Shown here piece by piece: positions 1-64,000 of a stretch of DNA of 64,000 bases. The position numbers and the translations under genes were made by a program. Where the stretch lies: the NCBI GenBank assembly GCA_965203555.1, contig CBDBCY010000002.1, positions 64,001-128,000 on the forward strand, in the 5' to 3' direction. This stretch comes from Acidimicrobiia bacterium. Its GTDB lineage: Bacteria > Actinomycetota > Acidimicrobiia > Spongiisociales > ZC4RG35. Under the pieces are notes generated by a model, which was not told where the DNA came from, did not search any database, and worked only from the letters and a program-made list of their open reading frames with translations. How positions within the stretch are numbered: position 1 is the stretch's first letter; every line of letters starts with the position of its first letter.

Positions 1-7
1 TCGACTC

Positions 8-553
8 ATGAGAGTTATAGCCGGCAGGTATCGAGGATTGCGCCTCCGGGTTCCCCGCGGTCCGGGTACCCGACCCGCCACCGGACGGGTACGCGAGTCG
101 GTATTCTCGGCGCTGGGTCCCACCGTGGTGGGGGCCGCAGTCCTGGATCTCTTCGCCGGTTCGGGAAGTCTGGGAATCGAGGCGCTGAGCAGGGGAGGAC
201 GGTCGGCGGTGTTCGTGGAGCGGTCGCGACCTGCAGTGTCCGCCCTGCGGTCCAACCTCGAGTCCACGGGGGCCACCGATCATGCCGAGGTGGTATCCAG
301 GAGTGTGGAGAGGTTTGTGGAAGAGGACCGGGCGGGACTTCGTTTCGATATAGTCTTCGCCGACCCCCCTTGGGATATATCATCAGGGAGACTGGCTGGG
401 ATACTGGCGCGAGTTACCCGCCGGATGACCCCCGGCGCCGTAGCTGTCGTCACTCGCCGGGCGGGTGACGGTGTGCCGGTGGTCGACGGGTTGGAGGTTG
501 CCGACCAGCGACGTCACGGTGACGCCGAAATTATCAGATATCGCAAGGAGTGA
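8..553 (+). CDS. rsmD: 16S rRNA (guanine966-N2)-methyltransferase
   Basis: MRVIAG..RP..RVRES N-terminus, VLDLFAGSG SAM motif, DPPW motif; directly upstream of coaD. Confidence 0.93.
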   Translation: MRVIAGRYRGLRLRVPRGPGTRPATGRVRESVFSALGPTVVGAAVLDLFAGSGSLGIEALSRGGRSAVFVERSRPAVSALRSNLESTGATDHAEVVSRSVERFVEEDRAGLRFDIVFADPPWDISSGRLAGILARVTRRMTPGAVAVVTRRAGDGVPVVDGLEVADQRRHGDAEIIRYRKE

Positions 554-556
554 AGG

Positions 557-1033
557 ATGACCGTCGCTCTCTGTCCGGGGAGTTTCGATCCGCCTACCAG
601 CGGACATCTGGATGTGATCCGCCGGTGCACCCGTCTGTTCGACCGGGTGGTGGTGGGCGTGGTGATCAACCCGTCCAAGCAATCGCTGTTCACCCTCCAT
701 GAGCGCGTGGGTTTTCTGGAGTCGGCTCTTTCCGACCTTCCCCAGGTGGTGGTCCGTCACCACCAGGGCCTTCTGGTGGACTTCGCCCGCCGGGAGGGCG
801 CCCAGGTGATGGTGAAGGGTTTGCGGGCGGTGAGCGACTTCGACAGCGAGTTGCAAATGGCCCAGATGAACCAGACGGTGGGAGGCATCGAGACCATGTT
901 CATGCCGACCAGCCCCACGTGGAGTTTTCTCTCGTCTTCCCTGATCCGGGAAGTTGCCTCGCTGGGAGGATCAGTGGCAGGCTTGGTGCCCGACAATGTC
1001 GCCGAAGCAATGAAGGAGCGTTTCCATGAGTGA
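557..1033 (+). CDS. coaD: Phosphopantetheine adenylyltransferase
   Basis: PGSFDPPTSGH, KGLRAVSDF and SSSLIRE motifs. Confidence 0.97.
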   Translation: MTVALCPGSFDPPTSGHLDVIRRCTRLFDRVVVGVVINPSKQSLFTLHERVGFLESALSDLPQVVVRHHQGLLVDFARREGAQVMVKGLRAVSDFDSELQMAQMNQTVGGIETMFMPTSPTWSFLSSSLIREVASLGGSVAGLVPDNVAEAMKERFHE

Positions 1034-1559
1034 TGAGCAGATCCCTCACCTCCAACAATCAGAGGTTGTCCCAGTTCGTTCCTCGGTTGGTTACCTGCTC
1101 GGGCTGGTGGAGGAGTTGATCGACGAGGTGCGCAATGCCCGCTCCCTTCCTCTGTCGCAAAACGCCCTGGTGGACCGGGAGAAGATGCTTTCTCGGCTCG
1201 ACGATCTCCTCAGGGGCCTTCCCGACGAATTGCGGGCCGCCCGGTGGATGGTCCGAGAGCGAGAAAACTTCATGCGACGAGCCCAGGACCAGTCCGACGA
1301 AATCGTCAACCGGGCCAGATCGGAGGCACGGCGCCTGGTCAGCCAGTCTCACATTCTGGAAGAGGCCGTTGCGGAGGCCAACGCGCTGGTGCGCAGGGCA
1401 GAAGGCGAGGCCAGGCGTACCCGGCTGGAGGCCGAGGACATGGCGGACGCGGTCATGGAGTCATTGGAGACCCTGATCGGCGATCTGGCGGCCAGAGTGA
1501 GTTCCACGCGGTCTGAACTCCACAGGGCCCGGCCGGTTGATCCGGCCCCTCCCGTCTGA
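1026..1559 (+). CDS. Coiled-coil DivIVA/SepIVA-like protein conserved downstream of coaD
   Basis: ARSLPLS..LP.ELR.ARW motif followed by heptad-rich helix; usual coaD-X-yceD position in actinobacteria. Confidence 0.7.
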   Translation: MSDEQIPHLQQSEVVPVRSSVGYLLGLVEELIDEVRNARSLPLSQNALVDREKMLSRLDDLLRGLPDELRAARWMVRERENFMRRAQDQSDEIVNRARSEARRLVSQSHILEEAVAEANALVRRAEGEARRTRLEAEDMADAVMESLETLIGDLAARVSSTRSELHRARPVDPAPPV

Positions 1560-2044
1560 TGCGATCCCCGATGAAGGTGGACGTCGCCCACTTCATGAAC
1601 GGTGCGGGCCGAAGCGACCGGCGCAGTTTTCTTTTGCCCATCGGGGTGCAGATGCCGTTGGTCGAAGCCCAAGAAGCCAACGTGGATATTCTTTTGGAGG
1701 GAGACGATGAGGGGATCCGCCTCAGGGGAACCATTGCCGCCGACGTCACATTGAACTGCTACCGCTGTCTGGAGGAATGGCGAACCGGGAGAGTGATTCA
1801 GTTTGACCGAACGGTGCGGCGCCTACCCGATGCCGACGGATACATCCTTCCGGAGGACGGGTGTCTGGAGTTGGATGGGATTGTCATCGACGAGGTGGTA
1901 CTCTCTTTGCCGACTGCGCCACTGTGCGAAGAGGACTGTCCCGGAATCTGCTCCGGATGCGGAGTCCACTTGAATGCAGGGGTATGCAAATGTGTTGACG
2001 AAGATCGGCATTCTCCGTTTTCTGTCTTGTCCGAATTGCTATAG
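1559..2044 (+). CDS. yceD: DUF177/YceD family metal-binding protein
   Basis: CxRCL and PLC.EDCPGICSGCG motifs; upstream of rpmF. Confidence 0.9.
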   Translation: MRSPMKVDVAHFMNGAGRSDRRSFLLPIGVQMPLVEAQEANVDILLEGDDEGIRLRGTIAADVTLNCYRCLEEWRTGRVIQFDRTVRRLPDADGYILPEDGCLELDGIVIDEVVLSLPTAPLCEEDCPGICSGCGVHLNAGVCKCVDEDRHSPFSVLSELL

Positions 2045-2055
2045 GAGAGTCAACA

Positions 2056-2232
2056 ATGGCTGTTCCCAAGAAAAAGAGTTCCAAGATGCGCACCAGGCAA
2101 AGAAAAGCGGCTTGGAAGGTCAGTCCGCCCACCCTTTCCAAGTGCCCGCGATGTCATGCTTTCCGACTTTCCCATCGGGCCTGTTCGGAGTGCGGTAACT
2201 ATCGAGGACGTGAAATAGTCGAACTCGAGTAG
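2056..2232 (+). CDS. rpmF: 50S ribosomal protein L32 (Zn-ribbon type); below the size cutoff of the ORF track
   Basis: Manual translation gives MAVPKKKSSKMRTRQRKAAWKVSPPTLSKCPRCHAFRLSHRACSECGNYRGREIVELE; AGGAG SD upstream. Confidence 0.96.
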   Translation: MAVPKKKSSKMRTRQRKAAWKVSPPTLSKCPRCHAFRLSHRACSECGNYRGREIVELE

Positions 2233-3206
2233 TGCCGATCATTGCTCTGGATGCCGGTGGGGGCGATTTCGCCCCGCAGGAGACGGTTGCTGGTGCGGTG
2301 GCGGCGGCCGCCGACGGGGTCGATGTGCTGTTGGTGGGAGACCGCCCGGTGTTGGAGACCGAATTGGCAAGTCACGGGGTGGAACTACCCATCGTCCACG
2401 CTCCTTCGGTGGTGGGGATGGGGGACTTCCCGATCAGGGCGATCAGGGAAGTGCCGGACTCCTCGGTGGTGGTCTGCGGGCGATTGGTCTCCTCCGGCGA
2501 GGCGGCGGGTTTTGTTTCGGCCGGCTCCACCGGAGCCTCGATGGCGGTGGCCGCGGTCGGGATGGGCCGGTTGCCGGGAGTCTCCAGGCCCGCCATAGCC
2601 AGCCTCATGCCCATCCCGTGGAACCCGACCGTTCTATGCGATGCCGGGGCCAACCTGGCGGTGCGTCCCAGCCAACTGGTGGAGTTCGCGGTGATGGGAT
2701 CGGTGGTGGCGGAGACCACTGCCGGTATCACATCTCCGAGGGTGGGATTGCTGAACAACGGCTCGGAGGATTCGAAAGGAAGGGAGATGGAGAGGGAAGG
2801 CCTGGAGCTCTTGCGTAAGGCCCCGGTCAACTTCGTAGGGAATATCGAGGGAAGCGACTTTGCCACAGGGGTGGTGGATGTGATCGTCACCGATGGATTC
2901 ACCGGAAATGTCTTCCTGAAAACGGTGGAGGCCTCGGTGGTGATGGTCGCCAAGGCGTTCTTCTCGATGCTGGCCGAGAATGACCCGGAGGCCGAAGAAA
3001 AGGTGCGACCCCGGTTCTCGGCCCAGGGTCGCCAACTCATGGAGGATCGCCACGCCGGTGCCCACTTGGTCGGCGCCCGGGGGATAGCGGTCATAGCCCA
3101 TGGGCACGCCCGGAGCGCGGCCGTCTCCAAGGCGCTGCATATGGCGCATGAGGGTTCCGAGACCCGGCTGGCTGAACGGATCGAGGAGAGTTTTCACTGT
3201 CTGTAA
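2232..3206 (+). CDS. plsX: Phosphate acyltransferase
   Basis: IALDAGGGDFAP, SAGSTGA, RPAI, DAGAN and VTDGFTGNVFLK motifs. Confidence 0.95.
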   Translation: MPIIALDAGGGDFAPQETVAGAVAAAADGVDVLLVGDRPVLETELASHGVELPIVHAPSVVGMGDFPIRAIREVPDSSVVVCGRLVSSGEAAGFVSAGSTGASMAVAAVGMGRLPGVSRPAIASLMPIPWNPTVLCDAGANLAVRPSQLVEFAVMGSVVAETTAGITSPRVGLLNNGSEDSKGREMEREGLELLRKAPVNFVGNIEGSDFATGVVDVIVTDGFTGNVFLKTVEASVVMVAKAFFSMLAENDPEAEEKVRPRFSAQGRQLMEDRHAGAHLVGARGIAVIAHGHARSAAVSKALHMAHEGSETRLAERIEESFHCL

Positions 3207-4024
3207 CCCGTCTGCAGAACCGCCTGGGTTATCGTTTCAGCTCCCGGGAACTGTTGTTGACTGCCCTCACTCATCCATCGTACGCCAATGAGAAGGGGAT
3301 TGCCGATTACGAGAGGTTGGAGTTTTTGGGAGACACCGTTCTGCAACTGGTGGTGACTCGGCATCTATTCAGGGAGTATTCCCACCTTCGGGAGGGCCAG
3401 ATGACCCGGGTTAGGGCGGCGGTGGTGAGAAAGGAGACATTGGCAGAGGTGGCGAACGCTTTGGGGATGGGCGAGGCGCTTCGGTTGGGAAAGGGAGAAA
3501 TCCAATCGGGGGGAAGGGAAAAGACCAGCATCCTGGCCGATGCCATGGAGGCGGTTGTCGGAGCGGTGTATGAAGACGGAGGTTGGAAGTCGGTCCGGAG
3601 ACTGGTCATGAATCACTGGCGGACGATGATCGCCGACCAGGCGGCCATGCCCGACGCTCGTGACGCCAAAACACGCTTGCAGGAGGTGTTGGCTTCCGAG
3701 GACAAGGCGCCCGAATACCGTAGGAGCGAAGCGGGACCGGGCCACGCCCGGCGTTTTAGAGTGGAAGTGTGGATAGTGGCTGCTGTTTGGGCGGAACCGG
3801 CGACTTCGCAGCCTGAGACCTGCCAGGGGATAGGAGAGGGGTCCTCTCGGCGCTTGGCCGAACAGCGAGCGGCGGCCGACGCCTTGAGCAATCTCTATCC
3901 CGACTCGACTGAGACGCGAACGAGGCCGGCGTCCTCTGTTTCATCCCTTTCTCCGCCAAAACCGCATCCGATAATGCAGCGTATCAGGGACTGGGGAAAC
4001 AGGAGAGCGGCAGAGGGGTCCTGA
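3197..4024 (+). CDS. rnc: Ribonuclease III; start probably CTG at 3197 (ORF track gives 3254)
   Basis: ALTHPS, YERLEFLGD, ADAMEAVVGA and C-terminal dsRBD; conserved LQNRLGYRF segment lies upstream of 3254. Confidence 0.92.
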   Translation: MSVTRLQNRLGYRFSSRELLLTALTHPSYANEKGIADYERLEFLGDTVLQLVVTRHLFREYSHLREGQMTRVRAAVVRKETLAEVANALGMGEALRLGKGEIQSGGREKTSILADAMEAVVGAVYEDGGWKSVRRLVMNHWRTMIADQAAMPDARDAKTRLQEVLASEDKAPEYRRSEAGPGHARRFRVEVWIVAAVWAEPATSQPETCQGIGEGSSRRLAEQRAAADALSNLYPDSTETRTRPASSVSSLSPPKPHPIMQRIRDWGNRRAAEGS

Positions 4025-4034
4025 CCGCGCAGTT

Positions 4035-4880
4035 ATGCCCGAACTGCCCGAAGTGGAGACGGTGCGGCGGGCCATCCACCCGCAGTTGGTGGGTAAAGAG
4101 GTGGAAGCCGCCCGGATTTGCCACCCCCGGACCGCCCGCCGCCACGCCCGTCCCACCGACGTGGAGGATCGCCTGCTCGGCCGCCGGGTTGTGGGGACGG
4201 ACCGGATTGGAAAGTTCCTGATGGTGCGATTGGATTCCGATCTGACTTGGGTGATGCATCTGGGAATGTCGGGCCGTATCCGTCTGGTCCCGGCGGGGGA
4301 TCCCATGGAACTGCACACCCGCTTTTGGGCGGATACCGCTTCGGGGCCCGCTCTCCGGTTTGTCGATGCCAGGACCTTTGGATTCGTGGCGGTGTTCACC
4401 TCCGCAGAGTTCAGCGTATCCAGCCTGGCCAAGCTGGGCCCCGACGCCTGGAATCAATTGCCCGCCGCCGGTCGTCTCTTGGAACGGATGAAGTCTCGGT
4501 CCATCGCCGTGAAGAGCCTGCTGTTGGATCAGCGATTCCTGGCGGGCCTGGGGAACATCTATGCCGACGAGGTGTTGCACCGGGCGGGGATACACCCGGC
4601 CCGCCCGGCCGGAAGCCTCACCGAGTCGGAGGCGGCGATGCTCCATGCCCAGGTGAAGCCGGTGCTGGCGGACGGAATCAGGCGGGGAGGCACCAGTCTG
4701 GACGACCTGGCCTACCTCTTGCCGGACGGTAGGGCGGGAGGCTTTCTCCAATACCTGCGGGCCTACGGGCGGGAGGGGCGCCCTTGCCGGTCTTGTGACA
4801 CCCCCATCCGCCGGATGGTGATCGGGGCGCGGTCATGTTTCTTCTGCCCATCTTGCCAGGCGCCTCCCGGAGACGGATAA
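4035..4880 (+). CDS. mutM: Formamidopyrimidine-DNA glycosylase
   Basis: MPELPEVET, HLGMSG, GLGNIYADE and C-terminal Zn finger. Confidence 0.96.
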   Translation: MPELPEVETVRRAIHPQLVGKEVEAARICHPRTARRHARPTDVEDRLLGRRVVGTDRIGKFLMVRLDSDLTWVMHLGMSGRIRLVPAGDPMELHTRFWADTASGPALRFVDARTFGFVAVFTSAEFSVSSLAKLGPDAWNQLPAAGRLLERMKSRSIAVKSLLLDQRFLAGLGNIYADEVLHRAGIHPARPAGSLTESEAAMLHAQVKPVLADGIRRGGTSLDDLAYLLPDGRAGGFLQYLRAYGREGRPCRSCDTPIRRMVIGARSCFFCPSCQAPPGDG

Positions 4881-4923
4881 ACCGTTGTTTGGGGTACCCG
4901 GCGGTTAGGTTGGGTATTTCCCC

Positions 4924-7900
4924 ATGTTCTTGAAGTCCATTGCTTTGACCGGGTTCAAATCCTTTGGCGGACGTACCACGCTGGAGTTGGATCCGGGGAT
5001 CACGGTGATGGTGGGCCCCAACGGTTCGGGGAAGTCAAACATCGTGGATGCGGTGGCCTGGGCGACCGGCGGGCAGTCCACCCGCGGCCTGCGAGCTGAT
5101 CGATCCGATGAGTTGCTCTTCTGTGGCGCCGCCGGCCTCCCGCCCGCTTCCCGGGCCGAGGTCACCCTGGTTTTTGACAACGGTTCCGGCCTGCTGCCCG
5201 TAGATCGTCCGGAGGTCTCCGTCACCCGGCGTTTCCACCGGTCGGGGGTGTCGGAGTTCGAGATCAACCGTGCTCCCTGTCGCCTGATGGACATAACGGA
5301 ACTGCTGGCTGAGGCGGGACTGCGCCGCAGCCGCTACGCCCTGCTGGGACAGGGTCAGGTGGAGCAGGTACTCAACGCCTCTTCCACCGAGCACCGCAAG
5401 GTCCTGGAGGAGGCGGCGGGGGTGGGCAAACACCTGTGGCGGCGGGACCGGGCGGTTCGGAGGCTCGAGTCCACGCGGTTGGACTTGGATCGAATCGAGG
5501 ACTTGATTGCCGAGAAGAAACGCCGTATGCGGCCGCTGCGCCGGCAGGCCGAAGCCTTGGGGCGTTATACCCAACTGGTCGAGGAGATCAAGTCTCTCCG
5601 TCTCTACCTGGAGGGGGAGAAGCTGGCCGAAATCGATGGGCGACTCGAGGCCGCGGTTGGAAACCGGACACTACTGGAGGAGGCTCGCTCGGGAGCGGCG
5701 GTCGAGCGGGAGCGGTGTCTTGTTGCGTTGGCCGAGGTCGAGGCCACCCGGGAGTCGCTGCGCTCCGCGTCGGCTGCGGACAGGTTGCGGGACTGGGAGA
5801 TGGTTTATGAAAGGATGCGACGTCTATCGGAGGTGGCCGCATTGCGGGCGAAGGAGCGGGAACATCGACTGCAGGCCCAACAGAGGCGACTTGCCCTGGA
5901 CCGGGAGCGGCTCGGGCTGGAGGAAAGTGTGGCGGAGATGGATGGATTGCTGGAGGCCGCCCGGGCGGATGTCGAGGAGTCTCGGATCGGGGCGGCCCGG
6001 TTGGTCGAGGAGGAGCAGAGGCTTTCTGCCATGCGGGGTATGGACGCCGAGGGGGAGATTGGAGGGCTGCTGAGCGAAAAATCTGCTTTGGAAGCCTCCG
6101 TCGATCGGGATCGCAAGGAGTTGAGGATCGTGGAATCCCGGCTTGCGGAGTTGTCGTCCGCCGCAGAGAAGACTCAAGCCGAACAGGCGCAGATACAAAC
6201 GCGGATGGCCGGGGACGAGATGGAACTGCGAAAAGCGGAAGATGAGGTCGAGGAGGCCAAGAAGAGGCTTGCTGATGGCCGGCTCGGCCTGCGCGCCGCC
6301 GAAACCCGGGCTGCGGAGGCCGGAAACGTAAAGGGTGAGGCTTTGGGCAGACTGGAGGCTGCCCGGCGCACCTTGATGCTGGAGGATCCCCGCCGAAGAA
6401 AGACGGTGGAGAATCTGACGGGATGGACGGGATGGGTTTCGCAGTTGCTGGAGGTCCCTCGTGAGTTGGCGGCGGCGGTGGAGGCGGGACTCGGGAAGTG
6501 GGCCGAGGCGGCGGCTTTCGAGGGTCCGGTGGCGTTGGGAAACGCGGTGGAGCGGGTGGGATGTACATCCGGCGTGGAAGGTCCGGTCTTGATGGTGAGC
6601 TCCCGCTTTCCCGGCGGAGGCCAAAGCCCGGCTCGCACGGTGGCCGGTTCCCGCAGCAAAGTGACGCCCCTGGTCGATCTGCTGACCGGGGATGAACCGT
6701 CCGCCCTGGCCGCTCGCCTCCTGGGTGATGTGGTGCTGGTGGAGGATTGGCAGAGCGGTTGGGAGGTGGTGGGCAGTCATCCGCATCTGCGGGCCGTCAC
6801 TCGTCAGGGAGACCTGATCACAGGACGCGGGGTAGCTCTGGGTGGCGGAAATCGTCTACCCGACTTGACGGCGGCGAACAGCAGGGCCGAGGAGGCGACC
6901 GCGGCTTGTCGGGTCCTGGAGAAAGAGGCGGAGCGTTTACGTTCCGAAGCTGAGTTGCTGGAAGCGTCCCAGGAGCGAATGTATATGAATCTCAATCAGC
7001 GGCGCCAGCGGTTGCTGGAGACCAGGCGGGATTCCGAACGGCGCCTTGCCCGTCTGCAGGAGATCTCACGGGAGAAGAAGCGTCTGGTAATGCGCCGCGA
7101 CGCCATTGTGGATGGAAATTCTGCATTCAGTGCTCGGGTAGCCGAGTTGGAGAATCGGATCCGGCGTCTGCGAAGGGGAGGGCATGAGGCTGCGGGGGAG
7201 GCGGAGCGTGCGTCTTTGCGCCTGGAAGAGGTGTCCCGCGCCCGGGTGGTGGCCGAGGAGGAATACCGATCCAAAACCGTGGCTCTTACCAGGCTGGGAG
7301 AACGACGTCGGCTGGAACAGGCCCGGTTTGAGCGGACGATGGTGGAATTGTCTCGGGTGGCTCGCCTGCCTCAGGAGGACGAGGGTTCCGACGACCTGGC
7401 CGAGGAAGTAGCGGAGATTGCCTCCGACGCCTTGCAGATCCTGGCTGCCCGCCGGGAGGGCATCGCCGAGTCGGACCGGGCTGCCAGGCAGCGGATGAGA
7501 GAGTTGGAGTCGGACGCGGCGAGGGCAAAAGCAGCCATTGACCGCGCTGATCGGACCGAACGCCTGGCAACCCGGGAGATGGAGGAGGTGATCGCGGAGA
7601 TTTCCCGGCTGGAGGCGCGTCGTCAAACCACCATTGAGGGCCTTTGGGAAATGGGCGCCGACCCGCAGCAGGCCCTCGAGGCGCCGAAGCCCGAACGGGA
7701 GAACCCTGCCGCCGCTTTGGTGGCTCTGGTGGCAGAGTTGGATCGCACCCGGCCCATCAACCACTACGCCGCCGCAGACTTGGCGGTCCTGGACGAAGAG
7801 TTATCGCAGTTGTGTGATCAACACGGCGACATCGTCGAATCGGATCGGCGGTTGGGCAAGGTCATTTCAGAGTTGGAAAAGGAAGCCGGTGAACGGTATA

Positions 7901-8388
7901 TGGCCACCTTCCGGGAGACCGCTGCGGCATTCGAGCAGACATTCGGGCAGGTCTTCCCCGGCGGCCGCGGACGTCTTCGCATCTGCGATCCGGCCGACCC
8001 CCTGGGTTCGGGAGTGGAGATCCACGCCCGGCCGCAGGGCAAGAGAGTGTCGCGCCTGAGCCTCTTGTCGGGAGGGGAGAGGGCGCTGGGGGCCCTGGCG
8101 TTTCTCTTCGCCTTGATGAAGACCCGCCCATCTCCGTTTTATCTGCTGGATGAGATGGACGCCACCTTGGACGCCGCCAACCTCCACCGGGTGTTGGGCA
8201 TTGTGCGGGAATTGCGATCCCAGGCGCAGATCCTGATCATCACTCACCAACCCCAGACCGCCGAGTTCGCCGAGGTCCTCTATGGGGTGACCATGCCTCC
8301 CGGAGGGACCACCCAGGTGGTTTCCCGCCGCATGGACCGAGCCGGGACCGATATCGGGAAGTTGAGCCCCCAGGCCCGATCGGCCTAG
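4924..8388 (+). CDS. smc: Chromosome segregation protein SMC
   Basis: GFKSF, GPNGSGKSN, coiled coils with hinge, LSGGE, LLDEMD. Confidence 0.95.
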   Translation: MFLKSIALTGFKSFGGRTTLELDPGITVMVGPNGSGKSNIVDAVAWATGGQSTRGLRADRSDELLFCGAAGLPPASRAEVTLVFDNGSGLLPVDRPEVSVTRRFHRSGVSEFEINRAPCRLMDITELLAEAGLRRSRYALLGQGQVEQVLNASSTEHRKVLEEAAGVGKHLWRRDRAVRRLESTRLDLDRIEDLIAEKKRRMRPLRRQAEALGRYTQLVEEIKSLRLYLEGEKLAEIDGRLEAAVGNRTLLEEARSGAAVERERCLVALAEVEATRESLRSASAADRLRDWEMVYERMRRLSEVAALRAKEREHRLQAQQRRLALDRERLGLEESVAEMDGLLEAARADVEESRIGAARLVEEEQRLSAMRGMDAEGEIGGLLSEKSALEASVDRDRKELRIVESRLAELSSAAEKTQAEQAQIQTRMAGDEMELRKAEDEVEEAKKRLADGRLGLRAAETRAAEAGNVKGEALGRLEAARRTLMLEDPRRRKTVENLTGWTGWVSQLLEVPRELAAAVEAGLGKWAEAAAFEGPVALGNAVERVGCTSGVEGPVLMVSSRFPGGGQSPARTVAGSRSKVTPLVDLLTGDEPSALAARLLGDVVLVEDWQSGWEVVGSHPHLRAVTRQGDLITGRGVALGGGNRLPDLTAANSRAEEATAACRVLEKEAERLRSEAELLEASQERMYMNLNQRRQRLLETRRDSERRLARLQEISREKKRLVMRRDAIVDGNSAFSARVAELENRIRRLRRGGHEAAGEAERASLRLEEVSRARVVAEEEYRSKTVALTRLGERRRLEQARFERTMVELSRVARLPQEDEGSDDLAEEVAEIASDALQILAARREGIAESDRAARQRMRELESDAARAKAAIDRADRTERLATREMEEVIAEISRLEARRQTTIEGLWEMGADPQQALEAPKPERENPAAALVALVAELDRTRPINHYAAADLAVLDEELSQLCDQHGDIVESDRRLGKVISELEKEAGERYMATFRETAAAFEQTFGQVFPGGRGRLRICDPADPLGSGVEIHARPQGKRVSRLSLLSGGERALGALAFLFALMKTRPSPFYLLDEMDATLDAANLHRVLGIVRELRSQAQILIITHQPQTAEFAEVLYGVTMPPGGTTQVVSRRMDRAGTDIGKLSPQARSA

Positions 8389-8501
8389 CTAGCTAGCGCT
8401 GAGCATCTGACGGAGTTTGCAGGTACATTGAGTGGATAGGCGACTAGGCCCCTGATTGCGTTCTCAGATAACGGAAGAAACCCTCAAAGGGATGGTGAAA
8501 A

Positions 8502-9113
8502 GTGACCGAGGATGACATGGTTGGGAGCGACGATTCCCGATTGTTCTCGATCGGCCACTCCAATCAACCGTTCAAGGGCCTGGTGAGGTTGTTGCAACAG
8601 CACCGGGTGGAGGTGGTGGCGGACGTGCGAACGTCGCCCTACTCGAGGTACAACCCGCAATTCAACAGCCGTGACTTACGATTCGGTTTGAAAGAATCGG
8701 GTATTCGGTATGTCTTTCTTGGAAAGGAACTGGGGGGACGTCCCGAGGAGGCCAGGTTCTACGACTCTGATGGACATGTTCACTACGGACGGGTGGCGAA
8801 GACGGATTGGTTCCAGACCGGCCTGGATCGGCTCTGTCACGGGACGACGCAGTTCAGGACAGCCATTCTGTGCAGCGAGGAGGATCCGGCTGAGTGTCAC
8901 CGCTTCCTTCTCATTACGCGCGCTCTGAGCGACCGGGGGGTTGCGGTCGCCCACATTCGGGGTGACGGTTCTCTCCAGAGCACGAAGGAGATTTCCGCAT
9001 TTGATCCTGAACACAAGGTTGTTTCTCTATTCGGAGAGGAGGTGAGGAGTTCATGGAGATCTACACGATCGGTTTTACCAAGAAATCGGCAGAAGAGTTC
9101 TTCGAGACATTGA
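8502..9113 (+). CDS. DUF488 family protein
   Basis: SIGHSN, DVR.SPYS, LGGR and LCSE....CHR motifs. Confidence 0.88.
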   Translation: MTEDDMVGSDDSRLFSIGHSNQPFKGLVRLLQQHRVEVVADVRTSPYSRYNPQFNSRDLRFGLKESGIRYVFLGKELGGRPEEARFYDSDGHVHYGRVAKTDWFQTGLDRLCHGTTQFRTAILCSEEDPAECHRFLLITRALSDRGVAVAHIRGDGSLQSTKEISAFDPEHKVVSLFGEEVRSSWRSTRSVLPRNRQKSSSRH

Positions 9114-9490
9114 GACAGAACAGCATCGAGCAGCTGGTCGATGTGCGACGCCACAACACCTCGCAGTTGGCCGGGTTCGCCAAGAAGCGCGATCTTGTCT
9201 ATTTTCTCCGGGAGCTGCTGGGAGCGGACTACCGTCATGAGGAGGATCTCGCCCCTACCCAGGAGCTTCTCAAGGCCTTTCGAGCGAAAGAGTACACCTG
9301 GGACGAGTACCAGGAGATCTTCTTGGAACAGTTGTCGGAGCGCAGGGTCGAGGAGGAGGTGGCACGGGAAATGTTCTCGCCGAAGACCGTGCTTCTGTGC
9401 AGCGAACCGACTGCCGATTTCTGCCATCGGCGACTGGTGGTCGAGTATCTGGACGCCTCTTGGGGCAGCGTCCGGGCCGTCCACCTGTAG
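9053..9490 (+). CDS. DUF488 family protein (second subtype)
   Basis: YTIGFTKKSAE.FF, DVR.HNTSQLAGFAK and LLCSE....CHRRLV; strong SD; overlaps the previous gene by 61 nt. Confidence 0.88.
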   Translation: MEIYTIGFTKKSAEEFFETLRQNSIEQLVDVRRHNTSQLAGFAKKRDLVYFLRELLGADYRHEEDLAPTQELLKAFRAKEYTWDEYQEIFLEQLSERRVEEEVAREMFSPKTVLLCSEPTADFCHRRLVVEYLDASWGSVRAVHL

Positions 9491-9501
9491 GAGGCTCGCC
9501 G

Positions 9502-10194
9502 ATGCGTGTCCTGATCAACCATCTGACCCGAATGAAGCGCCCCTACGTGTGCGTGGCGGGGGTCGGCACCGACGGTTCTCATGTCCGACCGGTGCTTGAG
9601 AGTGGTCAACTGGGGAGGGACCTGCTGCGCAGTGAGGGCGGACCCTTCACGCTGGGAGCGGTAGTGGACCTTGGCAATACCCGTCACCGTCCGGGTCATC
9701 CCGAAGAAGAGGACTTGGTGTTCCGCCCGGAGTTGATAAAAACGGAAAAGATGCTGACGCCGGCCGAGTTCGCAAAAGTCATGGACCGGTTCGCCAAGTC
9801 CTCTCTGGGAGAGATATTCGGTGACGACCTAGTCCAACTGGGCCGTACCGCGGCAGTTCCCAAGGGCGCGGGAATTGCTTCCTTGGGCGTGTTCCGGGTA
9901 GAGGGCACCAAGCTCTCGCCAGAGGAATTGGAAGATGGCAGAATCAGGCTGATCGTTGCAGATCCCGATCTGGGGGAAATGTCTTTGCCGGTGACCGACA
10001 TCCGATTGTGGGAGCCCGATCACAAGACACCCGTGTGGTCCAGAATCGAGGCAATCCGGCCTGTTCTGGAAAAGAGATGCCTGTTGGCCGTAGGACTCAG
10101 CAGGGCTTTCCCGCCCGACTCTCCTGATTCCCGGCACTGGCTGCAGGTGAACAACATCTTCCCGATCGATGATCCACTCTGGGCGAGGGAGTAG
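9502..10194 (+). CDS. Dual OB-fold domain protein
   Basis: ATG after AGGAGG; TRM...CVAG......VRPV N-terminus, SLG, L.VTD, GLSRAF; the usual partner of tandem DUF488 genes. Confidence 0.7.
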   Translation: MRVLINHLTRMKRPYVCVAGVGTDGSHVRPVLESGQLGRDLLRSEGGPFTLGAVVDLGNTRHRPGHPEEEDLVFRPELIKTEKMLTPAEFAKVMDRFAKSSLGEIFGDDLVQLGRTAAVPKGAGIASLGVFRVEGTKLSPEELEDGRIRLIVADPDLGEMSLPVTDIRLWEPDHKTPVWSRIEAIRPVLEKRCLLAVGLSRAFPPDSPDSRHWLQVNNIFPIDDPLWARE

Positions 10195-10481
10195 AGGCCG
10201 GCCAGTGGTGCGGACCGCCGGAGGGAAGAGAAGCCCTCTTCGGCCAAGCGGGATTGGCAAAAACCTTCAGACAGATGGTGATTTTTGTCCCAAGGCCATG
10301 TCGAAGTGATGCTGGATGGGTTCGTTCCAGGGTTGGGGCCCGGCCGTAGTGGCCGAGTTGGAAGATGGCGGGAGGTAACCGTCGGTGATGAGCGGCATGG
10401 ACAGCAGGTCGGGTAGGCGTCTTGGCTCCGTTTGATACGGAGTTGTAATCACAACCCCCAACTGGTGGAGGACTCTAAATT

Positions 10482-10920
10482 ATGCGTGCGCTTGATCCTA
10501 AAAGTGGTGGAGACGGTGGGAAGCGGTGGAAGGCCGGTTACCGGAACGGGACACACCCATCCCCTGAGATGCCACAACTCCCGCATTCGGGCTCGTGTTT
10601 TGAAGGGATCCTGATCGGGTTGGTGACCGGTTGTTCCCGGGATGACCACCGAACGCCTGTTGGGCGGACGGGTGTCGGACACTACCTTGCGGGGCCGCCG
10701 GGACGAATGGATCAAAGCGGGAGTGTTCGACGGGCTGGTCACCGAAGCGATCGAGGCCTATGAGCGGATCGTGGGTTTGGATCTGAGCGAAACCGCGGTC
10801 GATGGGGTGCCGGCAAAAGCCCCACTGACCGGGGGAAACTGGGCTGGAAGTGGTCTCCTTTTTTGACCGATCGCAACGGCATACCGGTCAGATGGGCGAT
10901 CGGTGGCGCCAACCGACTCT
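10482..10920 (+). pseudogene. Frameshifted, truncated IS5-family transposase remnant
   Basis: Pieces in shifting frames: MRALDP.., HPL.CH, CFEGIL..LVTGCS, VSDTTLR.RRDEWI.AGVF, LDLSETAVDG, W.WS..TDRNGIPV.W..GGANR. Confidence 0.8.
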
Positions 10921-11091
10921 CTATGAAACCCGGGGGATTCATTGGGCTTCCCTCAGATCGTAGAGGGTTGTTTAGGTTGTTTGGTATCGGCCTGCGATGA
11001 GCCTAGCCGAAGTCGGGCGATCCATCCAACCGCCAAGCTGATCTTCCTATTTAGTGTTTGTTTTGACAACTTGGTGTTATGTGGCATTGTT

Positions 11092-11113
11092 TGTCACACC
11101 CCTGGTGCATACT
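11092..11113 (+). promoter_or_regulatory. PafBC/RecA-NDp-like promoter (TGTCAC-N10-CATACT), leaderless
   Basis: Same spacing as the mycobacterial TGTCGG-N10-TAnnnT motif; ATG follows 7 nt after the -10; near-identical motif at 22582. Confidence 0.55.
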
Positions 11114-11120
11114 GGTATGC

Positions 11121-12371
11121 ATGAACAGAAAAGACATGAACGGAACATCGGTGGCCAACCGGGTGCGCCTGTTGGTGCCTTCTTTGCCGGTTTCGGAGGC
11201 TTCGTTGGAGCAGTTGCGCAAGCGGTTAAAGTCGACTGTCCGTGTTCAGAATCAGGCGGCGGCGATCCGCGCCGAGATCGTGTCGGAGTTGCGCCGCCGG
11301 GAAGGCACCGAGGTGGTAGAAACGGTGTTACAAACCGACGGTCTGCTGGGCCGTCGGAAAGCACGGTCAGAAGTAGAAACCGCCAAAGCATTGGAGGAAC
11401 TACCAAAAACGCGAAAAGGGTTACGCAAAGGTGAGATCTCCCACGACAACGCGCGGATCATCGCCGGCGCCAACCAGCGGGGAGAGATCGACGAGGACGA
11501 ACTGTTGGACGATGCCCGTTCCCAGTCTCCTGACAAGTTCGCGGCGACGGTCCGCAAACACGAACAGGCCCGTGCCCGAGATGATGGTGTTTCGAAGTTG
11601 GAGCATCAGCGTTCGCGGAGGTTCGCCAGGATCACCACCGACCAAGACGACGGGATGACCGTCCTTTACGGCCGGTTCGATCCGGTCACCGGTGCTCGGG
11701 TGGAAACGGCCGTGTCACACATGATGAAACAACTATGGCACAAAGAAGACCCCCGGAACCGGGCCACATCAGGACAGAGAATGGCCGACGCCTTGGCCGA
11801 ACTGGTGACCCGGGAAGGAAAAGACGGCCGGTCCCAGGATGTGCGCCTGTTGCTGATCGCCGACTACGACACCATCAATCAACAACTGAAAGATGCCCGC
11901 CTGGGGGACGGGACTCCCATTCCCGCCCGGGCGTTTCGTCAACTGGCCTGTGACGCTCAGATCCTGCCCGCCATCTTCTCAGGGTCTTCGATACCCCTGG
12001 ATCTGGGACGGGCCAGACGCAAAGCCAGCCCGGCCCAACGCTCCGCGCTCATCGCCCGCGATCAACACTGTGTCGGCTGCGGAGCCAAAGCCGCCTGGTG
12101 CCAGGCGCATCACATCGTCCACTGGGCCGACGGAGGCCCCACCGACCTGGACAACATGTGTCTGCTGTGCAGCAGATGCCACCACAAAGTACACGACCAA
12201 AACTGGACAGTACACCAGTCACCGGCAGGAACCTACAGCCTCCGCCGACCACCCACCCAATGGGGACGCCCACCCCGCCAACCCACCTCTTACCGCCGCT
12301 ACCCCCGCAAACGCCGACCCAACCGCCGCTACCCTCGCAAACGCCGACCCACCATAAAACAACGAAAATAA
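11121..12371 (+). CDS. DUF222 (13E12-repeat family) HNH endonuclease
   Basis: QRMADAL, RQLACDA, LDLGR, ALIARDQHC..C, HHIVHWADGGPTDLDN.CLLC.RCH. Confidence 0.9.
   Translation: MNRKDMNGTSVANRVRLLVPSLPVSEASLEQLRKRLKSTVRVQNQAAAIRAEIVSELRRREGTEVVETVLQTDGLLGRRKARSEVETAKALEELPKTRKGLRKGEISHDNARIIAGANQRGEIDEDELLDDARSQSPDKFAATVRKHEQARARDDGVSKLEHQRSRRFARITTDQDDGMTVLYGRFDPVTGARVETAVSHMMKQLWHKEDPRNRATSGQRMADALAELVTREGKDGRSQDVRLLLIADYDTINQQLKDARLGDGTPIPARAFRQLACDAQILPAIFSGSSIPLDLGRARRKASPAQRSALIARDQHCVGCGAKAAWCQAHHIVHWADGGPTDLDNMCLLCSRCHHKVHDQNWTVHQSPAGTYSLRRPPTQWGRPPRQPTSYRRYPRKRRPNRRYPRKRRPTIKQRK
12292..12351 (+). repeat. 30-bp tandem duplication in the HNH C-terminal tail
   Basis: ACCGCCGCTACCC(C/T)CGCAAACGCCGACCCA twice, encoding RRYPRKRRP twice. 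Confidence 0.9.
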
Positions 12372-12824
12372 ACAGACCACTTCCCCCGACTCTCCACCCC
12401 CTCCGACACAGCCGTAGAATCCCCCCGGTTTTCCCACTCTTGCCCCGCGGCATCACCCTCCTATTTGGGTTTCCCCTCCCGACCCGCCGCCTCCTGACCG
12501 TCACAAAAATTCGGATAGGCGCAGGCCTGCCCGAACCCGAAACAAACCAGTATTCGGCTAGATAGTCCACTCTCGGGGACACTGTCAAACCAGCGTCTCG
12601 ACCGAGAACAAGACCGATCTGATGACCGCGGTCCGGACCGCACATTCATGTTTGTCCATTCAATATGCAACAGACCTGAGACAAAATACAAGCATTACAC
12701 AGCGAATTCTCAAAGAAAATATCGCGAATCTCAACAGAATTTCCGCACTTTAGTGTCAGATTTCGCGATTCTGTCCACATAGGAAGGTTTCCGACCTACC
12801 AAAGGGGAATTAAACTGAAGGAGA

Positions 12825-13790
12825 GTGGGTTGGCTGACAGGCTGGCGGAGGAGACGCGGGTCTTCTGAACGGGGGAAATCTCGTACCCGGGTGGATCCGA
12901 CCGTCTCCGCCCTGGCCAAGACACGGCAGGCTTTGTGGGGGGTGTTCCGGTCGATAGCTGGTGGTGACCGACTGGACGGGGACTTTTGGAACGGATTGGA
13001 AGATGCGCTGGTGGCGGCCGACATCGGCGTGGAGCTCTCCGTCGAATTGGTGGAGGCGGTGCGTAGGGGAAAGCCGTCGGATCGCGCCGGCGTCCGGGCC
13101 CTGCTGGCCGAACGGATGCTGGCGCTGTTCAGCGAACAGGACCGTAGCCTGGACTGCTCCGGTAACGGTTCTCCGGGGGTGGTGATGGTGGTGGGGGTGA
13201 ACGGCGCCGGCAAGACCACCACCGCGGCAAAGATCGTTCATCTGCTGACCTCCCAGGACAAGGAGTGTCTGCTGGGAGCGGCCGACACCTACCGTCCGGC
13301 GGCCCAGCAGCAATTGGGCGCCTGGGCGCGGTCACTGGGAGTGGATATGGTGGGAGGTAGGGAAGGAGCGGATCCGGCGGCGGTGGCCCGCGACGCCTGG
13401 TGGGCTGCAAAAAACCGGGGTCGGGAGGTGGTCGTGATCGACACGGCCGGGCGCCTTCATTCCAAGACCCATCTGATGGACCAACTGGAGAAGATGAAGC
13501 GAGTGCTGGTGAAGGCGGCCGGAAAGGTGGACGAGGTGCTGCTGGTTCTGGATGCCTCCACCGGTCAGAACGGTCTGGCCCAGGCGCGGGAGTTCTGCGA
13601 CCGGGTGGGTGTGACCGGGGTGGTTCTGACCAAACTGGACGGTACCGCCCGGGGAGGGGTGGCTGTGGCGGTGGAGCGTCGGCTGGGCGCACCGGTCAAG
13701 ATGGTGGGTACCGGTGAGGGCCTTTCAGATCTTGCCCCGTTCTCGGCCGACACTTTCGTGCGCGCCCTGTTGGAGGAGGATTCCCGATGA
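12825..13790 (+). CDS. ftsY: Signal recognition particle receptor
   Basis: GVNGAGKTTT, DTAGRL and TKLDGTARGG motifs. Confidence 0.96.
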   Translation: MGWLTGWRRRRGSSERGKSRTRVDPTVSALAKTRQALWGVFRSIAGGDRLDGDFWNGLEDALVAADIGVELSVELVEAVRRGKPSDRAGVRALLAERMLALFSEQDRSLDCSGNGSPGVVMVVGVNGAGKTTTAAKIVHLLTSQDKECLLGAADTYRPAAQQQLGAWARSLGVDMVGGREGADPAAVARDAWWAAKNRGREVVVIDTAGRLHSKTHLMDQLEKMKRVLVKAAGKVDEVLLVLDASTGQNGLAQAREFCDRVGVTGVVLTKLDGTARGGVAVAVERRLGAPVKMVGTGEGLSDLAPFSADTFVRALLEEDSR

Positions 13791-14209
13791 CAGACCCCGG
13801 ATTCTTGGTCGAGAAGGCCCGCCAGGCCGGCCTCAACTCCTACTCTCCGTATTCGGGGTTCAGGGTGGGATCCGCCCTGTTGGCAGAGGACGGCGCGGTT
13901 TACACCGGTACCAATGTGGAGAACGCAGCCTATCCGGTCTCCAACTGCGCGGAGGTGACTGCGGTCAACACGGCGGTGGCAGCCGGGGTAAGGAGGATCG
14001 AGACGGTGGCAGTGGTGTGCCTCGACGCGGGGTCGATCGACGATGCCTACCCGTGCGGAGGGTGCCGGCAGGTGATGAACGAGTTCGGCGTGCAGACGGT
14101 GCTGGTGGCCGCCGGCGACGGTCCTCATCGTGCACATGCCCTCTCCGAGTTGTTGCCGTATGGATTCTCGGGTGAGACCCTTTTGACACAGGCGCCGGCC
14201 TGCAAGTGA
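13787..14209 (+). CDS. cdd: Cytidine deaminase
   Basis: YSPYSGF.VG, NVEN, CAE and PCGGCRQ motifs. Confidence 0.95.
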   Translation: MTDPGFLVEKARQAGLNSYSPYSGFRVGSALLAEDGAVYTGTNVENAAYPVSNCAEVTAVNTAVAAGVRRIETVAVVCLDAGSIDDAYPCGGCRQVMNEFGVQTVLVAAGDGPHRAHALSELLPYGFSGETLLTQAPACK

Positions 14210-14294
14210 GGAATCCGACCAGCGGGACGCAGGTAGAATTCCGGGAGTCGTCACCCCCCTCTACGGGGTCGAAAATCGGGCGGAAGGAATCCCC

Positions 14295-15575
14295 ATGATC
14301 GATATGCGTCCCCTCTCGGAGGTGGATCCCCGCGCTGCCGTTTTGATCCGGCGTGACGTGGAGCGCCAGAACAGCCATATTCATCTGATCGCATCCGAGA
14401 ACTTCGCCTCCCCGGCGGTCATGGCCGCCTCCGGCTCGATCTTCACCAACAAATACGCGGAGGGATACCCCGGACGCCGTTACTACGAGGGTTGCCAGGT
14501 GGTGGACGAGATCGAAACGCTGGCTATAGAGCGAGCCAAGGAGTTGTTCGGCGCCGAGGCCGCCAACGTTCAGCCCCATTCAGGCGCCCAGGCCAACATG
14601 AGCGTCTACTTCTCCCTTTTGAAACCGGGAGACAGGGTGTTGGGGATGAGGCTCGATCAGGGTGGGCACCTTACCCACGGGTCGCCGGCCAATTTCTCGG
14701 GTCTGTACTACGACTTCGTTGCCTACGGAGTCGATCCGGACACCGAACAGATCGACATGGATCAGGTGAGGTCCCTGGCTCACCGGCACCGTCCCCGGAT
14801 ACTGCTGGCGGGATACTCCGCCTATTCCCGGCACCTCGACTACCAGGGATTCCGGGAGATCGCCGACGAGGTGGGCGCCATTTTCATGGTCGACGCCGCC
14901 CACTTCATCGGGCTGGTGGCCGGCAGGGCCTATCCCAATCCGGTTCCCCACGCCGATATCGTCACCGGCACCACCCACAAGGCCCTCCGCGGTCCCCGCG
15001 GCGGCTTGGCTCTGGCCAGGGACGAGTATTCCGGTGCGATCAACAAGGCGGTGTTTCCCAATGCCCAGGGCGGGCCGCTCATCAATCAGGTAGCGGCCAA
15101 GGCGGTGTGTTTTCTGGAGGCCTCCACGCCCCAATTCCACTCCTACGTCACCCAGATCATCCGCAACGCCTCCGCCATGGCCACCGCGGTGCAGGAAGCC
15201 GGCGCCCGGGTGGTGTCGGGAGGCACGGACAATCATCTGTTCCTGATCGACCTCAGATCGGTTGATCCCGATCTGACCGGTCGGGCCGCGGCCCGCCTGC
15301 TGGACGGGTTGGGAATAACCCTCAACTTCAACACCATTCCCTTCGATCCGCGCCCTCCCTACCGGGCCTCGGGTCTGCGGATCGGGACTCCTGCCATGAC
15401 CTCGCAGGGCATGACCGAGGCGGAGGCTGCCCGGGTGGGTTCCCTCATAGTGAAGGCCCTCCAGGAACGCCGCCAAGATGGGGTGTTACAGGACATATCG
15501 GGCCAGGTTTCGGAGTTGGCTTCCTCCTTCCCGCCCTATCCGTCCGGTTTTCGAGGATACGGCGAATCCGTATAA
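14295..15575 (+). CDS. glyA: Serine hydroxymethyltransferase
   Basis: LIASEN, NKYAEGYPG.RYY.G, GGHLTHG, TTHKALRGPRGG. Confidence 0.97.
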   Translation: MIDMRPLSEVDPRAAVLIRRDVERQNSHIHLIASENFASPAVMAASGSIFTNKYAEGYPGRRYYEGCQVVDEIETLAIERAKELFGAEAANVQPHSGAQANMSVYFSLLKPGDRVLGMRLDQGGHLTHGSPANFSGLYYDFVAYGVDPDTEQIDMDQVRSLAHRHRPRILLAGYSAYSRHLDYQGFREIADEVGAIFMVDAAHFIGLVAGRAYPNPVPHADIVTGTTHKALRGPRGGLALARDEYSGAINKAVFPNAQGGPLINQVAAKAVCFLEASTPQFHSYVTQIIRNASAMATAVQEAGARVVSGGTDNHLFLIDLRSVDPDLTGRAAARLLDGLGITLNFNTIPFDPRPPYRASGLRIGTPAMTSQGMTEAEAARVGSLIVKALQERRQDGVLQDISGQVSELASSFPPYPSGFRGYGESV

Positions 15576-15610
15576 CCTTTGGCTTTGGTACTCGTAGCGC
15601 AGGAGAGATC

Positions 15611-15978
15611 TTGGACGTAGAGGCAATAATCGGGCGCCGCCTGGCGGGGCGAGCGCTCCTGATAGCGCCCCTGGCAGGGGTGGTTTCGTGGGCGCTGTGG
15701 ACCGGTGCGGCCGGGGTTTGGGCAGTAGTCGGCGCCCTTGCGGCGGCCGGTTCGTTCGCAGCCACCGGCTGGGTGCTTTCCCTGGCGGCTCGCCGTTCCT
15801 TCTTTACCCTGGGTGCGGTGGCTTTCGGCGGTTTCGTGATCCGGTTGGCGATGATCACCCTGCTGGTTTGGGCGGCCGTAGCCGTCTGGGAGGCCCACCT
15901 GTACGGGATGTTCCTGGGGGTGGGAGCGTCCTGGTTGGGATCCCTCACCATCGAGGCTCGTAGACAGGTGGCCACCGG

Positions 15979-15982
<4 letters not shown>
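15611..15982 (+). CDS. atpI: ATP synthase protein I-like membrane protein
   Basis: Four hydrophobic segments; overlaps the atpB start. Confidence 0.65.
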
Positions 15983-17012
<1,030 letters not shown>

Positions 17013-17014
17013 GA

Positions 17015-17563
17015 ATGTCGCCGGATCTCCTCATACTGGCCGCCTCGGAAGAAAAATCGGGCCTGTTCCTGATTCTTCCCGACCCGGCCGAACTGGTTTG
17101 GGGAGCGGTGAGCTTTGTGGTGATCGTCTTCCTGATCTGGAAGTTCGCCATGCCGGCTCTCGACCGCACGCTGGAGGCTCGCCGTTCGGCGGTGGTCTCC
17201 CAGTTGGAAGAGGCCGAGCAGGCCAAGGGAGCGGCGGAACGGTTGCGCGAAACCCGCCAACGTGAACTGGACGAAGCCGCCCGGGAAGCGGACCGGATCT
17301 TGGAATCGGCCCGGTCGGACGCCGACAGCCTTCGCCAGGAGGCGATCGACCGCGCTGCCGCCGAAGCCGCCCAGATAACCGAGCGGGCTCGCGCCGAGGC
17401 GGCGAACGAGCATGCCCGGGTCCGTGAAGAGGCCCGCCGGGAAATAACCGTCCTCTCTTTGGACATCGCCGAAAAGGTGGTGGGGTCCCAGATCGACTCT
17501 TCCGCCCACCAGATGCTGGTGGATGATTACATCCGGGAACTGGAGAGAGAAACGGCAGAATGA
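17015..17563 (+). CDS. atpF: ATP synthase F0 subunit b
   Basis: N-terminal TM followed by coiled coil; GGAGG SD before ATG at 17015. Confidence 0.93.
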   Translation: MSPDLLILAASEEKSGLFLILPDPAELVWGAVSFVVIVFLIWKFAMPALDRTLEARRSAVVSQLEEAEQAKGAAERLRETRQRELDEAAREADRILESARSDADSLRQEAIDRAAAEAAQITERARAEAANEHARVREEARREITVLSLDIAEKVVGSQIDSSAHQMLVDDYIRELERETAE

Positions 17564-18093
17564 GCGAAGTCACCGACGGCTACGCTGACGCTCTGTTCGG
17601 GCTGGCTTCGGCGGAGTCGCAACTCGAACGGGTGGAGAGCGAGCTGTACTCGTTGGCTCGGGCGGTGGAGGGCTCTGCGAAGTTGACCGATGCCCTGTCC
17701 GATCCGCACCTGCCCTCCGATCGACTGCAAAACCTGATGTCGGAAATCCTGGCTGATCAGGCCGCCCCGGTAACCCGGGAGGCGGTCAGCCTTCTGATCC
17801 GCATGAACCGGCTTTCGGATCTGGTGGCGATCGCCGATCGGCTGGCCGAGAAGGCGGCGCTTTCCCGGGGCCGCAAGATTGCCGAGGTGCGGTCCGCCGT
17901 TGCGTTGTCGCCGGACACCGTCGCCCGGCTGGAGGATGTTCTCTCCAAGGTGGTGGGGCATCCGGTGGAGGCCAGAGTGGTGGTCGACGCCGAAGTACTG
18001 GGCGGGTTGGTGGCCCGGGTGGGGGATCTGGTGGTGGACGGGACCGTCCGCTCGCGGATGAACCAGGTGCGCGCCCTGCTGGCCGATGTTTGA
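17560..18093 (+). CDS. atpH: ATP synthase F1 subunit delta
   Basis: YADALF and LGGLVARVGD.VVDGT motifs. Confidence 0.94.
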   Translation: MSEVTDGYADALFGLASAESQLERVESELYSLARAVEGSAKLTDALSDPHLPSDRLQNLMSEILADQAAPVTREAVSLLIRMNRLSDLVAIADRLAEKAALSRGRKIAEVRSAVALSPDTVARLEDVLSKVVGHPVEARVVVDAEVLGGLVARVGDLVVDGTVRSRMNQVRALLADV

Positions 18094-18109
18094 ATCTAAG
18101 GAGTAGCCA

Positions 18110-19627
18110 ATGGCCCAGATGACAATCACCGCCCACGACATAACCGAGGCGCTCCGAAAGTCCCTGGAAGACTGGAGGCCCTCCATCTCGCGGGAGACGG
18201 TGGGTTACGTGTCTTCCATCGCTGACGGAGTTGCCAAGGTCAAGGGCCTTCCCCAGGCCATGTCCTCGGAACTCCTAGAATTCGATGCAGGACTGCTCGG
18301 AGTGGTGCTCGACCTGGACGAGGACTCGATCGGTGTGGTCATGATGGGAGAATCAAACCATGTGGAGGAGGGAGACCCGGTCCGCCAGACCAGCCGGGTG
18401 CTGGAGATCGGGGTGGGAGACGAACTCCTGGGCAGGGTGATCGATCCTTTGGGCAATCCGATCGACGGCAAGGGCCCGATCAACACCACTGCCCGTCGTC
18501 GCCTGGAGGTCCAGGCGCCCACCGTGGTGGAGCGCCAGCCGGTCCACGAGCCGCTGCAGACCGGCATCAAGGCGATAGACGCCATGACCCCGGTGGGGCG
18601 AGGACAGCGGGAGTTGATAATCGGTGACCGCCAGACCGGAAAGACGGCGGTGGTGGTGGACACGATCATCAATCAGCGGGAGGCGGGAGTCAAGTGCGTG
18701 TACGTTGCGGTAGGTCAGAAGGCCTCCACCGTGGCCGAGGTGGTCGCCTCCCTCGAAGAGCACGGCGCCATGGAGTACACGGTGGTGGTGAACGCCTCCG
18801 CTGCCGCGCCCCCGGCGCTGCAGATGTATGCGCCTTATGCGGGGTCGGCCATCGGTCAGTACTGGATGTACAACGGCGAACATGCACTGGTCATCTTCGA
18901 CGATCTCTCCAAGCAGGCGGTGGCCTACAGGGAGATTGCGCTGCTGTTGCGCCGTCCTCCCGGCAGGGAAGCCTATCCGGGAGACGTGTTCTACCTGCAC
19001 AGCCGGTTGCTGGAGCGGTGTGCGAAGCTCTCCGACGAACTGGGAGGAGGTTCCATGACGGGACTTCCCATCGTGGAGACGAAAGCCGGAGATGTCTCGG
19101 CTTTTATTCCCACCAACGTGATCTCCATCACCGACGGACAGATCTACCTGGAGACCGACCTCTTCTATTCGGGAGTCCGTCCCGCCATCAATGCGGGAAT
19201 CTCGGTTTCCAGGGTGGGTGGCGCCGCCCAGTTGAGCGCCATGAAGAAAGTGGCCGGACCTATCCGGATCAACCTGGCCCAGTACCGGGAACTGGAGGCG
19301 TTCGCCCAGTTCGGTTCGGAACTGGATGCAGTTTCGCAATCGCAGTTGGAGAGGGGCGCCAGGGTGGTCGAGGTTCTCAAGCAGCCGCAGTTCCGTCCTG
19401 CTGCCGTGGAGGAGCAGGTCGTTTCCCTCTACGCGGTGACCAATGGATACATGGACGACGTTGCGGTATCGCAGATCCAGCGGTTCGAGAGAGAACTGAA
19501 CGCTCACATGCGCCGCCGTCACGGGCACCTGTTGCGTGGTATCGTCGAAACCGGGAAGCTCCCGGACCTCACGGCCCTGGACGCCGCTTTGAGGGAGTTC
19601 GCCGACAGCTTCCGTTCGGGAGACTGA
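18110..19627 (+). CDS. atpA: ATP synthase F1 subunit alpha
   Basis: GDRQTGKT and [23 protein letters not shown]. Confidence 0.98.
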
Positions 19628-19637
19628 GAGTCCGCCT

Positions 19638-21975
<2,338 letters not shown>

Positions 21976-21978
21976 CTC

Positions 21979-22308
21979 ATGGCCCGTCCCTTCAGTGTCG
22001 ACGTGGTGTCGCCGGAGGGGACGCTCTGGTCCGGCGACGCCCAGTTCCTGGTGGCTCGCACCACCGAGGGCGAGATCGGGATCCTGGCAGGTCACGAGCC
22101 GTTGATGGCCGCATTGACGGCCGGAGCGGTGCTGATCGACCATGACGACGACCAGCGAACCACCATCGCCGTTCACGGCGGGTTCATGCAGGTGGTGGAG
22201 AACCGCGTCACCCTGCTGACCGACCGCGCCCGGATCACCGCCGGCGACCGGGCCGAGGCCATCGAGGAGGCGCGCCGACTGGCCGAAGGCGAGTCACCGG
22301 ACTTCTAA
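21979..22308 (+). CDS. atpC: ATP synthase F1 subunit epsilon
   Basis: V.VVSPEG, GEIGILAGHEP and GGF motifs; short C-terminus. Confidence 0.94.
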   Translation: MARPFSVDVVSPEGTLWSGDAQFLVARTTEGEIGILAGHEPLMAALTAGAVLIDHDDDQRTTIAVHGGFMQVVENRVTLLTDRARITAGDRAEAIEEARRLAEGESPDF

Positions 22309-22581
22309 CAGAGCCGGTTCCCAGGCGCCGAGTGCCTTCAGGTGGCCTTCGGGAGACATCGAAGCGTGAATGCTCCGGTCCGGCGGCAAGCGCCGGAACC
22401 AAGTGCGGAGGCGCCTGCGGCTCGGGTCCTTACCTGTTCGATGCTCCCTGAGGCTGCGCGTATTTGTGGGGAGCAGGGTTAGGGAGGGGGTCCTTGGTTA
22501 GGGGTCGAGGCTTCGCTGAAATAGGGTGGTGAAAACAAAGGGACTTAGATACATGGGTAGACAGACCCCGACTGTCCTTTT

Positions 22582-22603
22582 TGTCACACCTCCCTCGTAA
22601 CCT
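22582..22603 (+). promoter_or_regulatory. PafBC/RecA-NDp-like promoter (TGTCAC-N10-TAACCT), leaderless, for tnpB
   Basis: Motif spacing; ATG at 22611 is 7 nt after the -10; no SD. Confidence 0.6.
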
Positions 22604-22610
22604 TTCCTGT

Positions 22611-23918
22611 ATGCCCCGGATGACGCAGACCTTCCGCTTTCCGGCCAAGTGCTCGCCGTCTGCGCACCGTCGGCTGACGGAGATATTCGGCATGTGCTCA
22701 GAGCTCTACAACGCGGTCCTGGAGTCCTGGAAGGGCACCTACGCGTGGTGGAGAGAGCACAATCTGGAGACGCAGAAGTTCCCCAAAGAGCTCAACCAAT
22801 CCCTCTATGACCGGATGAAGATGTTCACCGATGTGCGCCGGGACCACCCCGAGTGGGGGCACCTCTCTGTCAAGGTCGGCCGGGGTGTTCTGTGCCGCTT
22901 CGACCGCACCGTCCAGGCCTTCTACAAACGCTGTGCGGAGGGGAAGAAGCCGGGGTACCCGAGGTTCAAGTCCCGCCGCCGCTGGCGCACCATCGAGGTA
23001 CCTGACGCCTCCCCGTCCATGATTATCCAGCCGAGGAGTCCCAGGAACCAGAGCGCTGTGTGGTGGCGTCTCCAGGTGAAGGGCGTTCCCCGCCTAAGGT
23101 TCCGGGACAAAGGCGACCGCCTGGCAACGGCTCTGGCAGCGGGGGCCAAACTGGCGGAGTTGCGGGTGGTTCGCACGCCCCTCCGCACGGAGATCCACGC
23201 GGTGGTGAGGCACCCTCCATGCGAGATACCCGTGAAAGAGCCCGCCAACCCGGCGGGGATCGACAGGGGGTTGAAGGTGCGCCTGGCTCTCTCGGATGGA
23301 ACCTTCATCCCTGCCCGTGAGCCCGACAGGACGGCCATCAAGCGGTCCCAGAGGAGGCTCTCCCGAGCGCAGAAGGGATCCAATGCCCGAAGGAAGAAAG
23401 CCCTCGCCCTGGCCAAGGCGCACCGCAGGGAGAAGGAACGGGCCGTCCAGGCCGACTTCCGCCTCGCCCACCACCTGGTGATCACCTACGACGGGATCGC
23501 CGTGGAGCGCCTGAACGTGGCGGCGATGCTCAGGGCCAAGAGATTCTCAAGAAAATTGTCCGACCAGCGGTGGTCGGCCCTCGACTCCATACTGGGATAC
23601 AAAGCCTGGAAAGCTGGTATCCCCTATGAGAGGGTCGACCCGAGTTACACATCCACCGACTGCTCTATCTGTGGCCATCGCCAGGCCATGCCCCTGCACC
23701 TCAGGGTGTTCTCCTGCGAGAGGTGCGGGCTGGAGTTGGACAGGGATGTGAACGCCGCACGAAACACAGGCGCCCGGGGCTTCCCGGGGTCGGGAGGGAC
23801 TTTTCCCGATGCGATGCGCAGAACAAGTCTCCGTCGTAAGACGCCCGCCCCCTCCGGGCGGCGCGGCGCAAGCGGACATCGCAGAACAGTATCCCCCGGG
23901 TCGACTCTGTCTACCTAG
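22611..23918 (+). CDS. tnpB: RNA-guided endonuclease TnpB
   Basis: LYNAVL, GYPRFKS, RuvC-I GIDRG, RuvC-II AVERL, CxxC..CxxC Zn finger, RuvC-III DRDVNAARN. Confidence 0.93.
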   Translation: MPRMTQTFRFPAKCSPSAHRRLTEIFGMCSELYNAVLESWKGTYAWWREHNLETQKFPKELNQSLYDRMKMFTDVRRDHPEWGHLSVKVGRGVLCRFDRTVQAFYKRCAEGKKPGYPRFKSRRRWRTIEVPDASPSMIIQPRSPRNQSAVWWRLQVKGVPRLRFRDKGDRLATALAAGAKLAELRVVRTPLRTEIHAVVRHPPCEIPVKEPANPAGIDRGLKVRLALSDGTFIPAREPDRTAIKRSQRRLSRAQKGSNARRKKALALAKAHRREKERAVQADFRLAHHLVITYDGIAVERLNVAAMLRAKRFSRKLSDQRWSALDSILGYKAWKAGIPYERVDPSYTSTDCSICGHRQAMPLHLRVFSCERCGLELDRDVNAARNTGARGFPGSGGTFPDAMRRTSLRRKTPAPSGRRGASGHRRTVSPGSTLST

Positions 23919-23931
23919 GTATATAAGTCCC
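23783..23931 (+). ncRNA. Candidate omega/reRNA scaffold overlapping the tnpB 3' end
   Basis: Nested helices CCCGGGG/CCCCGGG, TCGGGA/TCCCGA, TGCGATG/CATCGCA, CGTC-GTAA-GACG and CGCCC/GGGCG; boundaries inferred. Confidence 0.55.
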
Positions 23932-24391
23932 AAAACAAACGCCTATCCAGGAGGCCTCAATGCTCCCTGAGTCGGCTTTGCCCGGCGACACGATTCTGGT
24001 GGGTTGTGAAAAAACACCGCCCGCTTGGGATGGACATTGTCCCACCCCCGACGCATACTGTTCTCAGCCAAGTCGAATAAAGCGGTCCGGGTTCCCGAGC
24101 TCGCCCGGGATCGGAAGATAGCCAGATCCGTCCGGTCCTCACCGAGGCGCGGATCAAGCGAACCTGCAATGGTAAGGAGGAGGCGGGGGAGGGCACACGG
24201 TGGGGGGTTCGTAGGGTTCCACCAGTTTTCATAGTGTTGCTGTATGCTCAGCTAGTGCCGCATTTAGGGCCCATTTGGCGTTTCTCGAAGTTTCATTTGG
24301 ACCCGTGTAATCCCGCCCAAGAAATCATCACCAAAAGTCCAACGAGGACGAGCAGCCCTCCACCCAACCAAAACCGCGACGCACCACTAGG

Positions 24392-26467
24392 ATGATGCCG
24401 GTGCCTGGTCGGATCACTTACGGAGAACATACGGTGCCTGACTGTCTATTCCCGCTCGGGCGGAGGGGTGATCGACCGAAAGCGGGTGGCCGGCTGATCG
24501 GGTCCGTGGTCGCGGTGGTAATGGTATTGCTGGCGTCCGGTCTGCCCGCGGCGGCCCAGGTGGGTGGCTATCCCGATGTTGAGGGAGGGGTTCATGCCAG
24601 GTCGATCGCTGCCCTGGCTTCTGATGGTCGGGGCATCCTTGCCGGCACCGACTGTGACGGGGGTTTGTTCTGTCCTGACGATCCGCTGCTGAGATGGGTG
24701 ATGGCCGTGTGGCTGGTGCGAGCCGTTGACGGGGCGGACCCTGATCCGTCCGGGGTGTCGAGCTTCACCGATGTGAGTCCCGTTCGATGGTGGGCGCCTT
24801 ACACGAACCGGCTGGCCGATCTCGAAGTAACGAGAGGGTGCTCTGAGGACCCTCCGCGTTACTGCCCGGACCAGTCGGTGACCCGCGCTCAGATGGCAAG
24901 TTTCTTGGCCCGGGCGTTCGAGTTGCCCGGCGGGGCGCCCGGTCGGTTCTCCGACACTGCCAACAACCCACACGCGGAGAACATCGACAAGCTCGCCGCG
25001 GCAGGGATCACCGCCGGATGCGGTCAGGGGCGCTACTGTCCCGACCGGCCGGTGACCCGGGCCCAGATGGCGACGTTCCTGGCTCGTGCTCTGAAGCTCG
25101 TTCCGCTTCCCGGTGCCACGTCGCTGGCCGACGGCTACCGCCTTGCCTACTCCACGGCAGACCCCGACTACGTGGACAGCTATGGATTTGGGAACCAGAT
25201 ATGGATGGCCGGGCTGCAAGGCGGCAGGGAAGCCATAGGATCGTACAGCGGTCATGGCGGTGCTCATCCGATATTCTCACCGGACGGCAGGTGGGTCGCC
25301 TACGGGGCAAGGGACAAGGCCTATGTCATGGGCACGGATGGCCAAAACGTTCGCGAGGTCCGTTCCCGGGGCCGATGGTCCTTCAATTTCCGGTGGTCGC
25401 CCGACTCGAGATACCTGGTGTACAACACTGCTGGAGGTGCCGGAGGTTCGAACTGGATCGAGAGAAGTGATGGGCAGGACAAACGGTCCATCGGTCTTCT
25501 CTGGCGGTTCTCTCCCGATGGGAGGCTCGCTCTCTACAGTGTCTTCGATGAGGTCGACGGAGAACGGGTTTATGTCCATACTGTTGTCGAGGACCTTGAG
25601 AGTGGTGGCCAGGTCACGATCGATGTTGATGAATCCAATGCCCGATACGTGGAGTTCACGCCGGATGGCCGGAGGGTGTCCTGGATAGCGGAGAACCCCA
25701 ACGGTGTTCACCAGGATCTCTGGATAATGGACATCGACGGTAGCAACAGGGTCAAGTTACTGACGGCAGGCTTGGGTAACCTTCCAGGCTCGGCCAAGCT
25801 ACGCTGGTCGCCCGACGGTAGCCGATTCGCCTACGTTAAGGGTTATGGTATCGGAACCCAGTTCATCGTGGCGGACGCCGCCAACGGTGAGACGATCATG
25901 AACCTAGGTATCAGCAAGTGCAACTACCTTGACTGGGCACCGGATAGCGCACATCTGGTTTCTGACAACCGTGAAGGGTTCGTGTTCAACACGCTCACCG
26001 GGGACACGATAAGGCAGCGGGATCTCTACACGGGAGACCCGAGATACGGTCGGATTCTGAATGTCCGATGGTCGCCGGACAATCAGTCCTTTGCCTACAT
26101 TCTGGAAGAAGAAGACCCCAACAGTCCCGTCCTACCCTCCGATATCTTTGAAGAAGTATCCGACATTTCCAGAGAGTTATGGACCGATCCATATTTCCCC
26201 GTTTCTACACAACTATGGATTGCGGACGCTGATGGAAAGAACAAGAGGAAACTGGTCGACAATGTAGGATACGACTTTCGTTGGTCACCCGACGGCAAAC
26301 GTATAGCCTACTCGACTCTGTCCCCCATCAGATTCGACGAAGCCGGACCCCTACCGCGCTCTGCATCCGCGCTATGGATCACGGATAGCGACGGCAGTAA
26401 CCAATGGAGTGTTGTTGCCCAACCTGAATACGGCCGAATCACCCTCTTAGGTTGGCTACCAAGCTGA
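24392..26467 (+). CDS. Secreted SLH-domain protein with TolB/PD40-like beta-propeller (start uncertain)
   Basis: Signal peptide ending PAAA; three SLH repeats (YCPD..VTRAQMA.FLARA); many WSPDG repeats. Confidence 0.85.
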   Translation: MMPVPGRITYGEHTVPDCLFPLGRRGDRPKAGGRLIGSVVAVVMVLLASGLPAAAQVGGYPDVEGGVHARSIAALASDGRGILAGTDCDGGLFCPDDPLLRWVMAVWLVRAVDGADPDPSGVSSFTDVSPVRWWAPYTNRLADLEVTRGCSEDPPRYCPDQSVTRAQMASFLARAFELPGGAPGRFSDTANNPHAENIDKLAAAGITAGCGQGRYCPDRPVTRAQMATFLARALKLVPLPGATSLADGYRLAYSTADPDYVDSYGFGNQIWMAGLQGGREAIGSYSGHGGAHPIFSPDGRWVAYGARDKAYVMGTDGQNVREVRSRGRWSFNFRWSPDSRYLVYNTAGGAGGSNWIERSDGQDKRSIGLLWRFSPDGRLALYSVFDEVDGERVYVHTVVEDLESGGQVTIDVDESNARYVEFTPDGRRVSWIAENPNGVHQDLWIMDIDGSNRVKLLTAGLGNLPGSAKLRWSPDGSRFAYVKGYGIGTQFIVADAANGETIMNLGISKCNYLDWAPDSAHLVSDNREGFVFNTLTGDTIRQRDLYTGDPRYGRILNVRWSPDNQSFAYILEEEDPNSPVLPSDIFEEVSDISRELWTDPYFPVSTQLWIADADGKNKRKLVDNVGYDFRWSPDGKRIAYSTLSPIRFDEAGPLPRSASALWITDSDGSNQWSVVAQPEYGRITLLGWLPS

Positions 26468-26761
26468 AGGAGCCACAGCAAACTACCACCGGCCTATCCG
26501 ACTCTCGTCCAAAGTCGAGGTTGACTCCTGCCGGGCGGAAAACGAGAGGCGCGATTGCCGGGTAGCGACCCCACAGCCTCGCTCTAACCTTAGTACCCGG
26601 CTAATACCATGCGGACAACCCCCAGCCTCAACCGGATCATCCTCGCCGAAAAGCACCGAGTCAGATAACGTGGGGTGCTCCAACTCCTGGTTTCGACAAG
26701 AACGGAGGGAGGTACATCGGGGTAATCCCAGCGGCCCCAACCTCGGCTCCCATGTAGTAGT

Positions 26762-27021
26762 TCACTGGACCTTATTGATTGTGTGACGGTACTTCTTCGG
26801 TACCATCGCCTTCCCGCGTTCACCTTCTTCTGTTACTTCGCCAGTGACCACGTTGATTCTCGTGCTGTTGTTTGAGGGTGGGTTCTTGTCTGGACAATGG
26901 CTTGCAATGATCGCGTAGGTCGAGTACCGGTAGACCAAGTCGAACCAGGAAAGGAACTGCCTGAGTTTTGTTCTGTCATCCACAACATCCGGTGTCCCAT
27001 GGAGCATCTGATACATGCGGC
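26762..27021 (-). pseudogene. 3' part of a hypothetical gene split by IS21
   Basis: Removing the IS and one CGGC copy joins ...FEHTAG (29309 side) in frame to RMYQMLHG... Confidence 0.7.
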
Positions 27022-27162
27022 TGTTGGCGATCACTGAAAGTTCCCAGTCTCGATCACTGAAAGTTCCCACCTCCTGGGGGTAAATGCCCGTTGTTGGGTA
27101 GGGCTCTCTCCAAGCTAAGGGATTGTCACATTTCCTAGCTGTGGAGAGGAGCCCTGCCCTTT

Positions 27163-28461
27163 ATGTTGGTACTGGAGGAGTGCGTGGAAGTTCATGCTTT
27201 GAGGAGGCGGGGGTGGTCGATCTCGGCTATCGCCCGTCATGTTGGTAAGAGCCGCCGTACCGTGCGAGCGTATCTGTCGGGCGATCGGGTGCCCGGTCAG
27301 CGTGCCCGGGCGGGGGCGGATCTGTTTGATGAGTTCGAGGCGTATGTGCGGCAGCGGTTGTCTGATGATCCGCATGTGTGGGGGTCGGCGTTGTTCGACG
27401 AGGTGGTGGCTTTGGGCTATGAGCAGAGCTACCCGACGTTCGTGCGGAAGGTCCGTCTTCGGGGCCTGCGGCCGTTGTGTGGCGCCTGTGCGGGTACCAG
27501 GGGCCGGGCCACGGCGATCATCGATCATCCACCGGGTGAGGAGTGCCAGTGGGACTGGGTGGAGTTACGTGACACGCCGTGGGGAGCCACCGCTCATGTG
27601 CTGGTGGGTGTGCTGTCGCACTCGGGCGCTTTTCGGGCGTGGATCACGTCCCGCCAGGACCAACCCCATTTGGTGGAGGGTCTTGACCAGGTGTTGAGAC
27701 GACTGGAGGGTACCCCGCGGCGGTGGAGGGTGGATCGGATGGCGACCGTGGTCGCCGCCACCGGTCGTATCCAGCCGTCGTTCGTTGGGGTAGCCAAACA
27801 TTATGGGGTGGTTGTTGACCCGTGCCCACCGCGCCGTCCTCAACGGAAAGGCGTGGTGGAAAAGGCCATCCACTATGTCTCTCAGCGGTGGTGGCGCACC
27901 GCAGCGGTGACCAGCATCGCCGAAGCACAGCACAGTCTGGACAGATTCTGCCAGACCGTGGGCGATCTTCGCCCACGGGGTGAGAGCACGGTGGGTGAGC
28001 TGGCCAAGACCGAGCCTCTCCTCGAGCTGCCCCTGGTGGCTTACCCGGCAGAAGGGACTTTGGAGCGCAGGGTGACATCCAACGGGCTGGTATCGGTACG
28101 CGGTAACCGATACTCGGTGCCACCAGGGGTGATAGGAACCCAGGTCACCGTCCGATGGAGGCTCGGTGACCCCACTATCAGCATGTTCTCGGCCAGTGGC
28201 CGGCTGGTCGCCACCCACCAGCAGGCACCCCGCGGTATGGGACGGGTGGTTCGGCTACCCGAACACACCGCCGCTTTGGAGAACGTGGTCCTAGCCGAGT
28301 TCACCACCAAACCACCCTGCAAACCCAAACCCAACCGTCCGCCATCAGACGCGGCTTTGGCTATCGCCGCCGGTATCGGAGACCTGTACACCGAAACGGT
28401 GATCGATCTGGAGGTGTACCAGCGGCACATCGACCAACAAAACCGAAAAGCGGGGCTGTGA
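27163..28461 (+). CDS. istA: IS21 transposase
   Basis: N-terminal HTH, PGEECQWDW, DRM, KGVVEK and GNRYSVP motifs. Confidence 0.93.
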   Translation: MLVLEECVEVHALRRRGWSISAIARHVGKSRRTVRAYLSGDRVPGQRARAGADLFDEFEAYVRQRLSDDPHVWGSALFDEVVALGYEQSYPTFVRKVRLRGLRPLCGACAGTRGRATAIIDHPPGEECQWDWVELRDTPWGATAHVLVGVLSHSGAFRAWITSRQDQPHLVEGLDQVLRRLEGTPRRWRVDRMATVVAATGRIQPSFVGVAKHYGVVVDPCPPRRPQRKGVVEKAIHYVSQRWWRTAAVTSIAEAQHSLDRFCQTVGDLRPRGESTVGELAKTEPLLELPLVAYPAEGTLERRVTSNGLVSVRGNRYSVPPGVIGTQVTVRWRLGDPTISMFSASGRLVATHQQAPRGMGRVVRLPEHTAALENVVLAEFTTKPPCKPKPNRPPSDAALAIAAGIGDLYTETVIDLEVYQRHIDQQNRKAGL

Positions 28462-29243
28462 TGAACCAATCGGTGTACCAACAGCTGCGAGGCCATCTGG
28501 CCTACCTCAACCTACCCGCCGCCGCCGAGGCGCTCCCCACCCACCTCGAACAGGCACGAACCAACCGTGAAAGCCACACCGAGTTCCTTGAAGGTCTACT
28601 TCGAGTAGAAGTCGAGACCACCGAACAACGGCGATGGGAAACCCGTCTCAAACTGGCGAACTTCCCCACCAGATGGCAACTGGAAGACTTCGACTTCACC
28701 GCCCAACCCAGCGTCGACGAGAAACTGGTAAGAGAGCTGGTTACCGGGGCCTACCTGGCCGATGCCTCCAACGTTTTGTTCATCGGACCGCCCGGCGTGG
28801 GCAAAACCATGCTGGCGGTCATCCTCGGCCGCGCCGCGGTAGACACCGGTCACAAGGTGTACTACACCACCGCTGCGGACCTGGCGGCGCGGTGCCGCAA
28901 AGCCGCCCTACAAGGACGATGGGCCCAAACGTTGCGGTTCTTCAACACCCCCAAAGTGTTGATCATCGACGAACTGGGCTATCTGCCCATGCCGGCAGAA
29001 GACGCCGCCACCCTGTTCCAAGTCATCTCCAGACGGTACGGAAAAGGATCGATCATTCTCACCACCAACCTCGGTGTCGCGTCGTGGGGAGAGATCTTCT
29101 CCGACCACACCATCGCCGCCGCCATGCTCGACCGGCTGCTCCACAAAAGCGTGGTGTTCACCATCACCGGCGACAGCTACCGCCTGAGAAGCTACCAAGC
29201 CCAAGCCCGAAAACACCGACCGAAAGGAGACCTGCTAGCCTAA
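28458..29243 (+). CDS. istB: IS21 helper AAA+ ATPase
   Basis: GPPGVGKT, LIIDELGY, LTTN, AMLDRLLH, GDSYRL. Confidence 0.95.
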   Translation: MMNQSVYQQLRGHLAYLNLPAAAEALPTHLEQARTNRESHTEFLEGLLRVEVETTEQRRWETRLKLANFPTRWQLEDFDFTAQPSVDEKLVRELVTGAYLADASNVLFIGPPGVGKTMLAVILGRAAVDTGHKVYYTTAADLAARCRKAALQGRWAQTLRFFNTPKVLIIDELGYLPMPAEDAATLFQVISRRYGKGSIILTTNLGVASWGEIFSDHTIAAAMLDRLLHKSVVFTITGDSYRLRSYQAQARKHRPKGDLLA

Positions 29244-29308
29244 AACCACCCAACCCAGGGTGGGAACTTTCGCTGATCGACTCTGGGTACTTTCGATGAT
29301 CGTCATCA

Positions 29309-29966
29309 CGGCCAGCGGTGTGCTCAAAGCTGTGGATGAATTCGCGAAGCGCTGTGGACAGACCCGGCCTGTCAATCCGGCCTAGTGCGTTGATGTGGCT
29401 CTGCAGGTTTAGGCAACCCTCGTGCCAGCGTTCCACCTGTGCTGATCCGTCCCCGAGCAGCAAAGCCCCTTCCGGCTCGTTTGCTCTGTACGTCTGCCAG
29501 TAACTCCCTGGCGTCTCCTTCGCCGTCTTCGATCACCCGGCGTGTGGGGCCTATCTCGTCTACCAGCGACACCGCGATTCTCTTCCACGCATCACTATCG
29601 GTAGTGTGAAACCGGCTGACCCCTGCGGAAGACAGCACCTCCCGAAACTCCGACACCCGCATGAGCGCCACTTCGGTGGGTTCAAACAGATCAGGACGCG
29701 ATCCGTAGAGATCCGCAGCGGCCTTCCATAGGCGGTTGGCGTCGCGCATCCGATCCACCGCCGACACGAAAGTCAAAAAGAGGCGCATCTCTCTATCTGA
29801 AGCGTGCAACTCACGCAGGAAACGGATTGCTCCAACCTCTGGCATTTGGTACCAAATGCCAGCCGTTGCCTTCTCCCCGCCCAGCAAATCCAACCCCTCG
29901 CCGTAGAAGCTGTCTGCGATCAGTTCCGCCAATCGGGCCGTCTTCTGTACCCGCGGATCGCTCATA
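29309..29966 (-). pseudogene. Helical, possibly DNA-glycosylase-like protein N-terminus, joined out of frame near 29470 to the IS21-split ORF
   Basis: LFLTFVSAVDRMRDANRLW..LFEP..GVSRFH..D..AW..IA; composition changes abruptly after SKRAGRG; family assignment from memory only. Confidence 0.4.
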
Positions 29967-29976
29967 ACCATCACTA

Positions 29977-30426
29977 TCACCCCGGCGGGTGACCGGATGC
30001 CAAATGCGCCTTGTACCACGCGATTTGTGAACCGATGCCCGGTACATGGGCCAACGGTCTATGCACCTCCGCTCCGGCCTCACGCAACTTCAGTTCCAAG
30101 CCAAACTCGACATACAACTTACCTGCATGAACCTCTACAGTCTTTCTCTCAAGACCGGCAGTCACATCCTGCAATTGGTTCAGGACATGCCGTGACCAGG
30201 CCCTTCGTTCCGTAGGCGAGAGATCGGCCAGCGCCAGATCGTAAGGTTCGATGTGGGTGTCGGGAGCCAAAAGCCCGTGCTTGGCGCTAAGAACAAACCA
30301 CGGGACAGCAAGTCGCTCTGCATACTCCCGCCGGTACTTCCAAAGCGGTGATACATAGACATCGCGGGCCGGCCCGGCCCAGCCCGACTTCCGCTTCACA
30401 CACCCCACCAGAAGAAAGTCCGCCAT
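29977..30426 (-). CDS. DUF6884 family protein
   Basis: LVGCVK.K....ARD.Y.SPLW..RR.YAE, WFVLSAKHGLL.PD..IEPYD, HAG..Y and GIG.Q..WY motifs. Confidence 0.75.
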   Translation of the reverse strand: MADFLLVGCVKRKSGWAGPARDVYVSPLWKYRREYAERLAVPWFVLSAKHGLLAPDTHIEPYDLALADLSPTERRAWSRHVLNQLQDVTAGLERKTVEVHAGKLYVEFGLELKLREAGAEVHRPLAHVPGIGSQIAWYKAHLASGHPPG

Positions 30427-30718
30427 CCTCAGGGGCGCTGCCTAACCCGAATCACTTTCGATCCGAAGCCTACCCCGGTGCAGAGAGAGATAGCAGGGTC
30501 GCGGACACCCCGCCGCACCCACACCCGACCAAAGTGCCAACCTTCCACGCTAAACCAAAGGTCCCAAGGCAAAGCCACAGAGCGTGATAACCGCCGCTTG
30601 GCTGGTATGGAACGAACCGGGAAACCAGTACGTCCCCAAACTGACAAATAAGGGTCCCCGGTTCCTGTTATCTTGGAAGAACGTGAGCGGTTTCTCGGTG
30701 AATTCTTCGGGTTTGACT

Positions 30719-31459
30719 GTGCCGAACGGTGGCACGCAACCTCCGCAGCCGATCCTCTTCCTCGTCAAGTTCGTCCACAAAGAAGAGCACGTTAAGAGCC
30801 TGCTGAGAGGAAGGCTGTACGCTCAACGGCTCTCCTGTTTCAAACGGCGGGAAAGTGGCGCCGCACCTGGTCTTGTCGACCTGCACGAGGGAACAAGCAG
30901 CTGGATGCAGCCGGGAAGGGTCTCTTTGCAGATCAATGGTTGGGACCTGACGCCGGATCTCGCAGGTCCTGTCCAGACGCAACCGACCTGGTGCGACCAT
31001 CTGAACGTATTCTGCGTGCATGCCGCACTTACCAATAGACGGAGTCTGGAACGGGCCAGGAGCGGGGACATCGAAGGCCTGCGGCGAAAAATCCGGATTC
31101 CACAGAAATGCTTCGAACTGGGCAAACACGCCATCGTGATCAGAGACATTCCCGAGTTCATGCGTAGGTTCGACGCGGCGATAGCATCACACCGCTACAG
31201 GGCTTGCAAGAAGCTCGTCAGGTACTACGACCCGTCTACCTTCCACGGGCACTTCGATGGCCTCGACCCTGTGTTCAGGAAACGCAGCGAGTACGGCTAC
31301 CAACGAGAGTACAGGTTCGCGATAGACACTGGTACCACCGGTGACGAACCCCTTAAACTGAACATCGGCGACATTAGAGATATCACTCTGCGCTTCAGGT
31401 CCAAAGACCTCAACGGGGAGCAATTCCTTGGCGGAAGCATAGAAGTCGAGCAGTACTGA
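30719..31459 (+). CDS. Hypothetical protein, weakly DUF2971-like (start uncertain)
   Basis: Plausible globular ORF with NVFC, VRYYD and FRKRSEYGYQREYRF; codon usage differs from the core genes. Confidence 0.55.
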   Translation: MPNGGTQPPQPILFLVKFVHKEEHVKSLLRGRLYAQRLSCFKRRESGAAPGLVDLHEGTSSWMQPGRVSLQINGWDLTPDLAGPVQTQPTWCDHLNVFCVHAALTNRRSLERARSGDIEGLRRKIRIPQKCFELGKHAIVIRDIPEFMRRFDAAIASHRYRACKKLVRYYDPSTFHGHFDGLDPVFRKRSEYGYQREYRFAIDTGTTGDEPLKLNIGDIRDITLRFRSKDLNGEQFLGGSIEVEQY

Positions 31460-31808
31460 CAGATCCTGCTGTTGTCCAGTCAACTTGCTAGCTGTAACCT
31501 GACCTCGGACAACAACCCATCATCTACTGGAGGGAGACGCCTCGTACACCGACGGGAGGCATCACCCCACCGCCGAGAGCCGCCATCGGACCACCTCCAA
31601 TGCGGCCCAACTTTCCTGAGGCGAAAAGGCATCCTGATACTAAACCTGGTACTGACAAAGTCAGATACTCCATTGACCTGGGGTTTAAAGCCCTAGCAAG
31701 GTGTTGGGGGAGGGATCCCAAGTCGGGAGTGGGGTGGTTGGTTTTTCGCGACTCAAGGTTGGGTTTTCGCGGGAAACGGCGGTCGCGGGTTTGGTTCGGA
31801 TGTGGCGT

Positions 31809-32783
31809 TTACGGCGCCAGACACACCCGGCCCATCACTCGGCGGTCCGCCAGGTAGGCGAGGCCGGCCGGGGCTTCTTCGAAGGGATAGATCCGGTCGA
31901 CGTGGGGATGGATGAGACCCTGCTCGACCCATTGCTGCAGATGGGCGAGATTGGCCCGGTTGTGGTCGGGAAAGCGCTCCACCAGGTCGCCCCAGAACAC
32001 CCCCACCGCGGAGGCGGATTTCAACAGGGCCAGGTTGAGGGGCAGGCGGGGTATCTTGCCGGCGGCGAAGCCCACCACCAGCAACCGTCCGTTCCATCCC
32101 AGTGATCGGAAAGCCGTCTCGGTGACGGAACCTCCGACCGGATCGTAGATCACATCGGCGCCCCTGCCGTCGGTGAAGCCGCGAATGGCGGCCCGCAGGT
32201 CGTCGCGGTCGTATCGGATGGCGAGGTCGGCGCCGTTCTCCAGCACGAAGTCCGCCTTCCGGTCGGATGAGACCGCCGCGGCCACCCTGGCGCCCAGTTG
32301 CTTGGCGATCTTGACGGCGGCAATGCCTACCCCGCCCGCCGCTCCGAGAACCACCACTGTCTCGCCTTCCGCCAGGGCTCCTCGATCGACCAGGGCGTGG
32401 TAGGAAGTGCCGTAGGCGGTCATGAAAACCGCCGCTTCGGTGTCGTTCAGATTGGCCGGGGTCGGCGCGGTCCGGGTGGCGTCGGCTATCACATACTCGG
32501 CGTAGCATCCCATTCCGGCGAAGACCATGAGCCGGTCACCGACTTTGGCCGAATCCACCCCCTCGCCCACGTCTGTTACTGTTCCCGCTCCCTCGAACCC
32601 GGGAACGAAGGGAAGATCGGGCCTTACCTGATAAAGGCCCGACACCATGAGGATGTCGGCAAAGTTGAGCCCCGCCCCCCCGAGCGCGATCTTCACCTGT
32701 CCCGGTCCGGGGCTGGGTTCCGGGATCTGTTCGGTTTCCAATCCGGACGGGCCGGTCCAGTCGGTGCACACCACGGCTCTCAC
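31809..32783 (-). CDS. NADPH:quinone oxidoreductase (MDR family)
   Basis: LNFAD...GLYQ..P.LPFVPG.E, GAAGGVG, YDPVGG. Confidence 0.92.
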   Translation of the reverse strand: MRAVVCTDWTGPSGLETEQIPEPSPGPGQVKIALGGAGLNFADILMVSGLYQVRPDLPFVPGFEGAGTVTDVGEGVDSAKVGDRLMVFAGMGCYAEYVIADATRTAPTPANLNDTEAAVFMTAYGTSYHALVDRGALAEGETVVVLGAAGGVGIAAVKIAKQLGARVAAAVSSDRKADFVLENGADLAIRYDRDDLRAAIRGFTDGRGADVIYDPVGGSVTETAFRSLGWNGRLLVVGFAAGKIPRLPLNLALLKSASAVGVFWGDLVERFPDHNRANLAHLQQWVEQGLIHPHVDRIYPFEEAPAGLAYLADRRVMGRVCLAP

Positions 32784-32888
32784 AACCGGCTAGGTTACCG
32801 CAGAGGCCGGTCCTTGCTGCCCCTTTGGCGTGACGCCGTAACGCTTTGCCAACCCCGGCGTCTTGGGAGGCAAGCGGGTTAAAGGAAT

Positions 32889-33710
32889 ATGGGTAAACCG
32901 GATCACTCCGGAGAGATTCTCAGGGCTATTGCCAGATCCTATCGGGACGAGGTAGGCCCGGCGCGGGCCGAGCAACTGGTGATCCGAGCGATGGCTCGGG
33001 CCGGCCAGCCTTCTCCTCGGTTCAACAGATTCGGTGTCTTGGCGGCGAGCGTGGGGATGGCCGCCTCGGTGCTGGCAGTGGGGGTGATCGTGCTGGTCGG
33101 CAATTCCGAGTCCTCGGAGTCTGATCCTGTCAGTCCGGTGGCCTCCGACCAGCCTTCGGTAGTATCGACACCGGAAGCTGAAACACCGGCGGCGCCGATC
33201 CTGCCCACCGAAGAGCTCGAGGAGGCGTTGGATCTGCTCGAGCAGCAGAGACAGATGGAAGCCGCGGAGGTGGTGGTGAGAGCTCTCTCCTCAATCGTGG
33301 TCACGGTTGTGGACTCCGGGGATCCGGCGGTGGTCCCTTCTTCTACTCCCACCACTGCTCCCGAACAACAGGGGACTCGGCCCAATCCTTCCACTGTGGC
33401 GGGCCAGGTTCCTCCCGAGCAGAGCACCTATCGGCTGGAGACCGGGTCGGAGAGTTCGGTGGGGACGGAATCCACGGAAACCGGCACACCGTCTCAGCAG
33501 TCTGATTCACCCACCACCGCGTCTGATCCCGAGCCGACTATCGAAGAGCTGGGGCAGGCCCTGAGGGTCGAAGTGGAAGAGTTGTTGTCCGCCGATCCGC
33601 AGGATCTGGCCGAGGCGGCGGAGGAGGCGAGAGAAGCTGCACAGCAGATCCAGGATCACGGGGGCGAACCCACCATCCTGCTACCGCCCGACGGTGACGA
33701 CGAGGAATAG
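32889..33710 (+). CDS. Single-pass membrane protein, possible anti-sigma factor
   Basis: Short cytoplasmic N-terminus, one TM, acidic S/T/P-rich outer part; next to the ECF gene. Confidence 0.5.
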   Translation: MGKPDHSGEILRAIARSYRDEVGPARAEQLVIRAMARAGQPSPRFNRFGVLAASVGMAASVLAVGVIVLVGNSESSESDPVSPVASDQPSVVSTPEAETPAAPILPTEELEEALDLLEQQRQMEAAEVVVRALSSIVVTVVDSGDPAVVPSSTPTTAPEQQGTRPNPSTVAGQVPPEQSTYRLETGSESSVGTESTETGTPSQQSDSPTTASDPEPTIEELGQALRVEVEELLSADPQDLAEAAEEAREAAQQIQDHGGEPTILLPPDGDDEE

Positions 33711-33817
33711 GCGGCAGGGCGGGTTGCCGCCTGAGACACCGTGGCTTGCACGTATATAATCCGATTTCCCGGTCATTACCCGGACCTGTAGCGCCAAGCC
33801 AATAGCTTTAAGGTTGA

Positions 33818-34798
33818 ATGCTGCCCACGGACTTTTCCGCATGGCCTCCTTCCCTGTCTGAGGCGACCGCTGCCCGCGATGGCGACCAGGCGGCCCTCAC
33901 ATCCATTCTCACCAAGGGTTTGCCGAGGCTGGTGGCGTTCTACCGCGGCCAGGGTTTGATTCTGGCCGATGCCGAAGACGTGGCGAGTGATGTCTGCGAG
34001 GCAGTTGTCCGCTCCATCGCACGTTTGAGATCTCCCCAGGCCTTCGAAGCGTGGTTCTGGAGAGTGGCCCGCTCCAAGTTCCACGATTACTTGCGAAGGC
34101 GCCACCGACCGCTGCCCGCCCCGGAGTTGGAAACGACCCACATGCTCCCCGATGAACACACCCTGGACAAGGAGGAGTTCAGATTCGTCCGGGTGGCTTA
34201 CGGACAACTCACCGCCCGGGATCGGGAGTTGCTTTGGTTGCGCGAGGTCGAGGGCTTGTCCTACGCGGAGATCGGGGGCCGTTTGTTGAAAAGGGAGGGT
34301 TCGGTCAGGGTGGCGATGCTGCGGGCTCGGCGCAGATTCGAGCAACTTCTCACAGAGGAGAGGGATAAGCCTCAGGCGGGGCCGGTATACAAGTCCCCGT
34401 CCATACTGTTCATGGAGGCCAAAGACGCTGACTGCTCTCAGATAGCCGCCGCTCTGCTGCGCTCTATGGCCGCCGGTCCGGTAAGAGTGTTCAATGGAGG
34501 GTCGGCGCCCGCTTCCCGGGTGGATCCCCGTACCGTGAGGGTGTTGGCGGAGCGGGGAATAGACATTGGCGGGGTCAAACCGGTCAGGTTGAACGCTGCG
34601 ATGGTGAAAGCTGCGGAAGTAGTGGTGGACCTTGGCGAGAAACAAACCCCCGCAGTGGCGGACAAGCGCTACTTGCGATGGCAGATCGAGTCTCCAGTGG
34701 GTGAGGGTCTCGATGCAATGAGGGTGGCCCTCAATGAAATAGAGCGGCGTGTATGGGAGTTGATGATCTTGTTGGAAATCGAACCCCGCAAGGTCTAA
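33818..34798 (+). CDS. ECF sigma factor with C-terminal degenerate ArsC/LMW-PTP domain
   Basis: Region 2 DAEDV..F.AWFWRVAR.K..DY.RR; region 4 LREVEGLSYAEIG; C-terminal half follows the LMW-PTP fold pattern. Confidence 0.8.
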   Translation: MLPTDFSAWPPSLSEATAARDGDQAALTSILTKGLPRLVAFYRGQGLILADAEDVASDVCEAVVRSIARLRSPQAFEAWFWRVARSKFHDYLRRRHRPLPAPELETTHMLPDEHTLDKEEFRFVRVAYGQLTARDRELLWLREVEGLSYAEIGGRLLKREGSVRVAMLRARRRFEQLLTEERDKPQAGPVYKSPSILFMEAKDADCSQIAAALLRSMAAGPVRVFNGGSAPASRVDPRTVRVLAERGIDIGGVKPVRLNAAMVKAAEVVVDLGEKQTPAVADKRYLRWQIESPVGEGLDAMRVALNEIERRVWELMILLEIEPRKV

Positions 34799-34887
34799 AG
34801 CCCCGAATTTGAAAAAGGGGGTTCCCGATTTAGGGTTTTTGTGACATAGTAGAAGGCAGGAAGTGCTCTTTATATGAGAAAGATCCC

Positions 34888-35907
34888 ATGAGTAACAAGG
34901 ATTCCGCGGTTGCGGCCCGGTCCAAGGCCAGGAAGGCGCGGCCAGTAGCCAGAAGAGACAGGCAGGCGCGACTGACCAATCAAATCACTGACGAGCGGGG
35001 TCGGCTGACGTCTGATCTGGTGGCCCAATACCTGTCCGCCATCAGCGAGACCGATCTGCTTGATGCTCAGCAGGAGGTCGAATTGGCTCAGTTGATGGAG
35101 GGAGGTCGCCAGGCGGAGGGCAAACTGGAGGAAGAAGAATACGAAACGCGGAAGGAGAAGAGGGCTCTGGAGAGGCAGAAGCGACGGGGCGCCGACGCCA
35201 AGAATCGGTTTGTCCAGGCCAATCTCCGCCTGGTGGTACACAATGCCCGTCGCTATCAGGGAGTAAGAGGGATCGATTTTCTCGATTTGGTTCAGGAGGG
35301 CAACCTGGGTCTCATCCGCGCGGTGGAGAAGTTCGACTGGCGCAAAGGCTTCAAGTTCTCCACATACGCCACCTGGTGGATCAAGCAGGCCATCACCCGC
35401 GCCATCGCCGACAAGTCCCGCACCGTGCGAATCCCCGCTCACCTTCATGACACCTTGGCCAAGGTTCGACTGGCGCAGGGGATTTTGAAGGGAAAGCTCG
35501 GGCGTATGCCTAATCCCGAAGAGATCTCTGAAGAGACGGGCATCCGTATCGACCACGTGGAACAGGCGTTGGTTCTTTCCGACACCGTCTCCCTGGAGGA
35601 GCCGGTGGGAGAGGACGGAGCGCAGCGGGGGGATTTCATAGAAGACGGTGACGCCGAGGATCCGGAGGCGATCGCCGAGGCGACCAGCGTGGCTATCGCG
35701 ATGCGCAATTCCATCAAGAAACTCCCCGACCGGGAGAGAAAGATCATGGAGTTGCGGTACGGGTTGGAAGACGGAATCCCCAAGGGCCTGGACGAGATCG
35801 GCAGTCACTTCCAGTTGACCCGCGAGAGGATCCGCCAGTTGGAGAAGCTGGCCTTGTGCAGGTTGCGACATCCCTCCTACGGGATTCGCCAGCAGGATCT
35901 CATCTAA
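34888..35907 (+). CDS. Sigma-70 factor, RpoD/SigB-like, lacking region 1.1
   Basis: ANLRLVV, DLVQEGNLGLIRAVEKFD, KFSTYATWWIKQAI, TRERIRQLE. Confidence 0.92.
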   Translation: MSNKDSAVAARSKARKARPVARRDRQARLTNQITDERGRLTSDLVAQYLSAISETDLLDAQQEVELAQLMEGGRQAEGKLEEEEYETRKEKRALERQKRRGADAKNRFVQANLRLVVHNARRYQGVRGIDFLDLVQEGNLGLIRAVEKFDWRKGFKFSTYATWWIKQAITRAIADKSRTVRIPAHLHDTLAKVRLAQGILKGKLGRMPNPEEISEETGIRIDHVEQALVLSDTVSLEEPVGEDGAQRGDFIEDGDAEDPEAIAEATSVAIAMRNSIKKLPDRERKIMELRYGLEDGIPKGLDEIGSHFQLTRERIRQLEKLALCRLRHPSYGIRQQDLI

Positions 35908-35955
35908 GAAAGCCCCATTGCCTTACGTCTAGCCTCTAAGGTACAGGGGCGGGCA

Positions 35956-37380
35956 ATGATGACTTTCGGAAGAGACCGCGAGGCCGCTTTAGTGAAGGGC
36001 CTCGACACGTTTTTCGTGAAGGGTCTGTTCGGACGGGACGCCCGGGGCCGCCTGGGAGCAGGCATTCTGCTCCTGATGGGGATGATGATTTTGTGGGCCG
36101 GTCCGGCATTCGGCCAGTCATCGGAAACGGTTGACGCCAGGTTGCGTTACCAGAACGAGGAGGGAGAACGGGTGCCGGTGGAGGGAGCGATGCTGTCCGT
36201 CACCACCTTGGAGGGGTCTGAGATAGGTTCGGGAGTCACTGACGCGGACGGGGTCTTCTCGGTGCCGGTTCCCCAACCGGCTGTGTACCTGGTGAGCATC
36301 GATGCCGGCACCCTCCCCGCCGGAATCCGGTTGCGGGAACCGGAGCGGGTCACCGTGGAAGTGGAAGTGCTGGAGGGCAGGGCGGGAAGAGCCATATTCT
36401 CCCTGATCAGCGGTGAGGTGACGGTCGTGGAGGAAGGCGGTGGAATCTCCCTGCGACGGGTGGCGCAACTCACCACCGAGGGGATAAAACTGGGTTTGTT
36501 TCTGGGTATGGCCGCTATTGGCCTGTCACTGGTTTTCGGAACCACCGGGCTGGTCAACTTTGCCCACGGCGAGATGGTCACGTGGGGCATGCTGTCCGCC
36601 TACTTCTTCAACTTTTACGGTCTGGCCGGGATGTTCGGCTTCATGACCGGCTGGTGGCCGCCGTTCGGTCAAGGGATGAACCTCGTCCTGGCGGCTGTCA
36701 TGGCGGTAATAATCGGAGGCGTCACCGGCTACCTGATGGACAGATGGATTTTCCGCCCGCTGCGCACCCGTGGCGTCAGCCTCATCGCGCAGATGGTGGT
36801 AACCATCGGGCTTGCGATTCTGGCTCGGTACATTTTTCTCTTCATTTTCGGGGGGAATCTGCGGTTTTTCAGGGACTATTCGGCTCAGAGCGCTCTGCAA
36901 ATCTGGATTATCGAGATCACGCCCAAGGACCTGATAACGGTGGTTCTCTCCGTGTTGATCCTGATCGGGGTGGGATCGTTCCTCCAGCGGACCCAGACCG
37001 GCAAGGCCATGCGGGCGGTGGCGGACAACCGCGACCTGGCCGAGTCGTCTGGGATCGATGTTCAACGGGTTATCAAGATCGTCTGGATAGGAGCGGGTTC
37101 TCTGGCCGCACTGGGCGGGGTGTTTATCGGGCTGGCCGAGCAGTTGAGTTGGCTGATCGGTTTCAGGATGCTGCTTTTGATCTTCGCCGGAGTGGTCCTG
37201 GGCGGGTTGGGCACTGCCTACGGGGCCCTGCTGGGGTGCCTGCTGGTGGGGATCGGCATCCAACTCTCCACCCTTTTCATCCCCGTCGAGTTGAAGAACA
37301 TCGGCGCGTTGGTGGTGCTGGCCCTGGTGTTGGTGGTACGACCCCAGGGCATCTTGGGCAGGAGGGAGAGGTTCGGGTAG
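35956..37380 (+). CDS. Branched-chain amino acid ABC permease (LivH-like) with N-terminal extracellular domain; start uncertain
   Basis: AIGLSLVFG..GLVNFAHGE, GKAMRAVADN, RPQGILG. Confidence 0.88.
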   Translation: MMTFGRDREAALVKGLDTFFVKGLFGRDARGRLGAGILLLMGMMILWAGPAFGQSSETVDARLRYQNEEGERVPVEGAMLSVTTLEGSEIGSGVTDADGVFSVPVPQPAVYLVSIDAGTLPAGIRLREPERVTVEVEVLEGRAGRAIFSLISGEVTVVEEGGGISLRRVAQLTTEGIKLGLFLGMAAIGLSLVFGTTGLVNFAHGEMVTWGMLSAYFFNFYGLAGMFGFMTGWWPPFGQGMNLVLAAVMAVIIGGVTGYLMDRWIFRPLRTRGVSLIAQMVVTIGLAILARYIFLFIFGGNLRFFRDYSAQSALQIWIIEITPKDLITVVLSVLILIGVGSFLQRTQTGKAMRAVADNRDLAESSGIDVQRVIKIVWIGAGSLAALGGVFIGLAEQLSWLIGFRMLLLIFAGVVLGGLGTAYGALLGCLLVGIGIQLSTLFIPVELKNIGALVVLALVLVVRPQGILGRRERFG

Positions 37381-37382
37381 CT

Positions 37383-38393
37383 ATGACCGTGGCAGCGATC
37401 GACTGGGGTTTCATAGTCATCCAAACGGTGGAGACGTCGTTGGGCTTGGAGGCGGCGGTCTACGCCCTGGCGGCGGTGGGGCTCAATGTCCACTTCGGGT
37501 ACGCCGGATTGCTGAACTTCGGGCAGGTTGGTTTCGTAGCGATGGGCGCCTACGGAATGGGTTTGTCGGTGACGCTTTGGAATCTGAATCCGTGGCTGGC
37601 AGTGCTGGTGGGGATGGGATTCGCCACCCTTTTCGCTCTCGTTCTGGGCGTTCCCACCCTCCGTTTGCGGGGGGACTACCTGGCAATCGTCACCATCGCC
37701 GCCGCCGAGATAGTCCGCCTGTTCGCCCGATCGACCACTCTGGGCGACATCACCCGCGGCGCCGAGGGTCTCCACGCTTTCATCGGACCCTTCCGCGAGT
37801 TGAGTCCCTTCGATCCCGGCGCCGAATACGGGATCGGGCCTTTCCAGGTGGGCGGCAATCAGTTCTTCGCCATCGTGCTGGGATGGGGGGTGACGGCCGT
37901 CTGCCTGGTGGTTATCTGGCAGTTGATGCGCAGTCCGTGGGGGAGAGTGGTGAAGGCCATCCGCGAAGACGAGGACGCCGCCCGGGCGCTGGGGAAGAAC
38001 GCCTACTGGTACAAGCTCCAGGCTCTGATTCTGGGCGGTGTGATCGGGGGCCTGGCCGGGATGGTGCAGGCCGTCGGAAAAGCCACCATCCAGCCCGACT
38101 CGTTCGTGCCGGCCTACACGTTCTTCTTCTGGACGGTCCTGATCCTGGGCGGGGTGGGCCGTATCTGGTCGCCGGTAGTGGGCGCCATGCTCTTTTGGGC
38201 GATGCTCACTTTCTTCCAGGGGACCCTCACGGCTCTGGTGACCGAAGGTCTTATTCCCACCGCGTTCATGGACCCGACCCAGGTGAACCAGATCCGCTTT
38301 ATGCTGGTGGGAGTGGGCCTGGCTTTGCTGATGGTCTTCCGACCACAGGGCATCTTCGGATCGAGAGAGGAGATGATGCTGGATGTCCGGTAG
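37383..38393 (+). CDS. Branched-chain amino acid ABC permease (LivM-like)
   Basis: GLNVHFGYAGLLNFG, RLRGDYLAIVT, SPWGR...AIREDE. Confidence 0.9.
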   Translation: MTVAAIDWGFIVIQTVETSLGLEAAVYALAAVGLNVHFGYAGLLNFGQVGFVAMGAYGMGLSVTLWNLNPWLAVLVGMGFATLFALVLGVPTLRLRGDYLAIVTIAAAEIVRLFARSTTLGDITRGAEGLHAFIGPFRELSPFDPGAEYGIGPFQVGGNQFFAIVLGWGVTAVCLVVIWQLMRSPWGRVVKAIREDEDAARALGKNAYWYKLQALILGGVIGGLAGMVQAVGKATIQPDSFVPAYTFFFWTVLILGGVGRIWSPVVGAMLFWAMLTFFQGTLTALVTEGLIPTAFMDPTQVNQIRFMLVGVGLALLMVFRPQGIFGSREEMMLDVR

Positions 38394-39309
38394 CAATCTC
38401 CTTTCACGCCTCTTGGAAAGGATCAGGCGTCCCGAAGAGTTCGAACCCGATTTGGGATGGGTTCTGGACGAGTCCCGCAGCAAGTGGATGGAGGAGAATG
38501 TTTCGGGGGTCACCAAACCCGATCCCGCCCTGGTGATCAAGGGCCTGCGCCGGGCCTTCGGGGGCCTCATGGCGGTGGATGTGGATCATCTGGAAATCCA
38601 ACGGGGAGTCATAACCGCGCTGATAGGTCCCAACGGGGCGGGCAAGACCACTTTCTTCAATCTGCTCACCGGATTCGACCGCCCCGATTCGGGGTCGGTG
38701 CTCTTCGACGGACGGGACATCAAACGGTTGCGCTCACATGAACGAGCCCGGAGGGGAATGGTACGCACCTTTCAACTCACCAAGGCGCTCACCAAGCTCT
38801 CGGTGTTGGAGAACATGAAGTTGGGCGCCAAGGGCCAGATCGGGGAGGGATTCGCCCGCTCGCTGTACCCACCACTCTGGCGGGCCCAGGAGAAAGCCAT
38901 CGAAGAGCGGGCCATGGAACTCCTGGAGAGATTCTCGCTGGCTCACATGGCCTCCGAATACGCGGGCACCCTCTCGGGCGGCCAGCGCAAGCTCCTGGAG
39001 ATGGCCAGGGCGCTGATGTCACGGCCGGCGGTCGTGATGCTGGACGAACCGGTGGCGGGGGTCAATCCGGCTCTCACTCAATCTCTGCTGGAGCATGTCA
39101 GAAGATTGCCCATCGAGGGCATGACGGTGATTTTTGTGGAACATGACATGGACGTGGTTTGGGACATCTCCGACTGGGTGGTGGTAATGGCGGAGGGGAA
39201 GGTGATCGCCGAGGGCTTGGCGGAGGACATTGGAAAGAACCGGGCCGTGATCGATGCCTATCTCGGCTCGGGGCAGGGGATCGAGGACTCCGGGGAGGAA
39301 TCTCAGTGA
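38383..39309 (+). CDS. ABC ATP-binding protein (LivG-like)
   Basis: GPNGAGKT, LSGGQRK, LDEP.AGVN. Confidence 0.92.
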   Translation: MSGSNLLSRLLERIRRPEEFEPDLGWVLDESRSKWMEENVSGVTKPDPALVIKGLRRAFGGLMAVDVDHLEIQRGVITALIGPNGAGKTTFFNLLTGFDRPDSGSVLFDGRDIKRLRSHERARRGMVRTFQLTKALTKLSVLENMKLGAKGQIGEGFARSLYPPLWRAQEKAIEERAMELLERFSLAHMASEYAGTLSGGQRKLLEMARALMSRPAVVMLDEPVAGVNPALTQSLLEHVRRLPIEGMTVIFVEHDMDVVWDISDWVVVMAEGKVIAEGLAEDIGKNRAVIDAYLGSGQGIEDSGEESQ

Positions 39310-40052
39310 GCGCGCCGGCCGCTGCCGACCGGCCGCTCGTGGAGTTGCGTCAACTGGTGGCCGGCTACCTGCCCGGGGTTGATATTCTGAGAAAGGTCGA
39401 TCTTGCCCTGTATGCGGGGGAGATGATCGGGATCATCGGTCCGAACGGCGCCGGCAAGTCCACCTTGCTGAAGGCCCTGTTCGGCCTCTTGGAGGTGCGT
39501 TCGGGTGATGTGGTTTTCAAGGGGGAATCCATCACCGGCCTGCGGGCTCATGAATTGGTGGCCAGGGGAGTGGGGTACGTGCCGCAACTCGACAACGTGT
39601 TCTCTGCGCTGACAGTGATGGAAAACCTGGAGATGGGGGCGTATCTGGCGCCGCACGCCACCACCGAACGGATGGAGAGGGTGGTGGAGTTGTTCCCGAG
39701 GTTGGGGGAGCGACTCGGTCAGCGGGCCGGGCTCCTGTCGGGCGGTGAGCGGCAGATGCTGGCCATGGGACGGGCCTTGATGATGAATCCCGAAGTGCTG
39801 CTGTTGGACGAGCCGTCGGCGGGACTTTCTCCGGTGCTCCAGGATCAGGTGTTCGCCCGGGCCAGGGATATCAACCGATCGGGAGTGGCGGTGATCATGG
39901 TGGAGCAGAACGCCCGACGGTGCCTGCAGATCTGCCACCGGGGTTACGTGCTGGACCACGGCCGCAATGCCTACACCGGGACCGGGCAGAGTCTGCTCAA
40001 TGACCCGAAGGTGATCGAGCTTTACCTGGGCACCCTGGCCCGGGGCGACTGA
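39306..40052 (+). CDS. ABC ATP-binding protein (LivF-like)
   Basis: GPNGAGKS, LSGGERQMLAMGR, VEQNA; GTG start overlaps the previous stop. Confidence 0.92.
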   Translation: MSAPAAADRPLVELRQLVAGYLPGVDILRKVDLALYAGEMIGIIGPNGAGKSTLLKALFGLLEVRSGDVVFKGESITGLRAHELVARGVGYVPQLDNVFSALTVMENLEMGAYLAPHATTERMERVVELFPRLGERLGQRAGLLSGGERQMLAMGRALMMNPEVLLLDEPSAGLSPVLQDQVFARARDINRSGVAVIMVEQNARRCLQICHRGYVLDHGRNAYTGTGQSLLNDPKVIELYLGTLARGD

Positions 40053-40077
40053 GCGCCCGGAATACTCGATCGAGAAA

Positions 40078-40103
40078 GTGGGGGCCGGTTGCCCGGCCCC
40101 CAC
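40078..40103. terminator. GC-rich hairpin between convergent genes
   Basis: GTGGGGGCCGG-TTGC-CCGGCCCCCAC; TTT tract follows on the minus strand. Confidence 0.75.
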
Positions 40104-40124
40104 CGGCAATTGGCGGTACGGGAG

Positions 40125-41450
40125 TTACCCGGCGGCGAAGACGTACTCGTCGAGTGAGGTGTCGGGTGTGTCGCCCCCGCTGTAGGTGGCGATGCGGAAG
40201 CTGGCTGCGGCGGGTTCGCCGGCTTCCACGAATTCGTAGGGTCCGCCGACGCCGTCGTAGTCGGGATCGCCGCCGCTTCCGATGATGTCCCTGCACTCCG
40301 CGAAGCTGGTGCACTTGGCGCCGCCCCGGGTCACGTCGTTGATCTCCGCCGCGATCTCCACCGGGTCGTCCGAGTTGGCGACCAGGGCGGCCAACGCCAC
40401 GATCACGATCGCGTCGTAGGTCTCCGCGCCATAGGCATAGATCTGTTGCAGACCACCCTCGTAGGCGCTGTCCAGCCGGTCGGTGAAGTCCGAGATCGAA
40501 CTCAGGTCCACCGAAGGTTCGGTGCCGCGCATTCCCGTGATGATCGAAGGATCGGAAAGCTCGGCGCCGATACCGCCGATGTTTCCGTCGACACCGTACA
40601 CGTTGGTGGCGGAGGTGGCGCCGATGCCCCGCTCGTGCATGGTGGTCAAGATGGTGGCGGACTCCTGGAAGCCGATCACCACGACCGCGTCGGGATTCGC
40701 CCCCGCCAGTTGATCGACCTCGGCGTCGAAGTTGTCGGTGCCGGGCGCATAGGCGATGAACGGATCAACCGTACCCCCCAGGCTCTCGAAGTTCTCCATG
40801 AACGAATCGGCCAGACCTTGCCCGTAGGACTCCTGGCGATAGATCACACCGGCGATCTCGTTGCCCTCCGAAGCCACCAGGTCCGCCAGGACCTTGCCCT
40901 GCAACAGGTCGGAAGGGGCGGTACGGAAGTACAGGCCGTTGTCGTCGTAGGTGGTGAAGTCCGGTGAGGTGTTGGCCGGGGAGAAGTGAATCACGTTGTT
41001 GCCGGTGATCTTGTCGATCACCAGCTTGGAGACGGCCGAACTGGCCGCTCCGATGATGGCGTCCACCTCCAGGGCCAGCAGGCGGTCGACCTCGGGGTTG
41101 GCGATGTCCTGGTTGGTGTCGCCCGAGTCGCCCTCGTGCAACACCATGTCATTGCCGAATACTCCGCCCGCCGCGTTGATATCGGCGGCGGCCAGCCGGG
41201 CGCCCGCCACTACCGCCGGACCCAGGAAGGCCAAATCACCGGTGACCGGCAACAAGGTTCCGATCACCAATTGGCCGTCGGCAGCCGCTTGTTGCGGAGC
41301 ATCCTCGGTTGCAGCAGCAGTGGTGGCCGGAGCGGCGGTGGTTGGTGCAACATCGTCTTCTTCAGTGTCTCTGTCACCGCAGGCTGCTGCAACCAGGGTC
41401 AATACTGACACGATGGCGAACAGTTTCAGATTTTTCTTGGTTCTGTACAT
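40125..41450 (-). CDS. ABC substrate-binding lipoprotein (LivK-like)
   Basis: Lipobox AAAC, GTLLP.TGDL, INAAGGV, FRTAPSD. Confidence 0.92.
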   Translation of the reverse strand: MYRTKKNLKLFAIVSVLTLVAAACGDRDTEEDDVAPTTAAPATTAAATEDAPQQAAADGQLVIGTLLPVTGDLAFLGPAVVAGARLAAADINAAGGVFGNDMVLHEGDSGDTNQDIANPEVDRLLALEVDAIIGAASSAVSKLVIDKITGNNVIHFSPANTSPDFTTYDDNGLYFRTAPSDLLQGKVLADLVASEGNEIAGVIYRQESYGQGLADSFMENFESLGGTVDPFIAYAPGTDNFDAEVDQLAGANPDAVVVIGFQESATILTTMHERGIGATSATNVYGVDGNIGGIGAELSDPSIITGMRGTEPSVDLSSISDFTDRLDSAYEGGLQQIYAYGAETYDAIVIVALAALVANSDDPVEIAAEINDVTRGGAKCTSFAECRDIIGSGGDPDYDGVGGPYEFVEAGEPAAASFRIATYSGGDTPDTSLDEYVFAAG

Positions 41451-41655
41451 CTAAGATCCGTCCTTTCTCCCGGCCGGCAATTCCTCCCGTGATAGAGGAT
41501 GAGACGCTGGATCGAAGTTCTTGGCATTCCTCGACCGGGGATTCCAACCTGCAGAGTCATCCAGGCGATCTCATTGTAAGTGCCGGGTGAACCTTTTGCT
41601 GAGAGGAAAGCAATAAGAAATCCTAGCTTCAAGGACCCGCGGATAGCGGGAACGA

Positions 41656-43392
41656 TTACCTGACCAGGGCTATGACCGCTCCGGCCGCCACCGAGTCTCC
41701 CGGCTCGATGCGCAAGTCAACCACGTTGCCTTCTCTGCCGGCCGGCACCGCGTTCTCCATCTTCATGGCCTCCAGCACGCAGACGGTGTCCTCCGCGTCC
41801 ACCCGGTCGCCGACTTTTACGTTCACTTTGACGATGGTGCCCTGCATGGGAGCGGTGACGGCCCCGTCGGCGGCTACGACCGGTCCTCTGGCCGGTTTGG
41901 GAGGACGACGACGCACCTTGGCGGGCCGGTCTTCCTGGCCGACGTCGGGTTCCCAGTAGGAAACCACGAACCGTCGACCGCTTATCTCCACGGTCATGTC
42001 CTGGCGGAGAACGCCCTCCTCTTCGGGTAGCGACCCCGCAACTTCCGGATCACCGGGCATGAGATCCACTTCGCTCTCCAGCCAACCGGTGTGATGGCGG
42101 CCGGAGATGAAATCGGGGTGGTTCAACACCGCCCGGTGGACCGCAATGGTGGTGGGCACTCCGGTGATCTCGTACTCGTGCAATGCCCGCTTGGCCCGGC
42201 CGATCGCCTGGGTGCGGGTGGGCGCCCACACCACCAGTTTGGCGAGCAGGTTGTCGTAGAAGCGGGGCACCGTGACGCCGGCGCTCACCCACCCGTCCAC
42301 CCGCACTCCCGGACCGGCGGGTTCCCGGTAGCCGATGATGCGGCCCGGGGTGGGCATGTAGTTGTTGTACGGGTCCTCGGCGTTGATCCGCATCTCGATG
42401 GCGTGGCCGTCGGCTCGCAGACCGATGGCCGACGTGGGTCTTCCGGCGGCGATTCGAAGTTGCTCACGGACCAGGTCCACCCCGGTGACCATCTCGGTAA
42501 CGGTGTGCTCCACCTGCAGACGGGTGTTCATCTCCAAAAAGTAGAAAGAGCCCGAAGAATCGGCGAGGAACTCCACGGTTCCGGCGTTGCGGTATTCACA
42601 GGTCCGGGCAATTCTGAGCGCAGCCTCTCCCAGTTCCCGGCTCTGGGCGAGGTTCAGGATGGCGGAAGGCGCCTCCTCGATTAGCTTTTGGTGGCGGCGT
42701 TGCACGGAGCAGTCCCGCTCTCCCAGATACACATAGTTGTGGTGGTCGTCCACCAGGATTTGCGCCTCGATGTGATGGACATCGGTCAGTTTCTTCTCCA
42801 GGTAGACCTCGGGACTGTTGAAGTAGGCGTCGGCCTCCCTCCGGGCGGACGCCAAAGCCTCCTGTATCTGCGAGGGACGGTCAACGGTCCTCATGCCACG
42901 ACCGCCACCGGCTCGGGACGCCTTGATCAGCACCGGATAGCCGAGTCGGTCGGCCACCGCCATGATCTCGGCCGGATCCTCCAAGGGCGATTCGGTTCCC
43001 GGCACCACCGGCACTCCCGCCTCGATCGCTATCTGGCGGGAGGCGACCTTGTCGCCCATGGCGGCGATGGCGGCGGGTGGCGGCCCCACCCATATAAGAC
43101 CGGCGTCGGTCACCGCCTGGGCGAAGGCAGGGTTCTCCGACAGGAAGCCGTAGCCGGGATGGACCGCCTCTGCTTCTGTCTCGGCGGCCACGTCCAGGAT
43201 CCGGTCGATGTTCAGGTAGGACTGCCCGGCGGGCGCCGGGCCGATGTTCCAGGCCTGATCGGCCAGTTGGGCGTGGTAGGCGTCCCGGTCGGGCTCGGAA
43301 TAGACCGCAATGGTGCGAAGGCCCATCTCCCGGGCGGTGCGGATGATCCTGACCGCTATTTCGCCGCGGTTGGCTACCAACACGGATTTCAC
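41656..43392 (-). CDS. Acetyl/propionyl-CoA carboxylase alpha (biotin carboxylase + BCCP)
   Basis: ANRGEIA, HPGYGFLSEN, EMNTRLQVEH and EAMKM biotin site. Confidence 0.95.
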   Translation of the reverse strand: MKSVLVANRGEIAVRIIRTAREMGLRTIAVYSEPDRDAYHAQLADQAWNIGPAPAGQSYLNIDRILDVAAETEAEAVHPGYGFLSENPAFAQAVTDAGLIWVGPPPAAIAAMGDKVASRQIAIEAGVPVVPGTESPLEDPAEIMAVADRLGYPVLIKASRAGGGRGMRTVDRPSQIQEALASARREADAYFNSPEVYLEKKLTDVHHIEAQILVDDHHNYVYLGERDCSVQRRHQKLIEEAPSAILNLAQSRELGEAALRIARTCEYRNAGTVEFLADSSGSFYFLEMNTRLQVEHTVTEMVTGVDLVREQLRIAAGRPTSAIGLRADGHAIEMRINAEDPYNNYMPTPGRIIGYREPAGPGVRVDGWVSAGVTVPRFYDNLLAKLVVWAPTRTQAIGRAKRALHEYEITGVPTTIAVHRAVLNHPDFISGRHHTGWLESEVDLMPGDPEVAGSLPEEEGVLRQDMTVEISGRRFVVSYWEPDVGQEDRPAKVRRRPPKPARGPVVAADGAVTAPMQGTIVKVNVKVGDRVDAEDTVCVLEAMKMENAVPAGREGNVVDLRIEPGDSVAAGAVIALVR

Positions 43393-44936
43393 AATGGGAT
43401 GTTTCCATGTTTCTTGCTCGGAAGGGCTTCCCGTTTGCTCCGCAGCATCTCCAAGGCCGAGATGAGGTGTGGGCGGGTTTCTCGGGGCTCGATGACCGAA
43501 TCCACCAAACCCAGTTCGGCTGCCTTGTAGGGATTGTTGAACTCGTCTTCGTACTCCGCTATCAATTCGAGCCGGCGATGTTCGGGATCGGGGGCTTGGG
43601 CGATGTCCCGGCGAAAGATGACGTTCACCGCGCCGGACGCCCCCATCACCGCGATTTCGGCCGAAGGCCAGGCAAAGACCACGTCGGCCCGGATACCGCG
43701 GGCGTTCATCACCAGGTAGGCGCCCCCGTAGGCCTTGCGGGTGATGACGGAAACCCGCGGGACCGTGGCTTCGCAGTAGGCGTACAGGAGCTTGGCGCCG
43801 TGGCGAATGATCCCGTTGTGCTCCTGGTCGACTCCCGGAAGGACCCCGGGAACATCCACGAAAGTGACGAGAGGGATGTTGAAGGCGTCGCAGAATCTGA
43901 CGAACCGGGCGCCTTTCTGGGCAGCGTCGATATCCAAGGTTCCGGCCAGAACCGAGGGCTGGTTGGCCACCACTCCCACCGTGTGGCCGTCCAGTCGCCC
44001 CAGTCCCACCAGCAGGTTGCGAGCCCAGTGCTCATGCACCTGGAAGAAGTCGCCGTCGTCGAGCACTGTCTCGATGAGAGCGGTCATGTCGTACGGCTGG
44101 TTGGAGGAGTCCGGAATGATCTGGTCCAGCAGATCGTCGGTGCGGGTGGGCAGGTCGGTGGGGCCGAAGTAGGCGGGCAGTTCCAGGTTGTTCTGGGGGA
44201 GGAAGGAGAGGAGGTAACGGACCCCGTCGAGTGCCAGGGCGTCCTCGGAGAAAACGAAATGCACCACGCCGGAGGTGGAGGCGTGGACCATCGCCCCGCC
44301 CAACTCTTCGAAAGTGACGTCCTCTCCGGTTACCGCCTTGATCACGTCGGGACCGGTGATGAAGAGGTGGCTGGTCTCGCTTACCTGGATCACGAAATCG
44401 GTGAGGGCCGGTGAGTACACGGCGCCGCCGGCGCAGGGTCCCATGATCACCGAGATCTGGGGTATCACTCCCGAGGCGCGGACGTTTCGCTCGAAGATCC
44501 TTCCGTAACCGTCCAGGGACGCCACTCCCTCCTGGATGCGGGCGCCTCCGGAGTCCTTCAGCCCGATCAGCGGGGCGCCGGCCTGCAGCGCCATGTCGGT
44601 TATCTTGCAGATCTTGTCGGCCACCGCCACTCCCAGGCTTCCCCCGAAAGTGGTGAAATCCTCGGCAAAGACGAACACCGTGCGCCCGTCCACCTTGCCC
44701 CACCCGGTCACCACCGCATCGCCCAGGGGCCGCCGGTTCTCCACCCCGAAGCCACGGCCCGAATGGCGTACGAAAGCGTCGACTTCGCAAAAGGTGTCCC
44801 GGTCCAAGAGGTGAGCGATACGCTCCCGGGCGGTGAGCTTGCCCCGCTCGTGCTGTCGGTCGATGGCTCGGCGGTCGGCTGCCAGGGCCTGTCCTCGCAT
44901 CTTGCGAAGGTTTTCAATTCGTTGTTCGGTACCCAA
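43389..44936 (-). CDS. Acyl-CoA carboxylase carboxyltransferase beta (PccB-like)
   Basis: GKLTARERI, SGGARIQEG, RKAYGGA, KKHGNIPL. Confidence 0.95.
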   Translation of the reverse strand: MGTEQRIENLRKMRGQALAADRRAIDRQHERGKLTARERIAHLLDRDTFCEVDAFVRHSGRGFGVENRRPLGDAVVTGWGKVDGRTVFVFAEDFTTFGGSLGVAVADKICKITDMALQAGAPLIGLKDSGGARIQEGVASLDGYGRIFERNVRASGVIPQISVIMGPCAGGAVYSPALTDFVIQVSETSHLFITGPDVIKAVTGEDVTFEELGGAMVHASTSGVVHFVFSEDALALDGVRYLLSFLPQNNLELPAYFGPTDLPTRTDDLLDQIIPDSSNQPYDMTALIETVLDDGDFFQVHEHWARNLLVGLGRLDGHTVGVVANQPSVLAGTLDIDAAQKGARFVRFCDAFNIPLVTFVDVPGVLPGVDQEHNGIIRHGAKLLYAYCEATVPRVSVITRKAYGGAYLVMNARGIRADVVFAWPSAEIAVMGASGAVNVIFRRDIAQAPDPEHRRLELIAEYEDEFNNPYKAAELGLVDSVIEPRETRPHLISALEMLRSKREALPSKKHGNIPL

Positions 44937-44989
44937 CCCTTTGACCTCTTGGATAAGCTCTCTCGTACTTGGACTTGGGGTAAACCGCT

Positions 44990-45670
44990 TTGGCTACACC
45001 ATATTGTTTGATTCGGTTGTCCGTCACGTCTTCCACGCAGGACGACGCCCGCCGAGCTTACCGGGGAAGGCCGGTAGTCGTGGTAGCGGACCGCCAGGAG
45101 CACGGCAGGGGAAGACGTGACCGGGAATGGATCAGCGCTCCCGGAGCATTGGCTGTATCGGTGGCGTGCGAGCCGCGATGGGACAGGCGCCGGTGGGGAC
45201 TGCTGCCTCTGATGGCCGGCTGGCAGGCCGCCAGGGTCCTGGGCGCCCGGGTTGTCCTCAAATGGCCCAATGACCTGTTGGTCGGAGATGACAAAGTGGG
45301 TGGAATTCTGGTGGAGGCGAAGGGTTCCGTGGTGGTGGCGGGGTGCGGTTTCAATCTGTGGTGGCCCGATGCTCCCGAGGGAATGGCCGGCCTGGACGAC
45401 CGACCTCCGGGATCCTTGCGGCGGGACGAGATTGCCCACGCCTGGGCGGGGGGTCTGGTGGAATCCGCCCTGGACCCCGGGGGTGGGTCCTTTTCACTGG
45501 ACGACTACCGCCGCCGTTGCGTCACCATGGGCCGGTGGATCAGTTGGGCCGACGGCGGGGCCGGACGGGCGGTTGACATCGACCCCGAAGGCGCCCTGGT
45601 GGTTGAAAGCCCCTCCGGGCGGAGAAAACTACGTTCTGAGGAGGTGTTTCACGTTCGGGCCCGCCGGTGA
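44990..45670 (+). CDS. birA: Biotin-protein ligase
   Basis: STQD, Q.HGRGR..REW, KWPND, KVGGILVE. Confidence 0.9.
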   Translation: MATPYCLIRLSVTSSTQDDARRAYRGRPVVVVADRQEHGRGRRDREWISAPGALAVSVACEPRWDRRRWGLLPLMAGWQAARVLGARVVLKWPNDLLVGDDKVGGILVEAKGSVVVAGCGFNLWWPDAPEGMAGLDDRPPGSLRRDEIAHAWAGGLVESALDPGGGSFSLDDYRRRCVTMGRWISWADGGAGRAVDIDPEGALVVESPSGRRKLRSEEVFHVRARR

Positions 45671-45676
45671 CGGGAT

Positions 45677-46420
45677 CTAACCGGTCTCCTCGACCTCGGG
45701 GCCGGGAAGGCCGGCGGTGAAGAAGGCGGCGAGACGAGCCAGTGCGTCCTGCGCAGCCCCTTCGTTGTAGTTGGGGTGGTTTTCGTTGACGAAGCCGCGC
45801 CCCACGCCCTCGTACAGCAACCACTGTCCGTGCGGGTTGCTGCCTTGCGCGGCATCCACCGAAGCCGCAGGGATGGCGTCGTCATCGGCGGCGTAGATGC
45901 CCAGCACCGGACCGCCGAGACGCTCCAGCTGTCCGGCGACCGGATAGCGGCGATGGTCATCGCCGTCCAGGGGAGCGTACAGCACCGCGGCGGGACCCAC
46001 CCACCTTCGCAAGGCCGCGGCCAACAGGGCCAGTCTGCCTCCGGACTCGATTCCGAGCACTCCCACCGGTTCGGTCAATGCCCAGTGCAGATCATCGTCG
46101 GCCAGGAAGCGTCGAGTCTCGTCGAGTTGCGCCAGCACGTCGATGTCGGTATCCGACGGACCCGTTCCGTTGTGAAAGCGGCCATGGCGATCAGACGCCA
46201 AATTGAGGGCCAGGACCGCGATTCCCCTCCGGGCCAGGAACCGGGCCACGCTCTTGATGTGGGAGGAAACCGGCCCCGCGTCTCTGATGATCAGTACCAC
46301 CGGAAACCGGCCCACGGCATCGGGTCGGGCCAGATAATCGGATCGGTAAGAGCTTGCGGCCGGCGTGGAGTAGGTACCGTACATAACCGGGTATGTCCCC
46401 TCGTGGGGCAAGACAGCCAA
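45677..46420 (-). CDS. Dienelactone hydrolase-family protein with degenerate active site
   Basis: YLARP, PVLGIYA.DD, YEGVG.GF and YNE.AA.DA pattern of the DLH family. Confidence 0.7.
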   Translation of the reverse strand: MAVLPHEGTYPVMYGTYSTPAASSYRSDYLARPDAVGRFPVVLIIRDAGPVSSHIKSVARFLARRGIAVLALNLASDRHGRFHNGTGPSDTDIDVLAQLDETRRFLADDDLHWALTEPVGVLGIESGGRLALLAAALRRWVGPAAVLYAPLDGDDHRRYPVAGQLERLGGPVLGIYAADDDAIPAASVDAAQGSNPHGQWLLYEGVGRGFVNENHPNYNEGAAQDALARLAAFFTAGLPGPEVEETG

Positions 46421-46544
46421 AGCTATCCCTCCTGGGTTGGCATCAATTCGAAAGGGTAGCGGCCCCGAAGGTCAGCTATTTTCACACCATGACGTTGGAA
46501 ACCCATACTTGTTGTCCCATGGCATCCATCGGCGGAGCGCCGCT

Positions 46545-47453
46545 GTGACCGGTCGGCGGGCGGTGGTGACCGGCGGGGCTGGCTTTGTCGGATCCCACCT
46601 TTGCGAGGCCCTGGCCGACCGGGGATGGGAGGTCGTCTCGCTGGACGACCTCTCCACCGGCCGCGCCTCGAACCTGGAACGGGCGCGGGCGAAGGGGGTG
46701 AGGGCGGAGCAGGTGGATATCACCGACCCCGGGTTGCAGGAGGTGATGGCCGCTGCCGCTCCTCGAGTGGTTTTCCACCTGGCGGCCGTCTCGTCGGTGC
46801 AGCTGTGCGAATCAGCCCCGCACAGGTGCGGGGAAGTGAATGTGGGGGGGACCGCCGGGGTCCTGGAGAGCGCGGTGCGCAGCGGGGCGGAGAAGGTGGT
46901 GAACATCTCCTCTCTGGCCGTGTACGGCGCCTCGCCGGAGTCGGCGGGGTCCTCCTACGGGCTGAGCAAGCTTGCCGCCGAGGAGCATGTCCGCAGGCGG
47001 GCGACTTCGGCGGGGATCGATTGGATCACCCTCCGCCCCGCCAACGTGTACGGACCGCGGCAGCGCGGCGACGGAGAGTCGGCGGTGGTCGCCACCTGGT
47101 TCGGAAGCATGGCCGACGGCGAACCCTTGTTCCTGGACGGCGACGGCCGCCAGACCAGGGACTTTCTCTTCGTCACCGACGCGGTGGATGCAATCGTGGC
47201 CGCGGCCGAGCGAGGCAGTGGTATTGCTCTCGACGTGGGAGGGGGGGTGGAGACTTCTTTGCTCTCTCTCCTCCGCAACATGAGGGAAACGACCGGCTGG
47301 GCCGGCGTCGCCCGGCGGCGCCCGGCCAGACCGGGTGACATCCGCCGTTCGGTGGTGGATCCCCGTCCCGCCCACACCGCCCTGGGATGGAAAGCCCGAG
47401 TCGATCTGGCCACCGGTCTTCGCCGAACCTGGGAGTGGGCAATCGGTTATTAG
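46545..47453 (+). CDS. NAD-dependent epimerase/dehydratase (GalE-like)
   Basis: TGGAGFVGSH, YGLSK, NVYGPRQ, GDG.QTRDF, RPGDI. Confidence 0.9.
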   Translation: MTGRRAVVTGGAGFVGSHLCEALADRGWEVVSLDDLSTGRASNLERARAKGVRAEQVDITDPGLQEVMAAAAPRVVFHLAAVSSVQLCESAPHRCGEVNVGGTAGVLESAVRSGAEKVVNISSLAVYGASPESAGSSYGLSKLAAEEHVRRRATSAGIDWITLRPANVYGPRQRGDGESAVVATWFGSMADGEPLFLDGDGRQTRDFLFVTDAVDAIVAAAERGSGIALDVGGGVETSLLSLLRNMRETTGWAGVARRRPARPGDIRRSVVDPRPAHTALGWKARVDLATGLRRTWEWAIGY

Positions 47454-48649
47454 GCCTTCGCTCCGCGCCTTCTCGCACCTTCGGCGCATACCTACCGGAT
47501 CATCCCATAATCTCCATCCTCTCAAGACAGAAACCTCCGGGAGAACCAAGGGGTTCATGGCTGTTCTATAGGTTGTGTAGTTATTGAGTAAAATCACTCA
47601 ATAAGCGCATCGGATTTCTGTACCCTGGTGAGGAGTGAGCCGATTTTCGCTTCGCTCTCAGGTAGCGGAGCTGCTGATCGAGACCTTCTCCCCCGCCGAG
47701 CTTTACGCTCCGAGCACTGGCTTACTTCGGGCTAGTCTTCGAAACGATGAGCGGGGGCGCCTTACGAGCGGGTCCGAGAGTTCATCTGTGGCGGCCCGCC
47801 AGGCCTTGTCCTATGCCGTCATGGACGCCCTCCGGAGCGCTGTACGTGGCGGTGGATGACCTTCCCGAAACGGATGAGAGCTATTTCGCGCCCTGGCCAA
47901 TCCCGTGATGCCATTTCTTGCCGACCCTGTTCAGGCTTCGCATGCACCTTCTGGCAGCCGTGCCCGGAACGCATGCTCTGGCACTCGGTGGCCGCCCGTG
48001 ATGGAACAGGCCTTGACGCTCTACTACTGCTTTCCCCTGGGCCGGTGGGTGGCGAGGAAACCCGTGAGTGCCGTGATATGTGGTTTCGACAGTCGACCCG
48101 GGCCAGCGGTACTCGATACCCTGCTCCGATGCGTGGTGGTCCTGGGTTCCTGCTCAACTTTGTTGAACACCTGCAGGCAGGCTTGCCAACCAGACCACAC
48201 CCCCGCCCTCCGGTCGGCGACGGTTCGAGCCGACTCCCCAGGAATTGCACACATTGCCTCGAAATCCGGAGACTCGAACCCGACGAAAAGCGCAAAATAT
48301 CGGGTTCGATTTGTGATCAACGGTACATCAAACTTCGGCGGCTACCTCACGGGGGCTTCGCATCCCGGGCGTACGACCCGCCAAACCGGTGAGAATTCCA
48401 TCAGAATACTGTGATCGTCTGGCTTTGGTGCGAGCCCAGTCATTGTAGCGCCCGACGTGCTGTCGCCCACCACCCCGAGGTGCAACGCCAGCTTAAACGT
48501 CGCTTCCGCTGGCCGGTGTCCTCGTCAACGGACCCGAACCGCTAGGTCCGTGCTCGACCAGATTTGTTCGCTGTCGGCCCCCAGCCCGATCCAGTCGCGA
48601 GTCACCTCGACAAAGCCGACAGATCCTCCCGCTCTTATTGGGGACTCCA

Positions 48650-50420
48650 TATCTGCTGGTAGGAGTGGCTGTCTTCTGCGATTATTCGTTGGTTGGTCCC
48701 GTCAGCGTCGATCACCCATACGCCTGATGAGCCGGTCCAGTAGGCGATTTTGGTGCTGTCGGGTGACCAGAGCAGATCAGAGACAGAGACGTAGTGTTGG
48801 GCGGGATGCATTGGGGTGAGTGGTTGTTTGTTGGTCTCCGTCGGCGTCTACCACCCATAACGCATCGCTGGCTTGGTCCAGGCGATCTTGGTGCTGTCGG
48901 GTGACCACCGCGGAGTGATTAGCGCTTTCGGTGACTTGTTGTTGGTTGGTCCGGGTCGGCGTCAGCGATCCATAACTCGTTCTGTCCGTAGGCGATCTTG
49001 GTGCTGTCGGGTGACCACCACGGGGCGATGTTGTGATGAATGTCGTCGTGGAGTTGTTGTTGGTTGGTGCCGTCTGCGCTCATCACCCATAGCGCGCCGC
49101 CGGTTTTGTGGTAGGCGATCTTGGTGCTGTCGGGCGACCACCGCAGACTTGTACCGCTGAAGAGTTCGCCGAGTTGTCGTTTGTTGGTCCCGTCGGCGTC
49201 CGCCACCCACATCACCTGCCCCGATGTCCTGTCGCTGCGGCTGGTGTAGGCGATTCTGGTGCCGTCGGAAGACCACCGCGGAGAATAGGCGCTCTCGCCC
49301 AGTTGCCGTTGGTTGGTCCCGTCGGATTTCAGCGATCCATAACTCGCCGTCGCTGGTGAAATAGGCGACTTTGGCGCTGTCGGGTGACCACAGCAGTCTG
49401 TAACCCTTGTTGCGGTACATGAGTTGTTGTTGGTTGGTCCCCTCGGCGTCCGCCAGTTCCACAAGGAACGGTCGTTGGTCCGATAGGCGATTCTGGAGCT
49501 GGTTCGGTGACCACACGAAGTGGTACCTGTCGAGGAAGAAGATGGAGTCGATTCGGCCGAGGCGTTGTTGGTTGGTGCCGTCTGCTCCTATCACCCATAA
49601 CTCGTCGTCGAAGGTTTTGTAAGCGATCCTGGTGCCGTCGGGAGACCACTTGTGATAAGAGCCGTCTTCGACGAGGCGTTGGTTGTGGGTGCCGTCCACG
49701 TTTGCCACCCACAATCCGTCCCTGGCACCGAAGGCGATTCTGCGTGCCGTTCGGATGACCACCGTAAGTTGGCTCCACTGTCGTGTAGGGAAGATTGTTG
49801 GTACCGTCCGCGTCCGCCACCCACACTCCAGGGTTGGGGGAGACGGCCAGCGGCGATGCGTTGTGTGCGCAGGCGTCCTCGTGGCCGTAGTCATCGACGA
49901 GGGATATTCGACACTCCGAGGAGACAGCCCGATCCTGTGACGGACTTGGACACGGGTCAGGGAAGTCCTGCACAGGAGATCAGCACCCGATTTCTTCTCA
50001 AGGGACGCGTTGGCCGAACCCGAAGCTGTTCCTGCGGCGATCCCGCGGGTGAGGGGTTGTTCCGTATCCCGTCCTATCGGCAGACTTGGCCAAGATCCGG
50101 TCGGGCCGCGTACCTGGAACACGAGCTTCCGTCCGATCCGCCGGGATGACCCATCGGCCCGTAGAGGACGGCCGTGATGACCAGTTCCCGGCTGACGGTC
50201 GGGTGGTCAACCCCCGAACTCCGTGGCGCTGACCGCCTGGCTGGCTATTCCACGGTCGGCCCGCGCCTGCTAATCGACGCCGATCCGAGTAGGTGTGGGC
50301 CTGTGACGGAAGGACATCAGCGGTCATGACCAAGACCGTCGCTTCCGCCTGGAACTCCGCTCGACAACTGGCGGGATCATACGCTCGGCACAGGAATGTG
50401 ACCATTTCTAGCGGGTATCA
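48650..50420 (-). pseudogene. Frameshift-riddled SLH + PD40 beta-propeller gene (paralog of 24392-26467); ends approximate
   Basis: Repeated WSPDSTKIAY...LWV.DADGTNQ.QL units in shifting frames; SLH-like MVTFLCRA near 50405. Confidence 0.8.
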
Positions 50421-50899
50421 GGTCGCGATCCCGAAGCGGACGTCGCCCACGAGTTCCGTTAGCGAAGGGTCGGCGGCCATGGGATACCTTCTCGGCAACC
50501 CTTCTCCCGGGAATGATCCTCAAAGTCATCGGACCGTCTGCTCGAAAACCGGTGGTGGACACCGCCACGCGGCAAGCGGATGGTCGAAGGCTGGCCGGAA
50601 TACCGAACACGCCGACCTAACCGATCACGGAATCGCTCATAAGACCCTGGGCCCGAGCCTGCTATGCCATCGGAGGACCTGTTGGGAAAACAAGGAATGG
50701 GTGAGGTCTGGATGCCCTCGAGCCACTTCAAGCATCGCAAGTATCCCCGCCGGGAAGTTGACGGCACAGAGGCCACAGCCAAGTCTGGAAAATCGAGCCA
50801 AGCCGGTCACCGCTCGCCTCGTGCGGGCTCAGATGCTGGCCGACATCGATGGAGATTCGTTCCTCCGAGGAGATCCAGTCCCGTCCGGTATCATGGAAG

Positions 50900-53445
50900 T
50901 ATGGATCGCGGTCAAGGGAAGGAACGTGATCGGGAGTTTCTGGATCGTTCTGGAGCCCGAGCTCTCTCGGGAGAGTCATCCGGCCAGCAGTTGGCGGAAG
51001 GCTGCTTCGCCGCTGCGGATTGAGACCGGAAAACTGAATTATCCGCTTCCTATTCCATCGTGTCCATCTCTCGAGCAGGGCAGTGAGTTCGCGATAGGGG
51101 TATGGCCGCTCGACTCCTTGGCGCCCTAGGAGCCGATCCCGAAGATGCTGACCTCCCGGTCACCGTCTCTACGAGTGACGGCCCTGGATGACCGGTCATT
51201 CCCGGAGGACGGGCGGGCCCGGAAGAACCCCGCTGTGTGATTCAAATACGATAGCCATGGTCTGGCTCGGCCCCGCATTCAAAAGCGAGATCATCCTCAA
51301 GTGGCCTGCTAGAACCCGACAATCCCGACGACTCCGGCCTCCTAGCTTTCTTTCGCAAAGGTTCTGCACTACGGAGGCCATCCCGCCGATCCTGGGGCTC
51401 GGTATGAACAGGCAATCGATCCGGCTATGATACACGCACCTTTCAAGGGCTTCGGTGCTCCGAGACGCTTACCCGCGCTGGAAGACTCCCCGAATCAGGC
51501 GAGGAAGGACTGACCTCTGTTCAGCTCGTCGCAGCGCTGCCGTTGCATGCGATGACGGCTCGCGAATCAACTCGTAGCGAGTTTCATCGGCCAGGAGGCT
51601 TCTCAGGTCCGTGGTCAGCCCGAGGACATGATTACGAGCGACCAACGGATCGACAACGCTTAGAGCCGCACCTACGGAAGAAAGTTCAGCTAACGCCACT
51701 CGCGGCAGAGCTGGGATGGTCTGCCTTCCTAGTGCACAGGAAGTACAGAGCTGCGGAACGTGACGACCTGTCTCCCCAGCTAGATCTCTGCACGAACGCC
51801 TGGCACCACCACTGGGATACCTCGGCCTCCCACCAGCCTCAATGCGATCGTTGAGGACGCGGAGAACGTCCCCGTGGGTGAGGAAGGAGGCGACCTCACA
51901 ACGCCTATGCTCAACATCGCCCCCGGGGCCCACCGAAGCGCGGACACAGAGGCTGAGACCATTGGGCTACTGGAATCAGAGCCAAGCCTCGACCGCTCAG
52001 GCCGACCCTGGATGACCAGATGCGGGGAACGCTGCTGAGATTCCTTTACGCCCGACCAGGTCCCTCCCGACCGGGTATGGAAGTATCCCCTGGCGCCCCG
52101 CAACAGAAAAAACCTGTTCGGGAGTTTCTGGATCTTCTGGAACCGTACTCTCCTCGAGAAGTCATCCGGCCAGCAGTTGGCGGAACTGCTTGATGCGATG
52201 TGCGAAAACGCCGCCGCCATCGTTCTGGATCTCTTGAGGACTCAAGATTCGAGGCCACCTGCCGCCTCGACTCCTTGCCCGCGCCCTAGAGGCGATAGGA
52301 GATGACCTCGAGCACGGACCGTCTCTACAACTGGCTGGTCGCCACCGGTCATTCCCGGATAAGACTGGAGCCCGGAAGAAGCCGAAGTGTTGATGAAACA
52401 CGAGCTTGGTTGGAGGCTCGGCCCCACATTCAAAAGGAGATCATCCTCACGTGGCTCGAACCGGACAATCCCGACGACTACTCGGCCTCCTATCCGCTTT
52501 CTTTCGCAAAGGTTCTGCACTACAGCAAGCCTCCCGCCGACCTGGGGCTCTGGTATCTTGAACAGGCAATCGGCCAACCTGGTCCGGATCACTGGGTTCC
52601 TGCACTTACACGGCCCATGAGACCTGCGAGAGGACTTATCACGCGTCGAAATCGGCACATCCGAACTCATCAGTGACATCATCAGGCAACTGAGCTCAAT
52701 GGACTGATGCGCGAAACGCCTGCACGAGACATTGCGCGGATCTGGCAGGAAGAACCCCACGACTCGCGCCGTGGCGAGCGTCAGGTTGCTGTGGGCTTCA
52801 GGAAACCCAAAGAAGCTGTGTACCGCGACGCCTCCTATGGACCATCCGGGAGTCGAAGAAGTTCAACGGACTCTCACCAATCGGGAACCGGCAACCCGAG
52901 CCGACCTGGACCGGTCTCCTGTTGCTGCGATCAGTTTGAAGACGATCTCGGAACACATTCGCGGAGACAGCGCCAACTTGTGGCGTCAATTCTGGAACGA
53001 AGACTCCTACGGACGCCCCACCAACAGCAAACCGGAGGACTCATGCCGCGACGCCCTGCTCGAAGCCCTGAAGCAGCGGCTTCCCTCCAGGATCGATGTA
53101 TCGCCGGAGGGCCGATATGCCGGAGGAAAGAGATCAGACATCCGGGCGACCTTCAACGGCTTCAACGTGCCGGTCGAGATCAAAAAGAACTCCCACCGCC
53201 ATCTGTGGAGCGCCCTTCGCAACCAACTGATCAAGGGATACACTACCGACCCCTCCACCTCCGGATACGGGATATTCCTCGTCCTGTGGTTCAGCGCCAC
53301 CCGGACCACACGACCGTTCCCCTCCGGCCCGCCACCAACCACCCCCCAGGAGTTGCGCCAACGCCTCGAAAACCAACTAGAACCCGACGGAAGGCGCAAG
53401 ATATCGGTGATCGTGATCGATGTCACCAAACCTGGATCGGTTTGA
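50900..53445 (+). pseudogene. Decayed large gene ending in an intact-looking PD-(D/E)xK nuclease-like domain (about 52930-53445)
   Basis: WRQFWNED.YGRP...KPEDSCRD, KRSDI..VPVEIK, LW.A...QL...Y..DP...GYGIFLVLWF; upstream part broken by frameshifts. Confidence 0.6.
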
Positions 53446-53690
53446 ACCCGGCCACTCCGATCGCCACGTCGGTCAGTCCGCGCCGGAAGGGGCGTCCGAA
53501 GGTGTCGGTGATCACCACGGCCGCGTCCACCCCGAACCGCTGCATCAGCCGGGCGCGGAGCTATCGGCGTGCGGAGCGGTCGGGCGTTCGGTGGTGGATC
53601 CCCGTCCCGCCCACACCGCTCTGGGATGGAAAGCCCGAGAGTCGATCTGGCCACCGGTCTTCACGCCGAACCTGGGAGTGGACAATCGGT
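53434..53690. repeat. Chimeric copy of cofE internal segment (54831-54978) fused to epimerase 3' end (47346-47447)
   Basis: Direct sequence comparison; junction at 53584/53585. Confidence 0.92.
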
Positions 53691-54621
53691 GCAATCCAGT
53701 GACTGGCTCTGTCACGTAAATCAGCTGTTGCGGGACCGTCGCCTCCGGAATAGGCTTGGCGAGTGCAAATCGATAGCCCACGCGGACGCCTTCTGTCAGC
53801 CAGCCACGCCAAGTCGGCCCGGTGCCTACGGTAACGCAGAAACCCATCGCCAGCCCACGCGGCAACTGAGCTAGGGCAACCATCGTTAGGGTAGACCACC
53901 CCGATTATCGCGAGTGCCGTACAAATGTTTCACAGCACGATCGTTCCGTTTGCATGCTTTGGGCATCGACTGCGGCGTTCTTGGTCATGATCATAGGATC
54001 GTGTCACATTCCCAAGTCGTTACGGAGACTTCCAATAGTTCCGCAGAAGCACGTCAGGAGAGCTATCAACATGCCTGCTGCAAGTGCCATGGCCTACGCC
54101 CGTCGGGAGGTGGGTTATCTATGAAGTAGCGGGGCGTGTTTGGTCTGCCGGTTGGGCCGCCTTCAGCCCGTTGTCAACTCTGGCGTGACACCCTTGGCCG
54201 CCAGTTCGAGGGGGTACTCCTTGATAGCATCCCGCATCGAGGCGTTCACGTCTCGCCAGGCTAAGGACAGAATGTCGTTGTCGCACTCATCGCACGTTCG
54301 TGTTCTGATCAACTGCAATAGCCACATAACCACTGCCAGAGGCACGCGTGTTGCGCGCATCCCAGCACGAGCTCGACATACGGATCCGACTTCTTCCAGC
54401 AGCGAGCATCGGCTTATGTTGCCAGCGCCTTTGACGAATACAGAGAGGATGATCCCTTTTCATATCCCCGGTACGAGGCTGTTGTGCTCGTTACCCGCTT
54501 TGAGGCCATGTGCCGTGTCCTTTCTCTCTATGGTTTGGGCGGTTTGATAAGTCTCTGTTTTACTTCGACACCTTACCAGATGTCAGAAGGAAACCGTCAG
54601 AGGAAATGCCGGGCGATGGGA

Positions 54622-55326
54622 TCAGCGGAACAGGTCTTCCGACGCTCCTCGGATCAGGTCGGTGGCGGCGCCTTCTTCTGTTGGCAGGGACAGGCCGCGG
54701 ACCACCGCTGCCGGGATGCGTCGGGTCTTTCCCTTTACCAGGTCGGCGGCGGCGGCGATTTCATCGGCCACGGCCACCTCGGTCACCTCCAGGGTCCGGT
54801 CGTGGTCATCGGTGACTCCTCGCAGATCCCGGATCGGTTTGAATCCGGCCACTCCGATCGCCACGTCGGTCAGTCCGCGCCGGAACGGGCGTCCGAAGGT
54901 GTCGGTGATCACCACTGCCGCGTCCACCCCGAACCGCTGCATCAGCCGGGCGCGGAGCCGGCGTGCGGAGCGGTCGGGGTCGAGAGGCAGCAGCACGGCC
55001 CGGCAGGGTCCGGCGTTGGAGCGGTCCACTCCGGCGTTGGCGCAGATGAACCCGTGCCGGGTCTCGGTGATCAGCAGGTCTCCCCTGCGCCGCAGTATGG
55101 AGACGGCCTCCGATTCCACCAGGTGACGGTGGCTGTGGGGGCCGTCGTCTTCCAGTTCCACCACTCGTCCCTCTGCCTTGGAGACGATCTTGTGGGTGAC
55201 CACCACCACGTCGCCGTCCTCGAGGCCGACTCCCGATTCGACGAGGGCGTTCCCCACCAGGAGTGCCAGGTCATCCCCGGGGGTGATCTCCGCCAGCCCG
55301 GTAACGGGATGTATGGTGATCGTCAC
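54622..55326 (-). CDS. cofE: Coenzyme F420-0:gamma-glutamyl ligase
   Basis: [42 protein letters not shown]. Confidence 0.93.
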   Translation of the reverse strand: MTITIHPVTGLAEITPGDDLALLVGNALVESGVGLEDGDVVVVTHKIVSKAEGRVVELEDDGPHSHRHLVESEAVSILRRRGDLLITETRHGFICANAGVDRSNAGPCRAVLLPLDPDRSARRLRARLMQRFGVDAAVVITDTFGRPFRRGLTDVAIGVAGFKPIRDLRGVTDDHDRTLEVTEVAVADEIAAAADLVKGKTRRIPAAVVRGLSLPTEEGAATDLIRGASEDLFR

Positions 55327-56261
55327 AGCAACTCCAGCATCCAGGCGGCGAGCCTGGCGGCGGCGGCGGGTTCCTTGATTCTGGTGTCCGTCGCCCACGC
55401 GGTCACGCCTTGCGTCGCCAGCCGCGCCAGGTCGGCCCGGTCCCCCCGGTCCACCACCAGTCCGGTGAGCAGACCCGAGTAGGCCGCCGCCACCCCCCGG
55501 TTGCCGGGTGGGAGGCCCAGGTCGGCCATCACGTCGGCGGCGGGACCTTTCAGCGCCTTTCCTCCGAACAGGGGACTCACCGCGATTACCTGTGCGGCTT
55601 CCTCCAGGGCGGGGCGGATGCCGGGCACCGCCAGGATCGGCCAGATGGAAAGAGGCGGATTGGAAGGGGCGATGATCACTGCCCGAGCGTTTCGGATCGC
55701 CTCCACCACTCCCGGGGCGGGAAGGGCCTGCTCGGCGCCGTCGAATCTGATCCGGGCTATCCGGTCGCGGTGTTGCCTGCGAACGAAGTAGTCCTGGAAG
55801 TCGAGCCACTCCCCCGAGACAGTGCGCAACCTGGTGCGGAGAGGCTGGTCGGTGGCGGGAAGCAGGAGCATGTCGACCTCGAAGGCGCGGGCTATCCGCT
55901 CGGTCACCCAACTGAGGGATCGGCCCTGGCGAAGTTGCATGGTTCTGAACAGGTTGAGGGCCAGGTCCGAGTCGCCCAGCATGAAGGTGGTGTCGATCGG
56001 GAACCTCGACAGAGCGTCCATCACCCCCCAGGTTTCGTCAGCCCTGCCCCATCCTTGAGGTCCCTCCTGTTCGGCGAGGGTGTAGACCACCGTGTCCAGA
56101 TCGGGAGACACGAACACTCCGTACACCCAGTCGTCGTCTCCGGTGTTCACCACCACCGTGGTCTTGCATTCCTTCAGACGGTCGAACCCCCGCGCCAACC
56201 TGGCGCCTCCCACTCCTCCGGACAGGAGCACCACGTCGGGTTGATGGTCGAGTGCCTTCAT
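55323..56261 (-). CDS. cofD: 2-phospho-L-lactate transferase
   Basis: LSGGVGGA, VNTGDD, SPDLDTV.YTL, FQDYFV, PSNP..SI.PIL, KGPA. Confidence 0.94.
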   Translation of the reverse strand: MKALDHQPDVVLLSGGVGGARLARGFDRLKECKTTVVVNTGDDDWVYGVFVSPDLDTVVYTLAEQEGPQGWGRADETWGVMDALSRFPIDTTFMLGDSDLALNLFRTMQLRQGRSLSWVTERIARAFEVDMLLLPATDQPLRTRLRTVSGEWLDFQDYFVRRQHRDRIARIRFDGAEQALPAPGVVEAIRNARAVIIAPSNPPLSIWPILAVPGIRPALEEAAQVIAVSPLFGGKALKGPAADVMADLGLPPGNRGVAAAYSGLLTGLVVDRGDRADLARLATQGVTAWATDTRIKEPAAAARLAAWMLELL

Positions 56262-56290
56262 AAACTGCGTCGTTTCCCTAGCATTGTCGG

Positions 56291-59062
56291 TTGTTGATGG
56301 AGAGCGCAACTTCCGCTTCCGAACCCGTCGTACGCCCGGTCCGCACCCCGGGCGTGGCTGTGGTAATCATGGCAGAGGACGGGGAGTTCGGCCCGGCCGT
56401 GGAAGGGGTGGGGGAACAGGATCGCGACACCCGTTTAATAGTGGTCGGTAACGATCCCCGAACCAAGCGGAGGGCCGAGGAAGCGGGCATACTGCACCAC
56501 GAGACGCTGGACCGGGCCATAAGGAGAATCCCCGCTGACATAGATTACGTTTGGATCCTGGCAGGTTGCGCCCAACCGCAGGCGGGGGCGCTGGCGGCCA
56601 TGATGCAGGTGGCGGTCAATCACCAGGTTGCGTTGGTGGGATCGAAGATACTCTCCACCTTGGATCCGGAGCGACTCCTGTCGGTGGGAAGCGCCACCGA
56701 TCTCTTCGGGGTTTCCTCTTCCGGTTTGGATGAATCCGAACTTGACTTTGCCCAGTACGATGTGATCCGGGAGGTGTCGAGTCTCTCCACCGTCTCCCTG
56801 CTGGCTCGTCGAAGGTTGCTGGCGGTACTGGGGGGATTCGACCAGTCCATTCCCGTGGTGTCCCAGGGCTTGGATTTCTGCCAGCGGGTGCGGCTCGCCG
56901 GTGGAAGGGTGGTGGTGGCCCCTTCCTCGAGGGTGCTCTATCCCCCCGACCTCTTTCCTCGTTACGGAGGCTGGAAGGCGAGGGCGGGCCGGATGCGGGC
57001 CATGTTCAAGGTCTATCGGATGGTGACGCTGGCTTGGGCGATTCCCCTCGATATCGCCATCAACCTGGTGGAGGGGTTGTTCAGCCTGGCAATGGGCAGA
57101 CCGGGCCGTCTGGGGGGATTCCTGGCCGCGATGGCGTTGAGCATCGGGCGTTTTCCCTCCACCGTGTCAGCTCGGCTGCGGTCCCAGAAGACCCGGGTGG
57201 TGGGGGATGAGGACCTGTTCCGCTACCAGACCTCCGGTTCGGTGATCTTGCGGGATGTGGCTTCCGAGATCGGGGGAAAGCTCGGAGATTTCGGACCGGC
57301 GGAGAGGTCGTGGACGACGGCGATCTCATCCCGGCTGCGGCGGGGGGCCCCAGTGGCGGTCCTTGTGTCGTTGCTCTACCTGGCGGCGGCCTCCCGGAAC
57401 CTGTGGTTTGCAGGTTTGCCGTCCACCGGCTTCACTCTCGCCGTGGGGAGCGATCCCGCGGGGGTTCTGTCCGCTTTTGCCGGAGGATGGAACGAGGCCG
57501 GCCTGGGGACCACCCTTCCTCCCCATCCGGTGGCGGCCCTGGCGTCCGGCCTGCACTGGCTGATGATGGAGTGGTCGGGGTCGCAGTTGCTATTGACTGC
57601 CCTGGCCCTGTGGGCGGCCCTGGTGGGATCGTCCCGGTTGTTTCGCGGCGCCGGTGTGGGGGGCGGGGCCTCCTATGTCGGGGCGGTCGTCTACGTATTG
57701 GGCGCCGCCACGGCCTCGGTGTTGTCGCAGGGTTACTGGCCGGCGGTGATCGCCCTGGGCGCTTTGCCGTGGTCGGTGGTGGCCGCGGTGCGATCATGGC
57801 CCGACCGCTGGCGGGACCGGATTGGCGACCTGGCCATGGTCGGCTTGGCATCGGCGGTGTTGGCGGCCGCCTCGCCGGTGGCGACAGTCGTGCCGGTGGC
57901 GGTGGTCCTGCTGGGGTGGTTGTCCGGGGTGGGCTGGTCGGCTGGGGCAATTGCCAGGGTGACGGCGGGGGCGGCGGCCGGACTGTTGACGGTGAGTTCC
58001 TATCTGTGGGCAAACGACTTTGACGTCTGGTCTAATGGGCCTTCCCTGGAATGGGAGGCGGAGTGGGTGTTTTGGGCGGTGGTGGGTGTGGCCGCCATCT
58101 TTGTGATGTTGTTCGGGGGTCCTCGTCTGCGGGCCGCGTCCGGTCTGGGTCTGGCATTGTCGGGCGCCGGTTTGTGGGTGGGGGCCGTACATCTGTGGGA
58201 GGTGGCGGTCGCCGCCGCGGCTGCGGCTGCGATGGGATCCGGGTTGGTGGCCGCGGCTGCGGTCGGTTCGGGAAGCAGGAACAGCGAGGGCCGGAGTCGC
58301 TTGGGAGGTGTGCTGGCCCTTGCGTGTGGGGTGGCGGTGCTCGGCTTCACCCTTCCCGTCCTGGAGGGCGGCAGGGCGGGTCTGCCGGATGACCGATGGA
58401 GCAGCCGGTTGGACTTCGCTTCGAGCCTGTCCGATCCGGGGGAGGGAAGCCGGGTCCTGTTGATAGGTCCGAGGGGCTCGATGCCGGGAATGGAAAGGGA
58501 GGCGGAAGGGTTTTCCTACCGGCTCCTGAAGGCCGGACCGCCCACCCTGGAACAGGCGTGGCTGCCGCTGCCGGCTGTGGGGGACCAGGCCCTGGACGAG
58601 GTCTTGCGGGGCCTTTCGGTATCCCGTTCCCTGCGTCCCGGTGAACTGCTGGCGCCGTTCGGAGTGAGGTGGATCGTCGTCTCCGAGGAGACCGGTTTCT
58701 CTCAGCGGCTCACCGCCCAGGTCGATCTTCGGGTGCTGGCCGCCTCGGAGGACGCCGTCGTCTACCAGAACCTGGCGGCCCTGCCCAGGGCCGACGGTCC
58801 CCTGATAGGCGCCTGGGACTCCGTGGCGCCCGGCCAGGTGGAGGGTCCTCGATTCCGGGGAAGAATCCGGATCGCAGACAATGCCCATCCCCGCTGGGGT
58901 CCGGATTGGTCGCAGCATTCATGGTGGAACACCGTCTCCGGCGCCGAAGGGGTGGGCCGCTTCACCCCCTATCCGATAGGAAGGGTTCTGGCCTGGGGGG
59001 GCGCGATCGCCACGGTCCTCATGGCCGGGCTGGTCTGGTGGGGGAGAGGGGCTTTCCGATGA
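56291..59062 (+). CDS. GT2-like glycosyltransferase fused to a multi-pass membrane domain
   Basis: N-terminal GT-A-like region (LGGFD, LDFC.R....G.RV...P), many TMs; next to DUF5719 and cofD as in other actinobacteria. Confidence 0.75.
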   Translation: MLMESATSASEPVVRPVRTPGVAVVIMAEDGEFGPAVEGVGEQDRDTRLIVVGNDPRTKRRAEEAGILHHETLDRAIRRIPADIDYVWILAGCAQPQAGALAAMMQVAVNHQVALVGSKILSTLDPERLLSVGSATDLFGVSSSGLDESELDFAQYDVIREVSSLSTVSLLARRRLLAVLGGFDQSIPVVSQGLDFCQRVRLAGGRVVVAPSSRVLYPPDLFPRYGGWKARAGRMRAMFKVYRMVTLAWAIPLDIAINLVEGLFSLAMGRPGRLGGFLAAMALSIGRFPSTVSARLRSQKTRVVGDEDLFRYQTSGSVILRDVASEIGGKLGDFGPAERSWTTAISSRLRRGAPVAVLVSLLYLAAASRNLWFAGLPSTGFTLAVGSDPAGVLSAFAGGWNEAGLGTTLPPHPVAALASGLHWLMMEWSGSQLLLTALALWAALVGSSRLFRGAGVGGGASYVGAVVYVLGAATASVLSQGYWPAVIALGALPWSVVAAVRSWPDRWRDRIGDLAMVGLASAVLAAASPVATVVPVAVVLLGWLSGVGWSAGAIARVTAGAAAGLLTVSSYLWANDFDVWSNGPSLEWEAEWVFWAVVGVAAIFVMLFGGPRLRAASGLGLALSGAGLWVGAVHLWEVAVAAAAAAAMGSGLVAAAAVGSGSRNSEGRSRLGGVLALACGVAVLGFTLPVLEGGRAGLPDDRWSSRLDFASSLSDPGEGSRVLLIGPRGSMPGMEREAEGFSYRLLKAGPPTLEQAWLPLPAVGDQALDEVLRGLSVSRSLRPGELLAPFGVRWIVVSEETGFSQRLTAQVDLRVLAASEDAVVYQNLAALPRADGPLIGAWDSVAPGQVEGPRFRGRIRIADNAHPRWGPDWSQHSWWNTVSGAEGVGRFTPYPIGRVLAWGGAIATVLMAGLVWWGRGAFR

Positions 59063-60363
59063 GGGGAGTGGCGGTCGGGTTTCTGGGACTTGCGTTGGCG
59101 GTTCTGAGCTGGGCGGTCGCCGTTGAACCCCCCGCAGCCCCTCCCGTCTCGGAAACACCCCGGGTCCCGGCGCAGGAGCGGGCCGATCATCTGATTTGTC
59201 CGTTGACCGACTTCATCCGCTCCGATACCCAGGTGGCGCTTTTGGCCTCGCGGGGAGGAAGTGTGGATCTGTGGGAGGTGTCGGATGGCAGGTGGATGTC
59301 CTACGGTGAGGCCGATCTGGGCGATACGGGAGGATGGATCGGCGAGGCGCCGCCCGGTTTGGGTGTACTGATCGCCGAAAGCGGGTCCGGATGGTCGGGG
59401 GCCGGATTGTTGAACACTTCCTCGCAGGCGATATCCGGCTGGATGTGCGGGGAATCATCGGACAGCCTGGTGGCCCTGGGCGGTTCCACCCTGGCCGAGG
59501 ACCGTTTGGATTTGATTCTCTACAATCCCTACGTTTTGGATTCGTCCTCACGGTTGGAGATCATCAGCGAGCTGGGAGAGGACACTCCTCCCAATTTGCA
59601 GGAGATCTTCGTGCCGGCCGGCAAGGCGGTAAAAGTCGATCTGGACGAGTCGTTGCGGTTGCGCAGGTTCCTGGGAGTACAGGTGCGATCTTCTCCTGGC
59701 CGGGTGGCTCTGTTGCTGCAGCAGGCCGGCGACGGAGAGACCGCCATGATCGAGGGCGTGGCGCCCCACACCGACTGGTGGTTGCCGGTCCCCGATCTGG
59801 GGCAGGCCGAGACCTACCTGCTCATGGCCTCCCCGTCCGGCTCTTCCTTCACCTACCGTCTTGACCTGATGACCGAGTCAGGCTCGATCATCGGGTTCGT
59901 CGAAGACCAGTTCCTTCCCGGCCAGCTGCTTTCGACACCCCTTTCGGAATTTCCCCTCGGCGTGACGGGAATCAGCGTTTCCGGCTCGGTTCCCCTGGTG
60001 GCCGGCCTGAGATTGGAGGGAGAGGGTCTTCTGGCCTCGGGACCCGGGGCGCGGGGGACGTCCCGGCGCTGGTTCCTGCCCGGCCCCGGCGATGACGAGG
60101 GCAGCCTCAACCTGGCGTGGCTGCTCAATCCCTCGGGTCTGCCCGTTTCGGCGTCGGTTTCGGCCGTCGCCGAGGGCGCCTTTTCCATCAGGGTGACCAT
60201 TCCCCCCGAGTCGGTCCTGCCCTTTGAATTGGAGAGGCTCAGCGGACAGGCCGAGGATCTTCCCGGCTATCTGGTCGATGCCGAACAGGAAATCGCCGTG
60301 GTGTGGACCTCCCGGCTGGATGGCGGCGCCGGCGCCTACGCGGCGGGCGCTCCGGTGGATTGA
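59059..60363 (+). CDS. DUF5719-like secreted protein
   Basis: Signal/TM, conserved CP and C..S, repeated L.NP motifs; coupled to the GT2 stop. Confidence 0.65.
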   Translation: MRGVAVGFLGLALAVLSWAVAVEPPAAPPVSETPRVPAQERADHLICPLTDFIRSDTQVALLASRGGSVDLWEVSDGRWMSYGEADLGDTGGWIGEAPPGLGVLIAESGSGWSGAGLLNTSSQAISGWMCGESSDSLVALGGSTLAEDRLDLILYNPYVLDSSSRLEIISELGEDTPPNLQEIFVPAGKAVKVDLDESLRLRRFLGVQVRSSPGRVALLLQQAGDGETAMIEGVAPHTDWWLPVPDLGQAETYLLMASPSGSSFTYRLDLMTESGSIIGFVEDQFLPGQLLSTPLSEFPLGVTGISVSGSVPLVAGLRLEGEGLLASGPGARGTSRRWFLPGPGDDEGSLNLAWLLNPSGLPVSASVSAVAEGAFSIRVTIPPESVLPFELERLSGQAEDLPGYLVDAEQEIAVVWTSRLDGGAGAYAAGAPVD

Positions 60364-61961
60364 TGGCGGCCGGCTTCCCTCGGTACTCCGACGGTCTGCT
60401 GGGGATCGAAGAGAGAGAGCGCGCGGTCCTGCGGTGGGAGTCGGCCGGGTTGGTGGAGAAGTTGTGGGCCCGCCGGCCGTCGGTGTGGGGGCGGGCCGCA
60501 TCTTCGGCGGGCCGGTGGCTGGGGTGGCTCGATCTCCCCGAGACCATGCTTGCTCGTCTCGCGCCGATCGCCGCAATGGCGGAGGAGGCGGTCTCCGAGG
60601 GGATAGAGGATGTGGTGCTGATGGGTATGGGCGGATCGAGCCTGGCGCCGGAGATGTTCTTTTCGGTGTTCGGCGCGGCGCCGGGCTATCCCCGGCTTTC
60701 GGTAATCGACTCCACCCATCCGGAGGCGCTGGTCACGCTCGACGGGCGCATTGACCCGTCCCGGACCCTCTTCGTGGTTTCCTCCAAGTCCGGGACCACC
60801 GTGGAGACTCTCTCGTTCTACCGGTACTTTTGGAAGCGGTGTTCGGGAGAGGGGAGACGATTCGCAGCCGTCACCGACAGGGGCACCCCCTTGGACGACC
60901 TGGCGCGAGAAAGGGGATTCCGGGCGGTGTTCAACGCACCCGCCGACGTCGGGGGGCGATTCTCGGCTTTCAGTGCCTTCGGGATGGTCCCCGCCGCCCT
61001 CATCGGGATCGACCTTCCCGCGCTGTTGGGCAGGGCGCGGGAGATGGCGAGGAGCGGCCGGGCCGATCCGGCGCAAAACCCGGCCGTGGGGCTGGGATTG
61101 ACCCTGGGCGCGGCGGCGTTGTCGGGGATGGACAAGCTCACGCTTCACACCTCCCGAAGCCTCTCCGCTTTCCCTTCCTGGATGGAGCAACTGGTTGCCG
61201 AGAGTCTCGGCAAGGAGGGCCGTGGGATAATACCGGTGGCGGGCGAACCGGTTCTGCCTGCCGGCCGGTACGGGCGGGACCGGGTCGTGGCGATCTGGCA
61301 GGTAGCCGGTGACGACCCGGTGGTCGTTGCAGGCATGGGCGACATCCGTATCCGGTTGGCGGATCCTCTGGATCTGGGCGCCGAGTTGTTCCGGGCCGAG
61401 TTGGGGGTGGCGGCGGCCGGTGAGGTGCTGGGAGTCAACCCCTTCGATCAGCCCGACGTGGAACGGGCCAAGCGGCTGGCGTCCGAAGCGATGGGCCGAC
61501 CGGGAGAAGTGGTCGGAGAGGACCTGGTGCCCGCCCAATCCTCCCGGGCGGGGGAGATGATCCGGCGGTTGGTGGAAGATTTGCGGCCCGGCGAGTATCT
61601 GGGCATCCAGGCCTACCTTCCTCCCGGGTCCGGGATCGACCGCAGCATCACGAGGCTGCGGCGGAGGGTGACCGAGTTGAGCGGAGCGGCCACCACCTTC
61701 GGGTACGGTCCCCGGTTTCTTCACTCCACCGGGCAGGTGCACAAGGGGGGGCCTCCCACCGGGGTGTTCCTTCAGATTGTGGACCACCCCCGCCTGGACG
61801 TGCAGGTGCCCGGCGCCGGATACGGATTCGCCAAGTTGATCGCTGCCCAGGCGGAAGGTGACTACTTCGCCCTTCGAGAGGCGGGCCGCAGAGTGGTTCG
61901 TTTGTCGGTGGGTTCGGACAGGCTGGGCGGTTTGCAGGCGTTGGCGGAAGATTTGGCCTGA
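60363..61961 (+). CDS. pgi: Glucose-6-phosphate isomerase (Tal-Pgi-type domain)
   Basis: GMGGSSL, SSKSGTTVET, VGGRFS, EQLVAESLGK, NPFDQPDVE, GPRFLHSTGQ.HKGG. Confidence 0.9.
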   Translation: MAAGFPRYSDGLLGIEERERAVLRWESAGLVEKLWARRPSVWGRAASSAGRWLGWLDLPETMLARLAPIAAMAEEAVSEGIEDVVLMGMGGSSLAPEMFFSVFGAAPGYPRLSVIDSTHPEALVTLDGRIDPSRTLFVVSSKSGTTVETLSFYRYFWKRCSGEGRRFAAVTDRGTPLDDLARERGFRAVFNAPADVGGRFSAFSAFGMVPAALIGIDLPALLGRAREMARSGRADPAQNPAVGLGLTLGAAALSGMDKLTLHTSRSLSAFPSWMEQLVAESLGKEGRGIIPVAGEPVLPAGRYGRDRVVAIWQVAGDDPVVVAGMGDIRIRLADPLDLGAELFRAELGVAAAGEVLGVNPFDQPDVERAKRLASEAMGRPGEVVGEDLVPAQSSRAGEMIRRLVEDLRPGEYLGIQAYLPPGSGIDRSITRLRRRVTELSGAATTFGYGPRFLHSTGQVHKGGPPTGVFLQIVDHPRLDVQVPGAGYGFAKLIAAQAEGDYFALREAGRRVVRLSVGSDRLGGLQALAEDLA

Positions 61962-62097
61962 GAGCCCCCATCAGGTTTGGGAAGAAAAAAGGAAACGAAA
62001 ACGTTTAAAGTGTGTCATACTTAAAACAGAGGGGCCGAAGCCGAAGAGGAGAGGCCCCGAACGGAAGTAACGGCCCTAGCCAGAAGAGGAGCAAATT

Positions 62098-62244
62098 TTG
62101 AAGCACTACGTAGCACGGGAGATGGGATCGCCCTCCGTGCGTGCTTGGTCGATCCTTCCCTCCAGCCGTGTAGCGCTCCCGAGCGCGAAGCACGGTGCGG
62201 CGATTACCGCAAGAAAGGGCGCGCACCGCAAGCCTATGACCTGA
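62098..62244 (+). CDS. whiB7/wblC leader peptide (uORF, 48 aa)
   Basis: GAGGAG SD then TTG; MKHYVAREMGSPSVRAWSILPSSRVALPSAKHGAAITARKGAHRKPMT; ends just before the terminator. Confidence 0.6.
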   Translation: MKHYVAREMGSPSVRAWSILPSSRVALPSAKHGAAITARKGAHRKPMT

Positions 62245-62267
62245 CCAACGGACAACCATCGCTTGCG

Positions 62268-62291
62268 GAGCCGCCGGAAGGCGGCTCTTTT
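62268..62291 (+). terminator. Intrinsic attenuator terminator upstream of whiB7
   Basis: GAGCCGCC-GGAA-GGCGGCTC-TTTT. Confidence 0.85.
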
Positions 62292-62305
62292 GCTTGGAGA
62301 ATGAC

Positions 62306-62665
62306 ATGAATCAAAAAACCCGACTCGAAATCTTAAGACAAACCATGGAGACAAGCGGCGCCTGCTATGGCACGAGCGATACGCAGAGCTTCTTCACCAA
62401 CGAGAGCAAGGCCGTGCAGCTGGCCCAGATGACCTGCGGAACCTGCCCGCTGGAGGCCCGGTCGGCTTGTCTCGAATACGCCTTGACCACCGGCATGGAA
62501 TACGGGGTGTGGGGAGGCATACTCTTCTGGGACGGCGGCGCCTTCTACCGGAAGAGACCTCCGGGCCGTCCCAGGGCTGACGAAGCCTCCCTGCCGGTCG
62601 AAGCTTCGAGAGAAGAGCTGTGGGAATTGGTGCACAAGCTGTCACCCATGGAGAAGAGCGCCTGA
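62306..62665 (+). CDS. whiB7: WhiB-family regulator with AT-hook (WhiB7/WblC type)
   Basis: Four Cys (C..CxxC..C), GVWGG turn, RKRPPGRPR AT-hook. Confidence 0.8.
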   Translation: MNQKTRLEILRQTMETSGACYGTSDTQSFFTNESKAVQLAQMTCGTCPLEARSACLEYALTTGMEYGVWGGILFWDGGAFYRKRPPGRPRADEASLPVEASREELWELVHKLSPMEKSA

Positions 62666-62697
62666 TCCTCGAAAGGTCGTAATATGAGGAGACGGCG

Positions 62698-62770
62698 GGG
62701 CGTTTAGCTCAGATGGGAGAGCGCTTCCCTTACAAGGAAGAGGTCGGCGGTTCGATTCCGTCAACGCCCA
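62698..62770 (+). tRNA. tRNA-Val(TAC), CCA not encoded
   Basis: Acceptor GGGCGTT/AACGCCC, anticodon arm CTTCC-CTTACAA-GGAAG, T-loop GTTCGATTC. Confidence 0.97.
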
Positions 62771-62969
62771 CTGCGGCCGGTCTGCCATTTATTTGAAATG
62801 CCTTAGCGATTTAGGACGCTGAGGGGCCGATTTAGCCGTTTTTCCCCTGGTTTTGGGGGTCCCGGGCCGTTTCGGGGTGTTTAGGCCTAGCCGGTGGCCG
62901 GAGCCGACAGCGGGGTTGGTTGCTGTCGGTGTTGAGTCCCTGTTGCGAAGCTGTCGTGGCGGGGAGGAT

Positions 62970-63269
62970 TTAGAGGTATCTGGCGTGGAATACGTAGCAC
63001 ACCTCTCGTTCCTTTCGAAAATCTCGCCGGAAACCGACTTCCAACAAGCCACCATCATCGAGAATTCCGACAGCTATGGTAGGACGGGCAACCATCTTCC
63101 CCCCACTGAAAATCACATCAAAACGGGATGTTTCTCCTCTGTGCCTGGTTACTTCGGACGGATGCAGGAACAGCAGGTACAAGATGTCCCTCTCCGAAAC
63201 GCCATGGTCAAAGACATCGGGATGATATGCCACCTTGGGATTCTCCGGCCAGTACATGAAAGGGGGCAC
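62970..63269 (-). CDS. Small hypothetical protein, possibly BrnT/RelE-like toxin
   Basis: HGVSERDIL ... G.LLEVG ... VFHAR pattern. Confidence 0.45.
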   Translation of the reverse strand: MPPFMYWPENPKVAYHPDVFDHGVSERDILYLLFLHPSEVTRHRGETSRFDVIFSGGKMVARPTIAVGILDDGGLLEVGFRRDFRKEREVCYVFHARYL

Positions 63270-63284
63270 AGGTCCCCTTTGCCT

Positions 63285-63641
63285 CTACTCTTCCAGCAGG
63301 GGGACGGTTTTCTCTGGTCCGTCGTGATGCCGAAGAAAGTACTCCGCGTAGAAACGGTGCCGTAACTTCTGTTGTTCCCTCTGCTCCTCGGGAATGCCGC
63401 ACTCTCTGATGATGTCATCCAATGTGACTGTGAGAATGTCAAACCATACGTCCCTGTCTTCGGTGTAATGTCCGACAGCGAACCGGGTGTCCCCTGGGGC
63501 GAAAGATCCGTTCTCCACGAGGTGATTGGAGTAAGCCTTCAGCATGTGATCCAGTTCTTCGCTCCATGTGCCATCGTATTGGTCTATGTGGGAAAGGCTC
63601 AACGCTGGGCGAGTCATTGAATCACAGACTACCAAACTCAT
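63285..63641 (-). CDS. Hypothetical acidic protein
   Basis: 118-aa ORF co-oriented with and 15 nt from the next ORF. Confidence 0.5.
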   Translation of the reverse strand: MSLVVCDSMTRPALSLSHIDQYDGTWSEELDHMLKAYSNHLVENGSFAPGDTRFAVGHYTEDRDVWFDILTVTLDDIIRECGIPEEQREQQKLRHRFYAEYFLRHHDGPEKTVPLLEE

Positions 63642-63685
63642 CCTTCAACCACACCCAACACCCCATGGCGCCCAGCTCCGCTGGC

Positions 63686-64000
63686 TGTTGGCGATCACTG
63701 AAATTCCCCAGTCTCGATCACTGAAATTGCCCACCTGCTGGGAGCAAATACCTGTTGTTGGGTAGGGCTCTCTCCAAGCTAGGCGATTGCGACATGTCCT
63801 AGCTGTGGAGAGGAGCCCTACCCCCTTTATGTTGGTAATGGAGGAGTGCGTGGAAGTTCATGCTTTGAGGAGGCGGGGGTGGTCGCATGTCGGCTATTGC
63901 CCGTCATTTGGGAAGAGACCGGAAAACGATACGGGCGTATCTGTCGGACGGGCGAGTCCCGGGAGAGCGAGCCTGGGCGGGGTCGGATCTGTTTGATGAG
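63686..64000 (+). mobile_element. Second IS21-family copy (left end; istA frameshifted; runs off the window)
   Basis: IRL TGTTGGCGATCACTGAAATTCCCCAGTCTCGATCACTG similar to 27022; istA ATG at 63829 with an extra base after WS. Confidence 0.9.

What the first reader, a model, noticed from the sequence alone, without database searches (positions are those of the whole stretch)
22532..23939. TnpB carried inside a TIR + 8-bp TSD element (DDE/IS1595-like ends) instead of an IS200/IS605 or IS607 context
Seen: the left end GGGACTTAGATACATGGGTAGACAGA (22540-22565) and the reverse complement of the right end GGGACTTATATACCTAGGTAGACAGA (23906-23931) match at 23/26 positions. AAAACAAA flanks both ends directly. 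The only gene inside is tnpB, with all three RuvC acidic motifs and the Zn finger intact, and its stop codon lies inside the right TIR. There is no TnpA. Known: Y1 (IS200/IS605) and serine (IS607) elements that normally carry TnpB have no TIRs and make no TSD. Short TIRs with 8-bp AT-rich TSDs and passenger-only derivatives are typical of IS1595-family DDE elements. Inference: an RNA-guided nuclease captured by a DDE transposon family and moved in trans, a prokaryotic parallel to Fanzors in TIR transposons. I cannot confirm from sequence alone that this is undescribed.
Basis: partly seen in the sequence, partly recalled or inferred. Interest (0 to 1): 0.9.

Follow-up and report, generated by a model that had tools for sequence, protein, structure and literature searches.

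The report
TnpB riding an IS1595-type transposon
This is a small, non-autonomous IS1595-family transposon, with inverted-repeat ends and an 8-bp target duplication, that carries only a TnpB RNA-guided nuclease and its guide-RNA region; it is one copy of a multi-copy family in Acidimicrobiia and adds a DDE-transposon partner to those the papers I could read name for bacterial TnpB.

Summary
Window 22540-23931 is a 1392-bp element with 23/26 inverted ends and AAAACAAA on both sides. It holds one intact tnpB.

Across eight other Acidimicrobiia genomes plus this one I found 35 tnpB-type insertions with the same ends. Of these, 23 have a perfect 8-bp duplication that differs from site to site, and two copies are 100% identical at different sites.

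Uninterrupted paralogues of the target in the same genome carry a single AT-rich 9-mer where the element sits.

Elements with matching ends and 8-bp duplications encode a real IS1595 transposase (zinc ribbon plus DDE domain). Six of six such elements with both ends found have perfect duplications. None carries tnpB, and no tnpB element carries a transposase, so movement in trans is the best reading.

The last ~208 nt form a conserved, covarying RNA that ends exactly at the element's last base, so the right repeat is also the RNA's 3' end.

A G lies just 5' of the left duplication in 26 of 27 sites. It may be a target-adjacent motif.

Against this reading, the window's genome and the most tnpB-rich genomes lack the transposase.

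DDE-linked TnpBs with inverted ends were described in 2023, so the idea is not new. IS1595 is not named in the text I could read.

The parts
22449..22531 (+). Left part of a ~115-bp host repeat into which the element inserted. The right part is 23940-23962.
   Evidence: at least 8 uninterrupted paralogues on G000 contig C4 run straight through, with one AT-rich 9-mer between GGTGGTG and CGCCTA.
22532..22539 (.). Left copy of the 8-bp target-site duplication, AAAACAAA. It is preceded by G at 22531.
   Evidence: Family-wide the duplication is 8/8 in 23 of 35 insertions, and a G at -1 occurs in 26 of 27 sites with a duplication of 7/8 or better.
22540..22565 (+). Left terminal inverted repeat (GGGACTTAGATACATGGGTAGACAGA)
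   Evidence: repeat I1. The same consensus ends all sibling copies.
22560..22590 (+). Sub-terminal hairpin followed by a T run (terminator-like, 22560-22585), then the conserved TTGTCACACC motif (22581-22590), a possible -35-like box for tnpB.
   Evidence: consensus scan only. One search shows the motif in nearly all left ends. The function is inferred.
22611..23918 (+). tnpB (RNA-guided RuvC nuclease). ATG at 22611 or 22620; stop TAG at 23916-23918 inside the right repeat.
23724..23931 (+). Candidate omega (guide-scaffold) RNA. It overlaps the 3' end of tnpB and ends at the last base of the element.
   Evidence: Alignment A1 of 24 right ends. On the consensus structure, 93.3% of cells pair against 31-53% when partners are slid, 7 pairs show compensatory changes, and 0 of 500 shuffles reach the observed score. 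Sequence conservation stops exactly at GTCCC.
23886..23931 (+). Terminal stem-loop of the candidate RNA. Its 3' arm is the inner part of the right repeat. The last 7 nt, AAGUCCC, are unpaired.
   Evidence: 16 of 20 distinct ends show the same closing helix. Different Watson-Crick pair types occur at repeat positions 13-17 and 20-22. The window's own fold is not better than shuffles (z = +0.07).
23906..23931 (-). Right terminal inverted repeat
   Evidence: repeat I1.
23932..23939 (.). Right copy of the 8-bp target-site duplication
23932..23951 (+). Predicted guide segment of the RNA: the duplication plus about 12 nt of flank.
   Evidence: Inference only, by analogy with IS200/IS605 TnpB, where the scaffold ends at the element boundary (PMC10711439, passage). 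No RNA ends were observed.

Best explanation
The element at 22540-23931 is a non-autonomous member of an IS1595-family transposon lineage. Its ends begin GGGAMTTATATA and it makes an 8-bp duplication of an AT-rich target. Its only cargo is a TnpB nuclease gene plus the region for its guide-scaffold (omega) RNA.

Shown: the repeats, the duplication, the multi-copy family with site-specific duplications, the uninterrupted paralogous targets, autonomous IS1595 elements with matching ends, and the conserved covarying RNA that ends at the element boundary.

Inferred: an IS1595 DDE transposase supplied in trans binds the repeats and inserts the element with an 8-bp staggered cut. The RNA is transcribed through the right repeat into the flank, so its guide begins with the duplicated 8 nt. 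TnpB then cuts an allele that has lost or never had the element. In such an allele the same sequence is preceded by the left flank ending in G, instead of the repeat ending in C. Recombination with an occupied copy would then restore the element.

In the window's genome the copy is probably stranded, because no transposase was found there.
For: The repeats and the duplication are.

Sibling copies occur in 6 of 16 other genomes of the genus and in 0 of 44 genomes of other genera sampled. They also occur in two further Acidimicrobiia MAGs.

There are 35 insertions with both ends; the duplication is 8/8 in 23 and 7/8 in 4. Two copies in G002 are 100% identical over 1468 bp yet sit at different sites with different duplications. 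Copies with a frameshifted tnpB have also moved (L073 and L078, 98.7% identical).

Paralogous empty targets are shown.

Autonomous elements carry Zn_ribbon_IS1595 plus DDE_Tnp_IS1595 (Pfam 1.8e-37 and 1.5e-40; NCBIfam IS1595 178-183 bits against a cut-off of 75). They have the same terminal sequence. All 6 of 6 elements with both ends found have a perfect 8-bp duplication: L042, L055, L213, L218, L221 and L222.

The inner-repeat types of tnpB elements each have a transposase-bearing counterpart. L055 and L057 match the window's type, L054 matches the L016/L020 type, L223 matches the L079 type, and L042 matches L234. One genome, G061, holds both an intact transposase element (L213) and tnpB elements.

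The family definition (8-bp duplications, zinc finger plus DDE domain, ends starting GG in the related Merlin elements) comes from PMC8101967 (passage).

As a control, 0 of 80 distant metagenomic TnpB loci have these ends together with a duplication.
Against: No IS1595 transposase was found in the window's genome with the protein query, and only a sub-threshold 21.7-bit fragment with PF12762. None was found in G003, G005 or G012, and only fragments in G002 and G004. Yet G003 and G012 are the genomes richest in tnpB copies. These genomes are 92-96% complete, so absence is not proven.

No element examined holds both genes: 0 of 35 tnpB elements and 0 of 6 complete autonomous elements.

For some co-resident pairs the ends agree well only over the terminal ~13 nt, for example L213 against L079.

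No transposition, RNA or cleavage was observed. The only RNA-library evidence is one assembled contig of a sibling copy, which does not prove transcription.

The terminal hairpin of the window's own copy is no more stable than shuffled sequence (z = +0.07). Across the family, z is -2 or lower in 11 of 20 ends.
Confidence: 0.8

Rival explanations
1. The element is a repeat-and-duplication transposon, but it is moved by a different, unidentified transposase, not by the IS1595 enzymes found in related genomes.
For: The genomes with most copies lack a detectable IS1595 transposase: G003 and G012 have none, G004 only a fragment, and G000 none. Even so, near-identical copies (96-99.6%) exist in G012, and two 100% identical copies exist in G002, which has only a transposase fragment.
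Against: The 8-bp duplication, the GG-start ends and the AT-rich targets fit IS1595. Transposase-bearing elements share not only the terminal 13 nt but, type by type, the inner repeat too. Non-autonomous elements commonly outlive their transposase. MAGs omit plasmids and phages that could supply the enzyme.
Confidence: 0.1
2. It is an ordinary IS200/IS605 (IS1341-type) tnpB-only element, and its inverted ends and flanking 8-mer are chance or are the usual sub-terminal hairpins.
For: tnpB-only elements are classed there. The TnpB is a typical family member (NF040570 at 181 bits; best natural solved relative ISDra2 TnpB at 3e-17).
Against: That family has no terminal inverted repeats and makes no duplications (review PMC13565253, passage). 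Here 23 of 35 insertions carry perfect 8-bp duplications that differ by site. No constant 4-5-nt motif abuts the left end. No Y1 transposase was found in 5 genomes.
Confidence: 0.02
3. The TnpB is domesticated, for example as an RNA-guided regulator, and the repeats are relics with no current mobility role.
For: There is a single full copy in this genome and no transposase.
Against: The catalytic D-E-D and the zinc finger are intact. The position is not conserved: no orthologous copy lies downstream of atpC in the 16 genus genomes, where homology stops about 230 bp before the element. Siblings are multi-copy and recently moved.
Confidence: 0.03

Closest known systems
DDE-transposase-associated TnpB branches (DDE-1 to DDE-6) of Altae-Tran et al. 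2023, PNAS (PMC10691335)
   Same: A prokaryotic TnpB inside a transposon with inverted terminal repeats. The tnpB 3' end lies within 250 bp of the element end. Solo TnpBs carry the same ends as transposase-bearing elements, so they are taken to move in trans (passages).
   Different: The partners named in the text I could read are IS630 in that paper, and ISL2, IS630 and IS1031 in the 2026 review PMC13565253. 'IS1595' occurs 0 times in the PNAS main text.

Here the two genes were never found in one element. The duplication is a variable 8-mer that would become the start of the guide. I could not tell whether this clade lies inside one of their branches, because the supplements were closed.
IS1595 family insertion sequences. 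Subgroup ISNwi1, with passenger-carrying derivatives, is recalled from memory and was not tested.
   Same: 8-bp duplications, ends starting GG, and a transposase with an N-terminal zinc ribbon and a DDE_Tnp_IS1595 domain in the autonomous relatives (definition from PMC8101967). The autonomous relatives here carry a DNA methyltransferase-nuclease passenger gene.
   Different: The window element has no transposase. Its cargo is an RNA-guided nuclease whose RNA uses the right repeat as its 3' stem.
Fanzor1/Fanzor2* elements in eukaryotic cut-and-paste transposons (PMC10711439; PMC3627910)
   Same: A TnpB-type nuclease in an element with inverted repeats and duplications. The element is often non-autonomous. 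The repeat is predicted to be part of the guide-RNA scaffold (passage).
   Different: The host is bacterial. The protein is an ordinary-length TnpB. The duplication is long and variable, so it cannot be a fixed part of the scaffold.
IS200/IS605 IS1341-group tnpB-only elements (e.g. the ISDra2 TnpB system)
   Same: The same protein family, and the same layout of an RNA overlapping the tnpB 3' end and ending at the right boundary.
   Different: Those elements have no inverted repeats and no duplication, and they insert 3' of a fixed 4-5-nt motif via a Y1 transposase.

Membership tests
TnpB (RNA-guided RuvC nuclease, OMEGA system) | OrfB_IS605 / RuvC fold with the D-E-D catalytic residues and a C4 zinc finger | tested here: met
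   NF040570 at 181 bits, cut-off 100; D215, E296, D376, C348, C351, C366 and C369 are invariant or nearly so.
TnpB (RNA-guided RuvC nuclease, OMEGA system) | A structured RNA overlapping the gene's 3' end and reaching the element boundary | tested here: met
   covariation, 93.3% of cells paired, and conservation ending at the last base. This is a prediction from alignments; no RNA ends were seen.
TnpB (RNA-guided RuvC nuclease, OMEGA system) | RNA-guided, TAM-dependent DNA cleavage | not testable with these tools
   Needs a cleavage or TAM-depletion assay.
IS200/IS605 (IS1341 group) | No terminal inverted repeats and no target duplication; insertion 3' of a fixed short motif | tested here: not met
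   23/26 repeats, and an 8-bp duplication that is 8/8 in 23 of 35 insertions. Definition from PMC13565253.
IS200/IS605 (IS1341 group) | A Y1 (HUH) TnpA available in the genome | tested here: not met
   PF01797 was found in 0 of 5 genomes; the control rings in 6 of 14.
IS607 | Serine-recombinase TnpA; no inverted repeats and no duplication | tested here: not met
   The repeats and the duplication are present. I did not search for a serine recombinase gene.
IS1595 family | 8-bp target-site duplication | tested here: met
.
IS1595 family | Terminal inverted repeats beginning GG | tested here: met
   GGGAC at both ends.
IS1595 family | Transposase with Zn_ribbon_IS1595 and DDE_Tnp_IS1595 inside the element | tested here: not met
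   The window element encodes only TnpB, so it is at most a non-autonomous derivative. Relatives with matching ends do encode the transposase.
IS1595 family | The ends are recognised and moved by an IS1595 transposase | not testable with these tools
   Inferred from matching repeat types. Needs a transposition assay.
DDE-associated TnpB branches (Altae-Tran 2023) | Inverted terminal repeats, and the tnpB 3' end within 250 bp of the element end | tested here: met
   the ORF ends 8 or 16 nt before the element end in most copies.
DDE-associated TnpB branches (Altae-Tran 2023) | The TnpB clade has members next to a DDE transposase gene and falls in branch DDE-1 to DDE-6 | not testable with these tools
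   Adjacency was not seen in 35 elements.

The most novel reading that the evidence does not exclude
IS1595-type transposons and TnpB form a strictly trans partnership that gene-neighbourhood surveys cannot see.

The right repeat has become the 3' stem of the guide RNA, and it co-varies with the RNA as elements switch repeat type to follow different transposases. The tnpB tree needs at least 9 repeat-type changes.

The variable 8-bp duplication is the first part of the guide. The single G found 5' of the left duplication (26 of 27 sites, against 2 of 6 for autonomous elements) is the nuclease's target-adjacent motif. It would let TnpB cut alleles that have lost the element while sparing the occupied junction, which has C at that position.

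Two unrelated TnpB lineages (27% identity) have been recruited by this transposon family independently.
Probability: 0.3. Interest if true: 0.7.

Novelty: new variant of a known kind. Interest (0 to 1): 0.55.

Why it matters
It shows in concrete detail how a bacterial RNA-guided nuclease lives inside a cut-and-paste DDE transposon. A 2026 review calls this situation rare in prokaryotes and asks how the nuclease's target rule can be reconciled with target duplications.

The family offers dozens of natural insertions and matched autonomous partners. It also offers a repeat that doubles as an RNA stem, and a one-base orientation-specific target bias that can be tested directly as a TAM.

It further warns that TnpB-transposase partnerships acting only in trans will be missed by surveys that rely on neighbouring genes.

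Tried and rejected
Orthologous empty site: homology to the 16 genus genomes stops about 230 bp upstream of the element. The downstream gene lies elsewhere in the closest genome. I used paralogous targets instead.

Sequencing runs: only assembled contigs were available. No contig joins across 22540-23931, so no empty allele was seen, but contigs drop rare variants. One 259-nt contig in an RNA library covers 23776-23934 and then runs into another flank. That is a sibling copy, and it does not prove transcription.

Rfam: no family matched the element. The only hit, NiCo at 18.7 bits against a gathering score of 37, lies outside it and is noise.

I used single-sequence folds instead. These always give standard pairs by construction, so they are weaker evidence.

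The metagenome scan with a TnpB alignment returned only distant TnpBs (25-42% identity), because generic motifs were chosen as search patterns. I used those loci only as a negative control.

A viral-contig scan for the RNA-end motif found 0 matches.

Earlier findings of this scan were not open.

ISfinder could not be queried. The ISNwi1 end consensus is recalled from memory only.

tRNA scan of the repeated stretch downstream: none found.
Full report
**What is in the window.** The sequence shows a 1392-bp unit at 22540-23931. Its ends are a 26-nt inverted repeat with 23 of 26 positions matching. This is the longest inverted repeat in the 1.7 kb examined (I1). AAAACAAA abuts both ends, at 22532-22539 and at 23932-23939.

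The only substantial ORF is 22581..23918 on the + strand, with likely ATG starts at 22611 or 22620. It is a TnpB. Pfam gives OrfB_IS605 and Cas12f1-like_TNB. NCBIfam guided_TnpB scores 181 bits against a cut-off of 100. The best natural solved relative is ISDra2 TnpB at 3e-17. The RuvC D-E-D residues and the C4 zinc finger are conserved. The stop codon TAG lies inside the right repeat.

The element sits between atpC (21979-22308) and a gene for an SLH plus beta-propeller protein (24392-26467).

**The pattern is a family, not chance.** The window's genome holds one full copy and two decayed fragments. With the protein as query, 6 of 16 other genomes of the genus hold 3 to 20 matches each. None of 44 genomes of other genera in the family or order sample matched at E <= 1e-20. 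Two more Acidimicrobiia MAGs, one labelled Ca. Spongiisociaceae, also carry copies.

I found 27 distinct insertions of 1.2-1.6 kb with both ends, and 8 more that include shorter derivatives, making 35 in all. The flanking 8-mers match 8/8 in 23 of them. One of these needs a 1-nt register shift caused by an indel in the repeat. They match 7/8 in 4 and worse in 8. The 8-mers differ from site to site.

Some poor cases show exchanged flanks: the right flank of L036 is the reverse complement of the left flank of L025. That points to recombination between copies.

L017 and L240 share flanks in two species, so they are one inherited insertion and not independent.

G002 holds two 100% identical 1468-bp copies at different sites with different perfect duplications. 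G012 copies are 96-99.6% identical. L073 and L078 carry the same frameshifted tnpB yet sit at different sites.

As a control, 0 of 80 distant TnpB loci from metagenomes have these ends with a duplication.

**Empty site.** No orthologous empty site exists in the relatives. However, the element lies inside a ~115-bp repeat. At least 8 uninterrupted paralogues in the same genome read GGTGGTG, then a single AT-rich 9-mer (for example AAACAAAAA or TAAGCGAAT), then CGCCTA. This is what an insertion that duplicates the AT-rich core predicts.

**The partner.** Scanning five genomes for the repeat found same-ended elements with other contents:
- MITEs of 275 and 360 bp.
- A 3.5-kb cargo element of unknown ORFs.
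- A 1.9-kb element with a 627-aa TnpB-like protein only 27% identical to the window's.
- Elements encoding a 318-337-aa protein with Zn_ribbon_IS1595 and DDE_Tnp_IS1595. NCBIfam IS1595 scores 178-183 bits against a cut-off of 75.

All six transposase-bearing elements for which both ends were found have perfect 8-bp duplications: L042, L055, L213, L218, L221 and L222. The other transposase loci were cut by contig ends, or the partner end was not found.

Their ends begin GGGAATTATATA or GGGGATTATATA, against GGGACTTATATA in the tnpB elements. The inner parts of the repeats fall into types, and each type seen on tnpB elements also occurs on a transposase-bearing element:
- TGGGTAGACG on L055 and L057 is the window's type.
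- AATAGTTGACGG on L054 matches L016 and L020.
- GTGAGTGCC on L223 matches L079.
- TAAGTGGCGA on L042 matches L234.

According to PMC8101967 (passage), IS1595 members are usually flanked by 8-bp duplications and have this two-domain transposase.

**What speaks against a simple trans story.** The transposase was not found in the window's genome. It was also not found in G003, G005 or G012, and G002 and G004 hold only fragments. It is intact in G008, G010, G014, G016 and G061. Of these, only G008 and G061 also hold tnpB elements. It is rare in the class: 5 of 401 genomes at 1e-60.

No element holds both genes. The window copy is therefore probably stranded. The bursts in G003 and G012 need a lost, unassembled or foreign source of transposase.

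**The RNA.** An alignment of 24 right ends shows strong nucleotide conservation from inside the RuvC-III coding region to the last base of the element, and none beyond it. On the consensus structure:
- 93.3% of cells pair, against 31-53% when partners are slid by 1-3 columns.
- 7 pairs have compensatory changes; one pair shows CG, GC, AU and UA.
- 0 of 500 shuffles reach the observed covariation score.

The structure was derived from the same alignment, which favours it.

In the window this region spans about 23724-23931.

The final stem-loop uses the inner half of the right repeat as its 3' arm. 16 of 20 distinct ends fold with the same closing helix. Repeat positions 13-17 and 20-22 pair with upstream bases through different pair types in different subfamilies. 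Thermodynamic support is mixed: z is -2 or lower in 11 of 20 ends, and the window's own z is +0.07.

So the right repeat appears to serve both as a transposase site and as the RNA's 3' stem. Something similar was predicted for Fanzor elements (PMC10711439).

On a tree of 24 intact TnpBs (11 of the 35 were left out because their ORF is under 380 aa), the repeat types need 9 changes, where 5 is the minimum possible. Well-supported branches force several of these changes. Repeat types therefore seem to have been swapped between tnpB lineages.

**An orientation-specific target bias.** In tnpB orientation, the base just 5' of the left duplication is G in 26 of 27 sites with a duplication of 7/8 or better. 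The background frequency of G is 0.30, giving a binomial p of 6e-13. The mirror position is C in only 5 of 27.

The first three duplicated bases are A or T in 78 of 81 cells. The last three admit G (18 cells) but not C (2 cells).

The six complete autonomous elements have G at that position in 2 of 6, taken in transposase orientation (Fisher p = 0.0017, small n). A symmetric transposase preference cannot give this pattern.

One reading is that G is the last base of the nuclease's target-adjacent motif. The guide would then start with the duplicated 8 nt. An empty allele has G before that sequence, while the occupied junction has the repeat's final C. This is inference. Gene-orientation effects or a lineage-specific transposase preference are not excluded.

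**Comparison with what is known.** The review PMC13565253 (passages) states three things:
- IS200/IS605 and IS607 have no inverted repeats and make no duplications.
- DDE association is rare in prokaryotes.

Its source, Altae-Tran et al. 2023 (PMC10691335, passages), reports six DDE branches, all with inverted terminal repeats. It also reports solo TnpBs with ends nearly identical to those of transposase-bearing systems. The principle is therefore published.

A full-text search for TnpB together with IS1595 returned 9 papers, none relevant by title or abstract. 'IS1595' occurs 0 times in the PNAS main text.

I therefore rate the finding as a new variant of a known kind. The new elements are the IS1595 partner, the strictly trans arrangement, a long variable duplication at the start of the presumed guide, a repeat co-evolving with the RNA, and a candidate one-base TAM.

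**Verdict.** Interest is moderate to good because the system is rich and directly testable.

Noticed in passing
window 22449-22531 and 23940-23962; paralogues on G000 contig C4 near 2649008, 1404300, 2917753, 2167436, 1153155, 286877, 1960386 and 303197: The tnpB element sits inside a ~115-bp repeat (GAGGCTGCGCG...CCAGGAGGCCTC). The repeat has many copies in this genome and in other genomes of the genus. In several copies it is followed by the same ATG-led sequence. In the window it is itself bracketed by a ~12-nt direct repeat, ATGCTCCCTGAG (D2). It may be a MITE or the leader of another multi-copy gene.
   Followed up: partly
window about 24169-24392: Two further short repeats, of about 150 bp and about 80 bp, lie downstream. 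They match many places in G000 and other genus genomes at 75-95% identity. They are not tRNAs.
   Followed up: partly
L041:1030-2931 (G008 contig C17): A 1.9-kb element with the same ends and a perfect 8-bp duplication (TTGCTTTA) carries a 627-aa TnpB-like protein. That protein is only 27% identical to the window's over the RuvC part and has a different 3' non-coding region. It is a second TnpB lineage in the same transposon family.
   Followed up: partly
L043:1009-4521 (G004): A 3.5-kb element with the same ends and a perfect duplication (ACAGAAAA) carries three ORFs of 640, 253 and 170 aa. None has a significant Pfam match.
   Followed up: no
L042:1209-2564 and L055:260-1612: The autonomous IS1595 elements carry a passenger gene: an N6/N4 DNA methyltransferase fused to a nuclease domain. 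The nuclease domain is Mrr_cat-like in L042 and HNH in L055.
   Followed up: no
G000 C4:375269-375611 (L002) and C4:2043386-2043543 (L003): Two decayed relics of related elements lie in the window's genome. One is a 368-bp internally deleted copy with both ends. The other is a 5' tnpB fragment with stop codons.
   Followed up: partly
window 22593>23529 and 22679>23554 (joints in runs X4 and X6): Contigs from other samples hold internally deleted derivatives of the element, skipping 935 and 874 bp.
   Followed up: no
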